A DNA stretch of 62,555 bases, filler included, from Collodictyon triciliatum (Eukaryota): assembly GCA_043381765.1 (NCBI GenBank). It is 5 parts of 5 records of this genome, joined end to end, with 100 filler letters (N's around TTAATTAATTAA, not from the genome) between each part and the next. Parts side by side here need not be neighbours in the genome. Positions count along the whole stretch, not along the records: positions 18,922 to 32,718 come from JBHJMP010000161.1; 4 more parts are not named here. The stretch is one strand, 5' to 3'. How positions within the stretch are numbered: position 1 is the stretch's first letter; every line of letters begins with the position of its first letter. The notes beneath the pieces are model-generated. The model had not been told where the DNA came from, did not search any database, and worked only from the letters and a program-made list of their open reading frames with translations. The translations under genes were made by a program, and so were the position numbers. Below, piece by piece: positions 1 through 62,555 of this stretch.

Positions 1-25
1 GATATACCTCAACATTCGTAAACAG

Positions 26-524
26 ATCTTTCTTGTATTCTTTGGCGGTGCTGTGTTCCATTGCAAACCCTTGAATAGTGAGCAATGGGGCATGTGTGTG
101 GCGTTTGGGTTCTTTGCTCTAATCTGGGGCATGGTGATTCAGTTCATCCCAGAGCGCTTAATCATCGCTGTCATTCCGTCTCTTTCGAATAAAGCCCATG
201 GCAGTTCTGGCGATGCTGGGGGGAAACATCACGGGAATGCCGACCTTCATGGAGGAAAAGCAGGCCCAACCACGACGAAAAATGATGCTATTACAAAATC
301 AAACTCCCATATGGGAATCAAAAGAGGTTCTAGTCGGTTAATGTAAGTCTATATCAACTGTTTTAGCATGCATTGAAAAAAGAAAGAAAAAAGAATAAAC
401 AACTAAGCGATATTTTTATCTGTTTGTTTCCTCTAATCCAGCCAAAGCCGCGAGCTGATGCGTATGAATACGAAAGTCCAAATGGGAGAGAAGGAAACGT
501 CGCTTCAAATGAATATGTTGGAAT
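26..524 (+). CDS. C-terminal exons of a P-type Ca2+-ATPase (PMCA-like), gene starts upstream of window
   Basis: After acceptor aacag (21-25) the frame reads IFLVFFGGAVFHCKPLNSEQWGMCVAFGFFALIWGMVIQFIP, matching the last TM helices of PMCA pumps. A probable final exon follows gtaagt...ccag (~442-524). Confidence 0.75.
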
Positions 525-930
525 GATGCAAATCATGAAACCGAAAAGTGTTTTGTTATCTTTATTCCCAAAAAAGAAACGATATTGGACATCTCTTTAT
601 TCAGAGATATTCAAAGTTTAAGAAGAAAAAAAAAGAGAATACTTACAACCAACGACGATAAGCTTAAATGATATATAATATCTACTTTTCTCATCTTGTT
701 TTCTTTTCATTTTCGCCTCATTTCCACTTCTAAGACTTGATTGCCTTAATCGCAGCTCCTCGTTCTTTCTCTTTTTCTGTTCCAGAGGAAAATAATTTGC
801 ACTCTAATCTTCCTTTCATGCATTCTTGTGTGGTGTTATTCACGAAACAAATGAAAGGGCGGTTGGTTGATACGAACCAGATATCAAAAATAATATTAAA
901 CACAAGACACAAATCAGTAGCCAATCTGCA

Positions 931-958
931 TTTTTTTTTTCCTTTATTCGATTCATAG
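931..958 (-). mobile_element. Ultra-short poly(A) retroposed insert, copy 1
   Basis: Core T10-CCTTTATTCGATTCA with degenerate TSD agtagccaatctgca (916-930) / agtggctaatctaca (959-973). Confidence 0.7.
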
Positions 959-1108
959 AGTGGCTAATCTACACAAACTGAACCATTCAATCCAACGCGC
1001 AGAATTTGCTTATTTTCTTTCAATCTTGATTATTTATCCAATATCATCGTGTTCTCTTTCTATAGAACGACAAAGCAGACTGAAAATGTTAGTGTTTGAG
1101 CGTTCGAG

Positions 1109-3769
<2,661 letters not shown>

Positions 3770-4171
3770 CGCCTGAAATATATTATTTAATATTGTTTAT
3801 AAATAGCAAATAATGGGACGCACAAAATGATTGGAGTTGTTTGCAATAAATATGTTGCTTGATTCATATCCTACCCATTTTATGTGATTCGTGATTTTAA
3901 TCAAAAAAGTTGCTTATATATTTTTTACGGTGCCAGAAAAATAATATATTAAAAATGAAGTACCCAAAATCAGTCAGTGGTCTATTGGGGTCGTACCAGG
4001 GACAAAATGAAAGTGTGCTTCATAAATCATATTCAAACATTTGTCAGAGAAATTAAGCAAACGTGTTCAAATGATGGAACTATCATTCTTTTTGGGTAAC
4101 TCGGCTTATAAAATATGCTCTCTGTCACTTTTGTTAACTTTATTTTTCTGCTTTTTTTTTTAATGTATTTC

Positions 4172-6316
4172 TTATTTTTTGTTCGGCGGGTTTGACGAAC
4201 TGAACAGAGACATGGGAAGTACCGAGGGGGCCTCATTTTGTGCGATTGCTGTAGATGTAGAGTTAGATGCACTAGATGTACTTACTTGCGATGGAAAAGA
4301 CAGTGGATTTGACATACCCAAATGCTGAGTAGGGTTGGAGCCTGGTATATTTGTTCCTGGGCCACTGGGCTCCAATTTGAGTGCTGACTTCATCTGCAAA
4401 CCTTGTTCTAAAGCATTCAACTGGGTTTGCCTCGAAAGCAATCCCAGTGTCGGTGGTTGGCCTTGTTGTATCGCTGGTCTTGGAAAAGCGCTGGATTGTG
4501 GTGTGACACCAAAGGCCGGTCTGATATTTAGATTTGGTGGTGCATTGGATTGGATGATGGAAGGCATTTGCAAAGTTGGCTGGGATGAGGTTTGTAGAGT
4601 TTGTGTAAGACTGGATATACTCGGCTGACTTTGCCCAGTGGGCTGAGATGGCAGCAATGAAAGGTGCGTTTGAGCTGGTTGTTGGGCCGTGGGCAATTGT
4701 AATGATAACTGTGCTGGGGCTTGGGTCATGGAAAGCTGAGGTGGCTGCAGCGATAGTGGCTGCTGATTTGGTGGCGCCTGTTGCTGAGATGGCTTGTGGA
4801 TAAATGGCTGTGACGTGGGTTGCGTTGACTGTTGAATACCTGGTATGTTTTTTTGATTTGAACCGGGATTTAATCCAGGATTGGGGAGCCCTTGTAGACT
4901 AAGGCCAGAAGCAGGAAAGTTTCCTTGCTGGGGTGCACCCAATTGGTAATACAGGTCTAAAAGGAGAAATAAAGGTAAAAGGAGACGAAAGGGATGAATT
5001 GATTAGAGTGGAATAAATAATCCGTGCGGCTGGATTGTATGCAAAAATAAGATATTACAATCATATCGAATATCAACATTCGATTATGGTTTCTATTTCA
5101 TTTTTCTTTGGAGTTTAGAAACGTGCTCTTACCGTTCTGAGTGGCAGATTGTGAAGCAGGATTTCTCATTGCGCTTGGTGTGATGGTTTGGGTCTCTGTG
5201 GGTACAGGGATGACCTCACGCTCCCAGAATGAATAGAGCCTTTTAATCTCAACAAGTGGGATAGCAACTTTCTTTTTTGTAAGCGCTATTTGCTCCGATT
5301 CTATCTCTCTGCTCAAGGATGCTACCATTCGTGCAACGTTTGCATGGGCTTTCTATAACAAGAAGATGGGCAGAAAATCAGAAAGTCAGATTTTTGAGAA
5401 AAGGGAACAACAGAAAATTAGCTAAATCATAAAATTTTCTTTTATGCATCTACATCGAAAAAGTTGGAGGGGTTTTTTTTTAAAAAAAAAAAAATAAAAA
5501 GAAAAAAAAGAAAGAATAGAATAGCGATCTTGAGTGACCATATATGATGAAATGGTCTACGCTAAAAGTATTGATGTATCGCATTTTTATTGCATTAAAC
5601 TTTCTTTTTTTTTGAAAAAAGGCATTTTCAGGAACTAGTCTTACAATTTTAAAGCTCTTTGTTTTTTTAAAAGGGGAATGAAAATATAATAACCTCGTTT
5701 GCTGGATTTGCCTCAAAGGCATCGTTGCTATCTTCGTTATCGTTAGCATACTCATCTTCGTACTCTTCTTCATCTTCTGGCTCTTTTTTCTCCTTCAAAT
5801 TAGAAGACATAAGTTCCTTGTATTCTAGCTCGAGTTCAGGTAATAGTTTCGTGCGAAGTGCCTCTGTGTTCCACCAATCATAATGAAAAAATGGTAAGTT
5901 ATATATGACCGGCACATCATGCGTTTATAAAACTTTTTTTTAAAAAAAAAAGCAAGTAATGGCGCGGAAGTGAAATGGGTGCTTGTAGAATATAGCGAAT
6001 GAATTTGTGAGCGTGAATTAAATTGTATGCTTGTAAATATAATAATAAATACGAGAGATGTATATAAACATCGGAAAAAGGATTATTAGGTGCGTGCGAT
6101 AAATATACAAAAATAATTGTACCTTTGTTCCTAATTCCTTCATTTTTTTGGACACGAAGAAAGTATTGGCGTGCACCGCTGGACGGAATACTCTTGAATA
6201 AAGTATGGTAGAATCCCAAGATTTCATCGACGCGATTATATCGGGTGCGGTGTTTTCTATTATGATTTTAATGCAATATTAATTTCATTTTGGAGTTTTT
6301 AGGCGGTTTAGATACC

Positions 6317-6404
<88 letters not shown>

Positions 6405-6722
6405 GTAATAGTAATAGTAATAGTAATAGTAACAATAGTAACAATAGTAACGAGAGGGATATTAATTTTTTTTCCTTTATTCGATTCAAATCGAGAGGAA
6501 TATTGATAACGATAGGAATAGTAATAGTAACAGCTACAGCTATATCAACAAAAATGATAGTATAATTAAGTTAATACAAAAATTATTATTATTTAGGCAT
6601 AATACTTCGCTTCTGCATTTTCATTCAAGAAACCGACTATACAGTTTCTCAGATCGTCTGCGCTTCGCTTCACTCCAGTGGCAGCAGAATACGCTCTCTG
6701 AGCAGGTTCGGACGAGCTCATC
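4172..6722 (-). CDS. Uncharacterised multi-exon protein with acidic tract and Q/P/S-rich low-complexity exon (separate gene or N-terminal extension of the MAPK)
   Basis: GT-AG-bounded coding-like exons at ~6604-6722, 6123-6256, 5695-5915, 5123-5354 and 4222-4957 (Q/P-rich). No family motif recognised. Confidence 0.5.
6318..6450. repeat. (AAT)n microsatellite, representative of many intronic simple repeats (AAT, AAAAC, AAAAAG, ATGT, CA, GAA, GAT, AGATAG, GGAATA)
   Basis: Directly visible. Other tracts at 14244-14340, 18740-18821, 20416-20597, 24790-24886, 42192-42595, 59543-59954 and 61632-61728. Confidence 0.95.
6467..6491 (-). mobile_element. Ultra-short poly(A) retroposed insert, copy 2
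   Basis: Same core; TSD cgagagggatattaat (6451-6466) / cgagaggaatattgat (6492-6507). Confidence 0.8.
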
Positions 6723-7187
6723 CTGGCCTGAGATCAAAAGGAACTGAAGAGGCAGTTATGTGAGAAAGCTGCTGTGTGTGTTACGCTTTCGTAATTACAC
6801 TCCATCATTCTCCAGAGGAGTTGCGTGTTTGCCCAAGAGAGAAGAAAGAGAAAAAGGAACCAACTCCTCTCCTGGCATCCACTTCTATCTTGCTTCACCT
6901 CATTTTTCTGCTGCGAGCTTCTTATTACCATTGTTCTTGGTTGTTGAGTTTCTGGAACTTATTTAGATTCGCCAGTGATACTAAGTGCTTTTCCACTGCT
7001 TATATCTAATTTTGTAGTTTTTTTCTTCTTCGGTTCAGTTATATCATATCAAATTCGATTCTATTCTCTAAACGCTATTAAAGCTTCGGTCGTGCTCCGG
7101 CTTTTTCACTTTTAGTATGGGTTAGGGATTTGACTCGCGTTAAAAAAAGATAAAGAGGGGACGAAAAAGCGAGCAGCTTTTGACTTT

Positions 7188-9366
7188 TCAGAGACTCGCC
7201 TTTTTGAAGACTGGGATTGTCTTTGTGGAGTAAAAGTCACGAGTGGGGACATTTTTGCGCATATAGATTCGCATCACAGAGCCCGAAGGAGCGTCGTCTT
7301 GGCAAAGCTGAACAACAGAGTCTGCGACAAACTCGACGGGCATGATGCTTCCGATGGCGTTGCGCATGGCTTCTACAACCTGGAGTGTCATAAGTCCTTG
7401 TTAGGAGAAGAATTAAAAAAAAAAAGTAAAAACCCAACTTGTGTCATGTGGTGGTTATTATCTGATTCGCTTAATAGTATCTCTCTTAGTATCTAGAGAA
7501 TAATTAAACGATCATAATGATTATGGTATAATATTTGAGTACATGTTCTCCTTCAACATGTATTAGAGGCGTCTCGGTGAATGTCGGGCAAATAGCTGTC
7601 ACACGAATTCCAACGTTTTCCATGTCAGCAAGCGACGCTGTCATATGGACAACCTGAATTAAGAGTAAAGTGAAGATAGAGTTTAAGGCCATAGAATTTG
7701 TCTATTCTTATTGAAACTGGGCTTGTATTCATGAAGTATCAAAGAGTATAGAGAACCATACAAGCATTGATACATGTATGTAATTATGCGGTTAGTGTGT
7801 GAACGTAAGTGAATTGGATCTGGTCCTCCTTTTTCTTTTCTTTTTTTGTTTGGATACTTTTGATTATTTTTATCACGCATATCAAGAAAAAAAAGTAACA
7901 CATGCCCCTGCTTTTGTAGCTGCATAAACAGGTGTTCCAATCATAGGAAGAATCCCACCTGTACGATGTTTATTGATTGAGAATATTTGATAAAAGATAC
8001 TCGAGTTTTAATATGATTTTTTTTAATGAAGCGTTTTATATAAAGCAGAGCATATGTGTTGGTAATGAACATTGGCCACAAAACCCATCGATGCAGTATT
8101 GATGATGTATCCGCCTTTGTTTTCCTTCTTCAAGTAGGCTATTCCAAGCTTTGTCCCATACAAAACGGCAGTCAAATTCACGTCAACGATTTTAACCCAA
8201 TTCATATCATCAGCTTCATCGGCAAATGAAAATCCTCTCTCGGGAAGACCGGCATTCTAAATGTATTGTTTTTATTTGGACTTGGGTTTGGTTTTGAAAA
8301 AGCTGCAAACTTCAGTCAAGATTGTATTTTTAAGCAATTGTAATAAACATTTGATATAATTAGTATGCAGTTTTGCAACCCCAGCTGGTGATGTATTGCC
8401 TTGATTAGCACATATGGAAATAAGAGAGAATGTCCCAGAATGATCGACACTATAGTTTTGAATACGTACATTGAAAAGGATGTCGAAGCAGCGCCCAAAC
8501 CTTTGAATCGAGAATTCAAACATGGCGCCGAGCTGTTTAAGGTCAGATAAATCACACTTGAAAAAGGCGTGTTTCCTAGTTGTTTTTCCAACAATTAAGA
8601 TGCATATTAAATTAAACGTTAAATATAAATGTAGATTTCCGTATGTAACAGAAAGAAAAAAACGCATGTATGACCGAAAATGTTTTAGAGAAACTCATCA
8701 GTCATTAAAAATATCCTATTTCAAAAAGGTGATAATTTACCAATTAATTTTTTCGGAGACATTAGATTCGGGAGGATGTGTCAACAAGAGAGCAAACAAG
8801 AAAAAAAATTGTGTATGTAGGTGTGTTGCATGCTGTGGTTCATGAACCCACTCACTCGGGTTGCGGCATTCTTTCGATGGTCTGTTTTGCTCCATTTTCA
8901 TTCAAGTCTACGACCAGAATCTGCGCTCCAAGGGCTGCAAGTCGAAAACATACTTCGCGGCCTATTCCCGAGCTGCGTGGTTGATTAAGGATAAGTGTTT
9001 TCTTTTACACATCCCACCCCGGTAATCCTTAATATAAATAATACCAAGAATGATAGCGATAACGACAACAATAATGATGATTTCTCCTAAATCAATTTTT
9101 CCTCTCTTTCATTCTTTTCTTGAAACCACACTCTCTTTATTGATATAGCCAACAACAAATCACGGACAATGTTGAACACTCGTTTAGAGAGAATATGTAG
9201 TATGTTGAAGGCGGGCTGTATATGCTTGTGTCTTGTAGTTTTTTGTTTTTTTTATTCTTCCTTTCAATTTTGTACGTGTGTCTTGTAGTTAATTGCAAAT
9301 AATGAATGGAAGCAAAAGAAACCTCCCACCAGTGATGATTGCGAGAGTCGTGCTGTCGATCAGCAT
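7188..9366 (-). CDS. Short-chain dehydrogenase/reductase (15-hydroxyprostaglandin dehydrogenase-like)
   Basis: MLIDSTTLAIITGGS|SGIG (TGxxxGxG motif split by an intron), FFKCDLSD, ILFN|NAG, VDVNLTAV, IINTASM, GIRVTAICPTFTETPL. Ends KKASL*. Confidence 0.88.
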
Positions 9367-10580
9367 CTTTTTGCAAGCTACACAAAGTGCGTGAGTTATT
9401 TCTATCATTAGTATTATCGCTATTAAGCTTGTGTTCATCAAATGCTGTTAGAAAAGGTTCTGGGCTAAAGGACATAGACTAGAACCCAAGTCGGGTGGAG
9501 ACTACCGCCATATTTTATTGCACACAGCAGCCGCTTATGTCTTGGTCAGTTTTTTTATCAAGCTTGTTTTTGGCTTGAAGGGACGAGTGTCAAGTGTCTT
9601 TTCCAAAAGCGTCAAAATACCATTGCGGAAATTATGTAATAAGCTATATATGTCTGACATAATATTAAATTTATCCATAAATGTAATATATCTTTCATGA
9701 AAAATATATATTGTACAGCATTATAAAATTCATGAATGTATTACTTCCATGGAATACTGCGACCTTTGTCTTTCCAGGAAAAGAAAGCGCCACACACGGA
9801 AATACTTCAGAACTTCACCAAATGATGACGTCACGATTTCGCTTCGTGTGTTTTCTGGTGCAAGAACTGCTGTTGCAGTGGTGATTCATCACGCATTCAT
9901 CACGCAATCATCACTGCGTCTCGCTCGACAAAAGCTGACAAAGGGCACGTATGACATCACTCGGGACTTCTGATCCACATGAACGAAAAGGACTCAAGTA
10001 ATTATTGGTGACGAGCATGCAAGCCTACCGACATCGAGCAAGACAAACCAAGTCTCATCTGCTGTCTGCCTTTTCTCCTTCCAAACAACCCTACGAGACC
10101 ACCACGACAGACCAAATCCGGTGAAGAGAAAGTCGCTCGATTCTGACAAAAGAAACGGCAGTGCATATCTTCTTCACCACACACAAAACACACACCCACA
10201 TATTGAACAACGCGTCGGAGAAAACTGGTCGTGGAAATCACTCAAAACTTCAACACAACACCAACACAATAACTCTCCTCTCCTCTCTCTCTCTCTCTTC
10301 AGCCCCATTTTCTGTTATCCAGTATTTCCCATCCCAGAAAACCTCGAGAAGCTCGAAATGAACCAGAAGGGCGAAATGAACAAGAAGCTAGGGTCATATA
10401 AAGACTGAACCAAAATCATGAAAGTGTTAACAATAACTCGCGCACACGACACACTGAAGTCACACCATTAAAGCCACACAGTATCCATGAAGTCACAAAG
10501 ACAGACTATTCACACACACACATACACACACACACACACACACACCAACACAAGGCAAACGAAGGAAGAAGGGCGCCTCC

Positions 10581-11579
10581 ATGCTGGGCTCAAGCAACAA
10601 GGTACCGCTCATAGGCACTGAGGCACAGCGGGTCAAAGACGTGCACGTAGCCGAATGTCCAGAGTCACGGTTTATCCAGCCGAAGCGCATTCACTACACA
10701 CAGGACGGCAAGCAGAAGGTCTGGGACATGTGCGCCCTGCACGACAGCGTCTCTGTCCTCATCTACAACAGAACCCAGGATGCTCTTGGTAAAGGACCGA
10801 CCACTCATCCCTAACATAGCATGACTACACGCCCCGTTCGTTTTCCCAATCCTACGCCCTGCTTGTGTGTCCGGCCTCTCATCTCGCATACGATCCCAAC
10901 CTGCAGTGCTTGTCAAGCAGCTTCGCCCCCCTGTCATGCTCTCGCATACCGATGGCTTCACAATTGAACTCTGCTCTGGACTGGTGGACAAGAAAAAGAC
11001 GCTGCAAGAAATCACCCGCGAAGAGATTCTTGAAGTACTCCTTTTTTTTTATAATCTGCTATGTGCACTAATACATGTACAAGGGGCTCTTTCGTATTTT
11101 TCAGAACAACAACGCTTTCTCCTCTTTTCATTCTCATATGTGTTAATTTTTTTATTTATACATACACACGAAAATGCCTTCTCTACTCGCTCTATTGTTT
11201 TTCCGAAACAGAAAAACTCTTCCTAACCGTCAATCCGCAAACAAAGGAAACAGGATATGACGTTTCTGTGCAGGACATCCACCACCTGACCAGCTTCCAC
11301 ACAGCCGTCGGGATTTCCTCCTCGAAACAGACGCTTTTCTACTGTATTGTCAGCGATGCCCAACGCACGCAAAGTGGCGGCGGGATTGAGGACGAATCCA
11401 TCGAAATCCTCCACGTCCCGGCCTCCCAACTGATGCCTCTGATTCTGGATGACCGAATCGCCCGCCCACCGAACCTGATGTTTATGCTTCAATGGTTTCT
11501 CGCGTCCAGAGACCGGTTCCTGCCTGAGTCACAGAGTCCCACACCCGCTGCCTCTCCTCAAACACCAGCCTCTCTTTAA
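10581..11579 (+). CDS. NUDT14: Nudix hydrolase, NUDT14/UDP-sugar diphosphatase-like
   Basis: Three exons: YTQDGKQKVWDMCALHDSVSVLIYN, LVKQLRPPV...GFTIELCSGLVDKKKTLQEITREEILE|ETGY (Nudix box), and GGGIEDESIEIL. Confidence 0.85.
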
Positions 11580-12356
11580 GCCATCGCCGCCCTTCAGCTT
11601 TAAGTGGCTGGGATGAATCACGCACAAGTCTCACGCCCCTGTGAAGGTCGCGCTTCATCACTGTCTCGGCTTCTACCCCCCACCGGCTCTCCTCTGTCCT
11701 CGTGACCAGGGCATTGGTTTTCTTTCTCATTCGTAAAATTTGGTTTCATTCATGGTGAGTTGGCCTGCTTAATATCGCAGCCGGTGCTAGAGTGAAATCC
11801 CCTACACGGGGTCATTTGCTGGCTGTTGTCATCTGCTGTTGAGGCCCTGGTTTATATCACACTTCGTCTGAACCTCTTCATCTCAAAACTGAGTTGCCCT
11901 ATCCCTGTATAATTTCAACCAACAACATCCGCCCCAATCCAGAAAAAAAAACCAGCACGTCGTTCCGTCTGTACTGACTTTCTCATCAGTTTTCCTTTAC
12001 ATATTCTTCCTCGACTAACATCCCTATCTCTGCTCAAGTATCCGTTCACACTGGAGGCATGGCTTTGAGTTCATGATAAACCTCGACGAGCTCCAATATC
12101 ATCCCATCACAGGGAATAATACAAGCATGAATAACAAGTTTTGAGTATGATATCTCGAGTCTTGCTGGCTTTATAACTCATGCCGGGTACGCTCCAGAGG
12201 AGTGTGCACCGCAACTAACAGTGCTGGTCAGAAAATAAGGGAGCGAGAGATTGGTCTTGTGTGCAGTGGGGGTTGGACGGAAGGTTTTAGCCTCCACATA
12301 CCACGTAAAATATCGCCACCTTTGGAAGAGGGGAGCGTAAGAGTTCAGTCGACTAT

Positions 12357-17023
<4,667 letters not shown>

Positions 17024-18732
17024 GCTGCTTGGTTGCGACTTTGCTGTGTTGTTTGTTGTGAGTTGTTTGTCTTGTTTGTAGACCACACACGAAGAAGTTG
17101 CGGGAGCAGAGGCAATGGTCTCAGTGATATCTTGTGAGAGGTTTGAAGGTCGCATGCTTCGCCTTACTTTCAGAATAGGTATGTTTAGGTGTATTCTTGA
17201 GGGGGAAAAGCAGACAGGGGAACAGCAGAGCGATGGAGGGGCAAGGCGATAGAAGGAGAGTGGCTGGTATAGATTATTGCCGCTAGGCCTCTCTGTGCCA
17301 GTGAGCGAATATTCCCCATTCTGTAGGACCGGCTAAAGGTAGTTAGGGTTTGAAGAGCAGCGATATGAGGTGATTCTGTTTGCTACGGCATTGTGGTCAG
17401 ATGTCAAATGCAGTTAATAGCAATAGTCCTGTCGCATTCGGGCGCATAGCAGGAAAGGGTTATGTGTTGGCAGTTTAGTCAATGGTAAAGGTATTGTGGT
17501 GTGTTACAAACCTCCTGTAGAGGCAAAGAAAAGATATGGGAAAACAAAAAAAAAATATTTCCCTCTTTGTTCATAAAATATAAAATGTCTTTGCGGAATC
17601 CCTTCTAGTGGTAGATTAACAACCGCACGGGTTTACAACAAGGTATTGTCTTGCGTTTGGTTGGGCTTTATAACAATAGCAACTAATTATAATTTTTTCC
17701 ATGGTGAGCTAGAAACCCTGATGTTAATCGCAGGGTAGGGTGAAAAAGATTCTTGTCAAGCTGGTGGCGTGCAGTTTTGACACAGAATGAGAAGAAAACC
17801 AGACATATTGTACTATTTTTTTTATCTCGCCCTAAGCCCCAGGATTTCGGTGTGATACTGTGCTGCCTGCCACAGAGCAGCCATGCGCATTTGTGTTGTT
17901 GGACTGTGTTATATCTGCGAACCATTTGCCAGAAAGGTCGTCAGCATTGTGACGTTTCTTAAATACCCGTAGCGGGGTTCGTCTTGTTCATTGGTAGTTC
18001 TGTGGTCTTCGATGTCTCAATCCGGTTGGCGGACTAAGCGGGTGAAAATCAGAGCACTTGTCAATCGTAATCAGAGCAGTTCCTGTTGGCGTCTCGGAGG
18101 ACACCAGCTAATTTTCTTCAAGTACTAATTGTACACCTAAGCTCACTGGTGCTCCTTTGTAATATTTCTTGGCCTCATCTCTGCTCCCTTCTGCACGGCG
18201 TCATGTATTGCCTTCGACGTCCTGCTCACCCGACGCTGCTCCAACGCCCGTCTCCTGACAGGTTCGTGTGTCACTCGCCAAAAACATATTTCAACGCAGA
18301 TGTTACAAATATGGAATTTACAAAAAGTATTTATATACCCTTAAATAACGCGATTCATATGTATTTGAGCAAATTATACATTTAAAATATATTAAAAATA
18401 CATTATAATTGGCATTAAAGACAATTTCGACAAGGTATGAATAGTCTGCAAACACCACTATTCTCCGCAAACCCAGGCTTGTGGGATGACGCAGGAACTA
18501 TGACCGCTGCGTCATCTGCAGCTGTAATGAATAGGTGTTTGTCGCAGAAATAATTGCCCAGATTTGTGAAGAGTTTTCTACAATATATTTCTACGAATGT
18601 CCATAAAAATCGCGAGTGATTATGACGTCAGCATTTTGCATTTGGGTCTTTGTTGTTTTCTTCGTCGATTCGAAAAAAGGTTCATTTCCTCAGCCCAACT
18701 CCACTCTACCAAAGGCAGCTCGAAAAAAGTTA

Positions 18733-18763
<31 letters not shown>

Positions 18764-18821
18764 CAAAACAAAACAAAACAAAACAAAACAAAACAAAACA
18801 AAACAAAACAAAACAAAACAA

Positions 18822-18921
18822 NNNNNNNNNNNNNNNNNNNNNNNNNNNNNNNNNNNNNNNNNNNNTTAATTAATTAANNNNNNNNNNNNNNNNNNNNNNN
18901 NNNNNNNNNNNNNNNNNNNNN
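18822..18921. other. Assembly gap with artificial TTAATTAATTAA linker (also at ~32763, ~40969, ~49893)
   Basis: The same 12-mer (stops in all six frames) is centred in ~100-nt N runs at four positions. Confidence 0.9.
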
Positions 18922-19386
18922 AATGCATTGTATTTAATTATTATTTAGCGAATGCATTGTATTTAATTATTATTTAGCGAATGCATTGTATTTAATTATT
19001 ATTTAGCGAATGCATTGTATTTAATTATTATTTAGCGAATGCATTGTATTTAATTATTATTTAGCGAATGCATTGTATTTAATTATTATTTAGCGAATGC
19101 ATTGTATTTAATTATTATTTAGCGAATGCATTGTATTTAATTATTATTTAGCGAATGCATTGTATTTAATTATTATTTAGCGAATGCGTTATATTTAATT
19201 ATTATTTAGCGAATGCATTGTATTTAATTATTATTTAGCGAATGCATTGTATTTAATTATTATTTAGCGAATGCATTGTATTTAATTATTATTTAGCGAA
19301 TGCATTTATTTAATTATTATTTAGCGAATGCATTGTATTTAATTACTATTTAGCAAATGCATTGTATTTAATTATTATTTAGCGAA
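18922..19386. repeat. Minisatellite, 29-bp unit AATGCATTGTATTTAATTATTATTTAGCG, ~16 tandem copies
   Basis: Head-to-tail near-identical units with no spacers, starting at a gap edge and degenerating distally. Confidence 0.95.
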
Positions 19387-19900
19387 TCCAGGTTTTTATT
19401 TACTGCATGACCTATCGAACTCATCTTTCCAATATAAATGCATGATATAAATCATGTTCATAAATGTCCGTGCCTATGCGTAAATCGAACTTTAATATAG
19501 ACTCGATTCTTGAGAAAATGGTTTATTATCGCCATATCGTTGCTGCATTTTCTGACAACGTGTAGATAGTACCGCATATAGATAAATTTATACCTAAATA
19601 ATGAAATGAAAGAATGACTCAATAATTCGATCCCTTAAGGACTATCACGGTCGTATGTGAAACTTCATTTATAGAGCCAACAGGGCACCAAATTAAAAAC
19701 TAAAAATAAAGTTTTTTTTTCTTTTCGGTCTCTTGATAAACATATAACTGAATGTTTACTCACTACGCCATATGAACATTTCTTTGGCTCACTCCTGAAT
19801 CGAGTTCATCTTACAATCGGGATACAGAAATTGAATGTTCTCTTTTTTATTTTTATATTCGATCTTTGGTGGTCCAATGAAATGGAGATCCAAACAGAAT

Positions 19901-22211
19901 TCAGGCAAGGTAGATGTAAATGTTGGGGTTGCTGCTGTCTCTTTCAAGAAATTCCCTCTCGATAAGTTTTTCGATGTGTTGCTTTACGGCCGGCACCTGA
20001 TTATAATGGAACGTTATTATTTTTTTTATTTTTTTTTAAAAAAGGCATCCTCTGATTCAGGTTATTTAATCTCATGGTGATTAATAGGCCATAAATATAA
20101 TCCGTAGAAGCTAACTGGTGGGTTAAATCTCGATTGGAGCTGCAAAATCACTTCTTGAACGAGGTCCACATGAGCAAGCTTCTTGCGAGATTTCATTACT
20201 CGAACAATCGCGGCCTGAAATTGCATATTTTTATGGAAAACTGGCTGAACAAAGCAAAAAAATGGCTTTACATGTTGATATAGCCAAGCTGAGAGCAAAA
20301 GGGCATAGCAAGAGAAGCTTGAATAAGTGCATCAGTTTATCTTTCCTTTTCTTTTTCTATACTTTCTTTTTCAATTCTTTAAGGAAATACAAGACTCACA
20401 GAGGGGAGGGGGTTAAAAAAAGAAAAAGAAAAAGAAAAAGAAAAAGAAAAAGAAAAAGAAAAAGAAAAAGAAAAAGAAAAAGAAAAAGAAAAAGAAAAAG
20501 AAAAGAAAAAGAAAAAAGGAAAAAGGAAAAAGGAAAAAGGAAAAAGGAAAAAGGAAAAAGGAAAAAGGAAAAAGGAAAAAGGAAAAAGGAAAAAGGAAGA
20601 AAGAAATCAGAAAAAAATACACATGCAGCTTCAAAGGAAACACTACCTCAATTTGGACCTTGCGGTCTTCTTCAACCATTTTTTTCACCTGTTGCGATTC
20701 CTCTGTGACTGCAGCCTTAACAATCCCAGTAATATTGATTTTGTGGCGTTTGCTATAAGGAATCAAGGCCGATGTTAAGCCCGGCAAAATAAATTAATAA
20801 CTTTTCTCATGAATTAAAGGTCATGTTCAAGTGTATGTACAAAAAATATATATTTTTATTAAGGATTACTTTGCATATCTTATATTTAAAGAAACATTTT
20901 TTCCGTTGCTTTCTCCCTCAGACTTGTTAATAAGTAAGATTTGAGAATCAACCAAGGACTATAAGTTGCTACAATCAGCAATTTAAATTTGAAATGGATG
21001 TGATACTTATGCATTCTATTTTTATTTTTATAGTTCCCCTCTTTGTTTGATTGAAATTATATGGGTTTTACAAATTTATCCATTTTTTTAAAAAAAGAAA
21101 GAGGATGCTGAATTTGATTTTGTCTAACATAAAATGACCTCTAAGACGCCTCGAAACACCGGTTCGCTCATGTTTGTTAATTCTTTGAGTCGATCCGATG
21201 GAATTAAAAGATCATTATTAAAATGGAGTAGAATAACCTAGAAAAGTCATCATGATGCTTTAACTTTCACATTCGTATAAAATTATCATGTAATCAAGTT
21301 GAAGGATTTTACAGAATGTCAATAACAGAAATTAAAAGGCTACTAATATTGTCTAAAGACTTTCTCACTAGAACCAATTACCATATGATAGGTAGAGACT
21401 ACAAATGTTTTTGGCTGTTTAAATATAAAATAATTAGAGCAGATTGTAAAGTCAAACACCAACGCATAGATACGCTCAAGGAGTAGTACTTGCATAATAC
21501 TTACTGTCGCAAAATATGATGCTTTAAGATCCACTTTTGAATACTGATGCAGCCAAGTTAATTTCCGTCCATTAAATCGAGAAGAGTAGAATGACTCGAA
21601 CGAGAAAATCATTTCACCAAGCTATTTTACATATGATGAATGAAATCAAATGAATCCGTTTGAAATAAAATCCAAAATTCTATGAATTTTCAATTTTTAC
21701 CTCCGAGGGAATGTGAACAGATGTTGATAGTGGTGAAACAGGCCAGCTATTTGAAGTCAAAACTTGAACGCCGAAATCAGCTACACATAATACCAATTTA
21801 CTGTGTCAGAACAAAGTATAAAGAAAACAGAGTCCTTAATGGAAACCAAATGCATGCAAGTATAGATACATTTGTGGACAATCCCTCTTTCATTTGCATA
21901 AGTCTCAAAATCAAGCTTTAGTGTTTGGTTTAGATCCATATCCGTGTACATCTTTTGAATTTTTGTAATGTACTCGATTCCGCACTCAATCTTCGATGTA
22001 AACAGAATATTTTAGTCAGGCCGCAATTATCAAATATGTATATATAGAGAGAGGCAGAGGCTAGAGAAATGCAACCCCTCAGACAAAACATACGAAACAA
22101 GGATATACACGAACGAGTATGATCTTGCTTTTAACTCAATTATACTATTTTATCCATTTTTCCTATATATGATACTAATAATGATACTAATAATGATACT
22201 AATAATGATAC

Positions 22212-22294
<83 letters not shown>

Positions 22295-23124
22295 GCGTGT
22301 ATAATAATAATANNNNNNNNNNNNNNNNNNNNNNNNNNNNNNNNNNNNNNNNNNNNNNNNNNNNNNNNNNNNNNNNNNNNNNNNNNNNNNNNNNNNNNNN
22401 NNNNNNNNNNNNAGATAAAGATAAAGATAAAGATAAAGATAAAGATAAAGATAAAGATAAAGATAAAGATAAAGATAAAGATAAAGATAAAGATAAAGAT
22501 AAAGAAAAAGAAAAAGAAAAAGGAATACGAAGTAAATCCATGATATAATTATTGATGCTTTTGAAAAGACAACAAATTACTTAAATGTTACCTATTAAGC
22601 TTAGTAATAGTTACATAATATAAAATACTTTGTAGTTTAGAATGATACGTACACATTTCGTGATACTTTGGTCTAGTTCAAATTCATCTGATACATGTTG
22701 ACTTTTTCTGAGCCTAGAATCAATATACGAAACCAACATCTCGGCAGGTTGAAGACAGTCAGCTCTTCGGGTAATGGAGTTCTTATTGATAAAACCTCTA
22801 AGAGCCTAATTTGTCAAAGATGATATTAAATTACACAAAAAACCGCGTAGAACAGTTAATATTATGTAGATATTTCAAATACACACCAAGAAAAACCTGA
22901 CATTATTTAAATGAATAGGAGCATTTAATGTTAGTATCAATATTTAATAAATAAATAAATAATACCCGGTCCATGGCCTTGAAAAAATTTTGGTCACCCT
23001 GAAAAGACATATTTATAATATGTGTATAGTAGTTACAAATTGACAGCGTCCCTTCCACAAAGAGTGAGGCGTCCTTATTTACGAAGACAATACGTTAGAT
23101 TATAGGATAATATGAATGTTGAAT

Positions 23125-23170
<46 letters not shown>

Positions 23171-24783
23171 AACAGCCAAATTTAAATACTTACAGAAATG
23201 GACTCTCCCAACTTCACTATGCTATCGATTCCATCTTGATGCATTTTTTCTTCAAAAAGGAGATGAAGAGGAGTGAGCTTATTAATCTTCGAAAGTAGTT
23301 GATACATCACAGACATTTCAGAGAGGGCATTTCTTTCGATTAGATTCGGAAACTCTGAGCACATGTAATCGAGCACCTCCTTAATGAGAGTGTCTTCACA
23401 AATTTCTATCACCTAGTCATATCATAATAAGTGAATATATTTAATATTCCAAAAAAGAAAGGAGGAGGAAAAGATGCTGCCCATACGTCATATTGATATC
23501 ATATTCGAACGAGTTGTGAATTGTCAAACCTTTTTTCTACTTTTCTCATGAAAACAGATAACTGCCAAATCAGCTTCATAGCGAAGGCAATACTCGACCT
23601 ATGAAGAGTGAAACGACAGGATAATAATTGAAGAATGGGCAGTGATATAGTTATCAAATAAAGATATTCCGGACAAATAAAGATGTTTGTTTCGGAAGAA
23701 ATAACGGATTATGCTGACAGGGAAGAAAACTTACCTTCATGACGTAATCAGTGCAAGAATTGTTTGCTATAAATAAATTTCTGTATAACGTATAGTAATC
23801 TTTCGTTCCTTTCAGTAACTCCTTTTCAAAATCTTGTTCGTACAAATGAATGGAACCGACCTTGAAATCATCTGGGCTGATACCAAGTCTTACTATAGGG
23901 GAAAAATACATATTCAGAAGCTCAATTAGAATTTTCCTCGTTTACTTCATAGAAAACGTGCCTTACCATCATTATTATTACTTTATTTTTTATTTTATCA
24001 TTTTATTATTACAAGAGTTGTTACTAATATAAATCAAACCGATGTGATTGAAAAATAACACACTTGCACAAAAAAACTTACCAAAAGATGTCACTATCGT
24101 CGATATAAGACTTCGGTCTATTTGCTCTCCGTTTCTTTCTTTATTTATGTAAGAAACAACTTCCGCCACAAGAATGGCTTTGATATTTTGATGAAGGCAT
24201 CTTTCCCATATCACAAGGAGAAACTGAAATAGAGCCATGTGGATCGTTTTTATTTACAAAGATAAGTATTCAAATTTTAATTTTTTGCATAATAGAAACC
24301 TTAACAAAAAAATTGTTCAAAAGTATGCAAAATCATACCTAGACCAAGAAAAAGAATATAAAATAAAAAAGACCAAGAAAAAGAAATAAGACGCTTTTAT
24401 TCTTGAAGACATCACAATGGCTCTCCTCAATGCTTGCAGGACTGAGGAAAAACAAACCATGAGAGTCTTACCGTGTTGATATCATATATACGTATCAGCG
24501 CATTTTTTTCCTCCGATGCAAACCAAGAACGGTTCAAGTAGTCAAAAAGGCGGCTTACTCTATGGGCACCAAGTAAGAACTGGTCCCATTTTTCTCCATA
24601 TAATTTAAGGAGTCTACCATCAATAGTTGATTGCAATAGTTCCTGTGATGGTGTAATTGATTATTTTTTTTAAAAAAAGTAACCATACAGAAAGATAGTT
24701 AAAATAGTCAAGCCTCTTTTGAGGATGGTATAGTTGACTCTTTACGTATGGTTGAGTATTGGAATTGTTTGTTTGTTTGTTTG

Positions 24784-24817
<34 letters not shown>

Positions 24818-25526
24818 TGTATGTATGTATGTATGTATGTATGTATGTATGTATGTATGTATGTATGTATGTATGTATGTATGTATACAGTTAATTATTT
24901 TCATTAATACCTCCAGAGTTTGTTTGAACTGACCCTCGGCCAATATCTCTATCCTTTCATAGATTGCTTGTCCTTTCATCGAAACTCCTTTTCCATTAGG
25001 TCCAAACATATCTGAGCTGAGAGTCTCATTCCCGAGAAAGGGAGAGGTCAGGTAGTCGTGCACAAGGCTATGTTAGAGTAAATAGAAACTCAAAAAACAA
25101 AAACAATCATCGACAGCCGAATAAGCAATGTAAAATAAGAGGGATATTGCCTTTCAACTCGTGCAAATAAAAGAAATGACTTGAATAATAGTATATGCAG
25201 CACCATTTTATATATAAAAAAAGAGCAAGCTTGTTGCTCATACGATGATAGTGATGATAATGGTAATGATAATAACTATTGGGCATTCGAACAATCGCAA
25301 ACTCATACAGAGCCATGTCATTTTGACTGACTTAATGTTTAGGTCATATATTATCATACGTATAGAGCTCAAGCCATCTTGTTCTTGGAAAGGCCTCTTT
25401 GGAGCTCGAGAGAATCTGAGGAATTTGTGGCAAGAGAAAAAGTCACGCTATTCATCGACTCAGATATAATTAAAGTTATGTCTGTTCATCGACTCGAGTT
25501 TAGTTGGCTTTTTTTGGTTCCTTTTT

Positions 25527-25617
<91 letters not shown>

Positions 25618-25758
25618 TAAATGCTTTGCATTTTGTTTGTCTAGATAAAACCGAGAGAGAAAAAAAAAGCGAGTCGGAAACAAGAGAGACAACACAAAGA
25701 CCTGGGTGATTCCTGGGGCAATCCTAGGCCAAGCTTCTTCGATGTGTATACGCTGCAT
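19901..25758 (-). CDS. Cullin (CUL1/CUL2-like SCF scaffold)
   Basis: Motifs LFDYLNRSW, INKERNGEQIDRSLI, YEQDFEKELLKGTKDYY, PAEMLVSYIDSRLRK, FNGRKLTWL, EEDRKVQIE|AAIVRVMKSRK (neddylation site) and IEKLIEREFLERD...YIYLA*. Part of the cullin core was not found and may lie in the 22313-22412 gap. Confidence 0.92.
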
Positions 25759-26146
25759 CTAAAGCCGTCGAGCGATCAGTTTGTGAGAAACAATCTCCGA
25801 ACTCGACAAACATATGCTTTCGCGCACAAGCGGCTATCACTAATCAGCATTGAGGCATAACCTCACTGCGCTTTGTATCGAATGAAGAAAAAAAAATAAT
25901 CATCAAACAGCATTTCAAGAGAAGCGATTGCGACGTGGAGCGCATCCAATACTTACAATCAATACATATATAATTCATTACAATAAACAGTGATATAGAT
26001 AATGAAAAAGGTTGTAAATAAACTTTTTACTAATTACAAGATATTTTCCAGAATATATGATTAATCAGGAATGTACAGGCTCGAATGGGCGCGCCGGGTA
26101 TACCTTTTTTTTCCTTTTTTTTTTTTTTAAAAAAAAAAATATCCGT

Positions 26147-26180
26147 CCTCGCTGCACTTTGAATCGAATAGAGAAAAAAA
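26147..26180 (+). mobile_element. Ultra-short poly(A) retroposed insert, copy 4
   Basis: CCTCGCTGCACTTTGAATCGAATAGAGA7; TSD degenerate. Confidence 0.7.
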
Positions 26181-26231
26181 TAATAACCCGTATACCAGCG
26201 AGCCCAAGATATAATTGCTCAGTTTTCCTTC

Positions 26232-26284
<53 letters not shown>

Positions 26285-26335
26285 AGAAGGATGAAGATTA
26301 TGTCGGTTTACGATTATTCGGAGGTATCAAACCAC

Positions 26336-29085
26336 CTAATTTATTCTCATGTTGCTTCCAATATTCACTGCCCGCTCTGGGGGAGTGCCTATTTTCCATA
26401 TCTTTATGGTTCCGTCGCTGCTCACAGATGCAATACCTGTGGCATTTTGTATGTTGATGAGGCCATTCACACTGGCGGTGTGGTCTATGAAAGTATCCAC
26501 TAGCAGTCCGGAACCAAAATCCCAAAGTTTGACTGTCTTGTCGAGCCCTCCAGATATAATTGACTTCTGGTCAGTCGAGATGGATGCGGCCAGAACCTCG
26601 TCAGCGTGACTCACAAGGACCGAAATCGAAATTCCAGTGAGGGTGTTCCAGACACGAATTGACCTGTCACTGCTTGCAGAGACAATTTTGCTGCCATCAC
26701 TCGAAACAGATACGCTATTGACAGAGCCCTTATGCAGTTTCAAAATTTGAAGTAGACTACCATCAGCACGACTAGATATTCTGATACTATTATCAGTGCT
26801 GCCAGATATAATTTTTTTTTCCATCTGCCGTAATGGTTACACTCTTTATGATACCAGTGTGACCAGATAAACTCATTACCAGAGAACCATCTACAATGTT
26901 CCAAACCTTGACAACCATATCACCACCGCCTGAGATAATCTCTGTTCCATCTTCGTTGACAACTACGCTATTGACAGCTCCAGAGTGTGCTACAAGAGTT
27001 TGCATAAGCCTACCACTTGCTAAATTCCATATTTTTATTGTGGAATCAGAGCTTCCAGAAACAATTTTGCTTCCATCAGGGGTTACCGCCAGACTCAAAA
27101 CGGCTCCACGGTGACCCTCCATAGTGAGAATAAGGATACCAGTGGCAGAGTCAGATACTTTAATTGTACTATCAAATCCCCCAGAGACGAGATATTTGCC
27201 ATCCGGCGTAGATGTAATGCTAGACACCCCTCCCTTGTGGGTCAGAAACGTGCCAGCAAGATATCCATAGACTAAATTCCATATCTTTATTGTTTTATCA
27301 AAACTTCCCGATATGAACTGCAGGCTGTTTGGAATGAAAGAAATGGATGTTATTCGGCTGGTATGTGCCACTATATTTCGTAGCAACATTCCTGACGAAA
27401 AATCCCAAATTCTAATAAAAGCATTTTCCTTCCCTGACACAATTTTTGTTTCGTCTGGGGTCAAAGCAATACTATACACCGCACTGTACGTGAAGTCTTC
27501 TATAGCTCTTACTAAAGTACCATCAGCTACGTTCCATATCTTTATGGTACTGTCACTACTGCCGGTTACAAATTTGGACCCGTCCTTAACTACTACAATA
27601 TCATTGACAGTGTTTCGGTGGTCTGTGATTGTATACAAGATTGCACCATCAGATACATTCCAGACACGAACTCGTGAAATACCGCTACTTCCAGCAATTA
27701 TCTTTGTTCCATCGGGAGTAAAAGCCAGACAAAATACATAGCCAATTGTCAACGTGTGAATTAAGGCCCCATCAGATGCGTACCACAACTTTACTACCTG
27801 ATCTTCTCCGCCTGAAGCCACAATATTTCCATCTACAGATATTGCAACTGCTTTGATGGCAGATGTATGGCCTTTCATGGAGAGAACCAAGGAACCTGAT
27901 GATATGTCCCAGATTTTAACAACAGTCGCTGTTCCTCCGGAAATCAGTCGAGAGCCATCTGATGATTGAACAAGATCATTCATACCGTCAAGATAATTGC
28001 TAATTTGGTAATCATAAAGCATACTGGGCAAACCCCATCCTCTAATTCTTTGGTCTAAACCTGCTGAATAGACCATAGAAGCATCAGACGCTACCACAAC
28101 AGAGTATATATCACGAGTTGGGCTAACATCAGTACGAATTAATGTGCCACTGGGAAATTTCCATATTTTTATGGTAGCATCCATGCTTCCTGAAACTAGC
28201 ATCGATTCGTCTGGAGTGACAAAGACACTCATGACCACATGTTCGTGGCCGATAAGGGTTTTAATTAAGGTGCCATCATTGATATCCCAAATCCTCATGG
28301 TGTAGTCCCATCCGCCAGATATAGCGGTGAAACCATCAGGACTCACCACAACAGATTGGACGAAGTTGGAGTGACCTAGAAGAGTTGAAATCAGGCGTCC
28401 TTCGCGGAGTGCCCAGACTTTGACTGTATTGTCCCACCCTCCAGAGACTATTTTGGAGTTGTCTGGTGTAATTGAAATGCATGATACAATATTAGTGTGT
28501 CCAATCAACGTCCTCACCAGCATTCCGTCAGAAAGATTCCATATCTTGATGGTCATGTCTTCACTTGCAGAAGCAACCTGTAGGCCGTCAGAGGTCACGG
28601 CAACATCATTGACGTTGGCGGTGTGACCAGTGAGAATTTGACTTAGTCTTCCTGTTTGAAAATTCCACACGTTAACATCCCTTTCTGTACAAGAAATAAT
28701 GAACCTTTCATCTGGTGTTATTCCAAGACATGAGACCGATGTATTGATGAACCGGACTAATAAACCGTCAAATGTCCATATTCTGATAGAATTGTCCGCA
28801 CTACCACTGATGATTTTGGATTCGTCAGGGGTAAGAACCATAGAGTTGACCGCAGCTTGGTGGCCACGAATGGCCTGTACCAGGTTTCCATTGCCATATT
28901 CACGAATTTTCACAGTGTAATCAGCCCCAGCAGACACAATTCGAGATCTGTCAGAGGTAATCACAGCACGGTTGACAGCAGCGGAGTGCACGTCCAAGGA
29001 ATAGATAGGAGACTCACAACTCACGAAGGAAAACAGAGCGCAGAGGACCAGAAAAGCTGGGAATTTTCACAAGAGTTAAATGCAT
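26336..29085 (-). pseudogene. Intronless WD40-repeat protein (~21 repeats) with predicted signal peptide; two +1 frameshifts in A-tracts (pseudogene or assembly errors)
   Basis: ORFs 26793-29024 and 26336-26824 are continuous GH..V..V..SPDG..IVSGS.D.TIKIW repeats, joined by removing one A from the A9 run at 26812-26820. Removing one A at 29064-29067 links ATG 29085 to MHLTLVKFPAFLVLCALFSFVSCESP. Confidence 0.85.
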
Positions 29086-29879
29086 ATAGAGCCCGATTTT
29101 ATGTTGGAGGTTTAAAGGTCAAAATGAGCATATAGTTCAAAGTTGTAAAAACTTTACGCGCCACCGCCACGAATTGAGATACGTCTCGTTGCATTGGCAC
29201 AAGATACTCGGCTGTTTCGCAGAATATATTTTTTTTTTTTGGTGTGAGTAAATAAAATAGTATTACACGAATATTCTTTTTACAATATGTAACTATGTGC
29301 CCCTCTGATAAAGCTTTTTCGCTGTATTCGCATAATCTTATGGCACACTTTCGAAGGGATGAAACCACTAAAGATATAATACCAATGCCACACGAGAAAA
29401 TCAAGCTGCACAGAGTAGAGAGTCTAGAGAAAATGATTGGTGATAAACTATTGCATTAAGCAGTTGATACGACCAACCACCCCCATAACACTCCGGGCTC
29501 AAATCTTTGTGTAACTGATTTCGTTTTGGCTGTGACCCACAACAAAACCAGGCACAAATCCTTTTCATCCTCATTTCATCAACAGCAGCAACGCGCATCA
29601 GGTTTGACCACAAGTTGTCAGCGCGCTTGTGGTCATATATCCATCCTATAACGCTCATCAAACCTCTCGAATAGCACTGGGCGCTATTGAGCGATTTATA
29701 TTTTTTTGGAATATTCTTGAAATATTTCTTTAACCGTACATCAACTAAGAAAACGCTTATGTGACATTTTATTTGCAATATCGTTGATATTGCTTGCATC
29801 CTGAGTCACTTATCCAAAACAACCGTTGGATCCATTCCTCAAGTGGAATATATACAAATACAATGCAGATGGTTGAGTT

Positions 29880-30060
29880 AATTATAATGTAACACATTTT
29901 ATTTACTACTAGAAGAGGCATACCAATCTTTCAAATAGTAAACCTGGTGCGCTAGTATCCAAGGTCTCGCCACTTTTTTCACAAAGGTTGTGTAGTGGCG
30001 AAGACTGCCAGGAAAGACCCGACAGCTTGTTTTTTTAAAGAGAGGTGTATATTTTTTTCT
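29880..30060 (-). ncRNA. Candidate Fanzor omega-RNA scaffold
   Basis: Three adjacent stem-loops at or downstream of the Fanzor 3' end: 29964-30005, 29943-29964 and 29902-29942. The position matches omega-RNAs of TnpB/Fanzor loci. Confidence 0.5.
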
Positions 30061-31975
30061 TGAGGATTAAAAGACCCTTTCTTGAGTATATTATCAGCGC
30101 TGTTAAAGTCCCTTGTCAAGAATACACTTTGCTTGCTTTCTAAACGATTGCATTATTTACATATGAGACATCTATATACACCATTTTTTTTTTGAATTTC
30201 CTTTCGGTTTCATATATTCCAGTTCTTTTTTGCAGATACAGCACATATTGAGGTTTTAAATTCATCTACACTGTTTCAAAACGTTTGGATATTATTTTTC
30301 GTAATCCCCTTCCGATTGTTGCCATAAGATGTTTCATCGGGCATTTTCTGCTTCAGTCTTCATATGCCAGTACAACATCCTTGCCAAATGTCTTTTCGAT
30401 TCCGTCCATAAACAATTCTTTACTTCTTTTTGTATAAACATGCTGTCTCCATCTCATCTTTCGAAAAGTTCCTTGTTCATAAAAATGTGGAAAACTCTAT
30501 CTGGCATCTTGATTTCATAGGTACATATTTTCGAAATTGTTCATAATCGACCGTGCATGAATTATGTTTACACAGTTATGTCTCTAAATCGATTAAATAT
30601 GCTCTTAATGTATCAAACCGCTGATTCTCTTCAAAAGTCCTGTGACCATAAGAAACAGCACTTTGTAAACCTGTCGCCATGCATATCCCTGAAGCATTGT
30701 GCTTTTTTTCTTGCGCAAGAGTATTTTGTGATTTTTAAGAGATTTGCTATCATGTCTTGTTTGGTGTGCCGTGTAACGTAATTTCTTACCTGTCTCATCC
30801 GCCATATAAACCAAATCAAACTTGCCTGCATCAACTACAACATATTTTTTTTTGTCGCTAATAAAGATAACTGCTCTTCGGAAAGTTCATCTATATAAAC
30901 ATATTCTTGGATTTTATTTGATTAAATTTTTGAATTTTGAATTTGAAATACCTTTCTTTTCAAATAATAATTACACTGCCAAGCCGTGTGTTTGTACCAT
31001 GTATTTAAAATGTTAGTCTCTTCATTGAAAGACTCTCTTCTTCATTTCAAAGAAATCATCCCATAGGGTCTGTTTGCATCCTGGTATATTCTTCTTTAAT
31101 TATGTTTTTCCAGTTGATACTAATATATCTATCAAACATGCAGTATCTATATATATCTATCAAGCAGTATCTAGGTTAATATGAAGCAGTAAATTGCTAG
31201 TTCTTATAGGGATTGGTTGATGTAGTTTGGGCCCAATGTCCTCAAAAGTACGATTCATGTAAATCAAACATGGAATGTACTTATTCGAATTGACTTTGGG
31301 TTATATTTTATACCATTTATAATATTGCTGGGAATAATACGATTCATTTGCATTTAATCCATTCTTTGTATTGTTCCGGTATGTCGAGTTTCTTGAAGAT
31401 GGCTTTTTTTTTAAGTTTTGTAAATCTGCCTTTTTAATAGCTTCCGTAATATCCTCATCTTTAGGTACTGTTTGGTTTATAAAGCGCAGTAGCCTCTTTA
31501 CAAAATTTTCCTTAATGCTATTATGATGAGCTGTTAGCATTAGCTTCGCCAAGTACGGTAATACACGAGACAGTCTGGCCAACGGAACGCGTTCTTCTTG
31601 GGACAAAAGGAATCGAAAATCATTCAGATAAAAAGTCATCATGTCGATACTCATTTCTGGCTTTTTAAACTTGCAGGTCTATCTTGTGAAACTACTCCCA
31701 CTGTCTTTAAAGCGTACAAAAAAAAAACATTTCATCGGTTGCTGGGAGTGATTGTGATTTGAATATGTAACATATTGCAAACAGATAAGTGTTGGTAACC
31801 AAATTATGACACAATAAAACGGTGCCGTTGATTTTATAATAGTCATCCGCATTCTTTACAACCGACTTTAGAGATGTTTTCACATTTCGATAGTCTGGGT
31901 TTACAGACTTTAGATTCTAAGACTCAAGACGCCTTGTTTTCTTTATCTGAAAGTCTTTGTTTTACTTTTTGCCTG
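29980..31975 (-). pseudogene. Degenerate Fanzor1 (TnpB-derived RuvC RNA-guided nuclease)
   Basis: Fragments across frameshifts and stops: YRNVKTSLKSV; HHNSIKENFVKRLLRFINQ; LIYMN..PKLHQPIPIRT..HINLDTA; RuvC-I VVVDAGKFDLVYMADETGKKLRYT (D 30830-30832); KMRWRQHVYTKRS; RuvC-II VDEFKTS (E 30261-30263); CCIC...VYRCLICK*C zinc finger; RuvC-III RDFNSADNI (D 30108-30110). Confidence 0.88.
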
Positions 31976-32574
31976 TAGAAAACTACCGAGTTTTTAATTT
32001 TAATAAAACTTTAGTCAATTGGTTAATTTAATACAAACAAACAACTGCACAAAATCAATTTATGTAAAATTAAGCATCTACTGAGACTCTCAAAATGTGC
32101 GCATTGTGGCAAACAAACACAAAGTTTTTTTTACAGGTGATTCGAGACAAAACGCTGAGAACCGATTCGGCGAGTTCGAAAGGACAGCCCTTAGCCATTG
32201 CGGCTGAAAGTCAACATATCGGCTTCAAACAAAATGATTGCCGCAGCAAGTGTAGATAGAATGCTCTTTCGAAATGCATGTTTGGTGGCAGGTTTATAGG
32301 ATTGGCTCTGTCTGGGCTAATGCAACCGCTTATTTATAATCTTGAATTAATATTACATAAATGGTAAATAAAATATAAATTGATTACAGGAATAGAATAC
32401 GATTATTAAGTTTTTTTTTAATCTTTATTATATATACTAATCATACTAGAATATTATTCAGGTTCTTTCTAAGATTCACCGAAGCTCCTGCTTTCGTCAA
32501 TCCAGATTCAATTCGATGGTTGTCTGTGTAATAATCTGCTATATATGGGTACACTATCATTGTGTAAAAAGTGT

Positions 32575-33196
<622 letters not shown>

Positions 33197-33594
33197 TTCT
33201 CTGCTGAAGGGGCACAAAAGATTCGAAAGGTGGATGGGGCCGACGCTGCTTTATTTTTTTTCTTTTCATTTGCTTTCTTCGTCGTTTCTTTTTTTCTTTT
33301 TTTCTTTTTTTCTTATTTTTTCTTATTTTTTCTTATTTTTTCTTATTTTTCTTTGTTTTATTCACTTGTTTTCTCTCAAAAACGATTCGCCACTATGAGG
33401 GCGAGGAAGGAAAAAGCATGACCAAAAGACGCGAAAAGATGAAAGGTCACGCTACAGACGGCTAAACCCAAGCTGGCGTAGCTTTCATATATCTGGAATT
33501 TACAATAATGTATTTAAATTTTCATCTTTAATATTCTTTTTTCATCTTTCTATATTCTATAATAACAATTATATATATTTTTCATAAAGGATCA

Positions 33595-33630
33595 CCTCGC
33601 TGCACTTTGAATCGAATAAAGGAAAAAAAA
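33595..33630 (+). mobile_element. Ultra-short poly(A) retroposed insert, copy 5
   Basis: CCTCGCTGCACTTTGAATCGAATAAAGGA8; degenerate TSD tatttttcataaa / taattttcacaaa. Confidence 0.75.
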
Positions 33631-33950
33631 TAATTTTCACAAAAATATAATTTTCCTATGGATGAAACCACTCTCTGAACATATCCACCAACAGTTGCCT
33701 GACACGCCACACAGCAACAAAACATTATTCAAACCACAGAATGGGTTATTGTGGTTGATGTCGATATCCTGGCAAAGTGACTATACATATATGTGTGCGT
33801 CTGTGTCAATTTCGTCGCTCAGTTCTTCGAATCCTTTGGCGACAAGCTCACATCCTCGTCGCGCGTGCCCTACTCTGTAGCGGCCCAGACGCCCGCAGTG
33901 TCCATTCTCTGAATAGCTTGGGGTTCTGACAGCGCCTTGCTTGCGGCAGA

Positions 33951-36900
33951 ATGTGGAGCCTCATCGGCGAAAGGGAGCCTGAGCAGGCGGTGAATGAGCA
34001 GGAGATGCCGCTGATGGGCGGAGGCGACGCAGAACAAGCGGGAGATGCTGTTGGAGCCGTAGCCGGAGCCGGAGCCGGAGCCGGAGATGCTGTCGGAGCT
34101 GGAGTCGGAGTCGGAGTCGGAGTCGGAGTCGGAGTGGGTACCGCGCCTCAGGTCGGGACACAAGAAGGCAAGAGCGAGCAAGACAAGGTGGCGGCGCTTC
34201 ATGAAAGCATCTCTCATCCACGCCCCCGGAATAGGTTAAGTAGATCTGCAGGCAGCTTTCTGTGCAAAACCAACACGAGTGAGTCCTTGCGTCTATTGCA
34301 AAAAAGAAAAAAGAAAAAAGAAAAAAAGAAAAAAAGAAAAAAAGAAAAAAAGAAAAAAAGAAAAANNNNNNNNNNNNNNNNNNNNNNNNNNNNNNNNNNN
34401 NNNNNNNNNNNNNNNNNNNNNNNNNNNNNNNNNNNNNNNNNNNNNNNNNNNNNNNNNNNNNNNNNAAGAAAAAAAGAAAAAAAGAAAAAAAGAAAAAAAG
34501 AAAAAAAGAAAAAAAGAAAAAAAGAAAAAAAGAAAAAAAGAAAAAGAAAAAAAGAAAAAAAGAAAAAAAGAAAAAAAGAAAAAAAGAAAAAAAGAAAAAA
34601 AGAAAAAAAGAAAATACACCACAAATTCTCATCAAATATAGGTGGAAAACCTGTCAGAGCCGTGGAAAATGCAGCAAAGAATATCATTTACGTTCCAAAG
34701 GCACTAGAGATTTACGACAGGCGATTGAGAACAAAGTTCGATTATGGCTGCTGCACATACCTGACCTTTCTCCTTCTGGCTGTTACCTTGGCCTTTTGGA
34801 CGATCCCAGTGTCCCTCAACTACGAGCATGTATTCACTCATATTTTATACGATTGAAACGCTAATATTCATCAATAATTGACACCCTGTTGTGGTATGAT
34901 TTCATTTTCTTCAATAAATTATAGGTCTCTTTCTCGCGGATGTATTACAGCTCTGGTGAGAATTGTTTAGACTAAAATTATTTCTTTCTTTCTTAACAAA
35001 CCACACCTTTTTCCGGTTTGTTATATTTCATTTGATTGGCGCGATTTTCATGTTGCATACAGTAAACTAACTTTAGCTACCATGAAATATACGTGGCGTG
35101 TAAACTCAGAGAATGATGAGAGCTTTATCGATTACGACAAGGTCTACTCAGTTGTAAGTTTAAATATATCACCTCAGCCATTTATCTAATGGTTCGATTT
35201 GAATTTACATATAGCCTATCATCCTACACATTAATTGTTTTCGAAACAGTCATGAGTTTCATTTAGAACGTATATAATATATTTTCTTCAACATTCCTAA
35301 CGTCCACCCTAAATAGGAAAAGATATACCAGGTTAACATCCTTTTCAAGACACTATTTTATTTCATCGATATTTTTCTCGTTTTTAACCATGTATATATA
35401 ATCACCAATAAAATGACCAATTGACATAAACTTCGCTAAATAACTTAGTTCCTGGAGAATACAATCATCCCAGCGAGCTCTTACAACGATGGAGATCTAG
35501 GTATGGGCAAGTCGATAATTGGAGGTATCACCATACGACAAATTCGTATAAAGCCATCAAAGTGTGAGATACCAGGGCCCAAGAAAGAGTGCTTCGGATT
35601 TTTTCAACTCGAGGATATTGATAAAACAGCTTTCGGTCCTGTAGATGACCCGTGGTGAGAAATTACACGAGTTTGAAGAAAGATACGTTATACAAGAAAC
35701 CCATCTTTAATTTACACACACGCGTGTCGCGTCTGCATACCCTACTACGTTTCCCAATACCTCCCCCTTTCTGTAACTCAATAATCAAAATATATTAGGA
35801 AATACAAATGGAGGGATGGATTTTCTCAGCTTTATCCGTCAACTCAGAGTGTTCGCGGATTTTTTCTCGAATTACCAGATGTATACGGAACGGGAGCATT
35901 TTACACAATCTTGCCTTTGAATGAGACAGAAGCACGCAATGCAGTCAACCAACTCCGGGTGATTTTTCTATGTGTTAAAACACAATTATATCTATTTCAC
36001 CCTTAGAATTTCCCATCTTTGTATTAAACAAACAAATCGCGACATGTAAACGAAGGAAGAACGCTGGATACACGAATCGACTAGAGTAGTTGCGATTAAT
36101 ATTGGGATTGCAAATGCCGACCTTGGCTATGTTACCTCAGTAGAATATGTACTTTTTTTTTCTTCAATTTTCTGCTATCATCAAATTTAAATAATTCTCC
36201 ATTAAAACAAAAGCATTTATATGCCAGGCATATCTAATTCTCTCTCTCTCTATATCATTCCAAGGTCTTTCAAATATCTCCTAGTAACACAATATCACCA
36301 ATATCTCGATATACAAGCTTCTGCTTGACAAGGTAAACTATTTCTATTTAGTTAGTATTTCTGCGTCATACGCAGTGGACTGTTGCATTTTTCCTTAAAA
36401 CTGAGTGGTTAAAACGTAGGGTGACATCAATCTCCTACATAATATTCTATGCATTTTTTTTCATGCGGCTGTTAATGGAGTGTGCTAATCAGATTTATGA
36501 TGTAAGTATGTATTATATGCTGCTACATATTTAATTATTTTTTTTTTTTTAAAAAATTCGTGCAAATCAAAAGTGTTTGAAATAAACAATTTTTTTTCCC
36601 TTCTCGTTTTTGTAGGTGTATGTGCAGGGGCTTCGCAATCACTTCTCCATCAAGTGGAATTATCTCGAACTTCTGACAAATACAGTAGACATTCCAGCCA
36701 TAAACATTTATATGTTTTCGTAGTAATAATAATCCATAAAATATATAATCAACCATCTAATGAGTGGGCGCATACAGATATTTCTTTTTTTGGCTTGTTG
36801 GATAGCACCATTTATAAGTTCTTCACAAGAGTTGTTTGCTCTAATAAAAAAGCACGATGGCACTAAAAGCAAACTATACTACATGGACTTTCAAAGTGCA

Positions 36901-39900
36901 GCATTCCATTACTACATGATCGAGGTTTTTTTTTTTCCCATTTCCACAAGAAAGATTTCATAAGACACAAAATCTAATTTTAATTATGCGGTAACCTATT
37001 TGACTTTTTTTTTTTTAAAAAAAAGAAAACAAAACATTTTTCTTAATATCGTGCATTGACAGGAAAAACGAAAAAATTATGCATCTTACAAGTGAATCTA
37101 AACTGCAATAGAGTTTTATCGGGTTCGGATGCTTTTTGGCGATACTCAAAGTGTTCAAATATCTCAGAATTTACAATCAATTCAACATGTTGTGGAGTGC
37201 GGTGAATAGAGCGTCATCCAAGCTTCTCGCGTTCATCGCTATTTTTAGTGTTGTGTTACTGTCCTACACTTTCTTCGGGTTCAAAAAGCTTATTTATATC
37301 AATACGATTATATTCAACATTCGATAAAATTTACTTATTTTATTTGTTGTACATGTCTAGGTATTTGAGCTTCGGATTCACTATGAGAGATTATAATTCA
37401 TATTCAATATCTCTTTTGACCACATTTCAAATGCTATCTGGGAATGTGAATTACTTGGATTATGTCCAAGCTCATCCGGTTTTGTCCTACATTTATCTGG
37501 TTTCGTATATGCTATTCGTTTTCCTGATTTTAGGTAATCCTGTACCATTTTTATATTTCTTGCTAATCAATTATTGTTTTCCCGTTTCTTCGTGATATCA
37601 TAATAATATTTTTTTTCCTTTATTCGATGATATCATAATATTATAATGTGCAAACGAGCTAATCAACAAGTTCATCGGATTAGTCAATATGTTCATCGCC
37701 ATCTTGAACCAGTATTACGATGAACAAGTCCATCACCAAAAAGAAATTGAGCACAAAAATCAGAAACGAATTTCCTCGTATACGGACCGAGATAGTCCTG
37801 GAGGTAGAACCGATCACCAAGTAGATAAAAGTACCAAAGATGAAAATGGTATGCTACCTGAAAAGAGAGTTAGTATACCCGAATTTTCTCTCGATGGAGT
37901 GGATTACGACCTATTCAAGGCATTGCTTTAATTATCACAATACCATACAAAGTTAAAATATCTGTATATGTGCTCGAGTATTTCTGTATACTCATATACT
38001 ATTCTTTTAATAGAGATTCGAAGAGATGAAACCAAAGATTAGCTTTAAGGAAAACCAGGAGCCAAAAAACTTTTACCAGGTTCGTAGAGGTTTCCCTATA
38101 TCTATGAGTTATCCGATGAAAGATTCGTATTAATACTATTGTTCTGCAAAAAAATTTACAGGGCCATTTCGTATATTTCCCTAAAAAGCAATTGGATCAG
38201 TTCCCTAAACTAAAGACGCTACATGTATTTTCCTTTAAGCCTAGCATACAAACAGTCTATTGCAGTGATGTATCTTTTACAACCAGTTCATGGGTTCAAC
38301 AGGTCCCCTCTCTGTCCGTCTTTCTTTTAAACTAACACAAATGCTTTTCTTTCGCACTCAGCTTCTTCACATCGAATCCAATCTGATAAAACCAGAGGAC
38401 ATGCACACCTTCCTGGATGGTCATGATATGATTCATTTCAAATCAACTGATCCATCCAACCCATTAATTCTATCTTTGATGAGGATTCACGATCACAAAA
38501 ATATTGGGGCTAATGTAATTAGTATTTTATTTGTAATATGAGAAGACATAAATTATACTGAGGTATTTATTGATTGTAATGTTGTCATAATCATCCTGTT
38601 CTGACCCTTTCTTTTTTCTTTTTCTTTTTCTTTTTACATTACAGAAAGAAATAGAAGAGCAGGAACTAACGGATGGGCACTTGTATGTCATCCTTAATGA
38701 TTACCACTTCAACAGGACGGTGACCCAACAACTTTCTACAAAATTGACTTTGAAGCTACTTCTTAAGCTAATGACAACCATCGGGAAAACACTCCTCTTA
38801 AGCCACTTTGAAGGTGGGCTTCAGTCAATATTTGTTGTTTTTACGATTATTCATAACCAATGACGATTTCCTCAGTTATGTTTTCTCTGAAAAATGTTGA
38901 GGAGACTCCCTTTAGAAAAGAAAAAGGAAAATAATACACTCCCTTAAATGTTAAGTAATATCATGTTCCTTCTATTGTCAAGCCTTTCTCGAGATAAAGA
39001 GCGCTGTATACAGTCAAAATAAAGAATCTGATGCCCTTCTATCAGATATGGAGGTTTGTAACATTGTCTCGGGATTGTCTGTGTGTTCTTTTTGTACTCA
39101 TCGTATCAAAGCAGAGCACATTCTGACGTTTTTTTTTTAAAAATGATTCGTGTACCTAAATTGAACAATGTCAGATTGCAGAGTTATTTCGAAGAAAGAT
39201 ACGCCCAAGAAAAAAATATGAAAAAACAAGCGTCAAATATGTCCGTTTCTTCGAGCTAGTTCGGGATTTGATGTAATTTTCCGCAAAGAATAGACAAATT
39301 CCTTGGGCGAATATTTTCCATTGACAAAACAATAGCCTCAGAGTTGGCTCGTCATTTTTTTTTCTATGTCAGGTTGCTCTACTTTCAAGCCTCAGATAGC
39401 CCGAGTAAAGACCCAAACATCCTGCAAGAAGCCTTCCGCGTCCTAAAAACTTTATCTGATGGAGGAGCAGTGTTTGAAATGACGGAAAATTTTGTAATCA
39501 AATACACTTGAAACTGTGACGTTTGTGCTACGTTGGATTGTATTGTATTTATCTATATGTATCTAAATATCAAGGATTTATTTTGTGGTTTGTTTTTAGT
39601 AGTAATAGTTGCATATAATTAATTATGCCACACCTAAATCTCTTCCAGGACATTGAGTTGGATGTAGCTTATGAACCACGACCTATAATGGTAGAGGGAA
39701 CTGATATAAGTCCATTCCGAGATATAATCGAAGATTTGGCTAGTTACATACACGATGGCTGGACTTACAACAGACTAGAAGCTGGACTCAGGCACAGTTT
39801 TCATTAGTATTTTGCTGCCACCGAATCATGGACCTAATAATGAAAATGAAAATGAAAATGAAAATGAAAATGAAAATGAAAATGAAAATGAAAATGAAAA

Positions 39901-40815
39901 TGAAAATGAAAATGAAAATGAAAACGAAAACGAAAACGATAATGACGATAACAACAATAAACAACAATAAACAACAATAAACAACAATTATAAGTACAAT
40001 AATAATGAAACACGTTACTTTGCCTCCTTTACACTTGGCTTCAGATGAATATAAATTGATATCTCATAAAAATAAAAGCTATGGCGATTCAACTGAGGAG
40101 GGGAAATCCCACAACTGTATGAAGAAGTACAGCGAGTTGAGCGATGATGTAAAATCATATGATAGAATCATGGGCATTCAGGTTTTTTTCTCTTAAAAAC
40201 AAGGAACGAGTTTTTGACCTTATTATCGTTTGTAGTAACTGAAAGTTACCATTTAAGTTTAAATGAAATCAGTATGGTTTCATATCCTAAACAAGATTTG
40301 TTTAATATCTTTGGTACTTGTGATTCATCATCATTATGCATAAAAAAAAAAAAATGGAACTCGATAGGTGATCAAAGGTTTAGTAGAGCTTGGATTTGAG
40401 ATTAAGAAACAGAAAGATCAGACGGCCTATATCCCTCATAACTTGGTAGACAAAGGAGTGTACAAGGTATGAGTGAGTAGATGGCATAAATTCCACGTGC
40501 CACATATATCATTTCGATATACCATTATTATTACATGGTTCCTTTTCCATCTCATACTTTTTGGTTGTTCTTTCTTATATCATATCATACACTATGATGT
40601 GAAGGGACTGTAGGATCATCACATTTAATCTACTTCGATTGGAGTTGGTATGCGTAACCCAAGAAACAAACCTATATTTCTCTGTGTAGGGTGAATCTCG
40701 TCTTCCTTCAAATTATTCTATTGACCTTTACGATGTGAATGCGATGGAAATATCCGATGATTTGATGGGCGCCCTTCTTATCCTCGCAGAAAGCGCTCAT
40801 GACGCATATTGCATG
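33951..40815 (+). CDS. Polycystin-2/TRPP-like cation channel with C-terminal RyR repeats (PKDRR-like), 3' end lost in gap
   Basis: PKD features: IRQIRIKPSKC, WIHESTRVV, and S4-S6 LKVFKYLRIY...FGFTMRDYNS..LLTTFQMLSGNVNY...LVNMFIAILNQYY. RyR repeat: YEPRPI...EDLASYIHDGWTYNRLEAGLR|YGD...HNCMKKYSELSDDVKSYDR. A second repeat starts ILAESAHDAY. Confidence 0.87.
37606..37627 (-). mobile_element. Ultra-short poly(A) retroposed insert, copy 6 (PKD intron)
   Basis: T8-CCTTTATTCGA; perfect 13-bp TSD tgatatcataata (37593-37605, 37628-37640). Confidence 0.8.
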
Positions 40816-40850
40816 GTATATTTATGCGAATTATTTGATAAATACATAAT

Positions 40851-40924
<74 letters not shown>

Positions 40925-41205
40925 NNNNNNNNNNNNNNNNNNNNNNNNNNNNNNNNNNNNNNNNNNNNTTAATTAATTAANNNNNNNNNNNNNNNNNNNN
41001 NNNNNNNNNNNNNNNNNNNNNNNNAGAGATAGAGATAGAGATAGAGATAGAGATAGAGATAGAGATAGAGATAGAGATAGAGATAGAGATAGAGATAGAG
41101 ATAGAGATAGAGATAGAGATAGAGATAGAGTGTATGTATGTGCATATGTTACTTGTAAGGCCACAGCTTCGCTCGGTACTTTTGGTAAATAAACATCTCA
41201 TTCTC

Positions 41206-44769
<3,564 letters not shown>

Positions 44770-46813
44770 GACTGAGAAGTATGTCGTGCCTTGGATCTCT
44801 TGGAAAAGTATATGCTCTGTGTGCGGGGGCAGACTCCCTTCCTGGCGGCGGAATGTGCGAACGAGCGAGTGGCGAGGTGGAGAAGAAGGAAAGGAAAAAA
44901 AAGGAGCGGAGGAACAAATGATTAAACGGATTATAAAAAAAAAAGAAGAGAAAAAGAAGAGAAAAAGAAGAGAAAAAGAAAATATATGTTAGGAGTGTGA
45001 AGGATTGTGAGGCAAGTTTATGCTTTAGCAAGGCGATCGGCCGTATGTTGGCGACCGCCTGGAGAAGTTGCAGCCAGTTTTTCGATTTCGCCTTTTTTTT
45101 ATTTTTCTTGGTTTTTTTTTAATGTACATAAATTATTACTTTGTCTTTAATTTAACTCAAGACTATAGATCACATTCTAGGCCTTGGAAGGAAATAAGAT
45201 TAAGCATGTGTAATACGTATGATAGACTCCTGAAGTTTGACAGTCCCAGCAATGTGCCTTTATTTGTAGGAGAAAAAAAAAACGCGATAACCGACCAAAC
45301 ACACTCCATGCCTCAAGAAGCGGTGTAACTGGACATATCGTTCGGGAGATATGCCTGAATAGCTACTTTCCCTTTTAAATGTTGTGGGTGTATGTGTGAC
45401 TATGGAGAGACACGAGTTCTCCTCATGAAAGGGCTATTAAATCAGATAATGAGAGAATGCTGAAGGGAAAAAAATTGGAATAATCAACGAAGGAATCAGC
45501 AATTTTTTCCAGCGACACAAAAGCCCTATGCAATCAAATACATCACACATGTAATGCTCATGAGGGCAGTTTCCAAGAGATGGCGGAGCTTACTCTCGTT
45601 CTCCTGCCCTTCAAACACCATGTACCTTGTAATTTGATATCAGATTGGATTCCTTCGGCCGCCTTGTTGGTCAACTGGTAATTACTCCCGTATCGTCACC
45701 TGCAGGCTATAATCTGGAACTCTGTTTGCCCGGCAGTTTCAAAATAGCGAGGAAGTCAGAATACTTCTGATACAGAGTCGTGTGTAGATTCGGATGAGTG
45801 GGATGTCTACTTACATTTTTAGTTCATTTTTCCAAAATTATATATATGTGAAATGAATCGAGATGGGGTGAGGGAATTATAACAGGAGTATCAAAGACTG
45901 GCGAAGCGGTCGAATGACATGACCGTTGTGACTAGCTGAATAAGGCCTATCCTGTGTGCAATTTTATATCATGTATAAGTGAGTTACTTGATTACCTTTT
46001 GACTCTAATAGACCTCTTTAGCAGGAATTTACATATTTTCCACATTATAGAAAGGGTTTTTGGAATCCAGATTCGTTCAACCACTTTTCGGGTTTTATGT
46101 CTTTGCTTTCAACGCAACCAACGACGAACCTCAGCTGCTTGCCCATCGCGACACGCCAGTCCAAATGATCATTTCGCCTGTCCAAGCGCGCCCAGCGGGT
46201 TCTTAGCATGGGCATGGGCTGCCCAGTCTCGGCTGCAGTTCGCTGCATAAATGCCGCCGAAATCAGCTGTGCTTTTGCGCTTCGAATTGCTCTGATCGCT
46301 TGGCCAGTTCTCGGGGGCCTGTGGTTTGTTGGGTGCGAAAGCTTCTAAGCCAGGGTAGTTTGGAAGCTTGATCTGGTTGTCTCCCTTCGATTATTAGATT
46401 TTTATTATATTGTAAATGATCATTTTAACATATATATGTGCCTTGTTATTGAATAATTGGTGCGATAGCTTTGAGAGTAGGATATAATAATNNNNNNNNN
46501 NNNNNNNNNNNNNNNNNNNNNNNNNNNNNNNNNNNNNNNNNNNNNNNNNNNNNNNNNNNNNNNNNNNNNNNNNNNNNNNNNNNNNNNNNNNNNNNNNNNN
46601 NNNNNNNNNNNNNNNNNNNNNNNNNNNNNNNNNNNNNNNNNNNNNNNNNNNNNNNNNNNNNNNNNNNNNNNNNNNNNNNNNNNNNNNNNNNNNNNNNNNN
46701 NNNNNNNNNNNNNNNNNNNNNNNNNNNNNNNNNNNNNNNNNNNNNNNNNNNNNNNNNNNNNNNNNNNNNNNNNNNNNNNNNNNNNNNNNNNNNNNNNNNN
46801 NNNNNNNNNNNNN

Positions 46814-46862
<49 letters not shown>

Positions 46863-46978
46863 GTAATAATAGTAATAATAATAGTAATAATAATATTATT
46901 ATTATAAATAACAAATCATCAATAAAGTTATTTTCCCCTCAGGCGACACAATTATCAGTTTGGGTCAGTCTGGGCGAA

Positions 46979-48470
46979 ATGCAGTGCGACCCCGGAGACT
47001 CAAAGAAGGGCAGCCGAAAGCAAAACCGATTCCCACGCAAGCAGCTTGTGTATTACCTCAAGTTACGCATTCATCATGCTGAAGGGCTTAACCGAGTGGT
47101 CAATACAAATGCATATACCCAGATTCAGTCGCAGATGTTTAAAGAGTTTGGAATTCAACGCTCAGTACGTAACCTTCGAGACAAGTACTCGCATCTCAAA
47201 TGCCTTGCAAAGGTAACTCCCAAAGCTTGCATTTCTATGTCAAACCTTTTTTTACATTTTCACGTTTCCTTTTTTTTTCTTTTCTTTTCTTTTCACTTGA
47301 GCAAAGTTGACGAATTACTCATGTGAAGGCAGGAAAAATCGAGGACGAGTTAATACTAGAGTTGCTCAATAAATTAGAGGTTCTGGAGAGAAAAGACGAA
47401 TTTGAAATGGTCACGGTAATTTCCTTGTTTTCATTTAGTCCTTTGCTCAAGTTTCATTTTTTTTTCTTGCTCATGGGCATGATAAGTCAATACTTGTAAA
47501 TTTTCTTTTCTCCTTGAAATAAACGCATAAATCCATAATTATGTTCCAGTCAAAAAAATTGCTGTTATATTTCAAGTATGGCAGGTAAATAATACACCCT
47601 TGACCTCGTGTCAAATAATTTTCTGCTCAGATTAATTTTCATTTACAATCCTGTCTTAGTTCCCACGCATGGTGAACTCCAAACGTAATCATGTGATATC
47701 AACGGCTGAGACGTCTGTGCATACTGAAGTTGCCTGTCATCAAGAAAGTGATAGTAAGATATTTGTTTATATTTTTAAAAATAGAGGAAAATTTGTCAAA
47801 ATGAAATTATTTATCAATACCCTATTCTGGACTGAAAATTTAAGTTGATAAATTATTTTATTTTCTCGAATAGAGCAAATTTATTTCCATCATTTTATTT
47901 TCCCTCTATATCACTCAAAAAATGAGTAAATTATTTTCTGCGTTTCTCCTTCAAATATGTAATTTGTCCAATTAGTGTATTGCGTGACCCTTTGCGGTTA
48001 TCAATCCTCTTTTCGTATATTGTTATCATAGAAGGTCTGTATATTTTTTGATTGGATTTATCCTTTCCTAGTTGATTTACCTGGATACACAAGGTGCAGC
48101 GGGGAGCAGGCCAGACTGGAAAGAGGAATAGGACAAAACCTTGTCGAGGTACTTTCGGAATCGTCCAGCTTTCAAAATGAGCGTGACCCCCTTGAGTCGG
48201 AAGGACATATACAGCTCCCCAAAAAAGAGACTCGAAAGAGATTGTATGCCTCTCTTCAAAAACTCATAGCGGAAAGCAACGACACTCTTAAAAAGTTCCA
48301 AACACTTGGGAAAAGTATATCAGACACTTTAGATGCGATTGAAGAGCTGGAAGAGGACGAGGACGAGGATGGAGACGATGACGATGACGATGAAGAGGAC
48401 GAGGAAGTCTCTGTCCATGCCAACAGCTCTGGCAGACGTCGAGGCAGCAGGGATATGGTTAGCCGTGAGT
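46979..48470 (+). CDS. Trihelix/MADF-type Myb-SANT-like DNA-binding protein with acidic C-terminus
   Basis: AYTQIQSQMFKEFGIQRSVRNLRDKYSHLK resembles the third helix of trihelix/SANT domains. Later exons give a coiled coil plus a D/E tract. Gene ends uncertain. Confidence 0.5.
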
Positions 48471-49331
48471 AAAAAATATTTATTTTTCTTACTATGAAAT
48501 AACAAATGGAAAAAAAAAATAGTACCAAGGGTAGAAAAAAAGAAAATAACTAGGAAGAGTAGTAATGATTAAAAGGGAAATTGATAAATTGACAGAAGTA
48601 TTGCCTTAAAGACATGAATTAGAATAACGTCGAAGTAAAAGTTATCTTAATTTATGATAAATATAATGAAATCACCATACGTTGGCTGCTATCAATATTT
48701 ATCGAGTCTTTTGCGCTACAGTATCATATAGTTTTATTATTATTATGATTATAATTCATATGATTAATAATACCTGGTTACTGTATAGCATCTGAAATTG
48801 GCCTTATAGATATGTTTTTGTTCAATGTTTTATTCCGCCCCTCTCTTTACCTTTTCATTCCGAATTCAGGTCTCCAAGAGAGAGTTTAGCCCAGTCCTAC
48901 TGTATTATGCTTATCTCCTGCAACGATTCTGCACGACCAAAAACAGTCTTTAATTTTTTTTTTTTTTATTGTTATTATTTCCGCTTCTTTTTTTTCTTCC
49001 ATCACACACGGCAACTTCACTCAATATGCACCTTTGATATATAACTTCCGAACCCAATTACAAACACCGTCTTCCCGCCCATCCCCACTTTCATTTTTCC
49101 CCTCAAAGATATGCAACGCTGTCTCAGCACCATTCCAAACTTCTCTTCTATTGTTGACTAATAAACATGTGAATCTTTTCTTCTTTGTGCACCCTTCCGT
49201 ATGTCATCCTTGCCATATCCCGGAACTGTCACCTGCTAGGTGGATTCATACTCTGTGCGTAAGTGTAAATATTTTATAGAATTTTTTTTCTTTGGGGTGT
49301 GGGCCGGCCTCTAGGTTTCTGTACCACACCG

Positions 49332-49847
49332 ATGGAGAGAAAAAAAGAAAAGAAAAGAAAGAGGCTCATGCGCCAAATGGTTCCGCAAGTTGCAGCCAGT
49401 TCCTCTGGTTCCAACGCTGGTGCGGAAAAACCGTGAGTTGCACGCAAGTCCACGAAGACCCGTGCAAGGAAGCCGCCTCCAAGTCTGTCTGAGCGGACAG
49501 TATTTTTGCACGGGGTCGAGCAAGTCGTCTACAACAAGAACAAGGCCCACAGACTCACCGATGCGCTCGCCTCCTTCTTGAAAGCGAACAAACTTTGGGA
49601 AGAGTCCATCCAATTGCACTTACCATACAGCGAAGGTCTTTGTTTGATTGCCTTCCGCACTGCAGAAAACGTCCGAAAGCTTCTGGAGCTGAAGCAGGTA
49701 AGTTTGAGCAATATTACAACCAGCTTCAGCAGAAGTAAACCAACAAAGACCTCGGTGATGCTCTACCAACTACCACTGGACGTGTGGCCGCAACTCCTTC
49801 GTGAGGAGCTGAAGCCGTTCAGACCGACCCACGTGGAGATCAAAAAG
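49332..49847 (+). mobile_element. LINE (L1/Tx1-like) ORF1 5' fragment with in-frame stop, truncated by gap
   Basis: Intronless and GC-richer than flanks. TVFLHGV...LIAFRTAENVRKLLEL...TSVMLYQLPLDVWPQLLREELKPF resembles the RRM-type ORF1 of non-LTR elements. In-frame TGA at 49434-49436. Confidence 0.55.
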
Positions 49848-49948
49848 GNNNNNNNNNNNNNNNNNNNNNNNNNNNNNNNNNNNNNNNNNNNNTTAATTAA
49901 TTAANNNNNNNNNNNNNNNNNNNNNNNNNNNNNNNNNNNNNNNNNNNN

Positions 49949-55903
<5,955 letters not shown>

Positions 55904-56561
55904 CCTGCTTTTCCCTGCTTCAGTAAAGAAGTTACAAGCGGCAAAAGTCAGTCTTTGTTTTCTTGTTTGTTTGTTTGTTTGTTTGTTTGGTAAACAGGGT
56001 GGCAATAAAACCATCCAACAGATAAACTCAGAAACCAGCCGCGGCGAAGGAGAAAAACTTCTTAATAGCAAAGCAGGGTTCAGAAAGATAAGTCAAGGGA
56101 GGGGGAAAAACACGGTGTAATGAAAAGCTGAGAGCTACAAGGACAGAGTTAGGAATGCCTATCTATAAAGAATCATCGGATCATTTGCCGATCTTGTTCG
56201 TGTTCTGATCTCGGCCGCGTTTTGATTCTTTTCCAAACCGCATCACTCTTTTCATAGTCTTTGTTAATACCACTATTTTTTCGAGGAAGAACCGGATTTT
56301 TTCCGGCTGCCTATGAATATATTCACTCTGTTTCTAAATGTGTAAATCTTTCTGGGTATGATTGCGCAGGGGTGGCGAGAAAGGCTGGAACCTTCGGCTG
56401 CAAACTGTGATGCAGGGTCGAAGATGTGTGATGAAAAGCGGAAGCAAACAAAAGGGGGGGTTTTATGAAGCGAAAATGAATATTTTGAATATTAGGTGTT
56501 ATGCGCAAAAATTTATAAGCACTGGAACAAAGCAAGGTTGTGATTAATTCATATGCAGATT

Positions 56562-60903
<4,342 letters not shown>

Positions 60904-61259
60904 CCTATTGTCGCCCTTTCTTGTGTTCACATTTATGATTAGGCCTCTTCCTTGCAGCACATATTGTGTCCGGCTGGGCGGTTCCTTGCAACTTGTTTTT
61001 TAGTATTCTTTGGTGGCCGCTTCTTGTGATGTTTGTGTGACAGGAATCATCATTTATTTAGGGGTGAGACTTCTGGAGGAGGAAGAGGGGGATTCGTTAT
61101 TTCCTGCGCTTGGGAAAACAGCTTTTATAAAGACGAGAGGAAATTAGAAGTGTTTGTTTATCACTTGCTTTAGTTGCAGGAAGCCTGGGGTGATAGAAAG
61201 AAGGAGGAGAAAGAAAGAGGGAGAATGAGTGGGGTAGCAGAACTCGATGCTGGCTGCGG

Positions 61260-62475
61260 TTATTGTGGAATCTCCTTTTCGATTTGTCTCAGGATGGCAT
61301 CAAACTCAACAAACATGTGGGAGACCTTCAATACCTTCGGTGAAGTGAGTTCGCGTTAATGTACATATATGCGAACGGTGCACAAGCAGTTGGTGGATGT
61401 GTATTGAGGTCTTTGTGTATGCTTAATGATTCGTTTGTGGTATAAGTGAATATGAAAATATGTGAATCCCTATGGCCGCTGTAAGGAGAAAAAAAATGGA
61501 GAATGATGGAGGGTACAAAAGAGAGAATAAACGAATAAAAAAAAATAAAGGAATTATCTGAGAGGATGTTAATTGCGTTAACCTAAGAACATCTAAAAAA
61601 TAATAATAATGGAATAGTAATAATAATAGAGGAATAGGAATAGGAATAGGAATAGGAATAGGAATAGGAATAGGAATAGGAATAGGAATAGGAATAGGAA
61701 TAGGAATAGGAATAGGAATAGGAATAGGAAAAATAAAAAAGCACGTTTTGGGGTCTTACAATGTCTTGATAATTTTCCATGAGCGATTGCAATTGCATCG
61801 TTTGCTCCAATGCCTCTGCATGTAGGTTCGATAAATGTTGTTCCCCTTGACTCACACGCTCATTAAAACCTGCCAATTCTTGGTTCGAGATGTAAGAGAG
61901 AATGCAGATACAGAAACGTGTGAATTATTGTTCTGAAGTTAACTCTTAAAAGTAAAATAATTGTCTTGCGTTGGATAGTATATTTCATATTAGCAGCAAC
62001 ACCCACTATCACATTCCGCCATCTTTCTAATTACCTTGAAAACAATTCGAATACATCACCGGTTGAAGCTCACTCATCACCGAAAGGGCTTTGTTCATTT
62101 TGATGATAGAGTCCAAGGCTAAGCTCAAGTATGTTTTGCGGCTGGATATGGAGATAAGTGATGTGTCTGGATAGCCTACAATGCTGGGGTTCTGTTTGGT
62201 TGCTGCTTCATCTGCGAATGAGTTATATCTGGTGAGAACCAATGTGTGCGAAGGAGAGAGGCTTCATCGCTGAGGCGCGTGCGTTAAGGGCTCTTTCCCT
62301 ACTGTGCTTTAAAGCCTTTCTTACAATGGTGCATGAAGTTCTGTATTTCGTGAATCCTCGAGCGAATCGAGATCCAAAGATCCTGGGCATGGGAATAGCT
62401 CTTCAGGCCATCCTGTTGTGTGAGAGACTCGAGGTGCTCCAAGCGCTGCTCTAGTCTGGCCAGACTCGCCTCCAT
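61260..62475 (-). CDS. DCTN3: Dynactin subunit 3 (p22/p24)-like coiled-coil protein
   Basis: Four exons, ~190 aa: MEASLARLEQRLEHLESL at the N-terminus and QSLMENYQDI|VLKVSHMFVEFDAILRQIE at the C-terminus, matching the p22 pattern. Confidence 0.65.
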
Positions 62476-62555
62476 CTGCTTCTTGTTTTTTGTTTGTTTG
62501 TTTGTTTGTTTGTTTGTTTTTTTTGTTTGTTTTTTTTTTGTTTGTTTTTTTTGTT

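What the first reader, a model, noticed from the sequence alone, without database searches (positions are those of the whole stretch)
29870..30060. Hairpin cluster at the Fanzor 3' end: candidate omega-RNA scaffold with adjacent guide
Seen: GTCTCGCCACT (29964-29974) pairs with AGTGGCGAAGAC (29994-30005, one bulge) around an inner CACAA/TTGTG stem. A second hairpin CCTGG-TGC..GTA-TCCAAGG spans 29943-29964, and a third is closed by TTTACTA (29902-29908)/TAGTAAA (29936-29942). They are contiguous, GC-richer than the flanks, and overlap the end of the Fanzor frame. Established: TnpB/Fanzor omega-RNAs come from the 3' end of the ORF to the element end, with the guide taken from flanking DNA. Inference: the element end is near 29880-29900, and the ~15-20 nt just below it (read on the minus strand) would be the guide.
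Basis: partly seen in the sequence, partly recalled or inferred. Interest (0 to 1): 0.78.

Follow-up and report, generated by a model that had tools for sequence, protein, structure and literature searches.

The report
Fossil Fanzor guide-RNA on a Helitron
This is the folded guide-RNA end of a dead jumping gene that carried a eukaryotic RNA-guided DNA cutter (Fanzor1); its front half keeps the shape seen in giant-virus relatives, while its back half appears rebuilt from a rolling-circle transposon end, a known kind of system in an unusual carrier.

Summary
Conservation stops at CTAG|T: the element ends at 29909, not 29880-29900. A first model from more distant relatives missed it. Relatives are inverted-repeat elements (59 of 66); this family has no inverted repeats (0 of 40), a hairpin+CTAG end and Helitron RepHel remnants in 6 loci. 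Best reading: a decayed omega-RNA scaffold of about 120 nt, guide starting at about 29907, on a non-autonomous Helitron. No expression data; no intact copy was seen. The scan noted this end before on other copies in this genome.

The parts
29979..31946 (-). Broken Fanzor1 gene (many stops and frameshifts); the three RuvC acidic residues are still readable in separate frames (VDAG, DEFKTS, RDFNS)
   Evidence: tblastn of intact relative P0001, E 2.6e-112; only solved-structure hits are three Fanzor1 proteins
30002..30028 (-).
   Evidence: 0.74; 0.96
29967..30001 (-).
   Evidence: 0.95/0.88; 12 of 12 modelled pairs kept against L326, 7 changed on both sides
29957..29966 (-). Single-stranded linker, aligned without gaps to the conserved linker of relatives
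29952..29956 (-). 5' arm (ACTAG) of the predicted terminal stem that pairs with the element end plus the first flank base
   Evidence: lowest-energy fold of the majority sequence; median 0.95, 78 of 97 flanks above 0.5; weak in single decayed copies (19 of 85)
29921..29940 (-). Hairpin D, 8 pairs with a GAAA loop in the family (damaged in this copy), 8 nt before the terminal CTAG; Helitron-type terminator and distal part of the terminal stem
   Evidence: loop inverted to TTTC in 14 of 110 ends, GAAA form in 62
29909..29912 (-). Element 3' end, CTAG
   Evidence: CTAG in 70 of 110 ends; conservation 0.91-0.96 per base in 97 well-anchored ends, lost after +1
29908..29908 (-). First flank base T (0.90 of 97 ends); target base, probably taken into the scaffold
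   Evidence: principle from PMC10711439 (passages)
29893..29907 (-). Predicted guide, 14-15 nt of flank (start uncertain by 1 nt); in this copy it mispairs with the scaffold
   Evidence: inference; guide length from PMC10432273 (passages)
31947..32718 (-). Upstream part of the element up to a T-rich tract at the contig end; the family's 5' 0.9 kb is not in this window

Best explanation
This is the relic omega-RNA locus of a Fanzor1 carried by a non-autonomous Helitron-derived element. In the active ancestor a transcript ran through the end of the gene and past the element end and was trimmed to about 120 nt of scaffold (hairpin A, hairpin B, linker, terminal stem enclosing hairpin D and closed by CUAG plus the target U; about 95 nt if hairpin A is not part of it) plus 14-15 nt of flank as guide. 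The Fanzor-RNA complex would cut DNA matching that flank next to a short motif, that is the empty insertion site, favouring retention of the element. The last 35 nt did double duty as the DNA hairpin+CTAG signal for a RepHel transposase acting in trans. Shown here: gene identity, element end, conserved fold of A, B and linker, lack of inverted repeats, RepHel remnants. Inferred: transcription, RNA boundaries, terminal stem, cleavage, mobilisation by RepHel. This copy is dead.
For: Protein hits only Fanzor1 structures. Sharp shared end at CTAG|T. Majority sequence folds at z -6.2 on the gene's strand against -3.5 on the other; the sense strand is better in 38 of 40 single copies. The same position in relatives holds a covarying structure (10 of 19 pairs with two-sided change, 0 of 500 shuffles; 17 of 23) that sits in different reading frames. 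Model R2, with no family sequence in it, ranks 30029-29951 first in the window (22.1 bits, E 0.0014, next 14.1) and hits in register in 22 of 29 sibling loci; family copies keep 22 of 23 pairs, 10 changed on both sides. In relatives the linker end can pair with the element end in 107 of 108. About 16 codons overlap the structure, like 17 in GtFz1 (PMC10432273). Helitron: no inverted repeats in 0 of 40 family copies against 59 of 66 relatives; RepHel N-terminal DNA inside 6 copies, 72-80% identical to a RepHel frame in the same genome.
Against: Model R1 and a sequence-only profile from more distant relatives did not find the region. R2's members and stem register were chosen after the likeness was seen by eye, its score is modest and its E-values rough. 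Within the family there is no excess of compensatory change and RNAalifold of 103 copies gives no fold. The terminal stem is rare in single copies (19 of 85), and the 107 of 108 count is partly built into the anchoring patterns. No intact gene: 7 of the 150 scored matches had no stop in the matched stretch, longest open piece 253 of about 648 aa among loci L001-L129. [quoted passage not shown]
Confidence: 0.72

Rival explanations
1. The hairpins are DNA signals only: a rolling-circle terminator and sub-terminal binding sites, with no RNA role.
For: Hairpin D plus CTAG fits a Helitron end; its loop is inverted in 14 of 110 ends, as expected of a DNA palindrome; a weak inverted copy of B's inner part lies about 600 nt upstream of the gene (E 0.002-0.24 in 5 of 20 sequences).
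Against: A and B are conserved in fold in relatives that use inverted-repeat ends instead, with G-U pairs and bulges, and fold better on the gene's strand. This rival explains D, not A and B.
Confidence: 0.1
2. It is an omega-RNA scaffold, but the carrier is not a Helitron: a decayed cut-and-paste or unclassified element (like MCi-2, 11-12 bp duplications without inverted repeats), with RepHel pieces being a nested insertion.
For: An 11-13 nt repeat of the 3' flank just before the 5' end in 5 of 25 two-ended copies against 20 of 600 mismatched pairs, permutation p 0.002; 5' end begins T(T/C)TGCA then a TTTG microsatellite, not TC; relatives are inverted-repeat elements.
Against: No inverted repeats (0 of 40); fixed hairpin+CTAG|T end; the RepHel-like frame runs straight into a segment seen in most copies whose 5' part was held; Fanzor-bearing Helitrons with duplications are described (PMC3627910).
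Confidence: 0.15
3. The hairpins are chance folding of a GC-richer gene tail, inherited by all copies from one ancestor.
For: No within-family covariation; substitution rates in stems (0.086) are close to unpaired (0.112) and coding (0.097) columns; R1 negative.
Against: z -6.2 for the majority sequence; top hit of an outside model; 10 two-sided changes. Neutral decay of dead copies predicts no within-family covariation.
Confidence: 0.03

Closest known systems
Fanzor1 omega-RNAs of SpuFz1, GtFz1, PpFz1 (PMC10432273, PMC11423790)
   Same: Homologous protein; structured RNA region from the gene's tail to the element end with a variable flank; overlap with the C-terminal codons as in GtFz1; predicted length between SpuFz1 (90 nt) and GtFz1 (150 nt).
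   Different: No RNA or activity shown; gene broken; Spu-1 ends are inverted repeats with TA duplication, here a hairpin+CTAG end; RNA sequences were not compared (not held by a tool).
CRe-1, -2, -3 Fanzor1-bearing Helitron2 elements of Chlamydomonas (PMC3627910; PMC10530073)
   Same: Non-autonomous Helitron carrying only Fanzor1, fixed 3' end with hairpin, variable 5' side, target duplications in part of the copies.
   Different: CRe elements are Helitron2 (asymmetric inverted repeats, TTTT target, introns); here the end is CTAG (Helitron1 type), no such repeats were noticed by eye, and no introns are needed to align the gene.
Fanzor1 inverted-repeat elements of giant-virus contigs (L226-L309, L322-L401); PGv-1-like by recall
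   Same: 35-63% protein identity to P0001/P0152; same order hairpin A, hairpin B, linker, terminal stem at the same distance from the RD motif (86-98 nt against 99-121).
   Different: They end in TA-tipped inverted repeats (59 of 66) that form the terminal stem; one G-C pair invariant in all 14 of alignment A4 is C-G here.
MCi-2 of Mucor circinelloides (PMC3627910)
   Same: Fanzor1 element without inverted repeats, 11-12 bp patterned duplications.
   Different: MCi-2A carries a partial Crypton transposase; here RepHel remnants and a CTAG end; duplications seen only in a minority.

Membership tests
Fanzor1 | TnpB-like RuvC with DPG, late catalytic E before the zinc finger, RD motif; TDG in WED | tested here: met
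   P0001 has VDPG, NEFRTS, RDFNS, TDG; window copy aligns to it, with substitutions and breaks
Fanzor1 | Closer to Fanzor1 than to Fanzor2/TnpB | tested here: met
   only three solved-structure hits, all Fanzor1; no tree was built
Fanzor1 | Intact frame able to give protein | tested here: not met
Fanzor omega-RNA | Conserved region from gene end to element end, then variable flank | tested here: met
Fanzor omega-RNA | Conserved secondary structure on the gene's strand | tested here: met
   negative with model R1
Fanzor omega-RNA | Terminal stem including fixed flank bases, no pseudoknot (PMC10711439) | tested here: inconclusive
   0.95 in majority sequence, 19 of 85 in single copies, no covariation
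Fanzor omega-RNA | Expressed small RNA bound to the protein; guides cleavage next to a TAM | not testable with these tools
   no RNA holder listed
Helitron1 | 3' sub-terminal hairpin and CTRR end (PMC3627910) | tested here: met
Helitron1 | 5' TC end | tested here: not met
   5' ends read mostly TT(T)GCA-like, TC in a few; boundary loose
Helitron1 | No terminal inverted repeats | tested here: met
   0 of 40
Helitron1 | Insertion between A and T without duplication (recalled) | tested here: inconclusive
   +1 T 0.90; duplication-like repeats in 5 of 25
Helitron1 | RepHel transposase in cis or a partner with the same ends | tested here: inconclusive
   RepHel frame in G000:C6377 and N-terminal remnants in 6 copies; partner's 3' end not seen
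Helitron2 | Asymmetric terminal inverted repeats and 5' hairpin | tested here: inconclusive
   none noticed by eye; no dedicated computation
Tc1/mariner-type Fanzor1 element | Terminal inverted repeats and TA duplication | tested here: not met

The most novel reading that the evidence does not exclude
A Fanzor1 cassette moved from a giant-virus inverted-repeat element into a Helitron1-type element, kept the 5' half of its omega-RNA (hairpins A, B, linker) and rebuilt the 3' half from the rolling-circle terminator, re-closing the terminal stem with CUAG plus the target U; the pairing of RepHel with Fanzor went along with non-canonical 11-13 bp target duplications and a burst to hundreds of copies. 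That would be a natural scaffold swap showing which half of a Fanzor1 RNA is fixed and which is replaceable.
Probability: 0.4. Interest if true: 0.62.

Novelty: new variant of a known kind. Interest (0 to 1): 0.42.

Why it matters
It gives comparative support, from natural two-sided base changes, for a Fanzor1 omega-RNA core shared between giant-virus elements and a eukaryotic repeat, with no Rfam match in the sequences scanned. It fits the published view that the first stem is constrained and the part before the guide is free (PMC11423790, section read), and it offers a case for asking why a copy-type rolling-circle element keeps a guided nuclease (raised in PMC13565253). The value is limited because the family looks dead and nothing is shown to be expressed; the intact relative P0001 is the testable object.

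Tried and rejected
Rfam: 6 sub-threshold matches, none meaningful; relatives gave tRNAs only. RNAalifold of 103 family ends: no structure. Profile and model R1 from distant relatives: region not found at E up to 10; my first by-eye alignment to them was out of register. The G-C pair at 29999/29969 of this copy against A-U in most siblings looks compensatory but is what chance gives (2 of 103 seen, about 2 expected). Different loci sharing the first 11-12 flank bases (guide-directed insertion or carry-over of flank): 9 pairs against 2.7 expected in all 95 ends, but 4 against 2.6 (p 0.27) after removing copies found through this window's own flank, and 0 against 0.5 in the unbiased 46: rejected. 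Duplications at 5'-truncated copies: 1 of 16 against 1 of 240, not established. The duplication test on two-ended copies was run twice with different automatic boundaries, several boundaries wrong in each. DNA of P0001 not found. No second, intact Fanzor family among the scored matches. Pfam did not name the fragments or P0001. The TAM could not be called.

Full report
Observation. The stretch folds better than shuffles on the minus strand (z -2.77) and not clearly on the plus strand (z -1.28).

The gene. The minus strand from about 31946 to 29979 is a broken frame that aligns along an intact 648-aa protein, P0001. A sibling fragment and P0001 each match only three solved sequences, all Fanzor1. 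No intact copy was seen: of 751 candidates 150 were scored and 7 had no stop in the matched stretch; the longest open piece among loci L001-L129 was 253 aa.

The element end. A DNA search gave 40 scored matches of 352 candidates, 82-86% identical apart from self, all stopping at the same place. An exact 17-base motif occurs 138 times, its reversed control 0 times. From the loci held I took 110 ends (one later proved a duplicate); 70 end in CTAG. In the 97 best anchored, the last four bases are 0.91-0.96 conserved, +1 is T in 0.90, +2 is A in 0.56, then conservation is gone (anchoring on the motif inflates the CTAG figure but not the drop after it). In the window the end is 29909. An AT-rich patch follows at +8 to +12 (0.90 AT against 0.63 further out in the 47 pattern-found ends), a target preference.

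The fold. The majority sequence of the last 129 nt folds at z -6.2 on the gene's strand and -3.5 on the other; in 38 of the 40 single copies tested the sense strand scores better. The fold is hairpin A (30028-30002), hairpin B (30001-29967), a linker, and a terminal stem in which ACTAG (29956-29952) pairs with CTAG plus the +1 T and encloses hairpin D (29940-29921). Single decayed copies are less clear: terminal stem above 0.5 in 19 of 85, second hairpin in 33 of 83. Inside the family there is no excess of compensatory change and RNAalifold finds nothing, as expected if copies decayed after insertion (inference).

Outside relatives. Viral and metagenome contigs with Fanzor1 at 35-63% identity carry a structured motif 86-98 nt after the RD codon, against 99-121 in the family, in several reading frames. 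It covaries: 29 sequences, 92% of cells paired, 10 of 19 pairs changed on both sides, 0 of 500 shuffles; 14 closer sequences, 84% paired, 17 of 23. A model and a profile from the first set did not find our region. A model from the second set, with no family member, found 30029-29951 on the minus strand as best hit of the window (22.1 bits, E 0.0014; next 14.1 bits) and in register in 22 of 29 sibling loci, 13 at E below 0.1. I picked that set and its stem register after noticing the likeness, so this is a directed test. In the fitted alignment the six best-scoring family copies keep 22 of 23 pairs, 10 changed on both sides; against L326 the window copy keeps all 12 modelled pairs of hairpin B, 7 with both bases changed, and both bulges. 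In relatives the end of the linker can pair with the last bases of the element in 107 of 108 (partly by construction), the same closure as predicted here.

The carrier. 59 of 66 viral-contig relatives have an inverted copy of their right end upstream; 0 of 40 family copies do. Family copies with both ends are mostly 3.1-4.2 kb and begin with a loose T(T/C)TGCA motif and a TTTG microsatellite. The genome holds a 1194-codon frame, part of it reading N, with Helitron Rep and PIF1 matches over cut-off; six family copies carry its N-terminal DNA at 72-80% identity, in the same orientation, running into a segment that most 5' parts share. Hairpin plus CTRR is the Helitron1 end as defined in PMC3627910 (parts 1-4 of 7 read). 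Against a plain Helitron1: no TC start, and an 11-13 nt duplication-like repeat in 5 of 25 two-ended copies against 20 of 600 mismatched pairs (p 0.002). The same paper reports duplications in Fanzor-bearing Helitron2 elements, and PMC10288648 (passages) speculates that Fanzor contributes to them. The loop of D is inverted in 14 of 110 ends, a sign that it behaves as a DNA palindrome.

Mechanism. Published Fanzor1 RNAs run from the gene tail to 14-15 nt past the element (PMC10432273, passages), take fixed flank bases into the scaffold and end in a stem rather than a pseudoknot (PMC10711439, passages), and vary freely after the first stem (PMC11423790, passages and one section). On that basis the scaffold here is 30028 (or 30001) to 29908 and the guide about 29907-29893; the target would be the empty site. 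Transcription, boundaries and cleavage are inferred, not shown.

What is known. Fanzor1 omega-RNAs and Fanzor-bearing Helitrons are in print. My five paper searches showed no description of a scaffold whose 3' half is a Helitron1-type end, nor of this giant-virus motif, but Repbase and supplements were not seen. Two earlier notes of this scan on other copies judged the Helitron reading unproven or unsupported; the RepHel remnants and the inverted-repeat test argue for it, short of proof.

Verdict. Real feature, right idea, wrong boundaries; a decayed member of a known system in an unusual carrier. Interest 0.42.

Noticed in passing
window 26793-29066, minus: Intact 757-codon frame made of WD40 repeats (16 stretches), about 840 nt past the element end; a host gene, not part of the element.
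   Followed up: partly
window 32550-32579, plus: Weak inverted copy of the inner part of hairpin B and its A-run, about 600 nt upstream of the Fanzor start; seen at the same place in L115, L176, L127, L112 (E 0.002-0.24). Possibly a remnant of an older inverted repeat.
   Followed up: partly
L137 (G000:C469): Copy of only about 160 nt after the microsatellite: the 5' end is joined to the right arm of hairpin B through a short shared sequence, because the family's 5' sub-terminal region resembles hairpin B in direct orientation (by eye).
   Followed up: no
L226-L309, L322-L401, 3' of the Fanzor genes: Strongly covarying RNA motif in giant-virus and metagenome Fanzor1 elements, with no Rfam match in the 6 loci scanned; candidate for a curated family.
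   Followed up: partly
3' flanks of family copies, +8 to +12: TAAA within +5 to +14 in 27 of 47 unbiased ends against 6 and 2 in two control windows; a similar ATAAA precedes many 5' ends.
   Followed up: partly
L006/L026 and L020/L027/L114: Different loci share both private end variants and the first 9-11 flank bases; not significant across the set but suggestive of parent and daughter.
   Followed up: partly
family alignment: Multi-base variants recur in mosaic combinations among copies, suggesting gene conversion or template switching in the stems.
   Followed up: no
L223 (G000:C6377): Helitron RepHel frame of 1194 codons without a stop in the readable part, cut by the contig end in the helicase.
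   Followed up: partly

Follow-up and report, generated by a model that had tools for sequence, protein, structure and literature searches.

A decayed Fanzor1 nuclease pseudogene in Collodictyon triciliatum and its relatives on giant-virus contigs

Fanzor1 proteins are transposon-borne, RNA-guided DNA cutters of eukaryotes and giant viruses. The window analysed here is a stretch of 62,555 nucleotides, filler included, joined from five parts of the Collodictyon triciliatum assembly GCA_043381765.1, and we regard positions 29979-31946 on its minus strand (record JBHJMP010000161.1) with high confidence as an intronless gene for a Fanzor1 RNA-guided endonuclease that has become a non-functional pseudogene, probably the decayed copy of a mobile element. 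The relic is real and rightly named Fanzor1, a family that is already known. An initial annotation had proposed a hidden Fanzor1 locus at this place, and the identity is borne out by the sequence profile, by the alignment of the catalytic residues and by the fold of the nearest intact relative, P0160.

Identity of the relic and its catalytic motifs

Read through its breaks, the relic matches a large family of proteins of about 620-650 aa, with a best E of 4.6e-59, and against the intact 648-aa P0160 the E is 1.5e-101. In the frameshift-aware alignment residues 1-633 of P0160 map onto window positions 31946 to 30018, and 369 of the 630 aligned residues are identical (58.6%; 58.6-59.6% over the comparisons made), in agreement with the protein of roughly 600-650 aa estimated at the outset. 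A second protein of the family, P0003, is aligned by residues 12-588 over positions 31916 to 30087, and the relic is 42.4% identical to it. A phmmer search of 1.84 billion representatives with a 469-residue read-through brought up 786 proteins at E<=1e-3, of which 260 reach 1e-10 and 10 reach 1e-30, and the family HMM matched the main minus frame with E 3.3e-90 and the second with 1.7e-23, the third giving a non-significant 0.84. Judged from these sequence comparisons, the similarity to the Fanzor1 family is far beyond chance.

The raw read-through had SpuFz1 as its sole match among 177,635 PDB sequences (E 9.2e-4), and the family profile returned PpFz1 (E 7.3e-102), SpuFz1 (2.1e-98) and GtFz1 (2.2e-78), the next being LaTranC at 9.3e-4. 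The C-terminal 96-residue piece searched alone gave 8 PDB matches, all with E>=0.3 and none meaningful, and Pfam gave only sub-threshold matches to unrelated families for the 9 stop-to-stop fragments of the relic. SpuFz1 of Spizellomyces punctatus (PDB 8GKH, 9CEU-9CEZ), PpFz1 (9CF0) and GtFz1 (9CER) have in common with the relic's family the order of the segments, from the N-terminal REC/WED to RuvC-III, and the catalytic D/E/D columns coincide.

The fold was compared using P0160, the nearest intact relative, as a stand-in for the relic. This open protein, found on a metagenome contig of 2,610 nt, has the full D/E/D triad and both CxxC pairs, it carries PF26935 in precomputed annotation, and its AlphaFold model has a pLDDT of 85 and a pTM of 0.82. 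Over the full length the model aligns with SpuFz at TMq 0.74-0.75 and TMt 0.78-0.79 (E 1e-27), and with Cas12, TnpB and Fanzor2 chains at TMq 0.33 or less. The model thus has a confident Fanzor1 fold, the bilobed type made up of REC, WED, RuvC and NUC parts. The identity to SpuFz1 in the structural alignment is just 18-21%, and the window copy differs further from SpuFz1 in being a pseudogene. Prokaryotic TnpB (ISDra2) and Cas12f are likewise RuvC nucleases with an inserted zinc finger and a guide RNA encoded at the gene's 3' end, and match the P0160 model with a fold probability of about 1, yet their TMq is 0.20-0.24; a part of PMC10530073 describes them as smaller, prokaryotic and with the canonical RuvC-II Glu. 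The same part presents Fanzor2 as a eukaryotic or viral TnpB descendant with a relocated Glu. ApmFz2 (PDB 9B0L) has this relocated Glu in common with the relic but lies outside the family-profile matches at E<=1, and its fold TMq is 0.21.

One might suppose that the similarity is to another TnpB-like nuclease (Fanzor2, prokaryotic TnpB or a Cas12 relative) or arose by chance, as LaTranC, Cas12m and Cas12g give weak profile matches in the zinc-finger region (E 9e-4 to 0.07) and PF07282 is matched in some relatives, one of the ten intact relatives passing its curated cut-off. We find this barely credible, since the Fanzor1 structures beat every other PDB sequence by about 75 orders of magnitude or more, and no Fanzor2 chain is found at E<=1 by sequence, in line with the difference in TMq between ApmFz2 and SpuFz given above.

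All the peptide motifs first listed were recovered at their places on the minus strand, in the order claimed and spread over all three minus frames (Table 1). As was also claimed, the three catalytic residues are still encoded: the D/E/D codons align with SpuFz1 D383/E541/D606, which a part of PMC10432273 names as metal ligands. The correspondence runs through the family-invariant columns D372/E530/D581 (P0003 numbering), which equal chain residues 777/935/1000 of 8gkh and, with an offset of 394 checked on N385, the three SpuFz1 residues. The RuvC-I Asp column is invariant in 40/40 and 63/63 aligned relatives and the window keeps its GAT, while the GAC of RuvC-III aligns with the invariant D581/D604 column. 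This RuvC-I Asp is found at about residue 364 of 648 and not near the start of the protein, as had been written. The change from DPG to DAG was correctly read, the Pro being invariant in 40/40 and 63/63 aligned relatives, and in all two family-invariant residues beside the active site are altered in the relic.

A part of PMC10530073 gives as the rule for Fanzor1 that the canonical RuvC-II Glu is replaced by Gly or Pro and that an alternative Glu stands downstream, just before the zinc finger. The relic has the alternative Glu, with a CxxC...CxxC between it and RuvC-III. The finger stands as annotated, with the correction that its first pair (CCIC) is in a third frame, apart from VDEFKTS. At the canonical site the family has an invariant Gly, as has SpuFz1 in its 'MGDWS'; the GAA found there in the window is one base from the Gly codon GGA and is probably a pseudogene mutation, and the nearby TGA at 30355 stands opposite W523 of P0160. 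In so broken a gene the surviving D/E/D codons say nothing about function.

Table 1. Features of the Fanzor1 relic and its borders, in the direction of the minus strand.
Feature	Position in the window	Strand	Basis or remark
Upstream sequence, still repeated family	31947..32300	minus	sibling contigs ~88-90% alike cover 31980-32300 (end of mapped stretch)
Whole Fanzor1 pseudogene	29979..31946	minus	former start (31946-31944, now ATA) to last-frame stop (29981-29979); frameshift-aware alignment and ORF list
VKTSLKSV (N-terminal)	31883-31860	minus	motif search
IKENFVKRLLRFIN	31516-31475	minus	motif search
IYMN	31264-31253	minus	motif search
KLHQPIPIRT	31228-31199	minus	motif search
HINLDTA	31183-31163	minus	motif search
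24-nt tandem duplication within ORF	31124..31171	minus	copies 83% identical; 8 added codons including TGA and TAG
RuvC-I VVVDAGK	30821..30841	minus	Asp codon GAT 30832-30830 = SpuFz1 D383; family-invariant Pro to Ala
LVYMAD	30814-30797	minus	motif search
GKKLRYT	30790-30770	minus	motif search
AYED-stop, canonical RuvC-II position	30353..30367	minus	family YGDWS; Gly to Glu (GAA), Trp to TGA
MKHLMATIGRGLRK	30337-30296	minus	motif search
VDEFKTS, relocated RuvC-II Glu	30249..30269	minus	Glu codon GAA 30263-30261 = SpuFz1 E541
Zinc-finger remnant, CCIC 30243-30232 and CLIC 30170-30159	30159..30243	minus	two frames; frameshifts and TAA between and after
RuvC-III RDFNSADNI	30087..30113	minus	Asp codon GAC 30110-30108 = SpuFz1 D606
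Short 3' tail, presumed right end of element	29938..29978	minus	sibling contigs stop matching here

Lesions and age of the copy

Relative to P0160 the copy has lost its start codon (ATA) and carries 10 in-frame stops (5 TAA, 2 TAG and 3 TGA), 15 frameshifts and a 24-nt tandem duplication. Two of the stops are inside the duplication, and the P0160 residues facing the other eight are E, Y, Q, Y, S, S, W and E. With about 25 disabling lesions and the ATA start, the claim of a dead copy holds. That the relic should also be recent does not agree with the data, as the roughly 25 lesions, together with a residue divergence of about 40% from P0160, the nearest intact protein, point to a copy that is probably old. 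Some of the lesions are private to the window copy when it is set against sibling metagenome contigs: the siblings are without the extra or missing base at ~30059, 30077, 30179 and 30249, and in place of the window's TGA at 31024-31022 they have CAA (Gln in P0160), as they have GAA in place of its TAA at 30578.

We also considered that the gene might be alive, its stops and frameshifts being introns, a non-standard code or assembly errors. A part of PMC10530073 reports that introns are frequent in Fanzor genes; the breaks in the relic are not introns, because it aligns collinearly to P0160 and no long insert intervenes, and the stops stand opposite conserved sense residues. Assembly error is possible in principle at 5 of the 12 frameshift sites of the P0003 alignment, which lie in homopolymer runs of 7-10 bases, and the scaffold has 14 N runs. 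However, the 10 nonsense codons and the duplication, which itself brings two stops, cannot be explained as homopolymer assembly errors, and a short-read contig, possibly from the assembly's own sample, covers 31359-31507 including one frameshift site with 1 difference and no gap. An altered genetic code was rejected, as TAA, TAG and TGA are all present, facing different residues, and no single reassignment rescues the frame; with the standard code a neighbouring WD40 frame of 757 aa stays open. Taken with the ATA start, these observations make a living gene very improbable, and we retain the pseudogene.

Subfamily and virus-borne relatives

The relic forms a clade with P0160, P0004, P0012, P0020 and P0022 at SH-aLRT 100, and on this phylogenetic evidence it is a member of a distinct subfamily of the PF26935 Fanzor1 clade, whose named members are mostly found in giant-virus contigs. 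The stem of the subfamily measures 0.99 substitutions per site, and the nearest other proteins are 46-47% identical. The closest named relatives of the relic likewise come from giant-virus contigs, where a DDE_3 transposase is often their neighbour; L002 and L004, whose contigs measure 173 kb and 254 kb, adjoin mRNA capping enzyme, ribonucleotide reductase small chain and DUF5755. The Atlas clusters nearest P0003 are 92-100% Viruses, Nucleocytoviricota being commonest.

A scan of IMG/VR yielded 429 relatives, the contig closest to P0160 being at most 47% identical, and a search of IMG/VR with P0160 alone found no relative. Among metagenome contigs the raw read-through P0001 found no relative, and a scan with the family alignment found 27 loci, all of them at about 33% or less to the raw read-through. 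The viral relatives are organised either as a unit of 3.33 kb, which has a divergent HTH_28+DDE_3 transposase, or as a solo unit of 2.2 kb, and have inverted ends of ~30 nt. A DDE_3 relative adjoins 11 of the 27 metagenome loci and 25 of 80 viral loci. The 3' RNA of the relatives has 26 pairs, 11 of them with compensatory changes, and its model matches 43 of the 80 viral loci at E<=1e-3.

The PF26935 (DUF8286) 'transposase' proteins of giant viruses (L002/L030, L004, L010/L031) are of the same sequence family as the relic and of a common length class (600-660 aa), with the ORF ending near the end of the element. A long branch separates these viral rows from the relic's subfamily, and their units have a transposase, inverted ends and a covarying 3' RNA, whereas the window is without detectable counterparts. 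According to a part of PMC10432273, SpuFz1 is carried in a unit of 2.1 kb that has a single ORF and inverted repeats of 30 nt, and these repeats too have no demonstrable counterpart around the relic.

A repeated family and its possible origin

Of the words of the stretch around the relic, 5-9% occur in five freshwater or lake DNA runs, four of which were mapped onto it; no RNA sequencing run was listed as sharing such words. The contigs that the four freshwater metagenome runs placed there number 7, 124, 7 and 78. Most are 80-95% alike, a single position is covered by as many as 8-10 distinct sibling contigs, and these contigs may partly derive from related species. Copy number in the organism rests on the metagenome contigs because the window holds no sibling; a search of the window for a second relic copy gave microsatellites only. 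The initial annotation had suggested that intact copies may exist elsewhere in this protist genome. This is supported in part: an open relative does exist in P0160, though on a metagenome contig that may come from another genome.

At the presumed right end of the element, sibling loose ends with differing flanks are found at 29925-29940 in runs X1, X3 and X4, with zero cover over 29700-29873; the right inverted repeat of intact relatives reaches its end some 50 nt past the stop. A telomere-like C4A4 loose end in X1 was dismissed as a 37-nt low-complexity match with 6 mismatches. A search for terminal inverted repeats around the relic gave only AT-rich or borderline matches, the best (29970-29994 against 32549-32573) scoring 28 where 200 shuffles reached a maximum of 27. 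The relatives' DDE_3 transposase had a best tblastn E of 0.25 in the window, and Pfam found no family in the six frames of the upstream ~770 nt (31950-32718). At the 3' end of the relic, the covariance model for the 3' RNA of the relatives gave 2.0 bits (E 6.2), and its best match in the window (32005-32028, opposite strand, 11.2 bits, E 0.08) was taken as chance. The 3' 251 nt of the relic folds with a z of -2.73, which is no proof of a structured RNA, and Rfam gave nothing at gathering scores, with one chance-level match to RF02970 (19.7 bits against a cut-off of 224.5). The mobile-element context is thus taken from the relatives, because inverted repeats, transposase and 3' RNA were undetected in the window. 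A neighbouring FTHFS exon has its best matches in EukProt transcriptomes, at 55-59% identity, a weak pointer to a protist genome.

In our main reading the relic is probably a decayed copy of a mobile element of ~2.2-2.7 kb that once multiplied in this genome or its close relatives. By homology, the ancestral protein would have bound an omega-RNA transcribed from the element's 3' end and cut DNA through a single RuvC site made up of the RuvC-I Asp, the relocated Glu and the RuvC-III Asp; the window copy cannot make this protein. Further, we tentatively propose, as a possible and by no means settled history, that a possibly undescribed Fanzor1 subfamily colonised a freshwater eukaryote, probably a protist, from a giant-virus pool of Tc1/mariner-type Fanzor1 transposons, and that intact, possibly active members remain.

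The relic could instead be a piece of an endogenised giant-virus genome, in which case the Fanzor gene came with the viral DNA and decayed in place. The viral majority in the Atlas clusters, the 429 IMG/VR relatives and the large contigs of L002 and L004 with their viral neighbours would agree with this, and in the tree the relic's subfamily branches within the clade that holds the viral rows. However, the nesting branches have SH-aLRT values of just 82-86 and the root is weak at 48, the subfamily stem is long and no IMG/VR contig exceeds the 47% to P0160 noted above. The many divergent sibling fragments in single metagenomes are as expected of a multiplied element, and the 10 ORFs scanned elsewhere in the window gave WD40, FTHFS or nothing, with no viral hallmark gene among them. 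We therefore hold endogenisation to be unlikely.

Fanzor1 proteins correspond in eukaryotes to TnpB and Cas12, and they are under development as compact genome editors. A part of PMC10530073 reports 3655 members of the Fanzor family. The window copy is unable to work and therefore offers no tool itself; when the genome is annotated, this locus should be masked as a pseudogene derived from a transposon. The relic pointed to the intact 648-aa P0160, and to a well-defined viral transposon family that combines a Fanzor1 gene and a DDE_3 transposase with inverted ends of 30 nt and a covarying 3' RNA. It is a marker of a past invasion of the host genome by a Fanzor1 element whose closest named relatives are in giant viruses, and if colonisation from a virus pool is the true history, it would record, in datable form, the passage of transposons between virus and host, and would point to a new compact nuclease.

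Fanzor1 identity of the minus-strand relic

The initial annotation had described a series of N-terminal, RuvC and zinc-finger motifs on the minus strand, and on combining three minus-strand frames between about 31946 and 29979 we found all of them, in the reported order and at the reported codons. The bulk of the protein is encoded in one main frame, 31678->30270 (469-residue read-through P0001), with 15 in-frame stops; a different frame, with 2 stops, holds the C-terminal part (P0002). Pfam detected no relevant family in nine stop-to-stop fragments of the relic. The read-through gave a single match among 177,635 distinct PDB sequences, Spizellomyces punctatus Fanzor1 (E 9.2e-4). Among 1.84 billion representative proteins it matched 786 at E<=1e-3, 260 at E<=1e-10 and 10 at E<=1e-30, the top match being P0003 (634 aa, E 4.6e-59), and a word-based search of a larger protein collection returned solely P0160 (648 aa, E 1.5e-101).

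An alignment of 40 full-length relatives, A1, has the invariant columns D372, P373, G496, E530, S534, D581 and N587 in P0003 numbering. Its profile matched the three solved Fanzor1 in the PDB, PpFz1 (7.3e-102), SpuFz1 (2.1e-98) and GtFz1 (2.2e-78), followed by LaTranC (9.3e-4) and then Cas12m, Cas12g and a TnpB-like transposase (0.026-0.07); no Fanzor2 chain was returned at E<=1. Against the minus frames of the window the same profile gave 3.3e-90, 1.7e-23 and 0.84. The profile Asp/Glu/Asp align with residues 777/935/1000 of the MBP-fusion chain 8gkh_P, which are SpuFz1 D383/E541/D606 (offset 394, checked on N385), the residues named as metal-coordinating by Saito et al. 2023 (PMC10432273). 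According to Jiang et al. 2023 (PMC10530073) Fanzors have Gly or Pro in place of the canonical RuvC-II Glu and use another Glu some 45 residues further downstream; invariant G496 in 'YGDWS' together with E530 in 'DExxTS' fit the rule as described there. The Fanzor1 identification was correct: the profile, the catalytic columns and the fold of the nearest intact relative all agree with it. PF26935 (DUF8286) is assigned to relatives in precomputed annotation and was not listed by our local Pfam scan of 10 relatives, where PF07282 was above the cut-off in one, below it in four and absent from five.

The proposed structural comparison with SpuFz agreed with this assignment. P0160, the nearest intact relative, was modelled by AlphaFold2 from the 63-sequence alignment A5 (pLDDT 85, pTM 0.82), and the model matched SpuFz with TMq 0.74-0.75 at E about 1e-27, PpFz with TMq 0.67-0.68 and GtFz with TMq 0.64. 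Cas12o, Cas12X, Cas12f, TnpB and Fanzor2 chains matched at E>=1e-7, with a TMq of 0.21 for Fanzor2 9b0l.

Damage and sibling copies

Lesions were counted by frameshift-aware dynamic-programming alignment to P0003 and P0160. Residues 12-588 of P0003 correspond to 31916->30087; of the 567 residues aligned, 235 are identical, and the alignment crosses 10 stops and 12 frameshifts. Residues 1-633 of P0160 correspond to 31946->30018; here 369 of the 630 residues aligned are identical (58.6%), the stops again number 10 and the frameshifts 15, and the start codon is replaced by ATA. On these grounds the locus, first suggested to be possibly a recent relic, is judged to be long dead. Since the alignment to P0160 is collinear, the breaks are not introns. 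Of the 12 frameshift sites in the P0003 alignment, eight fall in single-base runs of at least 5, five of them in homopolymers 7-10 bases long; frameshifts in homopolymers could in some cases be assembly errors, but the nonsense codons and a 24-nt tandem duplication, which inserts eight codons, could not be so explained.

A variant genetic code was considered and rejected, as the stops (TAA 5, TAG 2, TGA 3) resemble ordinary nonsense mutations and the 757-aa WD40 ORF nearby reads through without interruption in the standard code. Outside the duplication, the P0160 residues opposite the stops are E, Y, Q, Y, S, S, W and E.

The change of DPG to DAG was confirmed, the invariant Pro beside the RuvC-I Asp being Ala in the relic. 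In the YGDWS motif the invariant Gly is Glu and the following Trp is TGA. All three catalytic codons are still present as first noted; their survival is unremarkable given the other damage and implies no function.

Further, we compared window positions 29700-32300 with contigs of four freshwater/lake metagenome runs (X1-X4) at a likeness of at least 80%, which gave 7, 124, 7 and 78 short matching contigs. Likeness of 99 and above, 95-99, 90-95 and below 90 was shown by 4, 10, 41 and 69 contigs in X2 and by 1, 7, 22 and 48 in X4. Up to 8-10 different contigs overlie single positions. Cover extends from about 29938 to 32300, the last position compared, with none over 29700-29873, and loose contig ends at 29925-29940 run on into differing flanks in X1, X3 and X4. 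This multiplicity, the limit of cover and the differing flanks indicate that the relic belongs to a repeated family, whose 3' end would lie about 40-55 nt past the relic ORF and whose 5' end would lie beyond 32300. Among the sibling contigs listed, the frameshifts at about 30059, 30077, 30179 and 30249 are absent, the TGA at 31024-31022 is CAA (P0160 has Gln there) and the TAA at 30578 is GAA, hence these lesions are private to the window copy. DNA of the host is present at low depth in the lake metagenomes. We conclude that the locus is a Fanzor1 pseudogene that died long ago, derived from a family of repeated elements, and is no candidate nuclease in its own right.

Surroundings of the relic

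The uninterrupted WD40-repeat ORF has many WD40/beta-propeller Pfam matches (PF00400, 415 bits). Continuation of the gene below 26793 is suggested by another ORF, at 26336-26836, and by the 126-nt repeat family D13, whose first copies are at 26382 and 26508. A formate-tetrahydrofolate ligase (FTHFS) gene appears to be split into exons about 3 kb apart, in the order of a minus-strand gene. The strong exon is most similar to three EukProt transcriptome proteins (55-59% identity, 633-647 aa long), ahead of bacterial FTHFS at no more than 51%, which points to a monofunctional enzyme and not the trifunctional animal/fungal type. By these matches the host is a eukaryote, and probably a protist.

The window is eukaryotic in appearance, with about 35% G+C, numerous microsatellites and 14 runs of N. 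In each of four N blocks (18822-18921, 32719-32818, 40925-41024 and 49849-49948), 12 bases stand between two stretches of 44 N, inside or adjoining low-complexity repeats; of the remaining N runs, one measures 322 and the rest exactly 100. The four blocks look like a masking or gap convention, not biology. The (AAGAAA)n stretch pairs with both poly-T tracts as long imperfect inverted repeats.

Coordinates of features in the window and in related loci
Feature	Position	Strand	Remarks
FTHFS exon, strong	12928-13503	minus	87 bits
FTHFS exon, weaker	16715-17332	minus	15 bits
Tandem array	18864-19450		29-nt unit, at least 15 copies, central copies 99-100% identical; beside N runs 18822-18921
(AAGAAA)n	20410-20600
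Poly-T tract	25509-25620		about 100 bases
Poly-T tract	26220-26280		about 50 bases
WD40-repeat ORF, 757 aa	26793-29066	minus	about 900 nt downstream of relic, same strand
24-nt tandem duplication	31124-31171	minus	in relic; contains 2 of the stops
Transposon, about 3.33 kb	L002:2193-5532, L004:2217-5533, L001, L005		giant-virus contigs; sharply delimited
Structured RNA	L004:5384-5533 and equivalents in 9 other loci (A4)		overlaps 3' end of Fanzor ORF, reaches right inverted repeat

Intact relatives and their 3' RNA

Open genes of about 600-650 aa were found in 27 metagenome loci and in the top 80 of 429 relatives from IMG/VR. The L002 and L004 contigs (173 kb and 254 kb) carry neighbouring genes for mRNA capping enzyme, ribonucleotide reductase small chain, SNF2 helicase and DUF5755, and the L002 contig recurs in IMG/VR as L030. 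Atlas clusters nearest P0003 are 92-100% viral, Nucleocytoviricota being commonest. Between L002 and L001, an identity of 95.8% spans exactly 2193-5526, and outside these limits the two show no relationship. Roughly 3.33 kb in size, the unit is bounded by inverted ends of about 30 nt, apparently with TA on either side, and carries both a divergent HTH_28+DDE_3 transposase and the 634-aa Fanzor1. L003 and L010/L011 contain a 2.2-kb form in which Fanzor is the only gene. A DDE_3 relative adjoins 11 of the 27 metagenome loci and 25 of the 80 viral loci. Fanzor1 with Mariner/Tc1 elements and Fanzors in giant viruses are already described in PMC10530073 and PMC10711439.

In the relatives, DNA-level conservation covers roughly the last 100 nt of the ORF and the 50 nt from there to the right end, and it holds even where this stretch falls behind the stop codon. 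The consensus fold of this 3' RNA comprises 26 pairs, 11 of which show compensatory changes. Its covariance model R1 matched 43 of the 80 IMG/VR loci (E<=1e-3), always immediately behind the Fanzor match; 3 of the 43 duplicate or nearly duplicate elements used to train the model. The analogy with SpuFz1 and GtFz1, as reported in PMC10432273, makes this RNA a likely omega-RNA of the clade.

The element features of the relatives, 3' RNA, DDE_3 and inverted ends, were undetectable in the window. R1 scored 2.0 bits (E 6.2) at the relic 3' end, no DDE_3 remnant was found in the window and no Pfam family upstream of the relic, and the one inverted match around it had a borderline score. The predicted fold of the relic's 3' 251 nt is somewhat more stable than that of shuffled sequences (z -2.73), which proves nothing. 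The best R1 match in the window, 24 nt of its most conserved core at 32005-32028 (+) with 11.2 bits and E 0.08, lies on the opposite strand just upstream of the former start and is probably due to chance.

Among database proteins, fragments resemble the relic more closely than intact ones do: P0022 is 79.2% identical over 96 aligned residues and P0012 72.2% over 133, followed by P0160 (59.6% over 617), P0004 (56.7% over 261), P0020 (55.2% over 201) and P0003 (42.4% over 559). On our own reading of the alignments, P0022 also seems to cross a frame change, near a T10 run. The next relatives of P0160 are only 46% identical to it. A quick IQ-TREE of 56 rows, including 26 of 73 usable viral ORFs and 20 metagenome proteins and rooted on six distant rows, placed the relic, P0160, P0004 and P0020 in one clade (SH-aLRT 100, stem 0.99). 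This clade is nested in a group with giant-virus rows, at branches with only 82-86 support and a root of 48. Of greater interest than the relic are two by-products, P0160 as an intact member of its subfamily and a clearly delimited giant-virus transposon carrying a covarying 3' RNA.
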